Origin: Hydrolagus colliei
Taxonomy: Eukaryota
NCBI GenBank assembly: GCA_035084275.1
Contig: CM068748.1
Span: 6,324,001 to 6,388,000 of the forward strand
Length of the DNA: 64,000 nucleotides
Reading direction: 5' to 3'
The notes under the pieces are model-generated. The model was not told the DNA's origin, searched no databases, and saw only the letters and a list, made by a program, of their open reading frames with translations. Shown piece by piece: positions 1-64,000 of the stretch (its first letter is position 1; each line of letters opens with the position of its first letter). The translations under genes and the position numbers were made by a program.

Positions 1-3000
1 TCTAATTCTTAAGTGTTCTAGAATTATACCCTGGGTGAGGTGTGCTATATAAACGCAAGTTGTTGTTTTCTATGCTCACTTCATTCAGTACCTCTATATG
101 TGATTTTATTGTATAGTGTATATCGAAAGACTAATAACAGATTTAATTAAATTCCTAATGCTTCTATGTATATTTCCAATTCAAGATAAAGTGTAGTTAA
201 AAATGTCCCTGAACATCAATGTCCCCGAGCTGGCTTGTTTTGGGCCGAGCTAGCACATCTGAAATGCTAAGGCTCCAAATAATCATAAATGTCCCCATAG
301 TACTGTATTTTGAAAATTGCCGTGATATATTTAGCCCTCATGGGCGTTTTAGTATAAAATGAACAGTTGCCAGACATTTTCATGCCAACTGATTCATGAG
401 AAAACAAACTATGAAGCTATCACAAGGGGAAACAGATGCACTTGCTTTATAGGGTTGATAATTCAGTTGTCTTTACGCATTGGCTTTGACTTCAGCTTGT
501 GAGGGTCAGAACATTTCAGGTCTATGTGTAACCAAATATGAAGCCATCTCCAATTTCAGCAATATGTATATCTCCGGACTACAGGGAGTATAACATATCA
601 ACACAACTGCATTATTAGGGTAGATGGTTTTTTACAAACCTATAAATTCTGTGAGACCTCCCTTGATTTATTTTTTTGCCAATTCATTCAGGATTGAAAA
701 TAATATGTATGACTATGAGATTGCTATTGACCATACTCTTTACCTCCCTCCACCACACTCACCCAAAAATACTGCAGAAACGGTACATTTAAATTATGAA
801 AACATTGGATGAATGTACAGTATATTCTGGATTTTTTGCTTGATTATTTCTGGGGTTCAGGAAATATCTATGCTCACTTACTTGCAATTTTGAGTAGTAA
901 ATAAAAAATGCGTAGAGACACCATCGTTGAGCATCAATACTGATGTGATCTCCATACTCAGATTTACATGGAGCATGTACTTTGACCTTTTTGTGTACGT
1001 ATGTACTTTGATCTTTTTGTATGTTTGTTAGTAAAATGTTAAGATGAAAATCTAGTGTTTTTCATGAAAAGTAAGTGGGACATCCTCCTGACGTGAAAGG
1101 CGCTACACAAACGTAATTTTGTTGTTGTTGTAATTGTTCTTTTTGATTGTGTGCACTTTACTTCCTTGGTTACTACTTATGGCTATTTGCTAAAATGGTG
1201 TATAACATGGGTGAAAACATCAGAAACACCAGTAATATAGTATAAAGAGGTGTGCTGTTAATCATGGTCACTATTTACTCTATTGGCCTTCACTGGAAAT
1301 TATTCCACAAGTTAACTTTCCTCAGTGTAGAATAATCTGTTTATTTCAACCTCACCCTCCTGAATTTGAGATTGTGACATTTTATGGAGTACTTCTCTCC
1401 ATGGAATACAGAATTGCAATCCAGGTTCTCTGTACTCTTTTATATTTTCTCAAAAAATTATATGAGAGTTGAAACGTGTATTCAGTGTGTGTAGAGTAAT
1501 ATCTATTTTTAAATTGATGTTTAAAGCTCTAATAATCAATTTCCTTCATAAAAAAATAAATTGACACAAGAATTTATGTTTTTCCTCAGTTTTATTTTCA
1601 GGACTCTAGTTAAACTAGGCGTTCCTCTTTAATCTTTATTGCTTAAATTATTCGGTCACAGAAATCTGGAAACAGAAAATGTTCTCTTTTGTATCCACTG
1701 AGCCAAGCTAGGTCAATATAATTAGGGTTTTGCAGCTGCCTGCATCTCCTATAAGCAGCATGCCAGAGTACGACAGAGATGTCTCTAATGGTTACATTGG
1801 GAATTAAACACAAAAGGAAGCATCTCTGCAACATTTTGTGAGTTCACCCCTGCAGTGTGTCAAGCGTAACTATTTCTCATTTTGAAATCGATTCGGGTAA
1901 GATTAGGTGTATTTTTAAAATCCGAAGATAGTAAAGCTAGTCCTGTTTCTAAAATCTATTTTAGTAAGATTAAATACAAACCACTGTACATCAGATGCAT
2001 TTTAAGAACCGAAGATGATACAATATTAATTATAGATGATAAAATATCCGAAGATGATAAAATATCAGTTCATAAACATACTGCATTTTATCAATATCCT
2101 AAGGGAACATGTATTGGTGGTGGGTAACTGATGGCTCATGAGCCATAAGTGGCCCTATAGGGACATCAAGAAGTGTCCCGTCGAATATTCACACTAGCCT
2201 AGGTGAGATTGTTTGGAATCAATGTTTTGTTTCCAGTGGCTGCTGAGTACTGATGTTGATGGTGTGGCCATAAATCAAGAAATATTCAATTAAAAAAATG
2301 TATTTGGTTTGCTGACCAAAAAAGTTTCCCACCACTGATCTAGAGTAAAGTCCTAAATTATCATGCTTTGATTATTTATGTATAATGTTCACGCACAATC
2401 CAGACAAAATCTTTGTCCCATATGTGTCCACCCACCTGCCAAAAATTGAGATATGTACATTTGCATTTAATCATTATTGTGCAGTCAAAAACAGCTACAA
2501 CCTTTTATACCTTAATCCTGGGAATTGTTGCAATAAATTACTATAAAGAGGAAATAGTTCCCACTGTGGTCAGAGCCAGTAGCACAACTGAGAGTTCTCA
2601 TGATATCCATAGAGCATGAAAACAGTAGTTCATGTATTCATCCAAAAGCGAACACTAGAATATCTTGCAAACAAATAATATATACTCTATGTGTGTTCTT
2701 TTCCTCTAATCTTACAGAGAGTAGGCAATCCAGAATTTATATGAAATCACTGCAAAATATTGAAATTAGCAATTTTTGTAAAAAAAAAGCAAACTCACAA
2801 AAAACGGTAGGCTAATGATTCAGAATGATTCATAACATCAATCAGTGGTTAGACTGTACAAAGTCACTTAAGGTTTGGCCACTATTATTCCTTAAATTGC
2901 TTTTAGATTTCATTGCTCATTGTCTGAAGCCTGGGAGATTCTAAAAATTCTGTTTTGCTTAAAAATTAATCCCAATTGACATGTTATGTGACATAGTTGC

Positions 3001-4615
3001 ATTCATTTTCATAATGACTTAATTACATTGTGAGCTGCAAACAACTTTGCAGGGATTACTACATAATAGTAATAGATCTACTTTATGATATCAACATTAT
3101 ATGAAAAGAAATGGTTTTATGTGGCTATAATTAGCATTTTATGCTGAAATAGAAAACTGAGATGTTATTAAAATGTAGGCATGCTCAGTGTTTTAATGTA
3201 TAATTGTCATAAAATAACTGGAACATTCATTCATGAGACTAAACTTTTTTTTCCATTGAATATCATCAACGAGACTGAAACCATTTTGTCTGGTTTACTT
3301 TTGGCAACACCTAAGTTCCCCTGGCTCTAGTCCATCACCTTCCAACCTACTCATCCTAGTTGAACCAGATATTGGACAACCTTGATGTTCTTCATGTCCC
3401 CGACCTGAACATGACACCATGGCCCTTTGCCAAATCCACTCACTTTGCTCACTACTTATGCCCTTACGGCACCCTCCATTTCCCCCCCCCACCCACTGCT
3501 GCAGAAGCCCTATCCACCACTCCACTGAAATACACGTTCCTTATCTGGATTAATTATAGAATAAAATGAAGGACATAAACTTCATAAGTATCATAGTATG
3601 TCATCACTCAAGGACTTCAAGTCCCTAACCAATCAGTGACCCAAACACTGCTGTAATTCATCCCTTGACCATCTGTTATTTTTTATGAGGATTGTTTCCC
3701 TTGGTGAAAATGTAAAAGAAAGTTAAATATAGTCTGTCATGATGAGCTGACTGGACAGTTTGTATGCTTGGCGAATATCCCAATTTTCACAGAAATATCC
3801 CAGTTCACTCAACTGTATCCTAAGCTCCTGTGCCCTTTAAGAAAGAGCCCAATTTGGCAAATTCACAAATACCTAATTGGATAGTCTCATCTGTCACCAC
3901 ATGATTAGTCTTTACAATAGACACCAAGACATCTCATATTAAGGGGTCTGCCATTGAGATTTGAGATGACATTCACTCTGACTTTTGATCTTGAGATATT
4001 CTTAGATATTGTCAGAGCACAATCCAATCGCTAGGGCTGACTGACCAATCATCTGCAACCAATAACCTTTGTATATTCTCCAAAGGCAAAGCTATGATCA
4101 CTGGTCAGCTGTCAGGTGGTGAAAAAGAGAAAGGAAGAGAAACTACAGAGATTGCTGCAAGAGAAAAGGAAACCTGCACGGAGAGCCTAAGGTAAAGATC
4201 AAGGAAAGAGGGAGGCCATTCAGAAGATGACAGAGAACAAATGTAAAGTGAGTCAGATTGCAAAGATTAAGATACAGATTAAAGTATGAAGAATAAAAAT
4301 AAAGATTGTTGACAATGAACAAGAGATGCAAGAAGATACAAACAAGAAGATACAATTCTAGTATTTCTTATCAATTATATTTTGCACCTATTGCAAGCGG
4401 CCTATTCCAAGGCCTCTGACACGCATGCTGCACAGATTGCTATAAAGATCTCTGAAGTGCCTTTTAATGTGTCTCTTGTTCTATGATGCAAACGCTCAAA
4501 AACTCCCCACAATAGTGCAGGTGGGACAGACACAATGGGCTGAATGGTCTCCTTCTGTACTGAAAATGTTTACTTGATAACTAACCCACTGGTGAGTTGC
4601 AGGCATGCTCCTTTA

Positions 4616-5041
<426 letters not shown>

Positions 5042-6276
5042 CTAAGAAAGAGAGTGTGCATGTCAAACATTGACTGGACTTGTAAACGATGCTGAGGAAC
5101 AGTGTAAAATGATCAAACTTATTCACAAATAATACATCACAAATATAACTAAAGGCACATCTGTCATTGACCTTTAGTTGGAACATTTTTACAGCATCTG
5201 TCAAAACAGTGAAATTCAATCTTTTTCTTCCTGAGTTTGAAGGAAACGTATGAGTTTGCACGTTTGATAAAATACGGAAGAAGAAAAATGTTACAAGGAC
5301 ATTTCATATGACAAATCTGCTCTTGCACGTAGAAGGCCAGAGAGGCTGTATCAGACCATTTCTAATTGCTAATGCTAAATCCTTTCAGGATGTGATTTCT
5401 TATGACAAGGTTACGGTGCAAGAAGTCAACCCTTGCTACCTTCACTTTATCACTACCTCCAGAGGACTGTCACATTCTGTGCTGACTGTGAAAGACATTG
5501 TTTTCCAGAGCTAGGCATGCATTTTGCTGGTTAGTGGACAATAGTGTGACTTAAAAATAAAATGTATTGTTTCCCTGGTGACATTTTTGACCTAATTGCA
5601 AGATATCATTACTCCAATTTATTTGGGACTTATGACTTACAAAATACTATACTGGATATTTTACTTTGCTTTAATTAAACGTCAATTATTTTCCAATACA
5701 ACTCAAAGGAAGTCATCAACATGCATGAATCTGTCTTTTGGAAGTTTAAAGCAGAAAGTGTCAGAAAAGTTATTAATAATTTAGTATTGTTAATATTTAC
5801 TAATATTGGACACAGGAACCGATCTGGAACATACTGTCAGCTGCTTTGTGCAAATCTGAAAATGTTACAAAACTCCCACATGTAACTTAAAAAGTATATA
5901 GATTTAAAAACAAGACATTGTAATTTAATGTTGGAGTTCAGATAATGGTTGTAAACCACTTGTTCTTTGGTCTCGGGGGTTATGACCTATTCAACCTTTT
6001 CAGCTCATCATATATCCATTATTCATAGAGTTGTCTGCGGTAGACTACCTTAACTGTGGTCATATGATGAATGGAAGACCAAACTTGTTCAGATCTTCAA
6101 AGGGCACAGCTATGTTGTTACTTTTTGATTAATTTGTGATTAATATTTAATGTAGTAGTTCCTGTCTTTTGCCTTTTGGACAAAATAGTGCAATTTATTG
6201 TTGAACAAAAAGTGTTGTACAGTATTTTGAAAGTGAGAGTGTGAATCCCTTTGCTGCTTTATTATGTGATAACTAC

Positions 6277-6379
6277 CTGATTGTTCATCCAATTGACTGC
6301 TTTATGGAGAATTCCTTCTTCCTTCCCTGCCTCGGGACAGGTTATCAAAAAGTCCACATCATGGCCAATCTCCTTTCCT
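6277..6379 (-). CDS. DNTT: DNTT exon 8 (catalytic DVD): (R)GKEIGHDVDFLITCPEAGKEEGILHKAVNWMNNQ
   Basis: TTTTCACAG| acceptor, CAG|GTAGTT donor, 103 nt; GHDVDF intact. Confidence 0.97.
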
Positions 6380-6828
6380 CTGTGAAAATAGAGAAGCTGA
6401 AATCTGATGCCACTGAAAATGTAATTTTAGTCCTTTATAACAAAATCAACATTCTTTCTAAGGTGTAAAATAAAAATGCTTGACAAACAAGGTACAGTAA
6501 AGTAAATCTAGCTCACGCACTGAATTTCTCTTCAGATTAAAATTTTATTTCCACCTCAAATGATGTTCAAATGTATTTGCTCTATAGATTCAATGGAATA
6601 TGAGGATCCTTATCTTTTTAGAACAGGCAGGAAGGGGCAATCATAATAATAATAATAATAACACTTGCATTTGATATAGCACTTTCCACATCTTCTAAAC
6701 ATCTCAATACATTGGATAAATACCTATCACACTTACTAACTTGGTAGTTAATAGATAATTAATTGAAGGCGCCTTCAACTGCCCAGGATAGGATGGGCAA
6801 GATTCCATACAAAATAAATAAAAATAAA

Positions 6829-7000
6829 TTAGTCACTCAATTCACGACTATTTGTGGGAAGTTGCTGTGTACAATTGGCTGCCGTGTTTTGCCCACAAAG
6901 TGTCGTCAATTCCCTTTGCAGTATATACTGTGAAGCGCTTTGAGATGTCTCGAAAATGGAATAAGGCGCTGTATCAAATACCAGAAATATTATTATAATG
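6829..7000 (+). mobile_element. SINE 3' half
   Basis: Body and tail motif. Other 5'-truncated copies lie at about 6648-6712(-), 19785-19865(+), 22105-22180(-), 38878-39022(-), 40276-40378(+), 40940-41158(+), 43028-43192(-), 43322-43462(-), 49440-49545(-), 52450-52490(-), 57940-58040(+). Confidence 0.8.
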
Positions 7001-7424
7001 TTAAAATTACAGGGCATAAAAACATTACACACAACAAATTAGTAGCTCATTCTACTTGTTGTTATTGCATTAGTGAGAAATCGACGATTATTAAGATGAC
7101 ATTTCAAAATAAATGATAAATATTTCTTGAAAGATAAACCGGGATATTTGTGTCTAAAACATGATTTGTACAAAATGATAATTTATCACCGACACAGTAA
7201 TCTGACATTGCAGAACAAAAGGAGAGCCCAGCCCTTTGTCCCAGGTGAACATACCCAAGATGTTCTAAAGTGATGTGAATCTGAATCTATTATCTCCTAA
7301 ACAGCATCAGCTTCATCAAATGCTACAGCACAACACTGAAATGATAAGGAATGGAATGCTGCACATTTCAACTTTTCAGACAATGTATCAATGAGAAAAA
7401 AAAAGCTTCAGCACGAGACCGAGC

Positions 7425-7805
7425 ATCTTTCATTGGATGGTCTCATCTACTCTTTGCCCTCCTCCCTCCACAAGCTGTAGATCATCCAGAACTTTGCAGC
7501 TCATGTCCTCTCCTATAACAGGCTCCGTGACCCAATCACCCAGAGGATACAGTTCAAGATCCTGGCCTTCACTGTCAAGGACCCCCACGGCCTGGCTCCT
7601 CCACTGTGACCTGCTGACTCCATAATCAAAACGTGCGCTCCCTCCACTCTGCAGTTTCCAGTATGCTCCACATTCCCCGCCTAGCCCACCCATGCACAAT
7701 TGGCTGCTACGTTTCACCCACAAATATACTGTCAATTTAACTTCACAGTACTGTCTAGAAGATGTGAAAAGCGCTGTATCAAATGCAAGGATAATTATTA
7801 TTATT
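7425..7805 (+). mobile_element. L2 ORF2 3' fragment fused to a SINE 3' half
   Basis: LPSSLHKL.IIQN.AA-type L2 sequence to about 7690, then CACAATTGGCTGC...AAGCGCTGTATCAAATGCAAGG SINE tail. Confidence 0.75.
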
Positions 7806-10800
7806 AAGAGCTTTCAACATTTCTCGGACCATCTAATGAATTGTTCAAGGTAACACAAGATCAGACACAAATCAAATTCCAGAATGAAGTTTGAACATTC
7901 TTTTTGATAGCTATGAAACAATTGAAATAGTGCAAGATGAGACATGAGATGTATTTTTCTGCATAATTACATGTCAAATAAAAATTATAGTGGATCATCG
8001 ATGAAAACAAAACCAGATCAAGAGATGAATGTAACACACTGGAAAAAAGCATCATAATGAACAACAAATTAATAATATTATTAAGCATTATTAATAATAA
8101 AATTGTAGAAACCAGTTATGAGGAAATATAAACTGATGAAACAAAGACAATCATAGTTAAATATTGCTGATGAACTTTTCAATATTTATGAAATTTATGA
8201 GATTCAATGCAAACAACAATTAAATGTGTTAATTTATTTTGTATACTGGTCAAATTCCAGATGGTTTTATTTTCTCTGAAATCTTTAAACACAAATAGAT
8301 CGGAATGACTTAAGGAGGGAAATAAACCAGTGGCTGAAGACTCTCATTTTACTGTCTTGCTGCACCTAAAGTAATTCCAGACTAAGTTTTGATTGTACTG
8401 AAGAACCACATTGCACTGACCTTAAAAAAAGGTGTAACATTGCAAAGTATTCCTTGCACAAAGAAACAATGAAGCTAGAAAAGCCAACAATCAATATTAA
8501 AAGGAAACTCAGAAGTTAAAATACACAATTTCAGTGAGAAGCTGAAATCTGTGTATTCCTTCTTGCATGCTGACTGGTGAACATGTAATTCATTCTACTT
8601 AAGACGATGCTAAAAGGGGAATAAGTGTGGCACAAGTTCACTCACCCTCCAATTTCTCCCCTCTCCCTATGGGAAATCACTTCACCTTCACTTGATGCTT
8701 CTCTGTGACAGCATAACAAAGATCAAGATCCTTGCCAGATGAAGAATCATGCGCATTCTACCATTTCATGGCACAGCATGTAACAGAATCAATACACTGT
8801 GCTCACAAGCTCTTCTCTTTCCTTTTCTTTACAATTCTTTATTTGTTTCCACAACATTTTGATATATTGAGTGGCATACGAATATGGTGCAGTTGGAAAT
8901 CATTGATACAAGGGCTTACTGTGAGTCACGAAAATTATCCTGATAACAAATAAAAATAATCCTTACATTTGATGTAGTCCCTTTCACATTAGGAGGACAT
9001 CTGAAAGCTCTTCACCAGATATACTGGGTGGATGGCCTGTATTTTTGTAGGTAAACGCTGCAACTTAAGTGCTCTGGGACGCTAACCTACATAGGGGTGT
9101 TATATAAATGCAAGTTGTTGTTCTTGTAATATCTACAAATATGAATATCACACAAGCAGCTGTACTCATGAATCCTTTAATAGTCAAGCCCATCTTTTAT
9201 ATAACATAATTCATATCTTATTCTACCCCATTTTTCTCTGAAACACATATCCTTTTTAAATAGAGATAACTTATATTTCCATTCAAATGTTTCACTACCA
9301 ATTAGGATGCAGTGTTATGACATACACTGTATTGTTGTATCTAGCAAAATTCTGCAGCATAAAGGCAAAAGGGTATTTCATAATGGGTTTGATGTGATAA
9401 CAAAGTCTGTTATGAAATTATGTATTTTTCACTCCCCAAATATTCCAAAGTACTATCTTTGGACATTACAAAAATATGTTCATATTTTGTAAAATCAAAG
9501 AGGAATTTCAGGAGATAAGACGTTAAACCAAATTACAAAGAAACAACCTTACTGTCAAGCACTCTCCAGACAAAATTTATTGTGGTAGGAGACAAGTCAT
9601 CTCTAGTGCAGATTAATGACCTTGTTTACTTCCTTCCAAAGCACTATCAAAGATTATCCAATTGAAAGTCTGAGGACAGAGTAGAAGACATTGTAAGACA
9701 GATATGTCTGGAAATATCTGCACTAAAGTGAACATTCCATTTCAATTTATAATGGAAGCTACACAAATTTTTAATTCTGCAGTAAACTGAGTTTATTCAT
9801 GTCCATCAACAGTAAGAGACTCCATAGGTATGCTGTAAAATATAAATTAATTCAACAGTAACAATGCACACAGCGTAAATAATATTTATTTGGGAATCTG
9901 AAGATATTGACATTAATACTGACCCTGAGTTAATAAGAATTAAGTTATGGCATATTGTTTTCTGACTTTTGTTAGTAGAGAAAAAAACTTGGTAGCTTGG
10001 AAACAATATTGGTGTCCCTGCCCTGCCATTGCTATTTCTTTCTCTCTGTTATTAATGACATGAAATTTACCCCATTTCACTGTTAATTTATTGAACCTGT
10101 CAAATATTTAGTTTAGTCATCTCAAAGATTAATCAACGCCTTCTGGTTAATGTTCTAGATTTTGTTTGCTAAAAATACAATGATTTTTTCCAGCCCATTT
10201 CTTCCTTAATCCCTCCACCCACTAAGTACAGTATAACAACAACTTTTATGACAACCTCATGGCTTAGGCTTTCACCACAAAGTTGAACCCATAGTCATAT
10301 TGACTACCCAGTGAAGCAGTGACTTCATAATTACATTTCTATTCTGTGGTGAAGAGCAATTCTTAGATCTAATTACAAACACATTCTTGGATCTAATTTC
10401 TTTGTGAAAATAGAGCTAAAGTCTGTGAGGGTCCAGCCATACAAAGTGAAAAGTTATTTTTGTTGAAAAAAGGCTACTTACAATGTGGATGTTTGCACAC
10501 CTACAAGTGTTCTCTTAGTGACAGGGGAAATAATTGGTGATTGCTGAGTGAGATATTCCACAACTGGGCTCCAATCCAATTTAGACTGAGGCAATGAAAG
10601 TCTTCTCTTTCTGATGACTATGAGTCTAATTCCCAATGAGTGTGAATTCACCACATAAAGTTGCAAATAATTCAGCACTAATTGGCAGCCTTACTCAGAG
10701 AACTTATGTGGATGGTTGACATGGGAAATGTAAACTGATATACTGTATATTACTATGATGAGCACAAAAAAAATAGAAATTAAAAGGCACGAGAAAATCC

Positions 10801-10982
10801 TATTAGTTCTGGCTGAAAACTCTCTCTGGTAGATAAATATATTTCTAATGTTTTCTTTTTCTTGTTCAATACATTAAGCAGAAAATGACTGAACATAAAA
10901 TAATTCTGTTCACAGATTTACATTTTTGTTGAGCAGTCGAATGATGTCAGTGATAGTAGATGCACCAATTTTGGTGGGGAAA

Positions 10983-11322
10983 ACATAGAATCATACAGCA
11001 CAGAAGGAGGCCATTTGGCCCATCGTGTCTGCGCTTGTCCAACTCAATCCCACTGGCCCGCTTTCTCTCCATAGCCCTGTAATCTTGTCCTCCCCAATTA
11101 CCCATTTAATTCTCTCTTAAAAGTTGTTATTGAATCGGCTTCCACCACCTGTTCAGGTAATGCATTCGACATCCGAACAACTCGCTGGGTGAAAAAAATA
11201 TTATTTACCTACCCTCTGTTTCTTTTAACAATTATCTTAAATCAGTATCCTCGGGTTACTGACCCACATGCCAATGGAAACAGTTTTTCCAGTTTCAACC
11301 TATCAAATCTCCTCATGATCTA
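10983..11322 (-). mobile_element. CR1 LINE 3' end
   Basis: ACATAGAATCATACAGCACAGAAGGAGGCCATTTGGCCCATCGTG... is a typical CR1 3' terminus on the - strand; same family as 36990-37142. Confidence 0.8.
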
Positions 11323-13165
11323 AAAGACATTAAAAGTGAGTGTGTGCATTTTGCATATACAGTATGCATATTATGTGATAGAAGTTTGTATAGTTATTTT
11401 GTTACATAGGTTGATTAATGATTTCATAGTTAACGTTAGATTATGGGCAACAGTTAACGCTAAAATTATAGGTGCTTGAATACGTTACAAATATTATTCA
11501 CCATTATAATAATTATGCCACAGTATATGGCTCCACTTCAACTTTTACAGCCGTATTGTTATTATATGTAGAATAGCTTACCTCTACAAATCTTTGTTTC
11601 CAATTAAACCCTTCTCCCTGCTGCACATCCAGCGATAGGCCACTTTAACTAGTCAGTAATACTGTTCTTTCATTGCCCCCTTCTCTTTTCTTCGCTCAAA
11701 GCAGAGTGTATTGTTTTCAACTTGTTGTACTTAGGTGAAAAATTCCAGGCAGTTGAGGGATAAATGTTGCAGGACAATTTTCAGTTGTCAGAAGATATAG
11801 ATGTGGACAACACATGTTATTCCATCAACTTATAATTTTCAAAAAGTGATCCCAGGTGGTAATAGATGAAAATAAAATTATAATCTGGATATTACTGTTT
11901 AATGGAAAATACACGTCTTTGTTAAATGAAAGCATCAATCCATTTGACACAGGACATGTGGATATACTGATAACACCATGAATACTTCTAGTCACATATA
12001 CGGCTCTATTTCTAGCTTCACGGTCTATGATTGATATTGTGTACAGTGAGAAAGTGAACCTTCGTATAAGGTCTGGACTGCTGGACTGGCACTGTTCACT
12101 AACTGAAAAGAGATGTGGTTGGGAAAAAGACAATGTAAAACAACTGTAGATAGTTTCTAAAAAGGAAAATGAACTAAAAAGTAAATGAGCTAAGAATGGC
12201 AGCCTCAAAGTGTATGATCATTGTTTTTGACCAGACAGTCAGGATTAGGAATGACTGCACCAATAAATTGTTCTTGTTCAACAGCCCTAGATTTATTTCC
12301 TCCAGGTTTATCCTCTATTCTCCTGCAGTGCTAATTTATATTGGGGTTTCACCATTTCATGGCTAGGCTTCTAGAAGGGAGTAAATTGAGGCTGCATAAA
12401 TATTTGCAGTAATAAATTCTGCCATCCTATTATAAACTAGCATTGACAACATTTATGCAGAAGGTAATGACCAGTCTGGTCACTCTGGACAAATATAATA
12501 AATGACCAAGAGCAAGAAAAAATGCATTAAGAAATGTATGAACCATATAACTAATTTAAATACTGAGAAACATCATATAATTAGACAATTCTAAGTGAAA
12601 ATAAATCTTCCAGTACATTTGTGTAAGTGTTTCACACATCGGTCCACAAATGAACAGAATACAGTATAAAGCGTGGAATAATTCATTTTTAATGTGATTG
12701 ATCTGGGAACATTGTTACTAAACAGAACTATTCAGCGTGCTAAAAGTTTTATGGTCATTCTCAACACTGTTTCTTAAATGTTCTCATTTATATTTTCGAA
12801 AATATTTATGTTTCTACAAGATTAGAGAAGCCAATTTTCCATATGTTATATAAACTCAGTTTTACATAAATTTTCACTAATGTATGATTAAAATACTCCA
12901 CACTGATGAGAAAGCTTGTGCTATAACAGATGGAACTGTTAGATAACAGACAAGCAAAATAGTTCCATCTGTTACACCTTTCCACATGTGAAGGAATGTG
13001 TAATTAATTGAATACTGGAAACCTGAACTAAAAATGATTTCATGAAATGTAAAAGTATCATCATTACTTCTTTTTATTGAGAATATTGTTATGGCAGATG
13101 TTTAATAATCAAATGATGACTATTCAATACCTGTATTTTTTACACCAATATCCGGTAATCACCAT

Positions 13166-13485
13166 TAATAATAATAATAATAATAAGAATAATAATCCTT
13201 GCATTTGATACAGCACTTTTCACGTCTTCCAGACCTCTCAAAGCGGTTCACAGAATATACTGTAAAGTGAATTGACTGTATATATGTGGGTGAAACGTGG
13301 CAACCAATTGCACACAGAAATGTCCCACAAACAGTCGTGGATTGAAATAACCAATTTTATTTTAGGGATTATTATTACGGATGTGGAGTAAGGAAACTTG
13401 CCCAAAGTTTCACCGTGTCTGGAATCAAAACCAGGTTTCTTGCTTGTTAGGCGAATGCTCTAACCACTGAGCTACAGGATTCCAC
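13166..13485 (-). mobile_element. tRNA-derived SINE, full length
   Basis: A-box TAGCTCAGTGG head, body TGTGGGACA...CAATTGG.TGCC, stem-loop tail and (TTA)n end. Confidence 0.88.
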
Positions 13486-15145
13486 AAATATAACACTGTT
13501 GGTAAAATAGATTTCTAAAGGGGTAGAGGGATTAAGGGGTATGGGGATAAGGAGGGAACCATTACGAGAAAAAATTAATAGAACCATAAGATACACACTG
13601 AAATCATACATTCAAGGCCTGCTTTTAGGGATTAGTTTTGAAACTCACTGAAAATCATGCTTGTTTGCTCAACAAAGCAACAAAACCAGTGGGAAGATAC
13701 AGGGTGAAAGTGCACCTCTTTAAGAGGTTTGAAGGTTGGCAAACAAAACAATGCAAAGGGAGCTCGCAGAGAGCAAAGAAGACAAAGACAGAAAACAAAC
13801 TCAAAGCATTCTGATGAAAGACAGTATAAAAATACTGTAGGGTTGATGATTGAAGTACTCAAGAAATATTCTCCTTTGCATTGGTAAGAAATGACTGACT
13901 TACACCCAATGCAGAGTGGTTAATCTATATAGAATTCCTAATGAAGTAGTAAAAACATCATACAAATGTAAAATTGAACTCTGTGTAACTATATTGGTGC
14001 TTAACACCCTAACCTTGCTCATATTTTCCAGGCCTTAATTATGAACAAAATGTACATTTACCACTATTTCAAAAACATTAAACCACCTTCCATACTTTTT
14101 ATCCTTCTTGGTTTTGAGACCTTATTTGGGGAGAAAACACTTAGTGTAGACACTTAAACACCCACTTGATGGCAATACATGACATTCTGAAAAAATATTT
14201 TTTATTAAAATGAGAAGCTCACGCTTCCTTAGAAGCGGTTTATTCCTTGGTTAAGTTTTGCATATCATTTTGCTTCTGTTCTCTCCAACACAAGTTAATT
14301 TTGATTTGTTAAAGGTCAAGTACTTAATTTCTGGTTGTTAAGCCATTTGATTTGCATAATTACATCTAATATTCCATTGGATGGCTCATATTTGACATTG
14401 CATTAAGAAGCAAAAAAAAAGGCAGTAAATCATTCGTCAGTGTAATGCTGTACTGTGGAGGAGAATGCATCTAATACCTGTTCATTTAGCTTCCAAATAG
14501 CATTGATAATACTGTGGCCACAAGGTTATTGTCAAAATATCATATAATAAACCTAGCTCTTTTATTGAGATTTGGTGTCTAACTTGTAAAAAAAAACTTA
14601 AGATTGATCAATGTAAAAAGATAGAAGATAAAAATCCTTCAAATATAATTGAATTTTAATATTTTGCTAACGTCACTTGCTGAGGGAAAGATTCTCTCGC
14701 TGTAAGATATTTTTCTTCCCTATCTTTGGGCCTGCTGTGCCGCACTGCCTCTCCAGTTCAAAAGATTGCTAGCCATCCATCCTCAAGGTTTAAGTAGTAT
14801 TGCTAATAAAGAATTTAATAAAAGGTGATTCTTCTTCTTCATGGGAGAACCTCCCAATAATATTGTTGAGATCAGTAACTCAGGATGTGGCCTATGATGT
14901 GTATGAACTCTTACCTGATATTCCCTGCACTATCATAATACCCGGCCAATTTGACATACTGTATCATTAAATGCTACTCAAATGTAATTCAGGATATCAT
15001 TTCAAGGCAAAAGTATTTCAAAGGTAGAAAAATGTTTACAGAAACACTTTCCACAGTAGCCAGCACAGAGCAATGAATTATCTGTAATCTTTGAAGTGAG
15101 TCCAGCAAGTCAGCAATTAGTTCAGATTTTATTTGGTCCAGAATG

Positions 15146-15448
15146 AATAATAATAATAATCCTTGCATTTGATATAGCACTTTTGATGTCTTCTAGACGT
15201 CTCAAAGCGATTCACAGAATATACGGTAAAGTGAACTGACTGTATATTTTGTGGGCAGCCAATTGGACACAGCAATGTCCCACAAACAGTCATAGATTGA
15301 GTGACCAAATTATTATTCATTTTATTTTAGGGATTATTATTAAGCATGTCGAGTAAGCAAACCTGCTCAAGGTTTCGCCCTGCCTGGAATCAAACCCTGG
15401 GCTCTCGCTTGCGAGGCGAATGCTGTATCCGCTGAGCTACAGAAATTC
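15146..15448 (-). mobile_element. tRNA-derived SINE, full length
   Basis: Colinear with the copies at 13166 and 51606. Confidence 0.88.
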
Positions 15449-16999
15449 TCTCATTCTGCCCTTGCAAATCAAGCAATGTTTTTCTTGTCTTTGCATGTGA
15501 ATGTTGCGATAAATGATTACATTCTTTTTGCTGCCATCAAAATCTAAATTTAAAAAATATATTTGTTAAAGCTACATGGAACAGTAGAAATTTGTGGCAT
15601 TTTTATCATTGATGCTCTGCTGTCGTACGTACTGCAAATGAATGATTTCAACACAGAGAAATTTTTATCTTCTATTAGTAGCTGTTGTGACAGAGTGTCA
15701 AAGCATCCTCATTGCTGTTGAAAATCGTTCATATTACTTGTCATGTTGAAAAAGAAGTACGTTGGATTAGGTATTTTCAATTTGCCGCATGAACATGCAG
15801 ATGAAACAATGTCTAATTAGAAATAAGCTTGAAAACAAAAGTTAAAACTTGTATATTCATGTTAGCATGAATCAATGTGAAAAGCTATACTTGTGATTGG
15901 TGTGAGGATCTACAAACATTTGCCATTAAATTATTGCTGATTATTGAAGGGACAGATGTTATTTTCCTACTGAACACAACGACATTCAAACTTGCACCGT
16001 TGCATTCCAGTATGGTTGCAACTATCTGCGTTTTCCTTCTGATATCTGCAGCACCACATAAACAAATGGGAACATAGATAAATCAACATCATCTGGTGTC
16101 AGGCATTCCAGAACTTATCCATTGTACCCAGGTGGTATGGATGAAGATGGATACAGACAGTGAATCTGAAGTGATGCAGAATTAGGTTAATTGGATAAAT
16201 TGGACCCAGTTCACAAGCTTAAAGTTCAGGTACACGTCCTTTGAAACAAATAGTGGTGTGCAAACATGGAAACAAAATGTTCCCCTCTGTATGTATGTTG
16301 CCATTTTCATTACTGACCTGTTATCGTGGCAGTTGATTGGCAAGCAGCTGACATTTGTGGCTGAAGCCACACAAGAAAAGTCAATTTAAACTACATTTTT
16401 ATATTTTCTAAAATAAAATGGGCCATCTGGCAGCCTCCAGGGGATATGAGATTCCTGGCAGCCAATTGAAAAATTGCATCTGTTTCTCTGGCAGTTTTGT
16501 GTTGGACTTTCTCTCGAGTAGTACTGTAGTTGGATTTGTGGATATGTCAGTGATATAAATGCAAACGATTATAGGTGTGATCAAACCAATCAACTGTCTG
16601 GTTGGGGAAGGGGAGATTAATTCACTAAACACTAGTGAATTAGTGTTTAGAATTAAACACATTAATTCATTAATTCACTATATCTTAAATTGGAAAAGTA
16701 TTCAGGAGGAAAATACCAACACAATGATTTTAGCAATGCACAACTATATCAGAAAATCTCAATACCGCCTAATTTGACTAATATCGCCAGAGGAAAACGT
16801 GCAATTCTCATTGGAATTTCCCCCTAGGATTGTGTAATACAAGTCGTTAATAATTTTTTAAAAACTTTTTTAAGCTTTATTTATGCTTCAGTAATTCTCA
16901 GCATGACACAGAACTAACATCAATTAGCATTGGAACAAAAAATACTGTTGAAGAATGGGAACCATTCTGAAACAGTATTTTTTGTTTTAAAAGAGATAG

Positions 17000-17054
17000 T
17001 CTGCACAATTACTCAATTACTTTAGAATCTAAAATAATTGAGTAATTGTGTAGA
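17000..17054. repeat. Near-perfect 55-bp palindrome
   Basis: 27-bp arms with 2 mismatches around a single central base. Confidence 0.9.
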
Positions 17055-17985
17055 GTATTTCTAATTTTGTCTAATATCTAATTTAGATGTTGTAGCATAG
17101 CAGCAGGGAATTACACATAAACTCTGCTCCTCACTAGGTGTGAATGCCATTATCAAATTGGCATTCTTGTGATATATGCTGTCTGATTCAGAATGTGGTC
17201 TGAATGATTATTCAGTTACACCTAATACTGAGTCATTTTTGCCTGTTGTGACATGGGCCATGGAAAGAGCCTATTGTTGTGGGAAACTGTGGTTAAGTCT
17301 TTTGTTGTGACTGTACTGCTCTGCAGTTGGATGCTTCCTGTTTCAGGGATAGCTTAGTCAATATGGGACATTTAAAAGAAAATTAGGCAAGCACATGCAA
17401 AGGAAAGATATTGGAGAGCATGGGAAACTTAGTTTGTGATGGATGGCTCCTTGCAGAAGCAAAATCTGACACAAACAAAGGGATTAATGGCATTGTGTCA
17501 TACATTTCTATGTATTTTATATTATGGGGAAGAGGGAATAGAACTAAATGGAGAGATCTTACAGAGTCATCAACACCACAATGGGCTGATTGTCCTTCCT
17601 CTGTGTTATACGTTTCTATAGTGCAAGGTTAACCCAACCTGTAAATATTCCTTGTGGGTTGTTGACCCAATATGTAAAGTAGACTTCGAGTACCTTGCTC
17701 AGTTTAAAAAATGACAGTTTTGGTTGCTACAGGCAGGTGGCAGTGACTGATGTACATCTTCTAAATAATTCAACAAAGTTAGAAACCAGCGAAACAAAAT
17801 CCAGCATTGGTTACAGGAGTCGAAATGCTGCATTATTCACCATGAAATCTTCAGCTTTTCTGATATTCTCATATCACCATGATAACTCATAACTATGTCT
17901 AATGAAGCCCTCCCAAGAGTTGGCATAGTTCAAGAAAGTTCAGAACAAGCAAAATCCAACAAAATACAAAAGATTTGAAGAAGTA

Positions 17986-18677
17986 CCGTATATCTCCGCT
18001 TATAAGGCGCACCCGCGTATAAGGCACACCCCCCACTTTTTACCTTTTCTTGGTGAAAAAAAACGGAAGCATTTTCAATGATATTGCCGGCAGAAGGGAG
18101 GAGAGACAGGTAGGTAGGGAGAGAGAGCCGGAGAGAGGCACGCAGGCAGGCAGCGTGGGAGAGAGAGAGGGAGAGAGGCANNNNNNNNNNNNNNNNNNNN
18201 NNNNNNNNNNNNNNNNNNNNNNNNNNNNNNNNNNNNNNNNNNNNNNNNNNNNNNNNNNNNNNNNNNNNNNNNNNNNNNNNNNNNNNNNNNNNNNNNNNNN
18301 NNNNNNNNGGGAGAGAGAGAGGGAGAGAGGCAGGCAGGCACGCAGGCAGGGAGAGAGGCAGGGAGAGAGGCAGGCAGGCAGGGAGAGAGAGCGGCAGGGA
18401 GTGAGGCAGGCAGACTGGGCTCGGCAAAAGGTAAACACAGCACTGAAGTCCGCTGCTGCTGCCGCTGCCCAGGCGGCCGAGGCCGAAGCCCCGTCACCCG
18501 CTCCTCCCAACCCCCGCCGGACACTGACCAAACCCCGGCTGACAGCGCGCCGGCCGCCCCTCCTGTTTACTGTATTTCCGAGGCTCAACATTTCTTGTAC
18601 CTGCATATAGGCGCACCCCCAACTTTCGAGATCTTCCGACCTGCAAAAAAGTGCGCCTTATACGCGGAGATATACGG
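17986..18677. mobile_element. Tc1/mariner-superfamily (Tc2-like) non-autonomous MITE
   Basis: 27-bp TIRs CCGTATATCTCCGC(T/G)TATAAGGCGCAC with 1 mismatch; TA on both sides (17984-85, 18678-79); subterminal ATAAGGCGCACCC repeats; GC-rich interior. Confidence 0.9.
18095..18415 (+). repeat. Purine-rich GAGA/GGCA compound tandem repeat containing a 128-N assembly gap (18181-18308)
   Basis: Direct reading; explains the low-complexity ORFs at 17930-18610. Confidence 0.9.
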
Positions 18678-18863
18678 TATTTATTTATATATTGTTTTGA
18701 AAAATTAAATGCCAAAACAGATCAAATGTTTTATAATGCATCTGAAAACAACTTAATTATGTTTAAAGTTAGCGTTTTACTCAATTTCATTAAAAGCACT
18801 ATTTGAAGCTCTAGATCTTATTAAATTTCGGTAATTTTATTATAGCTTGGATATGTTACTCAC

Positions 18864-18996
18864 CTTCTAAATCCTCCAGTTAAAGTCACGGTGGCAGTAG
18901 GTACACATTTGTGGACAATATTTTCTATAATTTGGCCCACAGCATTTGCTTCTGCCTTGCGTACACAGCTATTGATGTCTTCAGAGTACATCAAGC
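18864..18996 (-). CDS. DNTT: DNTT exon 7: (G)LMYSEDINSCVRKAEANAVGQIIENIVHKCVPTATVTLTGGFR(R)
   Basis: TTCCCTCAG| acceptor, AAG|GTGAGT donor, 133 nt; TGGFRR nucleotide-binding motif. Confidence 0.97.
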
Positions 18997-19124
18997 CTGA
19001 GGGAACAAAAGTATTGTTAATCGCATTGGTGTTCATTTAAATTTGGAAAAATAAATCTGAGTGAAACACAAAACACTCAACATTAAGTTTTACAGCACCC
19101 ATTAAAGTTTAACAGTTTGGTGGA

Positions 19125-19530
19125 CAGGGCAGGGTGCGGGACATAGAGCAGGCCAGTGCCTGCCGAATTTAGGGAGTGGACAGGTTGGTAACATTTTAGT
19201 AGGTCCCAGAGGTATGAAGGAGCAAGACCATGGAGGGCTTTATAAGCGAAGATGAGAATCTTGGTGGATGCGAAGCAAGTGGAGCCGGGCAAGGAATGGG
19301 GTTATCGGCTCATGAACCTAGCGCAGGAGAGGACGCAAGTGGCAGAGTTCTGAATCCTGTAGCTTGTGGAGGGATGAGTTGGGAGGTCCGGCGAGGAGGG
19401 AGTTAGCACAGTCAAATCTGGACATATTGAATCCACGAATGAGGGTCTCGGCGGCAGGAGGTGACAGTTGGCTCGAGGCAAGCAAAAGACACCAAGGTTC
19501 ATAACAGGATCGGTGAGGTGCAGAATGCAT
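19125..19530 (-). mobile_element. L2 LINE ORF2 C-terminal fragment
   Basis: Translates as LSPPAAETLIRGFNMSRFDCANSLLAGPPNSSLHKLQ, matching the L2 pattern AETLIHAFV.SRLDYCNSLL.GLP...L.KLQ. Confidence 0.85.
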
Positions 19531-19865
19531 CTATCTATGATGATGTTGTCAGGGCCTGAGGTGAGGTATTCATCTTCAGTCAAGTTTAACATGTTCTCAC
19601 ACTCCCACCCCGCCATCCTTGTTCTTCAATATCTTCTATGTTGCTGAATGAGGTGGGAATAAAGCTTTGGTTATTTTGTATCATTGGGTGCTTCATATTC
19701 TATGTTGGTTCAATACCTGGGTACCTGGATTCTAGATAGCATTCTCAAGATTATGTCAGTCAACCTCAACTGCTTGTGGGCGCTGCTGTGCGCAATTGGC
19801 TGCCGAGGTTCACCCACAAAATTTACAGTCAATTCATTTATAGTATATTCTGGGGAAGCGCTTCC

Positions 19866-20212
19866 CTACCAAACTGCCCACTCCCTACGTTCAGCGGGCT
19901 CCGGTCTGCTCCATGTCTCCTGCCTGGCCCACCCTACCATCGGAGGCCAGGCATTCAGCTTCTCTGCCCCCACACACTGGAACTCGATCCCACAATCTCT
20001 CCACCTCGCTTTCTCCCTTGCCTCCTTCAAGGCCTATCTCAAGACCCTCCTTTTCGACCGTGCCTTCAGTTGCCCTCCCACCTCTGCCTCCCCAAACCGC
20101 TACTCCACCCCTCCCCCTTACTCGGGTCCCGACCCCTGACTGTTCAGCACCTTGGGGCATCCTCCCGACATAAAAGGCACTATATAAATGTAATTTTGTT
20201 GTTGTTGTTTTA
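19866..20212 (+). mobile_element. L2 LINE 3' end
   Basis: LRS...SF.APTHWNSIP...FKAYLKTLLF pattern, pyrimidine-rich 3' UTR, stem-loop and (TTG)n tail. Confidence 0.87.
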
Positions 20213-20459
20213 TTATGTTAATAGCAATATTCCTGCAACATTTAGAACCACAACTATTTCTTAAGACTTCTCCCACAGAGAGTAATTTAGCAATGACAGC
20301 AGCTATTCGATAGTGAGTCCATGTGTGAATCACAGAAAAAATGTTCTCAGTGAGAAAACCCCTCAGTGAGAAAGCTAATGCCCCTCAGAGAGAAAGCTAA
20401 AAAGGTCAACTTGATCCAGGCTGTGATATAATCGAATTCAAGATCCGTGTTCTCACTTT

Positions 20460-20869
20460 CACGGCCTTGCCCCCGCCTATTTCTCTGACCTACTCTCCCC
20501 CTATCAGCCTGCCCACACCCTCCGTTCAGCAGACTCAGGTCTGCTCCGCGTCCACTGCCCTAACCGCCCAACCATCGGCGGCCGGGCTTTCAGCCTCTCT
20601 GCTCCCACACTGTGGAACTCCATCCCGCAGCCCCTCCTCTGCCTTTCTTCCTCCCTTTCCTCCTTCAAGGCCGATCTCAATACCTTCCTCTTCGACCATG
20701 CTTTCAGCTGCCCCAACAACTCTTCCCCCTTTCCTACTCTCCTTCCCCTCCCCCTCTACCCCGACCCTCCACTTCCCGCTCGGGTCCCGACCTGACTGTT
20801 CAGCAATTTGGGACGTCTTCCCAATGTGAAAGACACTATATAGGTGCAATTTTGTTTTTGTTGTTGTTG
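20460..20869 (+). mobile_element. L2 LINE 3' end
   Basis: Colinear with 19866-20212. Confidence 0.87.
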
Positions 20870-21700
20870 ATATAAATAAAGAACAGCAAGAGCAGAACTT
20901 ATGTGAAACGTATCATTTGACCAAGGCCCCTTAAAGGTTAAGTTCTTTGAAGGTGTAACATTGGCAACTTTTCTGTTCAGCTTGCCTGCTGCCTTGGATC
21001 CTACACTTTGCTGTGATGATACCTCGTCGGAACAGCCTGAAGAAATACTTTGATATTCCTCTTTTGGTTTTGTTGTCAAGGGATATAATCACAATGAAAA
21101 TATTGCTATACATCCTTAAAAATAACACTGTTTTTCTGTATTTTCAGAAATTTTTAAATTGACCTTGTGAACAAACCAATCAAAATACCAAAAAGCTAAG
21201 CAATCTTTGCAAAATATCAAGACACATGCATCAAATAACTATCCACGATAAAAAGCAAGACTTCAAAGGATTTGCCTATAACGATCCAGCAAAATCTGAA
21301 TGATTCTGTTGTCCTAAATAATGGAATGTATTATACTGTTTGTAAGGTAATTATTCTTCTTAATTATTATCGTGCAACGATAATAATCAAATCAATTTGT
21401 TAAAATTGTGCGCAAAATATGTTCGTTATGCAGTAACCACAGAATGTTCATTCAGAAAATAAAGTTATAACCATGTATAGCATTGAGAGATAACCCGTAG
21501 TAAAAGGCTTCCCACAAATAAATGTTTTTCAGTCCACAACCAACCTTTGCTTTGTACTGCAATCTGATTATGTATCTTCTGAGGAGTGGAGCCTCAGTAC
21601 AAAGTGAAGCAATATAAATAGAATAATTTTACTCTGACAAAACAATTGGAGTCAATCAAGCACTATTAGTAGAACCAACATTTCTAATATTCTTATATCA

Positions 21701-21841
<141 letters not shown>

Positions 21842-22901
21842 CTAACAAAAAAAATATATGCTTAGTGTTGTTGGTTGAGACTCCTATTCCTAAGTATTTT
21901 GCACTTTCGTTCACTTACCATGGAAAGGCTATTATCACCTGAAAGACGTTGCAATGCCAAGTAGCAATACCATTTAACTTTGTGATGAGATTAATGGTAG
22001 AGGGTTTATTCTCCTGCTTACTACATTTTGCAATAAATCCCAATAGGAGCTATGAGATGTCCTCCTGATGTGAAAGGCACAATATCAATGCAAAGATTGT
22101 GAGTATTATAATAATGATAATCCTTGCATTTCATATCTTCTAGACGCCTCAAAGTGCTTCACAGAGTACAGAATACTGTAATTGTGAAGAAGCTTCAATG
22201 CGCCTTTTTGCAGTTTTGAGATTTTGAAGGAATCGTTAAAAACCTTTCCAGGTAAATTGTTTACTACAGTGAAGCAAGCAAATGCAAGTTAACCATCAAA
22301 AAGAGTTTGGTAGACCTTTTTATAACAAGGATAGTATTTGTGTAGAATGACTGAGTGAAAGAATGAAAAATAATGAGAAAGTAGCTAAGTTTGAGAACAA
22401 TCCAAATTGGATACCCGTTGATCTTTCATGATCTTTCATGTTATTATTTTCTTAATTCTCCTGTTGCTGTGTTAAGCAGCATGACCACACCATATTCTTT
22501 AATGTTATTCATATTTTGTGTGTAAACACTGCTTCGTGAATCCTAATTAAAAATGTTGGCTTCCATGATGTTATACCATTTATGTTTTGAAAAAATTATA
22601 TTAACCTTTTCACTTCATGTGCTAAACTAAATTCCAAGTTTTTTCTATATTTGTATGTAAATTAATTTTGTTGATACCAGATTTTTTTTTACAAAATCAC
22701 AAAGCACAGATCTTTTATTGACAAAGTATTCTCAAAGGCAATGATGGGAGTATTGATTCACATATTTTGCTCTGGAACTCTTACATAATATTTATATATA
22801 GTGATGTGAAAACCTAGGAAGAAAACAAGGGATTAGATGTTTCCCCAGATATCATAAACGTGGAGGAATCTATCGGCTAGTCACCAAGCATATGTGCTTA
22901 C

Positions 22902-22973
22902 CTTTGTTGCTTTGTATCGTTCATCACAGAGCAAACTCTCAACTTTAGAGGATGTGCCATCTTCCAAGATTCC
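22902..22973 (-). CDS. DNTT: DNTT exon 5: GILEDGTSSKVESLLCDERYKATK
   Basis: TTTTACATAG| acceptor, AAG|GTAAGC donor, 72 nt. Confidence 0.95.
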
Positions 22974-23651
22974 CTATGTAAAAGTGTAAAATAAATGTTA
23001 TGGTGCAGAAACCTTTCAAACTTTGTTGGCAGTTAAAAATTCACAATTTGTCAACATTTAATAACATGTGCTTTCCTATTTCAAAACAGCATGTATATTA
23101 GAGAGAGAAAAGATAGCATGTGACGTCATATATTGTATTCCCTCCTCCACATTTCTATTTAATCTCGAAGTTAAGGGTTATATACTGTATAATTATTGAT
23201 GAACGGTAGTTATAAATGCATCATCCCTTCATTAGGGTATAATTTACAGCCTAAATTAATCCTTGCACCAATAACACATGCCAGGGCAAAAACCTCAATC
23301 TTTTAGATATGAACTTTTCTCCCTAAAAGCAATATTTTAAAATACGGATTAAGTTAATCATACTGTGAAATTTCTCTTGCTACTCAGTCTAGCGAGAATG
23401 ATAATGAGCACTTGTGGGAATTAAATCAATGCTATAAGGAAATTCTGATTCTATTTTGTTACTGTACAAAACTGTATAAAGTAGTCTCACAACTATATGA
23501 CTGCCAGGATCAGTATTCAGAACTTTCCATTTAACTTGCATGAGTTGTTTTAGCCTTACTGCTGGATACCAGAAGGTCCCACAAAATCATTCCATAACTA
23601 AGAATTTATGGTTGAAATCTCTGAAAAAGTCTGTTTTATTTCCAGTTTCAC

Positions 23652-23822
23652 CTCAATTATAACTCTAGTTCGGACTTCCATGTTGGGTAATCCCTCTAAC
23701 ATGTTCATACTGCTGATGGTATAAGGAAGAGATTTCAGCACCGATGTTGCTCTTGCAAAAACCACATAGGATTGTTCATCTTCATTGAACTCACAGTTTT
23801 CTGCTAATATCTCCAATGCATC
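23652..23822 (-). CDS. DNTT: DNTT exon 4 (8-kDa domain): DALEILAENCEFNEDEQSYVVFARATSVLKSLPYTISSMNMLEGLPNMEVRTRVIIE
   Basis: CCTGCAG| acceptor, GAG|GTGAAA donor, 171 nt. Confidence 0.96.
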
Positions 23823-25974
23823 CTGCAGGAAACATCAATAGCATTAGCAATGTCAGCATACAAATGTTAAAATATCAACAAATATGTATAGCAGACTCTG
23901 ACCAATATTCTAAACACAAATGATTTTGAAGTGAGAAGGCATTGATTTTAATGGGTCTTTTGACATTATTAGTATTTCATCTCCCCCTGTTGATTATTAA
24001 GAATATAATAATAATCCTTGCTTTTTTTACATAAAAGAAAATGACTTCCATATCCTAAGAACATAAATACAGAAATAGACCTGTGTAATACCAATAGTGC
24101 TTCAATGTGATAAAAGTACAGTACATTATTAGGACAAGATTAATTTGTAAGACCTGAGCTCTGACTTGAAATCTCACTGCTTGGCTAATACTATAACGAG
24201 GGGATTTCACAATGCTTGATGTGCAGTGATGGATACAGATTGTGAGATCCCATGCGATGGCTACTGTGATCACCAAGAACATCATCCTCAACTGCAATGT
24301 TAATTGCTGCCACCATGAGCACAACTCTCTGACTTACCTATTGCAGGGTACAATATGTTACATGACCCAACTATCCATGTTTAATAGGTATGCCAAGATT
24401 ACTGGCATCAATGAAGCACTTAATATCAAAGCTAATGTGAGTTATTTCCTCCATTTGTGATAATCGGTGTATTTGATTATACATGTCAGAAGTGTATTAG
24501 GGAGTTCACATCCAGTAGTTACAAACTCTCAACCCAATTTGACATATAACATGACTAGAATCTAATATTATATTCTTTTGTACAGGTTCCAAATATTTGT
24601 CTTTATAAAATGGGCTCATTGAAAGAACAAGAGCAAAGGCATAATGCTATTAACTGCTTCTTTAGTTCATTGTATTTCTGCATACAGTATTGATGTTATT
24701 TCTCATGTTCAGCATTTCCTTCTCTGATTCTCTTTTTTTTACTGGCAATTTCAGAAAATGCAAGGAATATATTTATAATATAATATCTCATTTGCATTTC
24801 TTTCCAGTTCCACAAAAGATTTGAAAAACAGAAGAGAGTTTCCGCTATATCTTGGCCAACAGTCGCACAGATAAAATTAATGATTCATTTCTTGTGCAAA
24901 TTGGCTGCCTTGTTTGCTTACAAACCACACAGTTCCTACACTTTTCAGTGTAGAAGGGGTATACCCTCCTGTCCCCACCCCCTTGCCTCTCACCCACCTC
25001 GATCCCGACCCCAGCTCAGGTCCAAAACACCGACTGTCCAGTGCTATATAAATGTAACTTTGCTGTTGTTGTATAACTGTGAAATGCAAGACATGAAAGG
25101 TACTATTTCCAAAGCTAAGAATTTTATATATACACAATTAAAATAGTAAGCATACAGTATATGAGATTGAGGTAATTTGTTATAAAAAAAGGAATGAAAA
25201 AAAAATATCTTGTATAAGATATATTTATCAGGTTTAATTTCTGTGACTATCATATGTCTTAAATCAAGCACATTTACATCTATGATTAGAATGAATGTGC
25301 TTTGTTGGGAGTTTAATTTATTTCAATTATTTATTAGTATTAATTATTTATTAGTTACTGTCCTTCACTTTGAGGGAAGGATTAATAGAATATCAATTTT
25401 TAATTCAATTATTGATTCATAACTATGCAAATCATGTTGGAACTACTGTACTGTAAAATGCTCTTGCATCATCTGTGTGGATATTTTGAATAACACAGTT
25501 TGCATTTGTAGGTTTCAGTTTATCTGTTAATTTCCAGTTCCACATAATGCATGTAGCTTTGAACTAACAGCTCTATTGCCCTTCACCACTCACAACCTCT
25601 ACCTAACCCCACTATCTCTTGCAATCTTACAAAGTATTGGTCGTTGCTGCAGTTTATCTTCATTGACTTTTCGTGATTAGTCTTTTGTCTCAGACAGTCC
25701 CTTCAGATTCAATGGCCAATTATTCTTTACTTCCTATGGTTTTTTCCTTAAAGTCAAAATGTCATTAATCATTCCCAGAAAAGATCACAACAAAGACAAG
25801 TTGAATACAGCATTGCCTGAGGAGTCAACAATAACAAAACTGTTGTGAAATGGTTACTCTAAAATTTTGCAGTTAATATGTTCGCTAAATATGCACGCAA
25901 TTATGAACATCTAATCCAGATATTTTCTACTCAGGCCTAAAAACTATTAATGATAACCTTATTCCAATATTGTA

Positions 25975-26660
25975 GAGCTCCTGTAGCTCAGTGGTTAGAG
26001 CGTTTGCTCCTCACCCTTGTTTTCAAGTCCCTCCACTCCTCTGCACCCCCTACCTCTCTGATCTCCTCTTTCCCCAAACCAGCACCCGCTGCCTTCACTC
26101 TACCAGGTCTGGCCTCCTCCATGTCCCCCGAATCCTCCACTCCACCCTCGGCAGCCGTGCCTTCAGCCACTATGCCCCAAGGTTCTGGAACTCCCTTCCT
26201 CACTCCCTTCGCCTCGCCCCCTCCCTTCCCAGCTTCAGGTCTCTTCAACCACGCTTTTGGTCACCTTTCTACCCCTGCTTCTGGCGTGATCCCAGGATCC
26301 GCTATTGTGAAGCACTCTGAGACGCCGTCTGGCATGGAGGGCGCTATATAAATCAAAATTGTTGTTGTTGTTACAAGCGTGAGACCTATGTTCAACTTGA
26401 GGCTGATCAGGGTGAAACCTTGGGAAAGTTTCCTTACTCCACTTGCCTAATAATAATCCCTCCAAAAAAAACCACAATAATAAAATTGGTCATTTTCGAT
26501 CCACGACTGTTTGTGGGACACTGCAGTGCGCAATCGGCTGCTGCATTTCACCTATAAGTATACAGTCAATTCATTTTACAGTATATTCTGTGAAGCGCTT
26601 TGAGACGTCAATAAGATGTGAAAAGCGCTATATCAAATGCAAGAATTATTATTATTATAA
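25975..26660 (+). mobile_element. tRNA-derived SINE interrupted by an L2 3' fragment (26011-26371)
   Basis: SINE head stops at ...GCTCC and resumes at TACAAGCGTGAGACC after a (TTG)n-tailed L2 piece. Confidence 0.85.
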
Positions 26661-27957
26661 TCAAAATGAAAAGATCAACTCTTACATTAGAAACTTATCA
26701 ATTCTAACGGATCCATCACAGAAATAGATATTTCATTTTGAAAAATTGAGACTGTGATATAAGATGAGTGCTATTTAATTGAGATTGTAATAGAAGAAAC
26801 CATGCTGTGAGCTCATCGTGATATTTCTGTGACAAACGTCATCCAGATCAAAATAGGTCCTGAAGTAAACCGGTAAAAAGTGGAGAGAAAGGTTATTTTA
26901 AATTCCATTTTATCAAAATGAAGCAACCCCAGGAGAATAAAGCTCCATACAAGAAGCTGAAGATAGATATCCCCGACACCTCTGATCCCCAATAAAGGTC
27001 ACCATAATATTCACAGTCTTAAGCACATCAAACGGACACCATATTAACTTGCTCTCTCTTTCTCATTCTCTGTACATGGATGAATGACTCTTGACTTCAC
27101 AAAGTAAGTAGAGGCCTAGAACAGCCAACATAAGATACAGAGGGTGAATACACAAGGTACCTCTTATTCTGTGACTCATTTGAATTGACATAAGATAGAC
27201 TGCATAGGTTTACATGGAATTATGAATATACAATGACATTGTATCTCATAAGTTTGAATGAAGTATTTATGGGATTTATTTCATTGTGTGCAAATAAATA
27301 ACCTTTATGTCTCAATTTCTGTATTTATAACTGTTATAGAACTGTGATCAAACGCAGGCTCATTTATGAGAGTCACTATGTTACAAGCAATATGTAATGT
27401 TGGGGCAGTCAAATTCAGAATTTCTGGGCTTGCATCTGTAGGTTTATTGCTAACTCATTGATTCCAAGACACCAGAACAGCATCAATCTGAAATTGAAAG
27501 CGACCTCTGAACTTCTGTTGCAAGGTGAAATATCACTGCAGCCTAAGCAAGGCAGTTTTGTTTGCTCACATTGTCAAAAGCAGCAAGTCCAATTTTAAAT
27601 CCGGAGTGGAAATTTACATCTGTTGTCCCAAGCAAATTAAAAGATATCAGGGTAACAATTGCATCTGTATATCAACAACAACAACAACTTGCACTTAAAT
27701 GGCACTCTCCACGCAGGATAGCATCTCAAAGCACTTAACAATGACATACATGGAGTCTGATATACATCAGCAGAGTGTATGATATAATCTATCAAGTAAA
27801 GTAAGGTGATACTTTTGCATTGACATAAGAACTTCTTATGTTTGGGGGCAGTTTAAAAAAGAACTGTTCTCACCACAGAGACCTTAATTAGATCCATGTA
27901 TTCCCCAGGCTAACTTTTCTCCACAATTATGTGCTTTTATTCTCAGGTGAGAATAAT

Positions 27958-28270
27958 GTGGAGTCCTGTAGCTCAGTGTTTAGAGCACCCGCCTTACAAG
28001 TGAGTGACCTGGGTTCAATTCCAGGCAGGGGAAACCTTGGGATGTTTACTTACTCCACATGCCTGATCATAATCCATAATAAAAAACAATAATAAATTGG
28101 TCTTTCAATCCACGACTGTCTGTGGAGACAGTGCTGTGCGCAATTGGCTGCCACGTTTCATCCACATATATACAGTCAATTCATTTTACAGTATATTCTG
28201 TGAAGCGCTTTGAGACGTCTAGATGATATGAAAAGCGCTATATCAAATGCAAGGATTACCATTATTATTA
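27958..28270 (+). mobile_element. tRNA-derived SINE, full length
   Basis: A box TAGCTCAGTGT, B box GGTTCAATTCC, standard body and tail. Confidence 0.9.
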
Positions 28271-28779
28271 ATGTTCCTTTACAGTTGACAGAGTCTATAT
28301 CTGCCTGCTCCAAGCTCTTTTAGAAGACTAAAACATTTTATAATGGGTAGTGTGTCTCTTTTAACAGTAGACTTTTTTTTCAGAAATATTCACAGTATTT
28401 TGTTACTGTTCAAGGCCAGGTTGCCAGGTGCAAATTCAACTTCAATATCTCTGCCTCAGCAAAGCAGTCTACCCTTGTAAGAAAGAAAGATACATCCCAC
28501 AAGACCAGTGTAGCCACATGGATTTCTGGTTGCTTTGAAACACAGAGGCTAAATGTCTCAACTTTGTTTAATTGTACACTGGCAATTGTACAGAGTTTAG
28601 ACCTTGAAAAAGTAAAATGAGGCACAAGTGCAATGAAGTGCAAAATATTTGCTGCTTGAACCATTTTGAAGAAACGCTTTTTGCCATGATGCCCATCAAG
28701 GACCAGCATAATTAATCTTTGAAATCATAGTGGTTTTGACTCCCACACATTCCTGGGGAACAGCCAGGTTTCCATGAGC

Positions 28780-29230
28780 ATGGGAAAATCAATGTGGTGA
28801 TTCAGGATGAGGGTTTGTACAGTGAGAACTTTGATAGAGAGGGAGCGGAAATAGGGGAGAGAGGTTTGGGTGGTGGTGGGGGGTTGTAGATTATGAAGTG
28901 GAAATATGGAGTTTGAAGGAGGAGGAGATGAGGGAAGGCAAGTTTACATTTGGAGGCGGGACAGGCAGGCCTTGCGGAGAGAGTGGCAATGGGTTATTGA
29001 GGATACCGAGGCGGAGCAGAGGGACGACAACAACAACAACAAGATTGTACTTATATAGCGCCGTTCACGTCTGGAGGACGTCCCAAAGCGCTGGCAGAGG
29101 GAGGCAGTGGAATGGACCATTAGAGATAACTGAATGTGTGTAGTAAAGGGTGGGGAGGAGAAGCATTTTGGGAAGGAACAGCTCAGGTCAGTGGGGGCCA
29201 GCCAAACCGCGCACACAGAAACTGAGAGCA
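28780..29230 (-). mobile_element. Degraded L2 fragment(s) with an internal L2 tail
   Basis: (CAA)n plus stem-loop at 29025-29095; purine-rich L2 3' sequence on both sides. Confidence 0.65.
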
Positions 29231-30149
29231 AACTCAGGCATGGAGGAGGCTAGATACTTGTACTACTTTCATGCCTGTGGCCTGACTCTGGCTGTCTTCC
29301 CCTCGCTCTCCATACCTCCTGCTTCAGTTCTCTTCCTGTCATTCTGAAGCAGCGGTAGAGCATGGGAAGGATACTAAATGCATGTTGATTTACTGGACAA
29401 TACCATCCAGAATACTTGAAATATTCTGGCAGCCAATCTGAATGTGATAATCAAAGCGGTACCTATAGTAACGGCACTAACTTTGCAGTCAAATTAAACT
29501 GCTGGAATGCTGAGCTGATATTTGCCTCTCTTTGCAGTATCAATGCATTAGTTACACCCCCGGGGAATTACACAATTATGCAGCCGCATAATTTCTCACA
29601 TAATACATTCCACTACACATAGGCACAGAATATCACATAATATGGCAGAACTCCCTAATATACACCTTATTCTGCCTCTTTTCCCTTTCTTTCCATCTCT
29701 CGCCACGCTGACTCTAGATGCAGTGTGGAGAGCAAAGGGAAGAGAAGCGGAGTCCCAAGTACAAAAATGTACAATGGTCATATAACGTGCTATTAGCTGT
29801 ATAATACAAAATTCATGAAACCTGGCTTCCATATCTTTCTAAAGAGGCTACAATACTGTTATGGTGCAATTAAACTGCAAAAGTTAATGGGTAATTTTGC
29901 ATGATTTTTCATTTTTTGCCCGCATCAATTGCATTTTGCTGTACGTAATTCCCTAGGGTGCAATTAGTGATTTTTTCCTAACCCATGAAACAGGACACTG
30001 GTAACTCCTATATTACAAATACAGTAATGTACTGCTGCTCTTCTGCCCTCCAGTGGGCTCCACTCACCTGCACATCTAATTGAGACTCCTAAAAATGGGG
30101 ACTGTTGGCAAATGAAAAATGAATCTCATGCTCACTTACAGTCCCCCCA

Positions 30150-30340
30150 GGAACCAGGCAAACAGGGCCTCAATTTAATGCCTCATACAAAGAATGGCAC
30201 CTCTGAAAATATAGCGCACACCCCCCCACCCCAGCACTGAATTGGAGTGACACCTAGCTCAAAGTTTCACTTCAGTTACTTGAACCCAAAAGCTTCCTAT
30301 TCAGAGGCAAGAGTGTTTATCAACTGAGCCAAACTGACAC
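30150..30340 (-). mobile_element. Old DeuSINE-like (SacSINE1/AmnSINE1-type) element: tRNA head plus Deu core
   Basis: Head GTGTCAGTTTGGCTCAGTTG...GGGTTCAAG and core GAGGTGCCATTCTTTGTATGAGGCATTAAATTGAGGCCCTG, matched to recalled consensus. Confidence 0.65.
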
Positions 30341-32557
30341 CCAGTCAATAAATGTATGATCTTTTTGATTTTTAGTGAGAATTTATATAAACAGCTGGTA
30401 GAACTTAAAAAAAACCACATTTCTAAGGCCAGTTAATTATCATTACATTCACTTTTATTATGCCAAGTTGTTTTCTCCCATTTAATTATTTCCCATTCAT
30501 CTGATAATCAGACAACTGCACTTCTTTGTTCCTGACCCATAACCTTAGTGCTATGAGAAGGAAAAACTCTGCCGTTGATAGGAGAAAGAAAGGGAAAATT
30601 AGAAAAAATAAGTATGTGAGTAATAATAATAATCCCAGTATGAATATTTAATAAAGGTAAGCACTCTGTAAATGCACCCTTACAACTAAGTGGCTGCTGA
30701 ACCACAAATTTAGCTGAGATGGGAAAACAATGTCAGGGTGAGCTAAGCAAATGTTTCCTTGCCTTACGGCATCATTGTATCACACCCATACCTGAGCAAA
30801 GATGAGATACAACCAGACACACAGAGAAAGTACATCTTCATTAAGGAGATATTTGCGGCACAATTTTTACCCACCATTTGCAGGTGTAAAAGCCTTGCAA
30901 TGGTTTCTTACACGTTCAGCATTTGGGCCATTCAATTGCGAATGTGATTTGGGGGTAAGAAAAATGTAACAGTTCATAAAAGATTCCATGTGATTGGTTG
31001 TCAAATTGGTCTTGTGTCCTTTTCAACCTATAAAATATTCCGAACTCCAGGTGCACCCTTAAGTACAGCTAATTTTGCTGCAATAATTGGTCACAGCACT
31101 GGTATAATGGAAAGATCTTACACCATCTCCTGCAGTGCAACATGAATTCAAAGCCACGACCTAGCTTTTGACATCAAGCCCTTTACACATAATTAAAAGA
31201 GAATTAAATATTAAAATACTTTGCGTTCTTTCAGCATACTAAAGAGTAACCAAACAGTCGTGATACCATTACAATGTCTAGCAAGTCTTAAATAAATTAT
31301 GATTTTTTTTAGATAATATGGTAGCTATCACGACATTTTGGTCAGCCTGTATATCATTATGCAGTGACTGTTAAATACTTGAAGTAGAGTTTGATGCTCT
31401 ATAATTGTCAAAAGAGGCACAACACCTTCATAACATATATAAAATATGTGTGTACCATTATCTGCATTTCAGATTTTGTATCTGATAAATTCAACTTCAT
31501 ATTCATGTAAAAATACATAGGCACCACAGCCATCTTCATATCTAATACAGATAGATTGAATGGAAACAACAGAACCTTCAAATAACAGACTTCAAAAATA
31601 ATTTGCTTGTTGCTGGGTGGATGCTATTTGAAATAACCTAATATAATCATCAAGGCCCACATTATTTGGTTGATTCTATTTCAATCATAAAAATGTACAG
31701 TATGGAAAAAATAAAACTCTATTTCCCATTCATGTTCATGCTATCTCCTGGGGGTACATTCAACACATACACATCTCCCTAGACCCCAACGACAACCAAA
31801 GCTAAAACTGTTGAATATGCATTCAGCCCACATCCCTACTACTCAGGTGTAGACTCTTTACCCCATTCACAACTTGTTCTTCCATTCCCATAGGAGCACA
31901 GAAATCGTGTTCTGGGAGTATTTGTTCAGCTCGGTTTACACTGATCCCTATTTCCTCTAAGATAGTTTTCAAGCAGTTGATCAATGCAGCATAAACAGCT
32001 TTGGCTACAACAACTACAACAAATTACATTTATAGAGCGCCTTTCACGTCGGGAGGACGTCCCAAGGCGCTGAAAGTCTGTCACACTTATCTGTGATGCA
32101 GGAAAATCAAGACAACAATAACATTTATAATCTCATATCTGAACTTTTACTGCAATCATAGGTTGATGAAACACAAGCTAAATGTTTTTTTCCATCAGTC
32201 TGCTACACACAACATGTTGGACCTGTAGACAAGCTATGGCAGCTGTTATCAGTCTGAATTTCTGACAAAACGTATAGAGAAACAAAATCCTTTAGGGCTC
32301 CCTAAAATGGCTATATTGGAATTGCAGTGTGAGAAATCGTACTGAAATTGTTGCTTCATGTTTGTGAGAAGCTTCATATAAGTAACAGCAGCACATAAAC
32401 ATGGCACTTCAAGTACTTGACAGCTTGTCACTGAGCCTCCTGTAAAGAAGAATCATTTACATGATTGTTGGGATGTGTGTGGGTAGAGTAGTTCTTGTTA
32501 ACGCAATAGTGAAAACCAGATGGACAGAAGGCCATAACATTTGATGGCAAATTTTTT

Positions 32558-32900
32558 GGAGTCCTGTAGTTCAGTGGTTAGAGCAGTTTCCTGTCAAGTA
32601 GTAGCCCTGGGCTCAATTTCCAGCAGGAATCATTTACCCAGCATTAAGTAGGAACCCGGTTGTGAGGCAATTCGCAGATTCCTTTTCTGTGGATAATAAT
32701 TCCTTCAAAAAACTAATAATTTGGTCACTCAATCCTTGACTGTTTGTGAGACACTGTTGTGCACAATTGGCTGCCATGTTTCGCCCACAAAATAAACAGT
32801 CAATTCACTTTACAGTATATTCTGTGAAGAGCTTTGAGACATCTTGAAAATGTGATAAGGTGCCATATCAAATACAAAGATTATTATTATTATTGTTATT
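32558..32900 (+). mobile_element. tRNA-derived SINE, variant with TAAGTAGGAACCCGGTTG segment
   Basis: Extra internal segment shared with 38164-38510. Confidence 0.85.
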
Positions 32901-34087
32901 GCAAGGTGGGTACTGGGACGCAGATGAACAGATTGAAATTTGATACAGATAAATACTTTTTAAATCTGAAGTATTTTCATTTTCTGTATTTTCACACTGA
33001 TTTCCCATGTGGAAAAGTGAGGTCACTGAGGTGAGCAACAATGCACGTGCATGAGTTTCATAAGTTTCTGTAAGCTGCTGTTCAAAGTTGAGGTTGTGGG
33101 GAGAGAAATCAGGTATGACAAACTTTAGATTTGTATTAAAATCATTGCTAATCATTTCAGAAGCTGCGTCATTGATTTCCAACTAATTAATATGCTGCCT
33201 GAAGAAACATGAAAAAAAGAGAGTGAAAAAAAGCATATTTGAAGGCTGATACAGTTATGTAAGTAACCAAATCTTTATACCGTGATCTCAAGTTCCAATT
33301 TCTCCCTCTGAAACGCTGATTTTAATCATTCTTCTGGCATTTTGAGGTTATTGATTTTTCCATATATCCATCACATATGTTGAGAGTCAGAATATGTTTT
33401 AGATAATTTTAGGAACTGTGCAGCCATTCTACCCTGTCCCTCCAATAGTGCATTGGGTTTAAATATTAAGCTGGCAATCAATAATTCCACACCACATCAT
33501 TCAATAAACTTGTCTTTCTGTCAGACTGCACTACAAATCTCTATCAATGTGAGTGTGAAGTGCATTCGCCCAATCCACATTCCATTGAGGTAGAAACTAA
33601 GTGTAACCAATAGTGGTTTGTTAGAAACAGTGACATTCATTTTCCTGAACAAATTAGAAATGTGAATTGTCTTATGAGCATTTATATGCTGATTTGAATC
33701 TGCTATTACCACATTAGGTTGGATGGCTAGAAGAGAATAAATACAAACAACACCATGTTAAAGCAGGTATTGTGGACAATCAAGAGATGAAAAATGGTTT
33801 GTTAAGATTTTCAGGAAGGCAGTTCAGGACATTTGCCTTATCAAGGTCAGTGCATTGAAAATTGTTAATTATTCAAACATTTTCTTAGATTGAAGGCATA
33901 GAACCATTGCATCATCAAAGTGGTGTAACTGTTATGATCAGAGGCCTAAGAATAAATTTACAACAATTCACATTTATATACAGCAATTCCTTTCAAAGTC
34001 GGGAGAAAGTCTCAAAGCATTGAGCAAGAAACATGAAGTAGACTGGTAATACATGTAACACATATGTTGTAGCAACAATAACAACAA

Positions 34088-34575
34088 CAAAATTTAATTT
34101 GTATAGCGCCTTTCACATTGGGAGATCTTCTCAAGGCACTGGACAGTCAATGTTTCAGACCCAAGCTGGGGTCAGAATTGGGAAGGGTGGAGGGAAAGGA
34201 GGGGATTTGGGGTGACCAATGGGAACGTTGAAGAGGAGGTCTTGAGATAGGGGAGGCTAGGGAGGGGGCGAGGCAGAGGGATTGCAGGATGGAAATCCAA
34301 ATAGGTTAGGAGCAGAGTGGCTGCCGCTCGCCCGTCAATTGTGGGCCAGGTAGGTCATGGAGCAGGCTGGAGTCCACTGCGCGGCTGTAGCAGGCAGGTT
34401 GACAGGAGGTTAGGAGGTCGCAGAGATATGGTGGGGCAAGGCCCTGGAGGGCTTTGAAGGTGAGGACCAGAATCTAGAATTCAATCCTCTGGGTGATGGG
34501 GAGCCAATGGAGTCAGGTGAGAATGGGAGAAATGGAGTCACAGAGCTTGCTGCAGGAGAGGACACAGGCTGCAGA
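34088..34575 (-). mobile_element. L2 LINE 3' end
   Basis: (CAA)n tail, stem-loop and ORF2 C-terminal sequence. Confidence 0.8.
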
Positions 34576-34715
34576 ATTCTGGATATCAGTCAGACCATAG
34601 CATTTAATACAATTTGAAATACGAGTTATGCATTAGGGTTTGTCTGGCACATTGGAAAATCTAGTACTTTTCCTGATAGATCTTTATAGTAACGATATAA
34701 TAATAATAGTTTCTC

Positions 34716-34960
34716 AATAAGAAGTATTAATAAGAAGAAGGATAAGAATAAGAACAATCCTTGCATTTGATATAGCCACTTGTCACAGCTTTCAGATTTC
34801 ACAAAGAGCTTCACAGAATTATATTGTTTTGTGGGCAAAACGCAGCAGCCAATTGCGTACAGCAGTGTCCCAAAAGCAATCGTGGATTGAGTGACCAAAT
34901 TTTTATAATTCTTACATTTCTTTTGAAGGAATTATTACGCCCAGAAAAGCGATTGACTAA
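34716..34960 (-). mobile_element. SINE 3' two-thirds
   Basis: Tail and body colinear with the full copies. Confidence 0.8.
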
Positions 34961-35567
34961 TCTTTGTGTCTAGCTTGCTTGTGGTCATGATAACGCGTAA
35001 TCAGTGAATTATCAATTGAACACATGGCACAATGGCCCTGTGACGCAGCTCTCAATTTAAAACGCAGAGTTCCAATCTAAAATGTGACTCTACCTTTGTG
35101 TTGGAACTGCACACGAAGAGATACAAAAAATACAATGGGGGAAAAGAAACACTCGATCCAATCAATAAATTGATAGCTGGCATGGAAATCAAGGTAATAA
35201 TCAGAAAAGTAAAGCCTAGTATAAGATCAGAAATTTTAAAGCAAGATTTTTGTGATTTTCTCAGTAAAAAGTTAAAATTTCACAATCGCAATAACAAGAT
35301 GTCCCAGTCATGATAATTTAATTTATTACATTGTTTCAAACTTAGCTGCACTGTACATGCAGTACCTCATCATTGCAGATGGTAGATACAGTTGTAGTGA
35401 TACAAGTTAGGAGATTATGTTTTGGGTGATCAAGAAATCATTACGATTTAGCCAGATATCTGACTTGTAAAATACAAGTAGTCCAAATAAATCAAAGTTG
35501 AACCCTTAAAATCTCAAACAACTTTCAACACACATATTTGCAAACTTAATACAACTTAATGCATTAC

Positions 35568-35684
35568 CGTAAATATCTTGTTTCTATTGTTGAGAGTAGT
35601 TCTCCTCTGACATGCGTATTGAGAAACAGCTGTCACTTTTGAGACCGGTTCAGGGGCTGATTGTTCTGGACAGGTCTTATGTGT
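35568..35684 (-). CDS. DNTT: DNTT exon 3: THKTCPEQSAPEPVSKVTAVSQYACQRRTTLNNRNKIFT
   Basis: Polypyrimidine tract + CCTTAG|, donor ACG|GTAATG, 117 nt; SQYACQRRTTLNN motif. Confidence 0.96.
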
Positions 35685-36989
35685 CTAAGGAAAGAAACAG
35701 AAAAGAATCGACTGAACTGCTCAGGTCAGGTTTGGGTTCATGGATTTCTATCATGTCCGCTGTAACTATCTATTCTCTGTCAAATGAACATACATTCTAT
35801 TGTTACCAGCAAATAATTGTAGGGTTAAGGTTCATTAACTTAACTAATGAGCACTTTTTGCTTGTGCGTTATTGCTCAGTATACCAGTGAAAAGATTTGT
35901 GTAACAATTTCACTTAGCTATTTGTGTTTTAGGCTTTCAGGATTGAAGAGTCACCAAAGTGACTGCATATAAAAGGGTAACAAACTCTAAAATGAGCATC
36001 TCTTATTTTACAAATAATACAAAATGAAATAATTAATAATAACTGATAAATATTTTACAGAGGATTAACAGAGAAGCCCTGGTACGTAGAGCATTAAGTT
36101 ATCGAGATTTTTCAAACAAAATAAATTTCACAATTCCAATCACACAGATGTTTCTTTCCTTTGTTAAAAACATTTCTCAACAAATTGATTATGTATAATG
36201 ATAAAGTCCAAGATGGACAAGAGGAGGAAATGTCCTCTGCATACATATTTCCCCTGTAATTATATGGGTAGCAAATGGGAGCGTGGGTGGGGGGTGGTGA
36301 TAGTAATTTTCTATTCAGTGGTGAGGGAGGAGTGTGGGTTGGGGGAGTTAATGTTCAATTCTAGACAGTATTAAATATTGAATGTATATTCCACAAAGTT
36401 TACTAGTAGACAGATGTCAAACCCTAGGCAATAATTGTGCTTCTTTAAGCCAACGGAAATATGCACTATGTGTTTTTTGTCAGCAAAGTCTCTAACATGT
36501 GCTTAAGATTGTACATCACCATGCTTAAGAGTATCCAAACCAAACTGAGATTTCCGTGCATCCTGCCTACACGTGCAAATCCCAAAGATAGACTGTTGGA
36601 ATGGAAAGTGCACTCTTGCTCCCTGGAGGACTTATCCCGTTTACCCAATTCCAGAAAGTATTAGGCGCAGATATGCAAAGTCAAGGCTTGGGGACTCCAG
36701 AGTGCGCGTTTAACTGCTGGAGTTTAACCAGCTAAAACTGCATAGCTTGCCATTGATACTCCTCTCCCGCTGGTTGTCCAAAGCTGTTAGAACTTTGGCT
36801 TGCAAGGTTAATAATAGTCGCTCTGTAGGATGACCCCCTGACCCCAGTGACTGGTGTGTCCTTCCAGGTCTTGTTGACACTGGCTGTGCTGTCGAGAGCA
36901 ATGCCTTGGAGTACTGCGAACCCACCTAGTTCAGGAACTAGACTACCAAGACTACCACAGAGGGCTGGCTCAACTCCAACATTATGATG

Positions 36990-37142
36990 TATTATAGAAT
37001 AATAGAATTATACAGCACAGAAGGAGGCCATTTGGCTCATCCTTTCTGTGCCTGCTCTTTGAAAAGAGCTGTCCAAATCAATCCCACTCTGCTTTCTTCC
37101 CATAGTCCTGCAAATCTGTCCTCCCCAAATAACTGCTCCATG
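36990..37142 (-). mobile_element. CR1 LINE 3' end
   Basis: Same terminal motif as 10983-11322. Confidence 0.78.
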
Positions 37143-37149
37143 TCTCCTA

Positions 37150-37367
37150 CCAAACCCTCCCTACCATGGGTGGTCGGGACGAGGCTGGTCCGAAGACCCT
37201 CCTTTTTGACCGTGCCTTCAGCTGGCCTCCCACCTCTCTGCCTCCACTCACCCTTACCCCGCCCCTCCGCTATGCTCGGGTCCCGACCCCTGACTGTTCA
37301 GCGCTTTGTGACGTCCTCCCAATATGAAGGGGGCTCTTTAAATATAATTTTGTTGTTATTGTTGTTC
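37150..37367 (+). mobile_element. L2 LINE 3' end
   Basis: CTCGGGTCCCGACCCCTGACTGTTCAGCGC tail shared with the 19866 and 20460 copies. Confidence 0.8.
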
Positions 37368-38163
37368 AACATATTATGCTCACATTTGTATTTTGTATTT
37401 TGTTTTTCAATATGGGGCAAAGTTTTACGGGGATAGCTATCCACAGCTCAGAATGTTGCTTGGTTCAAGTATGCATTTTTCAAAAGTTGGCTGTTTATGT
37501 ATCTTTTGAAAGCGAATAGCCCCTTTGGTGCTATGATTCTACACAGTTTGTAGAATTATTAATCATTCAAGGTTGGACACGGCTAAATAATAGGTATGAA
37601 TGCTTGAGCTTCATGTTTCCATTGTGGGACATACAGGTAGTTTTGCTAGTGATTCAATAATAAATCTGCTGAATTATTGCTCTTGTGATACACAACTCCT
37701 GTAGTGGGATTGTGGTAATTTTCCCGGCAGTAAATTTCAGCCGACAATCAAGCTAGAGCCCAAATAATTAGTTTAATGATCGAGAAAAACAGGAATAGGC
37801 TGTGACCTTTTTATTTAAGTGGAGCAACGTTTTTGCTGTCAGATAGAACTGAAAAACACAAGGGAGTGAGTGCAACCACAAAAATAATGACTTAAAAAGT
37901 CTCAACTAGAGTTGCTTATTTTGGAGATTCTGGGGATGTCAAGAAACATTTTTTGAACGTCAAAACATGGGCTAGAATTGCTGAAATTATTCAAATTATT
38001 AGTGTAGCCTTCCTTAAAAGTCAGACGTACTGAAATGCAGGAAGTGTAAACTAGTCTGAAAAGAGCTGCAAAAAGCTGCCCGCAATAGTCAAGCTAGGAG
38101 TAATACATAGTAACAGTCCTCATCACAGGAATCTTTCTTCTTTTGGAGAAGATACCACAACTT

Positions 38164-38510
38164 GTGAAGTCCTGTAGCTCAATGGTTAGAGCACTCGCCT
38201 CTGGATTCAATTCTTGGCTGGGCAAAATTGGGCAAGTTTCCTTACTCCACACACTTCTGTTTCCCTAGCAGTAAGTAGGAACCCGGTTGTTAGTCGGTTG
38301 ATGGATTGCTTTTCCACGGGTAATAATTCCTTCAAAATAAATAGAAGTAATTTAGTCATTCAGTCCCCAACTGTTTGTGGGACACTGCTGTGCACGATTG
38401 GCTGCTGCGCTTTGCCCCAAAAAGATGTGGTCAATTCGCTTTTGGTATATTCTGTGAAACGCTTTCAGACATCTCGTGATAAGGGGCTATATCAAATGGA
38501 AGGATTATTA
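38164..38510 (+). mobile_element. tRNA-derived SINE, variant subfamily
   Basis: Head, GTAAGTAGGAACCCGGTTG segment, body and tail. Confidence 0.85.
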
Positions 38511-39892
38511 TATCTGAATAGAAACAAGAGGAATTGAGTGTATAACACCAGGAAAGACCATCAGAGTCCATCTGGTGGGTCATAAATTTAATTCTGTTTG
38601 AAGGATCATTCTCCTGCTCAATTACTCAACATTTTGTTTATCTTCTACTCCAACCACTTTTCCTGTCCAACTTGTATGCAACTACAAATCTTGCATCAAT
38701 TATTGCTATTTTAATCGATATGTTACATGCTGCTGTGAGCAGTTGTTTTTAATTGTTTAGACAACTTTTAATTGAATTAAACCATTGACAAGAATTAATA
38801 CTGAAAATTGCAGGGGAAAAATGATACAAGTGGCATTGTTTCCATTTGCAATATATGTCATTAAGATCCTGAGTAACATTAATAATCCTTGCATTTGATG
38901 TAGTGCCTGATCCTGTCACTGAGACGTCTCAAAGCGCTTCACAGAATATACTGTAAAGTAGATCGACTGTGTATTTGTGGGCGACAGGCGGCAGTCGATT
39001 GCACACAGCAGTTGTGGATTAAGTAACTTTAAATCGGCTTGACAGTGAAATTGAACTTACAAGTGCAACCAAATTTCAAAACTAAATCAAGTTATTTAAA
39101 ATGGTAGCTCCATAAAAACAGATCATCTGTACACTGAAGATCCAAGCCTGATTTCTCAACAGCAAATCAAAGAAACACTAGCCAAAGGAATTTTTAGAGG
39201 TTCCATCCCCTCTCATTATGCAATATCAGGCTGTTTACCACTCCCCTTTAATAACATTTTGGAGCTTTACCAATTAAATTCATTGTTTCCAGATTTTATT
39301 ACACCTGCTTAATTTATTCAACTGAAAGGTGATATTTTCTCCGTTGTTTTATTAGATCTTCGCTGTTGTCAGAGAAATCTGTCAGCATATTTTTTCCTAG
39401 TTCCTCCTGCCTGCTTTCCATTACATTCAAAATATGGTATTGGTGTCTTACATTGCAAAGCACCAGATGGTGTGTGCAGTGAGGCAGATTGGAGCTGATA
39501 GAAGTTGTCTGTAATATATTTTTAGCATCATGACAGCTTGCGAGTTACATAAAGATGTCATCTCACTTAATTTTCAGGTGCATTGACTGCAGCAGAAAAA
39601 TAAACAACTTCTTCTCCTGAAATTGCTGATCATACTTCAGATTCTACCTATAGACTATTCTCCATATTGACCCAGAAAGAAAAACATTATATTTTGGTTC
39701 AACTAGTCAGAAGCATCATGCTTCCGTTTTAAGTGAAAACTTGAAAGAAAAACATTTAAAAAGATTGTGTGCTGTAGTTGATTCTCAGCAGGTAACGGGT
39801 TCTTAAATATGTGGGAAGCATTCTACCGAAACATTCTAGGTAAGAGGCAGATCACGAGGCGAGCCAAGAAATCTATGTTTCGCCCACAAATA

Positions 39893-40272
39893 CAACAACA
39901 ACAACAACAAATTACATTTATAGAGCGCCTTTCATGTCAGGAGGACTTCCCAAGGCGCTGCACAGGAGGCGTGTGACCCGAGTTGGGAGGGGAGTGTTTG
40001 GGAAGGGGTGAAACACGAAGGGGAGGTAAAAGAGTTCGGGGTGGAACAAAAGGCACGATCGAAGAGGAAAGTCTTCAAACCGGCCTTGAAAGAGGAAAGG
40101 GAAGAGGCGAAATGGAGGGATTGAGGGATTGCATTCCATAAGGTGGGAGCGGAGAAACTGAAGGCCCGGCCTCCGATGGTGGGGCGGTTCGGGCGGGGGG
40201 CTTGGAGCAGGCCAAGTCCTGTTGAACGGAGGGTCCGGGTGGGCGTGTAGGGGGAGAGTAGATCGGTTAAAT
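39893..40272 (-). mobile_element. L2 LINE 3' end, well preserved
   Basis: ORF track 39932..40291: LTDLLSPYTPTRTLRSTGLGLL...FSFSAPTLWNAIPQSL...FKAGLKTFLFDRAF. Confidence 0.88.
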
Positions 40273-42581
40273 AGGGTAAATATACAGTCAATTCACTTTA
40301 CAGTATATTCTGTGCAGCGCTTTGAGATGTCTACAAGATATGAAAAGCACTGTATCAAATGCAAGGATTATTATTATATGTTCCACTGGAGCGAGAACTT
40401 AGGGACTGATATTTCACCCATCTTGCCTTGTTTAGAAAAGGAATGATGCACATATCAAAAGGATGCTTCCTCTGGTTGCTCGTTCTCCTTGCAAGTCAGA
40501 ACAATAAAACTGAAGCTGGATGAGTGTCAGACCAGAATGTTTTTTGGACGCTGCTGCTGAATGTTATGTGATCTGTGAACTTAGATTCTGTCTATCACTG
40601 TGAAATGACAAAATTTAGCACATTCCAGTCTTTCATTCTCATGCTGTTCCTAATTGCAAAGTAGCTTCCGAATGTTCCTCCTTTTCCATTTCAACATTTG
40701 TATAGCGACGTTCATGTCAGGAGGATATCCTAAAACACTGGACAGTCAGGGATCCACACCTGAGCTGATGGATTTTTCACATATTGTACAGTATTGTATT
40801 TCTTATTTAAGTCATCATGCTACACTGCCATCTGGTGGGTTGCACTTGTACATACAACAGTATTGTTAACCACAATAAGTATATTAATGAAACTGTCACA
40901 AGTGAACAATGCTCAATATTATTTGTTTTGCAAATACAAATGGTAATAATTCCTTCAAAAATAATAATTTGGTCACTCAATCCATGGCTGTTTGTGGGAC
41001 ACTGCTGTGCACAATGCACAGCATTGGTGGGCTGCCACATTTCGCCCACCAAATAAACAGTCAATTCACTTTACAGTAGATTTTGTGAAGCTCTTTGAGA
41101 AGTCTTGAAGATGTGAAAAGGCCCAATATCAAATGCAAGGATTATTATTATTTATTATTTGCATTCAAAGCAGCTTTAGGATCAATTGTTTAGGGTAATT
41201 GATATGCTCAATTGTCTAGCCTTTTATACTGCTGCCTTTGGAAGATTTACAAGACAAATATTAAAATGATGAAGCTATTTATTGTGTATGATAGCTCCAT
41301 AATTAAAATATCTATCAAAAGCACAATACATATAGAGTGTTTCCCAAACTAAGATTTTTCGAATGATTAACAGACGATAGGGAGATACCTTTCAAATCTA
41401 ATCACAGTTCCGACCACATTGTAAATTATTGATTGGATGGTGAGACGATAGTGGAATAGTGACAGTGAGTTGCCAGATCATAACAGATATTATAGTATGC
41501 AACCTATTATATGCATATGTTATAGCATCAACAGGAATAAGTTCTATAATGATTGTGATCTAGTTATTCTTAACCTCTTCCTTCTTTGTCAATTGAAAAA
41601 AATATGTTCTGCATCTGAAAGCTTAATATCAATGAACAACGTTTTAACTTTATTTCTGTAATTGGTTTCAATATATCTCCCCACCCTAAACTTAGCAGAA
41701 TCCTTCCTAGATCTGGCTGAGCCCAACAGACTCATCCTGAGGGTCTAGTGGAATGTCACTAGAGATTGGGATTGAAATTCTGATTCTCTGAAACAATCGT
41801 GATGTTTTATTCACATAATTTCAATACTGTACGTGTCTTGAAATACAGTGTATGACACCCAGCTCCTGATGAATCTTAATTTTGTAACAACAATATTTTT
41901 AGACTTGTTCTATTATATAACAGCTGGGAAGCCAGGGAAACAAGCCAGAAGAATAGATGTGATAATAAAGAATCTATGTGTCTTCATCTTTTTCCTTTCA
42001 CCATTTTGACTGTTTCATCCCAACCACTTCCCCTCCCCACCCCACTTGCTTACAATACTAACTCTGGCATAAGGAAGTTAATTTTAGGATCTCAGTCTGA
42101 ATAATTCATATGGCTGTCTTGTAATTGTTACCAGATGGATCATATTATTCAGACTTTTAAATGGAAATGTTGATTTGCATTTACATTTTGCACATTAAAA
42201 AGCTGTACTAAAATTCCAAGTGTTCAGTAACCAAAATGAGTTTTCATTGCAAACTACCACTATGAGCAAAATAAATATGGGCTATCAGAACTATTTTAGA
42301 AAGAGTTTTGACTCCTTTCGTATAAATTTGTGTTTTACTGGCTTGTTGCATTCTTTCATACCATTACGTACCATTGCTACAACAGCAGCTTGTATTTTTA
42401 TGGCGCCCTTTATGCTGGATGGCGTCTCAGAGCTCTTGCTCAGCTAAACATAGTGTTAGAAAACCTGCTCCCAGTCTTACTTTTAAATGCAGAAGGTGAT
42501 TCACAAGACTGGCAAACATTGACTTGTCTTCTGAATTAAACTTGCTCCTCAAGGGAAGCATCACCTTCACTGTGTTCCTTT

Positions 42582-42742
42582 CATAAGAACATAAGAATAA
42601 GGAGCAGGAGTAGGCCATTCGGCCCCTCGAGCCTGCCCCGCCATTCAATTAGATCATGTCTGATCTTCTAATCTAACGCCACCAGCATGTGTAATCCCCA
42701 TATCCCTTAATCCATTTATCCATAAGAAATCTATCAATCTTT
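42582..42742 (-). mobile_element. CR1 LINE 3' end (second subfamily)
   Basis: CATAAGAACATAAGAA octamer tail followed by GGAGCAGGAGTAGGCCATTCGGCCCCTCGAGCCTG. Confidence 0.82.
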
Positions 42743-45719
42743 CCTAGATTGGCCATCTGAAGTTAGGGAGTTCGGCAATTCACCCTTCTCCCTGACACAG
42801 TGTACCATCATGCTATCTTTTACCATTCATGATCTTCATTTAAAAAAAGCCTAATTATCCAAATAAAGATTGTGGATTGTTGCAACTACCACAATTTATC
42901 GTGAAGTGGGAGTTGGTTCAGGTAATATTCAATCCCACAAATAGATGTTGAATGATTTGGCCTCCCATTCCATCTTGAAATAAGTTCTCACTTAGGTCTA
43001 AAATGCTTCCAATACAATACTTTGAACATAATAATAATAACAATAATAATAATAATCCTTGCATTTGATATAGCACTTTGTACATCTTATCGACGTCTCA
43101 AAGCGCTTCACAGAATATACTGTAAAGTGAACTGACTGTATATTTGTGGGCGAACTGCAGCAGCCAATTGTGCACAGCACATGCTGGACTGCTAATGAAC
43201 TACCCAGTTTGCCATGGGGACATATTTTCACATTTATTTGCCTTCAAAATTTCCACCTGAATTAAATGTGTCCTCTAATAATTCACTAAAAGCATTATTT
43301 AAATGGAAGGGAACTTAATAGTAAATAATAATCCTTAATTTTATATAGCTCTTTTCACTTCTTCTAGACGTCTCAAAGTGCTTCAAAGAATATACTGTAA
43401 ACTGAATTGACTGTATATTTGTGAGAAAAACATGGCAGCCAATTGCGCACAGCATTGTCCCATATTTTATAGCAATAGCAACGTTTTATAATAAAAAGCA
43501 CTTTGTATTTATATACAAACTTGTGAAGCGGTGCTCTAATAACAAAGAAAATGCCTCTATTCCTGGAGCATTGTGAAATAACATTTCTCCTTGCCTCTGC
43601 TCCTTTTGGTGAGTGATAATGGACTACAGATGGTTTTAAATGCTCTTCTCTACAGCTCAAATATTTTCCTGCATTTGGTGATAACAGGCAGAGTTAATTT
43701 TAAAAGGCCAACTTGTAACATAAGTGCTCCTGCAGAAAGCAAAAATAATTTTGAAATATAGCCAATCAAGAATAGACAAGCTCTAGCCAGGTTACTCTCT
43801 GCTATACTCCTGAGATTTGCACATATGGTCTTATCCAACTGAGCACAGGACTCCAACTGTGTCAGAGCGATAATGGGATTTTTTTTAAAAAGGGATCTCA
43901 AAGGTGGATAAATAAGATCAACAGTAGCTCAATATCTTAGCAAACATTTATCTATAATTCCCTTATTTGAACAACACCATGTTCCTCAAGCACAGCACTG
44001 GAGTATCAGCCAAGACTTTAAGTTGAAAGCTCTAACATGGGATTTGAACCCACAACCTTCTGACTCAGAAGCTTAAGAGCTACTAATTGAGCCAGGCCCA
44101 TATTTTTATCTATGTAAATTATACACACGTGTAGTTTTCACCGGATAAAGGCAGTACTTTAAGCCATAATTATGGCTTCCTGCTCCAGGAAAGATTCATT
44201 TCCTAGTTATGTGTCAAGTTCTCTGGCATCAAATCTCTATGTTTTAGTGCTGGTTCTCCTTCCAAATCAAAATCCTTTTGAAAATTAGTCCATGCTGATC
44301 CAAAGCACGATATTCTGCTGAGTTTTATTTTTACAACACATTAAATATTAACCAGCAAATACTTGCCAGCAAATTTATGGCAAACATTGCAGATTTATGC
44401 AAGTTTAAGTTTGAATACATTTACTCATGGTAAACAGCTGAATGCAAGTGATGATACATAGTGATTAATGTCAAATTAAAATGCAAAATGCAAGGAATGG
44501 GATTGCAGAGTGGAATTATGTTCAGGTCCTGATTTGCTAAGTCATGACTTCTGTTCGGTCTGCTTTGCACAATGTCAACTTAGTGCATTCCTGGCCCCAA
44601 AAGCACATTCAAATTGTATCATTAGAGTACAATGTGAAGTGAATGCAGATTCAATGTGCTATGAATGAGGTATGGTAGTCTGCCACAAGCAGTCACAAGC
44701 AGTCACAAGCAAAACAAATTATTTCAGGAAAATTATCATGTATTTTGCTTTTCTATACTGTATTCAGTTGTACTTTAGATTTAGAGTTTGACGTGTAAAT
44801 GCATCCTTCATTTGTAAATAGGACCTTAATATAGAAACATATCATACATTTCACCTTGAAATGATGGGTTATGAAGTCTGGAGTAATGGAGAATTATCTT
44901 GCTCTTACATATTTTCGGTTCAGTTAATGATTTGCAGTGTTGCAATTTGACATTTATTAAACAATGAACCATTTCAGAAATAAAACAAAATTATGCATTT
45001 TAATCAACTATAAATATCTTACTCTTACATATACCATTGCATTTTCAATTCTGAAAGTAACAAAATAAATTACTGGAGTTAGCTGATTGTCTGCAGTCAT
45101 ACTAATAGACCGACCCCATTGCAGAGATCCAAACAGTACAGAAAATTGGACTCTATGACCAAATACTGATTTGTTTTACCAAAATACAAATTAGTACAAA
45201 TTCAATTATTGTTTATTAGGAATTATACTATCACTATAGTATTACATTGCTAGACTGCTCTTCTCACGCCTCACCTCTCTCTCTGTTTGATTTGATTTTC
45301 TCTTTTTTCCTCTCTCTTTTCTCTGAGTCGCTCTAATCGTTTCTCTCTTTCCCTACCATATCACTATTTCTATCCCTTAACTGTATAATGTAAAATTATG
45401 AAGATTTAGTCCTCCTCTAGGTTTTGTTTATGTGTACATTGGAGCCACAAACTTATCTCATGCTCTTAAACTTTGCCTTGTTGCACAACAAACAGATATA
45501 TTACTGTTTGAGACAAATTGTTCACTTCATGATTAAAATAGATGCATTATCTTTGGCCGGTATCATGCCTATGTAACAATATTATTGGTTCTAGCTAACC
45601 ATGTGCCCCTTTGGATTGGCAGCACCAAATTATACTAATTTCTAAATCAACAGTCACCTGACATTTATTTTCCTTTAGAAATGACTAACATCGAAATGGA
45701 TTTTGAGACTTTAATGCCC

Positions 45720-46455
45720 TCCATGGTCTTACTCCTCCCCACCTCTGCGGCCTATTGAAATTTTACCACTCCCTTTGCTCTGGAGGCACTGACCCTCCCT
45801 ATGTCCCCTGACCTGCCTTTTCCACTATTGGCGGTCGGGCTTTCAGCATTTCTACCCGAACATCGTCCCGGAGCCCTCTACATCGCCTCCTCCCTTGGCT
45901 CCTTCAAGGCCCATCTCAAGACATTTTTTGACCATGCCTTTGGTCATCTTCCCTCCTCCACTCGCCTTGCCTCCACCCCTCTCTGATCCCAACCCATAGC
46001 TCAAGAGCAAACACCTCATTTATTGTCTTGGGTCACCTCCCAATGTGAAAGACCTGTATAAATGCAACTTTTTGTTGTTTTTGTTGAATGCAAACCAGAC
46101 CCAGATGTAGTTATAGGCATTAGACAGGATGGTATTCAAATGAATGCAGGTGCATTTAACATTAACTGACATCCAGGATCACTTGAAAGTATTCAACCAA
46201 GCAGCCGTTGACCACAACTTGGTTGGCATCCAACTTTACTTCATTGGTTTTCATGAACAGAATAGTATGTACATGCTATATCACACCTAATGCCACATAA
46301 TCTCATAACCCTTACAACAACAATAACAAAATTACATTTATAGAGCGCCTTTCACGTTGGGAGGACGTCCCAAGGCAATAAGGGGTTTGCTCTTGAGCTA
46401 TGGGTTGGGATCAGAGAAGGGTGGAGGGCAGTGGAGGGAGTGGAGGAGGCAAGAT
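45720..46455. mobile_element. Tail-to-tail pair of L2 3' ends (45720-46086 +, 46313-46455 -)
   Basis: Both carry L2 tails; they share a 33-bp perfect inverted repeat. Confidence 0.82.
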
Positions 46456-47985
46456 AACAGTCCAGCAATGTGATGCAAGAGTTCTGCAGCACCTAGATAT
46501 TGAATAAAAATATTAATATTGCCAAAATAAAATAAAAATACAGTAGTTTGAATATTGAAGACAATCATTGATCTTCTTCTATCTTCTGTATCAATAAAAT
46601 GACCATGTCTGCCCGTGCTTCAAGAAGAATATCAATAACTGAGTTAGAGGCACGATTTATACCTCACCAGAAATGTCTTGCACTTGGGAGTAACATGGGC
46701 CTATTTATATTCGGGTATCTGCGATCGTTTATGAGTTATTTCAGTTTTACGTTGCAGTTACAACTGATGACCATAAGGGCTGACTGGCGCTTTGGTATCC
46801 CATATCACAGAGCACGAAGATAGGCAATCGACAAGGAACAAAATAAAGAAAACAAACAAAGCTAAACCATGGCAACAATACCAAATTACATTTTTAAAAC
46901 GCCTTTCGTGTCGAGGGGACGTCCCAGTGATTATAAATAATACATTTAGATTTTTTCATTGCAAAGATGCCTAAACGAAAATCAAACATTTCAAGGATAA
47001 ATAAAAACGCTAGGCAAAAGAGAGAAGGCTCATTAAATGAAACTGAAGAACATTGTCCTCCCACAGGATTCCTCCCAGATGAGTATAGATAAAGATGAAA
47101 TGTCTGTCTGCGAATCTCTCTATGTGTAAATCTACATTCCATATTGGATCCTTTGGTTGCAAGACTAGCTGCGGGTACAGCGAGTATATTCATGACCAGA
47201 AAAGCAAATCTCCATAAAAATTGCCAAAAATGAACCTTGTTACTGGAGATACCAGGTAGGCATCAACCTCAACCTGCATGATTCTGGATTCCCTCAGAGC
47301 CAATTCAACCCCGAGGGACCTTGCTTTATTTTCAATATTTTATTTTTAAATACACATAATCAGCATGAACTGGACAAGTTTATCATATAGATTGGAAACC
47401 TGAGTGCAGTTTTTAGCAGCAAAGCATTATGAATAAGGTACTATTGTCTAACTTGCAGTATTTCCTAATTTAATATTTCTCAATAAATAATCAAAATTAT
47501 GCAAGTGGAGACTCCTTCATGTAACAAGACATATATCACACCCACTTAGTGCCAATATGATTTACATCTGAAGCAAATATCAATGTTTCGGGAATTGTAA
47601 TGGGATTTATTATTCAGTTCGAGATGGGCTTACTGTTTTCGTGGATAATTTTAATTTGGCATTACAAAATATTGTGGTATTATTTGATATGATGTCTACT
47701 AATACCTTTGAATCTGTAATGTTTCGCCGAATAGACAGGGAAAAACATCTAAAATAAATGTATCCCAAATACCTGTTAATTTCTCAGAAATCAACATACC
47801 TCAATTATATGGAATATCAGTTTTGTTCAACTGAAACCTGTTTCATTCAATAAATGTGTTACAGCCAATGAACGTTTACCCATCATTCACTTTGCTTTTC
47901 TCGTGCATTGAAAGAAAATGATGGGTCTTGATACAATCTTATCACCAAAGACAAACATAAATTATTTATAGAAAATAAAAGTTAC

Positions 47986-48160
47986 CTGCAGTCTATGTCT
48001 TTCCTGTATATCCACAGGTTTTCCTGCGCCCATGCTGTCTGTGAACCAGGAGATATCCAACATCTCAAATGTGTTCGTGTTTGACAGCTTGTGTGTCTGG
48101 ATCCAGTCCCAAATTTCATTCCAAGAGTTGTTTTCTGCCACAATATGTGTGACTGCATCA
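47986..48160 (-). CDS. DNTT: DNTT exon 2 (BRCT): (S)DAVTHIVAENNSWNEIWDWIQTHKLSNTNTFEMLDISWFTDSMGAGKPVDIQERHRLQ
   Basis: Acceptor TTATAG|, donor CAG|GTAAC, 175 nt, phase 2 to 0. Confidence 0.97.
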
Positions 48161-48318
48161 CTATAATTTAGAGAAAACGGAGACGCTTTGCATCAGCGGT
48201 GTGTTCAGTAAGCTACAAAATCAAGGACTATTCAGATTATGGACGTACATTGTGAAGGTTAGTATTGCTGGAATTAATGTTTCTGATGAGGCTATCATAT
48301 AACTAAGCCTATATGAAC

Positions 48319-48460
48319 AAAACACAAAATACTGCAGATGCTGGAAATCTAGTTCTGGGTTCTGACGAAGGGTCGTGGACCCGAAACGTTGAATCACTTT
48401 CCTTTCTCCATAAATGCTGCCTGACCTGCTGAGTTTTCCCAGCTCTCTCGGTTTTTGTTA
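48319..48460 (+). mobile_element. Short repeat carrying a minimal hammerhead-ribozyme-like core (Penelope-like/retrozyme type)
   Basis: CTGACGA-A-GGGTC-GTG-GACCC-GAAACGTT at 48362-48390; the flanks are loosely complementary to each other. Confidence 0.65.
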
Positions 48461-49778
48461 CTAAACCTGTATCCACTGGAGTTTTATGTTGAATATACTA
48501 GGGACCTGATTCTATCAAGGTTAAGCAAGAGAAGAAATGTGGAAAGCTGCAAAAGATATTGTGGCTATTGCCTGTGAAATTCCACAAACAACATAAGGTA
48601 CAATTGTATATTAAAAATGCCAACATTCAACTCCAAAAACAATTGTAAATATCAGCAGGCATGCAGATTGAGTTGAATTACGAACTTGGAAAATGAACCA
48701 TGTGGGTGAAAAAATAGGTTACATTTCATTTCATTTGGATCAGGCTTAACCGTGCAATACAGCAATGTTAAGTTGTTTTATGAAACACTATCAGACAGGA
48801 AGCAGAATGGGGTATTTTTGTTTACAGTGTTCACTTGCCCAGCTGTCCCTTTGCATTTAATCCAAATTACCATTACTGGGCCACTTTACAGCAATGCTTT
48901 GAATTTCTATTTATCGGATCTGCTAGTCTTTGTTAAACCAACACTCATCAGTCTTGAGAAATTGTGAGTATATTCATATTTAATTGGCAGAATTGAGCTA
49001 CATAGTGAAAAAATATGATGCCTTATCATATAACAGATGTAACAGTCTGTATTGTTGGTTTCCATTTCCTTTCAGGATACATGGCCTCAGACGTACCCTT
49101 TTATTGCGAGACGTACTAAACGGTTCCCTGCATATTGGAATGGTGCCATTCGGAATGTGGTGCAACGAACTTCATACTTGACAGAGACCAACAAGGTTTT
49201 TTCAGGTCAATCATGTTTTTCTTTTGCTCTCTTAACCTGAGCCTTGGTTTCACCCTGCTGAATCCTGAGGGCACCTGAGAATTCTCTGAACAGTCCGGGT
49301 TGACTAAATCAAAGGTTTGTACCACTACAAAGTGTTCCATGCTTCCTGTTACAGTTACAGAGTTACAGAATGTAACTATACCCCCAAAAGCCTGATTTGA
49401 AGTTGGTTACTCTGTTCAAATTACAGGAAAACATATAATACCAACAATAATAATAATAATCTTTGCATTTGATATAGCACTTTTCACATCTTCTCGACAT
49501 CTCAAAGCGCTTCACAGAATATAATGTAAAGTGAATTGACTAAATATAAATGCAGGTGAACACGTAAATATGACAGTTACCAAACAGAGTGATCCAGTTA
49601 GTCTGGGTACTTGACAGTGATTTGGAGAATCCTTTTTATACATCATGGAGCATTTGATGTTGAGACGTGCAGCAGAGCACTGCGAGGCTTGTTGGTAGAA
49701 TTTCAAGCGGCAGAGACTTCTGCACCCACTCAACTTATGTTAACTGTGCAAGCCACATGGCGTAAGGTTGGCCTAGGG

Positions 49779-50105
49779 CAGTGGTTCCCAACCTCCGGTC
49801 CCGACCCAAATCAGAGTCACGGGGGTCCTCAGTAGGGTCTCAAAGGGTTATCAGAAATATTTTTTTTTCCTTTTTCTAACGCTGAAAATGCTTTTTTAAT
49901 GCTGAAACGTGGTCAAGGCAACACTGCCGACCATTTTGTACGAAAGACCGTACTAGCAAGTTGCGCTGAGTCCACAAAAGAGACGGAGATATCGTCTTGG
50001 CTGAGCTTCGCTTCAGTCGTGTAGTCTGGAGGTCCTTAGGTTTAGGGTTAGGGCCGATTGTCGGCCGATTTAGGGTCGCAGCAAAAAAATGTTTGGGAAC
50101 CACTG
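49779..50105. mobile_element. hAT (Charlie-like) MITE
   Basis: TIRs CAGTGGTTCCCAA / TTGGGAACCACTG; degenerate 8-bp TSD GCCTAGGG / GCCTTGTG. Confidence 0.85.
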
Positions 50106-51605
50106 GCCTTGTGGGACAAGCACAGGAAAGTTTGACAAAGAGTGCTTCGCACAGTTTTGATACTCTTAAACATGGTGATGGGTCTCCTGATTTGTCATCT
50201 CTTAAGGTTAGTGCAGAATATTGGACTGACTGATGATGCCTGTACGAGCACCATTACTAGCACTCAGGGTTTGCAATATTACCAAATCTCTGCGGTATGG
50301 TCACATTCCCTCTGAAATGAATTAACCTTTTTGCCCCCTGAAACAATGCATCAGTCATCTCCTGAAAGCACTGAGACACGTTCTCAAATAATATCAGGGG
50401 AAAGTAATCCCTAAAGTCTGGAACAACCCTATGGCAACAAAACTTAATAGCTGCTGTCGATTTGCAGCCATTGTCAGTATAGTTACCAAGTACAGTAATA
50501 TCGCTTGGCTATACACTAAGCCTAAACCTCCAAAAACATGATGCTATGTTGCACCTAAAATGTTACACAGTACCTGAGATGTGAGCAGTATATATATTTT
50601 GGGGGTCAAAAATAAATGCAAAAACAATTTGTATGAAAGACGCTCTAAAAATAAAATTTTGTTGTTGCTCCATTGTCACAATAAAATCTGCAAAATCCAG
50701 TCTAGTGTTGTACTAATAACAAAGGCCACAAAACTATAACTGGTTATTGCAATCAACCATGGGTTAACAAGTAGATAGCAAGATTTGTAGCCAAAAAAGT
50801 GAGGCAGCAGGAAATTGTCATATGATAATTGTTCACAGTTTTAATATTCCAGAAACTGAGCGAATACATCAAGCACAACCAAAAGGATTGAAAGTGCAAA
50901 GAGCTGTAGAGAGGTACTATCAGAGAATTTTAATTTTTGCAACCTCTATAACATCAAAATATCTCGAAGACCTGCACAGATCCTGTAATTGATGTTGTAT
51001 AGTGATTAAATTTGTAGGTAGGCACATGTTGCTGCTTCATCATACCATATGTATCAGGGTAATGTATTACATTTAGCATTCAGCACATTATCTCAAACAA
51101 TTAATAACCTGGACATACGTTTTATTGATCATGGTATAGCACTATTTGATACTGGGATGAACATTAAGGCCAAAATTAACGGTTCTGATATGTAATGGGG
51201 ATATGAAAGCAATAGGATAAAGTATTGTACTTCGAACACCTTGAGACATCCTCCTGATATGAAAGACGCTTTACAAATGTAATTTTGTTGTCGTTGTAAA
51301 TTATTGGCAAGAGAAATTCACGGGAATTGAGTGTTGTAGGCCAGTCAGATTCTATAAGGAATAAGTTCAACAGCAAGCTAGAAATGGCAGATGTGTTGAA
51401 TTAAATCTTTCACATAAGTGTGCAAAAGTGAGGAATGCGGACACATAAAAAATCCAGCCAATTGGCTGAGGAATGTATGATATATATAATGGTCAATATT
51501 GATCAATATGCAAAGCACCAGAAAAATTTCAAACACGCATAGGAACCTCATACCATATGATGCCACTTAACAATGAGTGAGAGAATTCATGCAACTTCAG
51601 GATAC

Positions 51606-51935
51606 AATAAATAATAATAATAATCCTTGCATTTGACATAGCACTTTTCACGTCTTCTAGACGTCTCAAAGCGCTTCACAGAATACACTGTAAAGTGAAT
51701 TGACTGTATATTTGTGGGCGAAATGCGACAGCCAATTGCACGCAGCAGTGTCCCACAAATAGTCGTGGATTGAAATGACCAATTTTTTTTATTATTCTGT
51801 TTTTTTGGAGGGATTATTATTAGACGTGTGGAGTAAGGAAACTTGCCCAAGATTTCGCCCTGACCTACCTGGATTCGAACACAAGTCTCATGCTTCTAAG
51901 GCGAGCGCTCTAACCACTGAGCTTCAGGACTCCAC
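51606..51935 (-). mobile_element. tRNA-derived SINE, full length, least diverged copy
   Basis: A box TGAAGCTCAGTGG, anticodon-like arm CTCGC-CTTAGAA-GCATG, B box GTTCGAATCC. Confidence 0.9.
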
Positions 51936-53764
51936 AACAATTTCAATACAAAACCACAATAACAACAATGCCTTTCACGTCCCAAAGCTCTTCGATAGCT
52001 GTACCTATATAACTGCACAGAAAAACAAATGTAATCCTGTGATTCTTAAAAGGAAAACAACATTGTGTGATATAGGTCAATTTTGTCTGAAATTATTACT
52101 GAAGAAAACGGAAGCATTTTATCAGACTGAACGTGTTTAAAATTAATAGCCATTATTTTATCTCCTGAATGGAAGTTTCAATCCAAGCCACATTGATGGG
52201 TTGAAAGTCTTGTTCCTCTGAATGCTGTCAGAATCCCGGGTATAATGCAATTCAGAGCTTCACTGCATTCTCCAGTAAACAAGGTACACAGCACTATATG
52301 TGATATTATTTGATAATATATTGTCAGACTTGCTCAGAGACAGCAATGGTTACTAATAATTGTTGGATTAAGGACAGGGAAGATGGCAAGACACAATTTG
52401 TAGCCAAATCCATACAAATTATTTACACCGGGCTAAACCTCCAAAACATTTGTTATAATAATCCTTGCATTTGATATTGTGCTTCACATGATTTAATACA
52501 AATACATGTCGTGATTATGTTGATGCCAGATGGTAAGATTTACAGTAAGCAAAATAATTGCCTTTCTTGTGTAAAATTTCAGTTAGAAATAATACTTCAT
52601 GTGTGACATTACAGTTTAAAATGTTATAGGTCTTCTTCCTGTGGTTTTATATACAGAAAATAATTTGCAATTATTAAGTCCCCATCTTCCTGTCACATGT
52701 ACTGCAGCTCTACCACTGGGGGTTGTGACATCTGGAAGGCTCCACCATTTCTCTGTTAGTCTTATGACTGTGGTTATGTTTGGCACAAAAAAACTAACAT
52801 TGTGGCAAGATTTCTAAACTATTCAGAGGAAATGCGAAGAAACGAATAAATGCAAGTGTTTCTTTCATGTTGTATGTGTGTAAATTCATACAATTTTATG
52901 TATTGCAATCTAAAGGATCCAATGGGCACTTAATAGGCACAACCACATGATGGTTTTATCAGCCACTTTCTATGAAAGAATAGAGCAACATGGTAAACGG
53001 GATTTTCCAGAATTGTTCAACTATGTTATGGTGTATTACATAATAAAATTTAATCTGCAGAAATAAAATCAGTTAATTTTCATGGTAAATTATAATTCAC
53101 CACTGGAGAGTGAATAGGGAATAATGGATACCATCGGAGCAGCTGTGATCTAATCAAATGGTTCATAAAACATCATACACTGCAAGAACAATACTCAAGT
53201 AATTTATAATCATCTTTTACCATTTTGGATATTAAACCAGTGTTTTAGAACAAATCCAAGGGATCAACAAATATTTCATGAAACTGGGTATTTGCCAAAA
53301 TTATTTTTAAAAAACATTCAATAGTGGAACTACTCACTGCTGATTACGTACTTTGTGTGTAATTTCATTTGTTAATGTATATTTATTTATATGTTAATAT
53401 CAATGTTCTCACGTTGAATTATGAAGGAAGGGGATAAGGTTCTTTGGGGTCAAGTTGATATGTGGCAGGGTGGAGTATATTCACAACTGGCTCTTGAGGT
53501 ATTCAATTTAATTTGTCATTAACCTACCAATTCCTAGAGAGGACAGAAGTGTTTTCATTATTCTCTTCATTCATCTCTCTGTCCAAAGGAAAAATTATGT
53601 CCTACTTGGGAGGGGTGGTGTGGGGATTGGGAATTATATTAGATTTGCAAAAAAAATTTAAATCACAAGATAATTTGTTGTTTAGAGTACCACCTTGGTG
53701 TAAATACTAAATCCGAGATACAGTAATAAAAGGTACAGTCACTAATATATCAGTGGATACATAC

Positions 53765-53973
53765 CTCAGCTCATCATTGACTCTGAATCATTTTTTACGA
53801 GCTAAATCCATCAGAAAGGTTCTTCTGGTTGATCCCATTTTTCGTTCTACGATAAATATGTTCAGTTCTTGAAATTTTATTTTATATTCATTGTGTGAAC
53901 TAGAGTCTGCTACTTTCTTTCTTTTCATTTTGGGTAAAATCCCTGTTCCCCCCATTCTATCTGTTGAAGCCAT
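53765..53973 (-). CDS. DNTT: DNTT exon 1 (NLS + BRCT start): MASTDRMGGTGILPKMKRKKV...TFLMDLARKK*FRVNDEL(S); in-frame TGA at 53790-53788
   Basis: ORF track 53788..53973; homology continues past the stop (FRVNDELS) to donor AG|GTATGT, phase 2. Confidence 0.95.
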
Positions 53974-56403
53974 ATTCTAGATTACGTACAGTACTGTAAA
54001 TGTTTTGGTAGCTGACATCTATACTGTGCAGTTAAACAATGTCACCTGCTTTTGTATGGAACCCAGATCTACGCCTATCAGTGATGTCATCACCCTCAAT
54101 TTTCTTTTCAAACACTGTAAAACAGTGCATGAAAGGATCAAAGAATTTCTGCATGAGCAAAACAAGCCCTTTGTTTCTTTTAACCCTTTAAGAACTGCAA
54201 AAAGCATTTTAAAACCCAAACAAAGTATATAATAAGCAAATCTATTTTGTAATACTGATAGTTTGCTGAGAAGCTTTCAATCAAACACAATCTGTCTTTT
54301 TGTCTTCCTTTCTAAAAGTGATGATTTGAGCTGTTACCAGCAGTCTTCCAGTATCTCTTTCAAATAACCATATTTAAAGGTGAGTTTGGACAGTAAGCAT
54401 TTTGGAGGCTATTTGGTGAGTGAATACTCTGAAATCCATTCTCATCCAAAATCCATATGCAAGCCATTTTCCAGCACCTCTCAGTGGCAAGACCACATCA
54501 CTCATTTATTTTTCAATAATTATTAGTACTATTGTTATTATTATCCACCTTCCCAGCCAGGGGAGAATGAGATCAATTTTAGCTGTGGACCACCACTGTA
54601 CTATCTGAAAATAGGTATTGTATACGAGTGCAATAAATGTGAATTCAACCTATACTAAGTAGTTAGGATAGCTCAGTACTGTACAACATTGCTTACTAAA
54701 CACTCAGTAGGCCACAATTTGATTTTGAATCTGTAATTATATTTTACCAACAGAATTTTTCCGCTTCAGATACGTTTAATAATTGACAATAATATCAAAT
54801 TGTTATGTCTGTTATGCTATAATAAGACAATATATAACTTCACTGTATAGCCCAGTTTTGGTCATTAAATATGAATCAAATGGAATACAATCACAATTTC
54901 TCTAGAGTAAAGCATGTTAGTTTTTTCATGGTGAGTCTTTCTTGCTGCTGATTTCTAACAATCAATGTCATTTTGCATACCTTTGTCACATTGTGCTGCC
55001 GCTGTCATTTTGAACTGAAGTTTCTCATCAGGAATTAAATGTAGCTGGTGTTGAAGAAATCCAGTCAATGGTATTTGATGGATATGAAGATGAAATCATT
55101 AGTAGCATAGTAAACTGCATTAATGTGTAATTGCTTTCAGCTTTCAGTTGATGGAGAATGGGGAGTCTTGTCTTTTGTTTATTCCTGCTATAATTGTTTT
55201 TGCAGGGTGAGCTATTATGGCATGAGTTGGCAACATAAGATCATACAGAGAAATCCTGCTAAGTAGTGATTAACAGCAGTTAATGTTTAACTGTAAATTA
55301 GAAATTTTAAATGGAAGTGGATTCGCATTTAATTCTGCAGCATTGCAAACGCACTGCCTGGGGAAACAGCTTCCTTAAAAGTAAGGTGTCTCAAATAGCC
55401 AAGAAATACAATATTGTTTTTTAGGTAACAATGCAGGAAAAAAAAGTACACACCAAAGCTTGCCCGCAACAAGCTTGTTAATTTAGGTGTGACAGTATTA
55501 TCTACTGTTTGTTTCCAGGGTTGAAGATTTTTTTGTGTGTTGTGCAAAGTATTCCAATACATTGACAAAAATGCCAGCATGTGATATCATCACGAGGTAA
55601 ATAGCCCCCAGTTGGGTGTGGTTTGTGATTAATACAGTAGACTGTCAGCCCTGTGAAGGTCTCGAGAGTGTGGACGTGTGTGGACAGATTTTGTGACACA
55701 GAAGCAAGAATTGCTGGTAGCTGAGCCAGGTTTCAAGTTCTTCTTGCAAGTTCCTTAAATGAGCCAAAACGTTTCTCGGTGTAGTTTCCTAATTTACAAT
55801 GTTTTATTGTGAGAGCTTACAATTTCGGGCAGTGAAAAACTTGAGGGTTTTTTTTTAAAAAAAGTCCCATTATTTTACAATTGACATCCCACCTCCCTCC
55901 CTCTCGACCTGGCAAAATGCCACAAACCACAGGCAATGCTGAGGTCAAACAAGACTGAGAATTGATTCCCTGCAATATTATTAGTGGAATCAGCAACTGA
56001 CAGTTGGGTAACTTGGGTCGGTTCATTTCAAGACAGTTGCAAACTTGCGCGGGGGGCGGGTGGGGGGGGTGTGGGGTGGGGGGAGCAAATATTTCGTTTG
56101 CAAAACTTGCTTGTCAATCCTAACCAAACCTGCTTGAAGCAAACTGATTGATTGTGCAACCAAAGTAGTAGCAGACGTGGAGAAGCATTGTGTGCAAATG
56201 CACACGCAATGATCCGGCTCTCTTGCAAGCTCGCAAACTTCCGCCTTTACGAAGGGAAAGTAATGCTGTAATACACACCCACACACATACATACACACAC
56301 CCACACACAGTCCTGTATATTACTCATCGGGATTGAAGTGTAAAGAGCGATCAAACGCTGGAAGAAACAGGTGCGTTTGAGAAGCTCTGGCAGGCTCTTC
56401 ACA
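53974..56403. promoter_or_regulatory. Divergent intergenic/promoter region between DNTT and BLNK
   Basis: 2430 bp between the two ATGs; no recognisable SINE/LINE. E-boxes at 54043 and 56368, RUNX-like sites at 55617 and 55924, ETS site at 56237, GC-box/G-runs 56051-56083, CA repeats. Confidence 0.65.
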
Positions 56404-56478
56404 ATGACTACAAAGCTCCCAACTCGAGAGGAGTGTGAAGGTTGGTCAGTGGAAGAGCTGAAAAAATACCTGTGGCAG
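56404..56478 (+). CDS. BLNK: SLP-76-family adaptor, coding exon 1 (SAM start): MTTKLPTREECEGWSVEELKKYLWQ; probably BLNK
   Basis: ACAATGA start context, donor CAG|GTAGGA, 75 nt. The P.R.E..GW....L..Y pattern matches the SLP-76-type SAM N-terminus. Symbol rests on head-to-head synteny with DNTT. Confidence 0.8.
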
Positions 56479-57076
56479 GTAGGACGAGGATTTGTGTTGT
56501 TTTTAATAATAACTTTAGTAAACTGGCTGGTCAGTTTCATGCAGACAAAAGTGTGAAACGTTTTACAAACTGGAGCACTGCTTAAAGGTATCTTAACAGG
56601 ATGAACCCCACCCACCCAACCAACCCATCAATCAATCAATCAATGCTCCCAAAAATATCCCTTCAAAACAGAGTGAATGTTGGAACAGATCTCTTTTCTT
56701 TTTGGAAAATGTCTTTGAAACTATTCCAGGAAGGAGTCAAACAAGTTGCAGTTTGACCTGTGAAGTCATTAAGGTGGGGAGTGTGTTTGTTGTAGTAATG
56801 AGAATCAAGCTTGTTGCTGGGTAAATGCAAAACTCTAAATCACTAACTTTTTAAAAAAACCATGACTTGTTTCTCTGCCTAAAGCACTTCTATTCATTAT
56901 GTTAACCCTGCTGCTACTCTAATGTTTCGCTGTGGCGCTCCTAAGTTTTGTTTGTGACAATGAATAGAAATCGCTGTGATTTTGTATTTTATATGGCCCT
57001 TGATAAAGAAGTTTGGCTTAAAGGGCCAACTGATTGCTGGAAACTAAATATGTTGTTGTTTATGCTTTGCACACAG

Positions 57077-57139
57077 AACAACATGCAAAACTCTGCAAAT
57101 ATGGTGAAGAAACACAAAATAAATGGCCATATGTTGTTG
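57077..57139 (+). CDS. BLNK: SLP-76-family adaptor, coding exon 2 (SAM): NNMQNSANMVKKHKINGHMLL
   Basis: TTTGCACACAG| acceptor, TTG|GTAAGT donor, 63 nt, phase 0-0; VKK.KI.G..LL SAM pattern. Confidence 0.82.
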
Positions 57140-59665
57140 GTAAGTCAATTGACTCTGTATGTTTAATGCTAACTTGAGTTTCTTCCTTCTTTGTAACTTA
57201 AGTCACTGTATCTTAAGTCGCATACACTAGACCTGTACTTTTAAGACAACATGAGTGAGATTTTTTTTTAAACATGGCTCTAAAGGGTAATAATTAACTC
57301 GGGTCAATATAAACACAGTCTATTGATTTTGGTGAGAGAGGATTTATTTTTGTGGAGATATGATTCGAGTTGAGTTCAAATGCCTCCAAAAAGCGCAATC
57401 TTAATCTTTTGACAATAGCTACACGTGTGTGGTTGTGGGGGTGGTGAGGGGGGATGGGAGGAAACATTAAAAACACTATTGATATGTGGATGAAAGTGTA
57501 TAAGAGTGCAACTTGGGGTATCATTTCATTTGGAGTGCTGCACTTCTCTCTTCTCCCCCACCACCTTCCCTTCAAACAAAAAGTCTATTCATTATTGATT
57601 ATACAAACATGTCCAAAGTGAACTACCAAGCTCAGAACACTTGGCAGTATCAAATCACAGAAAGCCTCGTTTTGCCCATTGACTAGAGATTAAGGACATA
57701 CTGGACAGGTATGAGAAAAGCAACTGTACCCATATTTGTTGTGTGAATGACAAATGCTCTTCAACTTTCAAATATGCCAAGGTTGAGGCAAAATAGGTTC
57801 AGGGTTTTGAAAGGCATACCTGCATGATCAGGAAAAAATTCTAAGAATAAACTAGTGTAGTTTACTGGATTGAGCAACCAGGAAGTGCAGTGCAGGCCAG
57901 GACAAAACACTGGAATCAAAATTCACAAAACAACTGTGCTGCTACTGCTCTGCCCAATTGACTGACACGTTTCACCCTCAAAATACATCATCACTTAACT
58001 TCACAATACATTCTGTGAAGTGCTTTGAGATGTCTCAATCATGGCATAGAATGAATATTCTGGTCGGATGAGATAAATGGTCTAAAGGGCCTTCTCTGAA
58101 ACTTGTGATCTTCTTATGATCATGGTCTACTTGCTTAAGTAACTGTTGACTTTATTTTTCTCCCTTTAGTATTTCTATAGTTTATCCTGTCCTTCACCCT
58201 CCTGTCTTGTTTGATGTTTCTTTGAGACGTCTAGAAGACATAAAAAGCGCTATATCAAATGCTAGAGAGTGGGTGATGCTATTGCCTCCTATAGGAAAAT
58301 GCAAGAAAGTACTTGCAAGCCTCTAGAAATCATTCTATTGTCTTTTCTATTCAATCAACTGAGACATGTATCAAGCTTTATTCAGTATCTTTCTGCTTGA
58401 CACAAGGCAACCATCTCTATCCACATCCTCAATATGTTTTGTCTGAAAAGATTTATTAACTGGCCTTCTAAAAAAGGATGTATCACTTTGGCTTCTCAGA
58501 AGTTAACAGTCTGCTTTTTTGTAATTGATGACTGAAAACGTTTTGCATAAATAGAAATAAAACTTGGGGATTTCCCCTCAACAAAATATCTCAAAAGGTT
58601 TGCACTTGCCAAACTTGGCACTTATTAATGCTGCAGTACAATCGTAAATACAACGGATGTGCTGCAAAGATTCTGAAAATCTTAAAGCCAACAAACATCT
58701 GTACTATTTAAGGATTGTACTGTGGCCATAAATTAACGTGAAATATCAAAATTACATAGAAAATTGAAATAAATTGTCTTTTTCTCAATGCCCCAGAGTT
58801 GAATACAGTGCCTAAATATGATTTTCAAACTTTAGGACATTCATCTTGGAAGTGTTTCGATGGAGTGGAATGTTTAGAAGCTTGCAAGTATCTGAGCTTT
58901 CATAACCATTTTTTACTTTTCATTTGAATAGTGATTTAATTTTAGAAATACAAATGTGGGGAGGACATCTGTTGGCAATGATTTCAAGCAGTATATTGCC
59001 TCCTCAGCATAAATTGTTAATATGCTGTTCCTGTTTAGTCGGCATTACTCAATGTATTTTTAAACAGGCTGACGTTTGTTTGAATACAATTACATTTATA
59101 ATTATTGGTCTGAACAGTGATATTTTTCAAATTTGTCTTGAACTAAGTATCAGTTATTGAAAACTACAAAGTTTAGATAGCCTATCTCTGAAGTGGGTGG
59201 AGCTTATGTGTGCACAAATGCAGATCTTATAGCAACTGAAAGACAAGAAATTACAACACATGCACACATACATACATACATAGTATATATCATGCATTCA
59301 CATATGTTACATGAAAGTACAAACTGCTAATGACTCATTACTTATATCCCCAGAAGTCACCACCTTAAAAAGGAGGTTCTGCTTTTAGGATATTATCTTT
59401 TACGTTGTGAAGTGGAAGGTCTTAAGCTATAAGGAACTATGTGCACAGGAAGTGTACAAAATATTGCTCATCTAAATTTTTAAATAAAGAAATAAGGCAT
59501 CAAAATCCAATTTGGATCAATTGGGGTTTTATATATTGCACAATTATGTGTACTGTATTATTTATGCATTTTATCTGTAGTATTCTGATGGGAGGATGGG
59601 TATTCTGGAAGGTTGAGATCAGATGGGCCAAAGAGGCTACTTTATCTGAGCAGATCTTATGATAT

Positions 59666-59915
59666 ACAGAGGTGCAGTCATTTAAATGAGACTTTAAACC
59701 GAGGTCTGGTCTGCCTGTTCAGGTGGACATTAAAGATCTCATGGCACTAATTCACACATTCAATCCAACTTCAAAAATAAGGGAATTTCCTCCCAGTGTG
59801 TTATTGCATGATTGTTTCTGTGTTTGTCTGAAAACGCATAGCAAAATTGGGTGAAATGCTTAGACATTTTGAGGACGTGATAAGATGTTCCATCAAATGC
59901 AAGAATTATTATTTT
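59666..59915 (+). mobile_element. DeuSINE-like core and tail
   Basis: GAGGTGCAGTCATTTAAATGAGACTTTAAACCGAGG...CAGGTGGACATTAAAGATCTCATGGCACTA, ending in an L2-type tail. A related head lies at about 43975-44100(-). Confidence 0.7.
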
Positions 59916-61093
59916 GTAGTGGAGATGCTCACTGCAGGTATGCCTACCCTGGTGACATCAGTTTGTACTCTGGAATAGTAGAGCTAAAGGAAATGTATTG
60001 TTTCCCTCGGTACAGACTTCAAATACTATTTTACTCTGAGGGGCAAACTTCTCAATGCATCTATTGAATGCATTTAAGGACAAACAGTGTCCAACTTCCT
60101 TGTCCTAGAATGAATTACCTTTTTTTTCTTCAATTATTGTTGTATCCATTGGGCAAATTGCTTCCTTAATGTGGTTCTGTATTCTTATCCAGATTGTGCG
60201 ATTTTTTTTTCACTGCCTTTTTGGGAGAGTTTAAAAAGTAAAGTAGTTGAAACCTAACTTTTGCCATTACTATTCAACAGAATTTTGTTTTAATACCAAA
60301 GAATTTTCTTTAGTTGATTTCAAATGTTAGACACCACTTCCTCTACTGTGGGAAAATTGCAGCTTTGTACAGAAAATTGCAGCTGTGTACAGGGTGACCA
60401 AAACGTTGTGTAAACTACCCTATTATCTAAAATATATACATATATAATCATTTTCTTTAAGTGCCTTGGGACATCCTCCTGACTTGATAGGCACTATGCA
60501 AATCTAATGTTGTTGTTGTTGTAAGGCTTATTAAACATTGTAATGGTATCATGATTTTTTTGGTTACGCACAAAGACGGCAACTAATTTAAATTATTCCC
60601 AGTTAATTTACCGGTAGTTCATAAAATTTCAGTAGATTTGACACAAGAGTCAGTTTGGGCAGAAATAAAAAATTACCTTTTCTTCTTGTGATTGCTCAGT
60701 GGAAATTCAATCCTTTAGTATTAATAATCCTTACAGCAAATAATCATATTCATACTTGTGTATTCTTCTTGCACATTTCTTTCTATTTTTCTTCCTTATT
60801 TCCTCTCGAAAGGCCTTTCTAATTTTGGCTACATATAATTCCAGTGAAAAAAATATGTTTCGTGACTGACATTAATACTTGCTGATCTGCTGACTGAAAC
60901 ACTATAGATGCAACGTGGTCAGTTGTGCCAATTTGCTTTTTCTCAGAGTCAAGTAAAGCAATTCCCTTTCGCAAGCTAGAGATTTAACAAGAATTGCTAA
61001 AAAAAATCTTCTGCCATTGGAATAACTTTGATCGGCGGGCAGCTTTAAATATATAATAATATATAATAATATAATAATATAGATAGTTTATAG

Positions 61094-61513
61094 TAGGGTC
61101 TGGCGATATATCGATTTATCGGTTGTATCCGATATAATTTTCATATCGATATGTTGATATCGGAATTAAAAATATAACGATATATCCAAAAATTCGATAT
61201 GTAAAAAAAAATCGATATATCGCAAATATCGATATATCGTGTCCGGCGATATATCGATATATCGGTATACATCAGTATAATGCAGACTTTTTCAACTTAC
61301 CTTGTCGATATCCGAATGCGCGCACACACCAGAATGCGCGCGCATGTGCAGGACAAAAGAAACCCACGATATCGATATATCGATATATACCGATATATTA
61401 GTATATATCGACATATTGGTATATTGATATCGGTGATATCGATATATCGGTATATATTGATATGGGCAAACCAATATAACGATATCGGAAAATTTCGATA
61501 TTGACGGACCATA
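61094..61513. mobile_element. hAT MITE rich in ATCG/CGAT repeats
   Basis: Perfect 8-bp TSD GTTTATAG (61086-93, 61514-21); TIR TAGGGTCTGGCGATAT matches the right end at 12/16; interior made of GATATC/ATCGAT palindromes. Confidence 0.88.
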
Positions 61514-61814
61514 GTTTATAGCTGTAATATAATAATATTATTATAGCTTTAAACTATCTAAACCACTACCCTTACTGCCATTTTCATGGAAATCCATAGC
61601 GCAGATTAGGGTTAGGCAGTGCACCTGAATGGAAAGCCACACCACAACATTGCTTTGAGAAGGTGGTTATGGCATCACAAATTTTGTTCTGTCCCAGTAT
61701 TAACTGAAGTCCCAAATTGAAAAATGGTCCATTAATAGCTCTCGAGTTAAACTTGTATTCCTTGAGTTGGCACAGAAATAGAGTACGCTACTGGGATCTC
61801 CATTGCTGCAGCAC

Positions 61815-61966
61815 CAAATGTTCTATCAACAACCTAATTCTCTCCCACTCCCTCCCCCCCACCCTGCTCCTCTCCCATGCTCGGATTCCACCTGATTGTT
61901 CAGCGCCTTGGGATGTCCTTCCGACGTGAAAAGCGTTCTATAAAGTAATGTTGTTGTTGTTGTTGC
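61815..61966 (+). mobile_element. L2 3' UTR and tail
   Basis: TGTTCAGCGCCTTGGGATGTCCTTCCGACGTGAAAAGCGTTCTATAAA followed by (TTG)n. Confidence 0.8.
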
Positions 61967-63755
61967 TGGGCTTTGGATGAAATCATTTGAATGAAGTTGA
62001 AGGTAGGGTATTAAGAATAGGGGAGTTCCCACTCCCCTTTCCATTGATGTTATGAAATGGCAGTCTTACAGAAATAGAACGTTGCAAGGATGTAATGTAT
62101 TGGACGTCGCAGTTTTCACTCTATCTACCGTTAGAGGGCACTATAACCAAAAGGAGAAGATTTAACACCCTTTTTTTCTCTTGCTACCCAAATAAGAACA
62201 ACTGCATTAAGTTGAAGCTACGGTTTTGTTCAGCAGTAAAACAAAGAGAAGGGGAAGCCTTGGTGGAGTGCGCAGAGGCAAGCAACCTTTGCCACAAGGG
62301 GCCAAGTTTGTTATGTTGTTTAACATGACAACAACATTATTCCGCTACTGTGAAGCCTTCCGGGATGCTACCCTGCACTATATAAATGCAAGTTGTTGTT
62401 GCTGTGTCTCTTATTTCTGTGACGGGTTAGATTGTTTCTGAGATAAGTGCAAATATATGTCTACCAATAAATATATATTTTGTTTATTAAAAAATACAGG
62501 CATTTTGTTTTAGACGTATTCTTTCATAGGTATTCCTTGTAGGTTTAAAAAGTACAATTTCCTTTTAACTGTTATGAATTTTGTTTCTACAAAACTCAAG
62601 CAAAGTACAGTATCTCATTTGGTTACCTCCATAAATGATGCACAAGTCTCAGAAGGGAGGCAAAGTAGAATATTTTTTGTGTTTTTGAAAACCTAAACAT
62701 TTTAAGTTTAATTTTTTTTAAATGTTGAATAGAAATGGCTTTATAATTTAGAGAAAACATTCTCTTTCAATAGTCTTTAAAAACCTGCATATGTTTCTGA
62801 AGATTTTGCTTTTACATTCCAGTGTAGATATAAACAATTAGGACTCTCCCCGTGTACACTATCAGGAGAATATTATAACAAGAACATGTGAGATTCTATC
62901 TCCATTACGATGTTCAGAAAGAAATTGCTAAGTTGCTAATATCTGCCTACTTCCCCATACATTTTATGCTTTTATTGCCAGCCATTGTGCAGTGTTTTGG
63001 AAATCCAACATTACCAGTAGGCATTACCCCAAATAAATTTCCTGTAAATTACAAAATGGTACCTAATTTTCCATTGTGGAGGAAATGCCGAAAAACAAAT
63101 GCTGGCATCTACACCCAACATTGGAAATACATAAAAAGGTGAAGGTTTTCAGTTTGGCCTCTTGTCATGCCTCTCCTGGTAACTGCCTGCCATTGTGGGA
63201 TATCAGGCAAAGTGCATCTTTTAAAGTGACATATTCAGTCAGATGAACTATACACCCCTTTTCTCCAGTGCTCATGTAAAAAAAGATGAAAGAAATCCTT
63301 GCGAATGCTCAAATTAATCTATTTAAATGAAGGGTAACAATTTTTTTTCTGTTTCTTTGATTTAAAAGACTGCTTGCGATGCTGCTGATCATTGAAGGTT
63401 TTCACTGCTTCAGCATTATGCGGGTAATGTCTTTAGAGCAAGGCTATCTGGATGTAATGTCTCACAGAGACGTTAGTGGCAGTGTAGATGTGCAGTGCAC
63501 AGGAAATAATGTGAGCATTGACTTGAATCGGATGGGCTGAAGGGCCTTCTTTATCCAAAGCAATGTTGTGATTATTTCCGTGTACTGTACTGCTCTATTA
63601 CAACAACAACAAATTACATTTATAGAGCGCCTTTCACGTCGGGAGGATGTCCCAAGGCACAGTATACAGTGTACAGTACTTCAACATAACTTTCGGCTAT
63701 GTTCTTATGTTGCTGACAGTGGAAAACTCTGAAGATGGCGCTGTTCTGTCATCAA

Positions 63756-64000
63756 GAGGAATAAAAAAGGTGCAGTTACACTGTTAGGGGTATACTATAG
63801 ACCACCAAATAGTGGGGAGGAGATAGACAAGCAGATCTGCAAGCGTATCACGGAGAAATGCAGAGCTAATAGAGTAGTGATAATGGGTGACTTCAACTAT
63901 CCCAACATAGACTGGCAGAATAGTAGAGTAAAGGGCAAGGAGGGAGAAGAATTCCTGAAGTGTGTGCAGGACAACTTTCTTGATCAGTATGTTTCCAGTC
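63756..64000 (+). mobile_element. CR1 LINE ORF2 endonuclease fragment, 5'-truncated, runs off the window
   Basis: Stop-free RNKKGAVTLLGVYYRPPNSGEE...VVIMGDFNYPNIDW...EFLKCVQDNFLDQYV; APE endonuclease motifs YRPP and GDFN. Confidence 0.93.

What the first reader, a model, noticed from the sequence alone, without database searches (positions are those of the whole stretch)
53788..53790. In-frame TGA at codon 62 of an otherwise intact TdT (DNTT) gene
Seen: exon 1 reads CGT AAA AAA TGA TTC AGA GTC AAT GAT GAG CTG AG|GTATGT (RKK*FRVNDELS). All eight downstream exons in the window keep frame, splice sites and catalytic Asp residues, and no GT before the stop gives an in-frame splice to exon 2. Established: vertebrate TdTs, including shark TdT as I recall it, have RKKGFRV here, so this is a single GGA>TGA change. 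TdT adds N-nucleotides at V(D)J junctions. Inference: a very recent loss-of-function allele or lineage-specific TdT loss in a cartilaginous fish, a heterozygous variant, or a consensus error next to the A6 run. The context (TGA TTC) is not the UGA-CUAG readthrough motif.
Basis: partly seen in the sequence, partly recalled or inferred. Interest (0 to 1): 0.85.

Follow-up and report, generated by a model that had tools for sequence, protein, structure and literature searches.

The report
Lone stop codon in chimaera TdT
The gene for TdT, the enzyme that adds random nucleotides to antibody and T-cell-receptor junctions, carries one premature stop codon in this chimaera-like fish assembly but is otherwise perfectly preserved, so it is either a very young knockout allele or a single-base assembly error, not an established gene loss.

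Summary
On the minus strand, codon 62 of DNTT exon 1 is TGA (53790..53788). The other 467 codons in nine GT-AG exons are open, and the catalytic Asp residues are present. The window is collinear over about 63 kb with the Callorhinchus milii DNTT locus, so it is the true ortholog in a different holocephalan. C. milii reads GGA at this codon and 23 of 23 other jawed-vertebrate TdTs have Gly, so this is one G>T change. The stop falls in the middle of the BRCT domain, upstream of every catalytic domain. No in-frame alternative donor, SECIS, readthrough context or local RNA structure rescues it. The gene shows no decay: dN/dS is about 0.3, lineage-specific replacements are 14 against 12, branch lengths are equal, and no other invariant column has changed. 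If the stop is real, it arose within the last 10-18% of the lineage's history. The tools hold no reads, transcripts or sister-species sequence, so a real young or polymorphic null allele (about 0.55) cannot be separated from a consensus error (about 0.35). A long-standing TdT loss is disfavoured. Interest is moderate to low until reads are checked.

The parts
53788..53790 (-). In-frame TGA at codon 62 of DNTT. It replaces a Gly (GGA in C. milii) that is universal in the compared TdTs.
53791..53796 (-). A6 run (Lys-Lys, AAA AAA) immediately 5' of the stop. C. milii has AAG AAA here, so a synonymous G>A sits 4 nt from the nonsense change.
53765..53973 (-). DNTT exon 1, 209 nt. It holds the start ATG at 53973-53971, the NLS-like PKMKRKK at 53934-53914, and the first half of the BRCT domain. 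The donor is AG|gtatgt.
47986..48160 (-). Exon 2, the second half of the BRCT domain. It holds the first in-frame ATGs after the stop: codon 103 at 48063-48061 and codon 113 at 48033-48031.
35568..35684 (-). Exon 3, the linker and the start of the 8-kDa/HHH domain (SQYACQRRTTLNN).
23652..23822 (-). Exon 4, the HHH_8 domain.
22902..22973 (-). Exon 5.
21718..21841 (-). Exon 6, the fingers domain ([13 protein letters not shown]...).
18864..18996 (-). Exon 7, the start of the palm domain, ending in GGFRR.
6277..6379 (-). Exon 8, palm domain, with two catalytic Asp residues in GHDVDF (6360-6358 and 6354-6352).
4742..5041 (-). Exon 9, with the TdT-type loop1 ([20 protein letters not shown]) and the third catalytic Asp in IRVDLV (4804-4802). 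It is the last exon in the window. Exons 10 and 11 lie beyond position 1.

Best explanation
The window carries the orthologous DNTT (TdT) gene of a holocephalan other than Callorhinchus. The sequenced haplotype bears a real, evolutionarily very young nonsense allele, GGA>TGA at Gly62.

Translation would end after 61 residues. That product holds the NLS-like motif and half of the BRCT domain, and it lacks the 8-kDa, fingers, palm and thumb domains. It therefore has no polymerase activity. A stop in exon 1 of an 11-exon gene should also expose the mRNA to nonsense-mediated decay. The allele is therefore a predicted null.

Nothing else in the gene has decayed. The allele is most likely polymorphic, possibly heterozygous in the sequenced animal, or only very recently fixed. 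It is not an established loss of TdT.

Shown here: the stop, the orthology, the single-base origin, the domain position, and the absence of decay and of rescue routes in the window. Inferred: that the base is real, NMD, the null phenotype, and the population status.
For: - **Stop and intact remainder:**
- **Orthology:** the best hits are C. milii DNTT. The window is collinear with C. milii DNTT locus L001 positions 292-57807, including introns at 75-87% identity. The window protein is sister to Callorhinchus in an ML tree. TdT scores 374 bits against 294 for Pol mu and 91 for Pol lambda in the PDB.
- **Single-base origin:** the C. milii codon is GGA, and Gly is present in 23 of 23 orthologs.
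- **Domain position:** Pfam BRCT spans residues 32-113 in intact C. milii TdT, and neither piece of the window protein reaches the threshold. The abutting alignments to 2COE confirm the split.
- **No decay:**
  - dN/dS is 0.26-0.34 with dS 0.13-0.18.
  - There are 14 window-derived against 12 C. milii-derived replacements, p=0.85.
  - Terminal branches are 0.053 against 0.050.
  - The stop is the only change at 88 invariant columns.
- **Age bound:** about 17 further disabling events and about 14 invariant-site replacements would be expected had the gene been neutral since the split. This limits the age of the stop to under 10-18% of the branch.
- **Type of fault:** it is a substitution, not a homopolymer length change, which is the less typical error of long-read consensus (my own knowledge).
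Against: - No reads, transcripts, second individual or sister species could be reached. A search with the 61-residue pre-stop piece found nothing.
- The pattern seen, one lesion in an otherwise perfectly constrained gene, is exactly what a consensus error would also produce.
- The related C. milii assembly has a probable single-base fault in exon 7 of the same gene. This shows that such faults occur in holocephalan assemblies.
- The published non-Callorhinchus holocephalan assemblies include a PacBio/wtdbg2 assembly and a fragmented Illumina assembly (PMC12952989). The window's source assembly and its base accuracy are unknown.
- TdT is conserved in all jawed vertebrates compared, which lowers the prior for a null allele.
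Confidence: 0.55

Rival explanations
1. The TGA is a consensus or base-calling error in the assembly. The animal's DNTT reads GGA and is fully functional.
For: - There is a single lesion, and every other measure indicates a gene under normal purifying selection.
- The site adjoins an A6 run.
- A probable 1-nt fault occurs in DNTT exon 7 of the related C. milii assembly. Its RefSeq model reads GGFRGEGKE, whereas models from the older assembly read the universal GGFRRGKE.
- The known chimaerid assemblies come from error-prone long reads or from fragmented short-read data (PMC12952989).
Against: - The fault is a G>T substitution that preserves length. Homopolymer-associated errors are usually length changes, and any length change here gives a frame that quickly hits stops (and inspection of the sequence).
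- The 1,404 coding bases in nine exons contain no frameshift at all, so local base quality is not obviously poor.
- Individual genomes do carry real nonsense variants in dispensable genes, and TdT-null mice are viable (my own knowledge; TdT-/- mice are used in PMC3181008 and PMC8270943, listed).
Confidence: 0.35
2. This is an established lineage-specific loss. TdT became a unitary pseudogene in this holocephalan lineage long ago, and the animals make antigen receptors without N-additions.
For: The stop lies early and upstream of all catalytic domains. No protein from this species appeared among the database hits.
Against: - There is no second disabling change in 467 codons or 17 splice sites.
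- dN/dS is about 0.3, the replacement counts are equal to those of the functional C. milii gene, and no change occurs at 87 further invariant codons.
- Roughly 31 such events would be expected if the gene had been neutral since the split. The 95% bound on the age of the stop is 10-18% of the branch.
Confidence: 0.03
3. The stop is bypassed and functional TdT is still made. Possible routes are UGA readthrough or selenocysteine insertion, A-to-I editing to UGG, alternative splicing or an alternative promoter, or reinitiation at Met103 or Met113.
For: - The downstream exons are under purifying selection, as they would be if the gene still worked.
- Met113 has a good Kozak context, gacagcATGG.
- A catalytic core without the BRCT domain is active enough to crystallise with substrates (PDB 1JMS and 4I27; PMC12173826).
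Against: - No in-frame GT or GC donor lies upstream of the stop.
- All C. milii isoforms with alternative 5' ends still include codon 62.
- Orthologs have Gly (GGA) at this codon, not Cys or Sec.
- There is no SECIS or other Rfam match in the window.
- The local RNA folds no better than shuffled sequence, with z-scores of 0.01 and -0.77.
- TGA T is not a known leaky context.
- Four out-of-frame ATGs, two of them opening 61-74 codon ORFs, precede Met103.
- A product starting at Met103 or Met113 would lack the NLS-like motif and nearly the whole BRCT domain, which recruits TdT to the NHEJ/V(D)J complex (PMC12173826).
- Purifying selection is equally well explained by the stop being very young or not real.
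Confidence: 0.05

Closest known systems
Callorhinchus milii DNTT (XP_042192593.1 and Ensembl/UniProt models A0A4W3JJY2 and others)
   Same: - The locus is orthologous and collinear over about 63 kb.
- The exon-intron structure is the same.
- Exons are 89-95% identical at nucleotide level and about 90% at amino-acid level over 466 codons.
- The N-terminus is the same (MASTDR.GGTGILPKMKRKK).
- The long loop in exon 9 is the same.

   Different: C. milii has GGA (Gly) at codon 62 and an open reading frame. The window has TGA there. Divergence is dS about 0.16 and non-coding K about 0.14, so the window comes from a different and distant holocephalan genus.
Engineered TdT-null mice, and the physiological lack of TdT in fetal lymphocytes
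   Same: If the allele is real and homozygous, the predicted outcome matches these cases: viable animals whose Ig and TCR junctions lack N-nucleotides and are largely germline-encoded (my own knowledge; TdT-/- models and the fetal repertoire are described in PMC3181008, PMC8270943, PMC5034271 and PMC10833529, listed).
   Different: Those are laboratory knockouts or a developmental stage. This would be a natural germline allele in a wild cartilaginous fish, and its zygosity and frequency are unknown.
Natural losses of core adaptive-immunity genes in fishes (MHC II/CD4 in cod, RAG/AID pathway genes in some anglerfishes)
   Same: It would be a loss of function in a gene regarded as a fixed part of jawed-vertebrate adaptive immunity (my own knowledge).
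   Different: Those losses are fixed, shared across species and accompanied by gene decay or deletion. Here there is one base change and no decay. I found no report of DNTT loss in cartilaginous fish.
DNA polymerase mu (POLM), the closest paralog
   Same: It shares the BRCT plus Pol X core architecture and scores 294 bits against PDB Pol mu chains. The end of the BRCT domain (LDISWFTDSMGAGKPV) resembles Pol mu as much as it resembles mammalian TdT (and my own recall).
   Different: TdT chains score higher, at 374 bits. The loop1 region and the palm align to murine TdT without gaps. All top database hits are DNTT, and the locus is the DNTT locus.

Membership tests
TdT / DNTT (Pol X family) | Closest similarity is to TdT rather than to Pol mu, lambda or beta. 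| tested here: met
   The top 120 hits are all DNTT, with C. milii best. PDB scores are TdT 374 bits, Pol mu 294, Pol lambda 91 and Pol beta 71. The window protein is sister to Callorhinchus inside the cartilaginous-fish TdT clade.
TdT / DNTT (Pol X family) | Orthologous genomic position. | tested here: met
   The window is collinear with C. milii DNTT locus L001:292-57807, introns included. In C. milii an SH2-domain gene lies head-to-head upstream.
TdT / DNTT (Pol X family) | Catalytic aspartate triad in the palm domain. | tested here: met
   GHDVDF and IRVDLV align identically to murine TdT 1JMS.
TdT / DNTT (Pol X family) | TdT-type loop1 between palm strands. | tested here: met
   [24 protein letters not shown] aligns without a gap to [24 protein letters not shown] of 1JMS. 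This is a sequence-level test only.
TdT / DNTT (Pol X family) | N-terminal BRCT domain. | tested here: not met
   The domain is split by the stop. The pre-stop piece matches no Pfam family, and the post-stop piece scores 16.7 bits against a cut-off of 21.3. Intact C. milii TdT scores 40.8 bits over residues 32-113. Both halves are recognisable against PDB 2COE.
TdT / DNTT (Pol X family) | 8-kDa/HHH, fingers, palm and thumb domains. | tested here: inconclusive
   Fingers scores 65 bits and palm 37 bits, both passing. HHH_8 scores 29.1 against a cut-off of 30, the same as in C. milii. The thumb domain (exons 10-11) lies outside the window.
TdT / DNTT (Pol X family) | Uninterrupted open reading frame. 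| tested here: not met
   There is one TGA, at codon 62.
TdT / DNTT (Pol X family) | Template-independent nucleotide addition, and N-regions in Ig/TCR junctions. | not testable with these tools
   This needs an enzyme assay or repertoire sequencing.
Unitary pseudogene (established gene loss) | Several independent disabling lesions and/or relaxed constraint (dN/dS near 1, accelerated branch). | tested here: not met
   There is one lesion only. dN/dS is 0.26-0.34, lineage-specific replacements are 14 against 12, branches are 0.053 against 0.050, and no other invariant column has changed.
Unitary pseudogene (established gene loss) | The lesion is fixed in the species or shared by relatives. | not testable with these tools
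   No other individual or chimaerid sequence is available.
Recoded UGA (selenoprotein or programmed readthrough) | Orthologs carry UGA or Cys at the site, a SECIS element is present, or a leaky context or stimulatory structure follows the stop. | tested here: not met
   Orthologs have Gly (GGA). There is no SECIS in the window, although the 3' UTR lies outside it. The context is TGA T and the local fold z-scores are 0.01 and -0.77.

The most novel reading that the evidence does not exclude
The TGA is real and fixed, or at high frequency, in this chimaera species. That would make it a natural TdT-null jawed vertebrate of very recent origin, at most about 10-18% of the time since its split from Callorhinchus. 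Its Ig and TCR junctions would lack N-nucleotides. It would be the first documented loss of TdT in a wild vertebrate lineage, caught before any secondary decay.
Probability: 0.1. Interest if true: 0.75.

Novelty: new member of a known kind. Interest (0 to 1): 0.33.

Why it matters
TdT generates most junctional diversity of antigen receptors. It was present and intact in every jawed vertebrate compared here, and I found no report of its loss in cartilaginous fish. A wild species or population lacking it would be a natural experiment on how much N-region diversity matters for immunity, in the oldest lineage with V(D)J recombination. As it stands, the evidence is one base in one assembly. The practical value of this result is twofold. 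It identifies the locus precisely: it is the ortholog, in a chimaera, with a single G>T change. It also rules out an old loss, so that one read pile-up can settle the matter.

Tried and rejected
- **Other individuals or species.** I searched the protein collection with the 61-residue pre-stop piece to find exon-1 ORFs from other animals. There were no candidates. The collection evidently holds no exon-level ORFs from eukaryote genomes, so I ran no further search on exon 9.
- **Exact look-up of P0001.** It is not on record. I fetched the C. milii locus through cluster member P0121 instead. Two 45-residue ENA members of that cluster proved unrelated.
- **Alternative in-frame GT or GC donors upstream of the stop.** There are none.
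- **Frameshifting or slippage on the A6 run.** Both shifted frames hit stops within a few codons and are out of phase with exon 2 (inspection of the translations).
- **Second copy of exon 1.** tblastn found none elsewhere in the window.
- **SECIS and other RNA families.** Only three tRNA-like SINE heads matched.
- **Stimulatory or editing RNA structure around the stop.** The fold is no better than shuffled sequence.
- **Neighbouring gene as a quality check.** I used tblastx to look for coding exons of the neighbouring SH2-domain gene in 52-64 kb. No strongly conserved block turned up, so this gave no extra check on assembly quality.
- **Literature.** I found no report of DNTT loss or pseudogenisation in cartilaginous fish, and none on TdT in holocephalans beyond reviews.
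- **Source species and assembly.** I could not identify them. I only note which holocephalan assemblies the literature lists.
- **Human TdT from memory.** I used it once, only to locate exons. All conclusions rest on database sequences.

Full report
**1. What is in the sequence.**
- The gene lies on the minus strand. From the ATG at 53973-53971, exon 1 reads MASTDRMGGTGILPKMKRKKVADSSSHNEYKIKFQELNIFIVERKMGSTRRTFLMDLARKK, then TGA at 53790..53788 (codon 62), then FRVNDEL and a consensus donor AG|gtatgt.
- I located the remaining exons with a from-memory human TdT used only as a probe. I then fixed their boundaries by splice sites and phase. There are nine exons between 53973 and 4742. All are AG...GT and all phases are compatible.
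- The model has 468 codons with exactly one stop.
- Exons 10 and 11 are not in the window. In Callorhinchus milii they map beyond the point that corresponds to window position 1.
- The N run at 18181-18308 lies in intron 7, next to a 36-nt GA-rich tandem repeat. I left it alone.

**2. What the gene is.**
- The 406-residue post-stop piece finds only DNTT proteins. The best hits are three C. milii models at 72-84% identity, depending on isoform. Sharks and rays follow at 63-73% and bony vertebrates at 51-57%.
- Against solved structures, murine TdT scores 374 bits, Pol mu 294, Pol lambda 91 and Pol beta about 70. GGFRRGK, GHDVDF, the loop1 segment and IRVDLV all align to 1JMS.
- I fetched the C. 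milii DNTT locus as L001 from GCA_018977255.1. The window aligns to it collinearly from L001:292 to 57807. Exons are 89-95% identical and introns 75-87%.
- This is therefore the true ortholog and not a duplicate or retrocopy.
- The source is a holocephalan clearly distinct from Callorhinchus, with dS 0.13-0.18 and non-coding K 0.14. An ML tree places it as sister to Callorhinchus.
- The literature lists Chimaera phantasma (PacBio, wtdbg2) and Hydrolagus affinis (Illumina, fragmented) as sequenced non-callorhinchid holocephalans. It gives about 187 My for the chimaerid-callorhinchid split (PMC12952989). I cannot say which assembly the window comes from.

**3. Nature of the change.**
- All 23 other gnathostome TdTs compared have Gly at this column, within an almost invariant LAR+KGF motif.
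- The C. milii genome reads CGT AAG AAA GGA TTC where the window reads CGT AAA AAA TGA TTC.
- The stop is thus one G>T transversion from GGA, outside any CpG. A synonymous G>A 4 nt upstream creates the A6 run.
- The pre-stop piece aligns to positions 16-48 of the human TdT BRCT structure 2COE, and the post-stop piece starts at position 50. Exactly one residue is replaced, and nothing is inserted or deleted.

**4. Consequence.**
- In intact C. milii TdT the Pfam BRCT match spans residues 32-113. In the window, neither piece reaches the BRCT threshold.
- A 61-residue product would carry the NLS-like PKMKRKK and half a BRCT fold, and none of the polymerase domains.
- With at least eight, and by homology ten, exon junctions downstream, the message should be an NMD target. 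This is an inference from general knowledge.
- The allele as written is therefore a predicted null.

**5. Rescue routes examined.**
- None of the seven GT or GC dinucleotides upstream of the stop leaves the required phase.
- All alternative 5' ends seen in C. milii models join upstream of codon 62 and still contain it.
- There is no second exon 1 in the window.
- Shifts of +1 or -1 at the A run meet stops at once.
- No SECIS or other Rfam family is present apart from tRNA-like SINE heads. The 3' UTR is outside the window.
- The spliced and unspliced RNA around the stop fold no better than shuffles, with z-scores of 0.01 and -0.77.
- The next in-frame ATGs are codons 103 and 113. Four out-of-frame ATGs lie before them, two of which open ORFs of 61-74 codons.
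- A product starting at those ATGs would lack the NLS-like motif and almost all of the BRCT domain, which recruits TdT to the end-joining complex (PMC12173826).

**6. Is the gene decaying?** It is not.
- Over 466 comparable codons against C. milii there are 38 synonymous and 48 non-synonymous codon differences. dN/dS is 0.26-0.34.
- I polarised the replacements with eight elasmobranch TdTs. Fourteen are derived in the window lineage and 12 in the C. milii lineage (p=0.85).
- The ML terminal branches are 0.053 and 0.050.
- Among 88 columns invariant in 23 other TdTs, the only departure in the window is the stop itself.
- I estimated what neutral decay would have produced, using the locus's own non-coding divergence: K 0.144 and 0.016 indel events per site, split equally between the lineages. 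The sequence offers 218 stop-creating single-base changes.
- A gene neutral since the split would have gained about 17 disabling events and about 14 replacements at invariant codons. Seeing none bounds the age of the stop at 10-18% of the branch at 95%. That is roughly 18-33 My on a 187-My scale, with a median of about 4-8 My.
- A long-standing loss is therefore disfavoured.

**7. Real allele or error?** The tools cannot decide this. There are no reads, transcripts, other individuals or other chimaerid sequences.

In favour of a real allele:
- The fault is a length-preserving substitution and not a homopolymer length error.
- The nine exons contain no frameshift.
- Individual genomes do carry real nonsense variants in genes whose loss is tolerated, and TdT-null mice are viable (my own knowledge; such mice are used in papers listed).

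In favour of an error:
- One lesion in an otherwise perfectly constrained gene is exactly what an error would look like.
- The C. milii long-read assembly itself is 1 nt short at the end of DNTT exon 7. This forces its RefSeq model to read GGFRGEGKE, where older-assembly models and all other species read GGFRRGKE.

My weights are:

| Reading | Weight |
|---|---|
| Real young allele (of which fixed in the species about 0.1) | 0.55 |
| Assembly error | 0.35 |
| Stop bypassed, functional TdT still made | 0.05 |
| Old loss | 0.03 |

**8. Comparison with what is known, and novelty.**
- The gene is an ordinary member of the TdT family in every respect tested except the open reading frame and, as a result, the intact BRCT domain.
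- I found no report of DNTT loss or pseudogenisation in cartilaginous fish.
- If the allele is real and frequent, it would be a natural counterpart of the TdT knockout mouse in the oldest V(D)J-bearing lineage.
- On present evidence it is a candidate loss-of-function variant or a base error. Hence the moderate-to-low interest score and the filing as a new member of a known kind: a nonsense allele of a known gene.

Noticed in passing
L001:~40760-40775 (C. milii GCA_018977255.1), corresponding to window 18864-18875: The C. milii assembly is 1 nt shorter at the 3' end of DNTT exon 7: GGATTCAG-AG|gtgagt against GGATTTAGAAG|gtgagt in the window. Its RefSeq protein XP_042192593.1 reads GGFRGEGKEIGHD. 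Ensembl models from the older assembly, and all other species, read GGFRRGKEIGHD. This is probably a single-base assembly fault or variant in the relative.
   Followed up: partly
window 18181-18413: The only N run (128 N) sits in intron 7, directly beside a 36-nt GA/CT-rich tandem repeat (18309-18413, 2.9 copies). It looks like a gap inside a low-complexity array. I did not fill or look up the letters.
   Followed up: no
window 32560-32631 (+), 27965-28029 (+), 13410-13481 (-); also about 51.6-51.9 kb, 15.1-15.4 kb, 13.2-13.5 kb and 43.0-43.5 kb: There are tRNA-like Rfam matches and a roughly 300-bp interspersed repeat family. They are probably tRNA-derived SINEs scattered through the DNTT introns. 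Copies of the same families also occur in the C. milii locus.
   Followed up: partly
window ~52.2 kb onward on the + strand (equivalent to L001:1-11948): In C. milii an SH2-domain gene of 566 aa (BLNK-like, by my recollection of the conserved BLNK-DNTT neighbourhood) lies head-to-head with DNTT. Its annotated 5' end sits inside DNTT intron 1. The window aligns through this region, but tblastx showed no strongly conserved coding block in 52-64 kb.
   Followed up: partly
window 4850-4905 (exon 9): Exon 9 encodes a stretch about 18 residues longer than mammalian TdT ([23 protein letters not shown]) between loop1 and the last catalytic Asp. The stretch is shared with the C. milii RefSeq model and, in a different sequence, with sharks and rays. 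Some Ensembl C. milii isoforms splice it out.
   Followed up: no
window 53794 (- strand, third base of codon 60): A synonymous AAG>AAA difference from C. milii lies 4 nt upstream of the nonsense change and creates the A6 run. The two differences are clustered, but their cause is undetermined.
   Followed up: no
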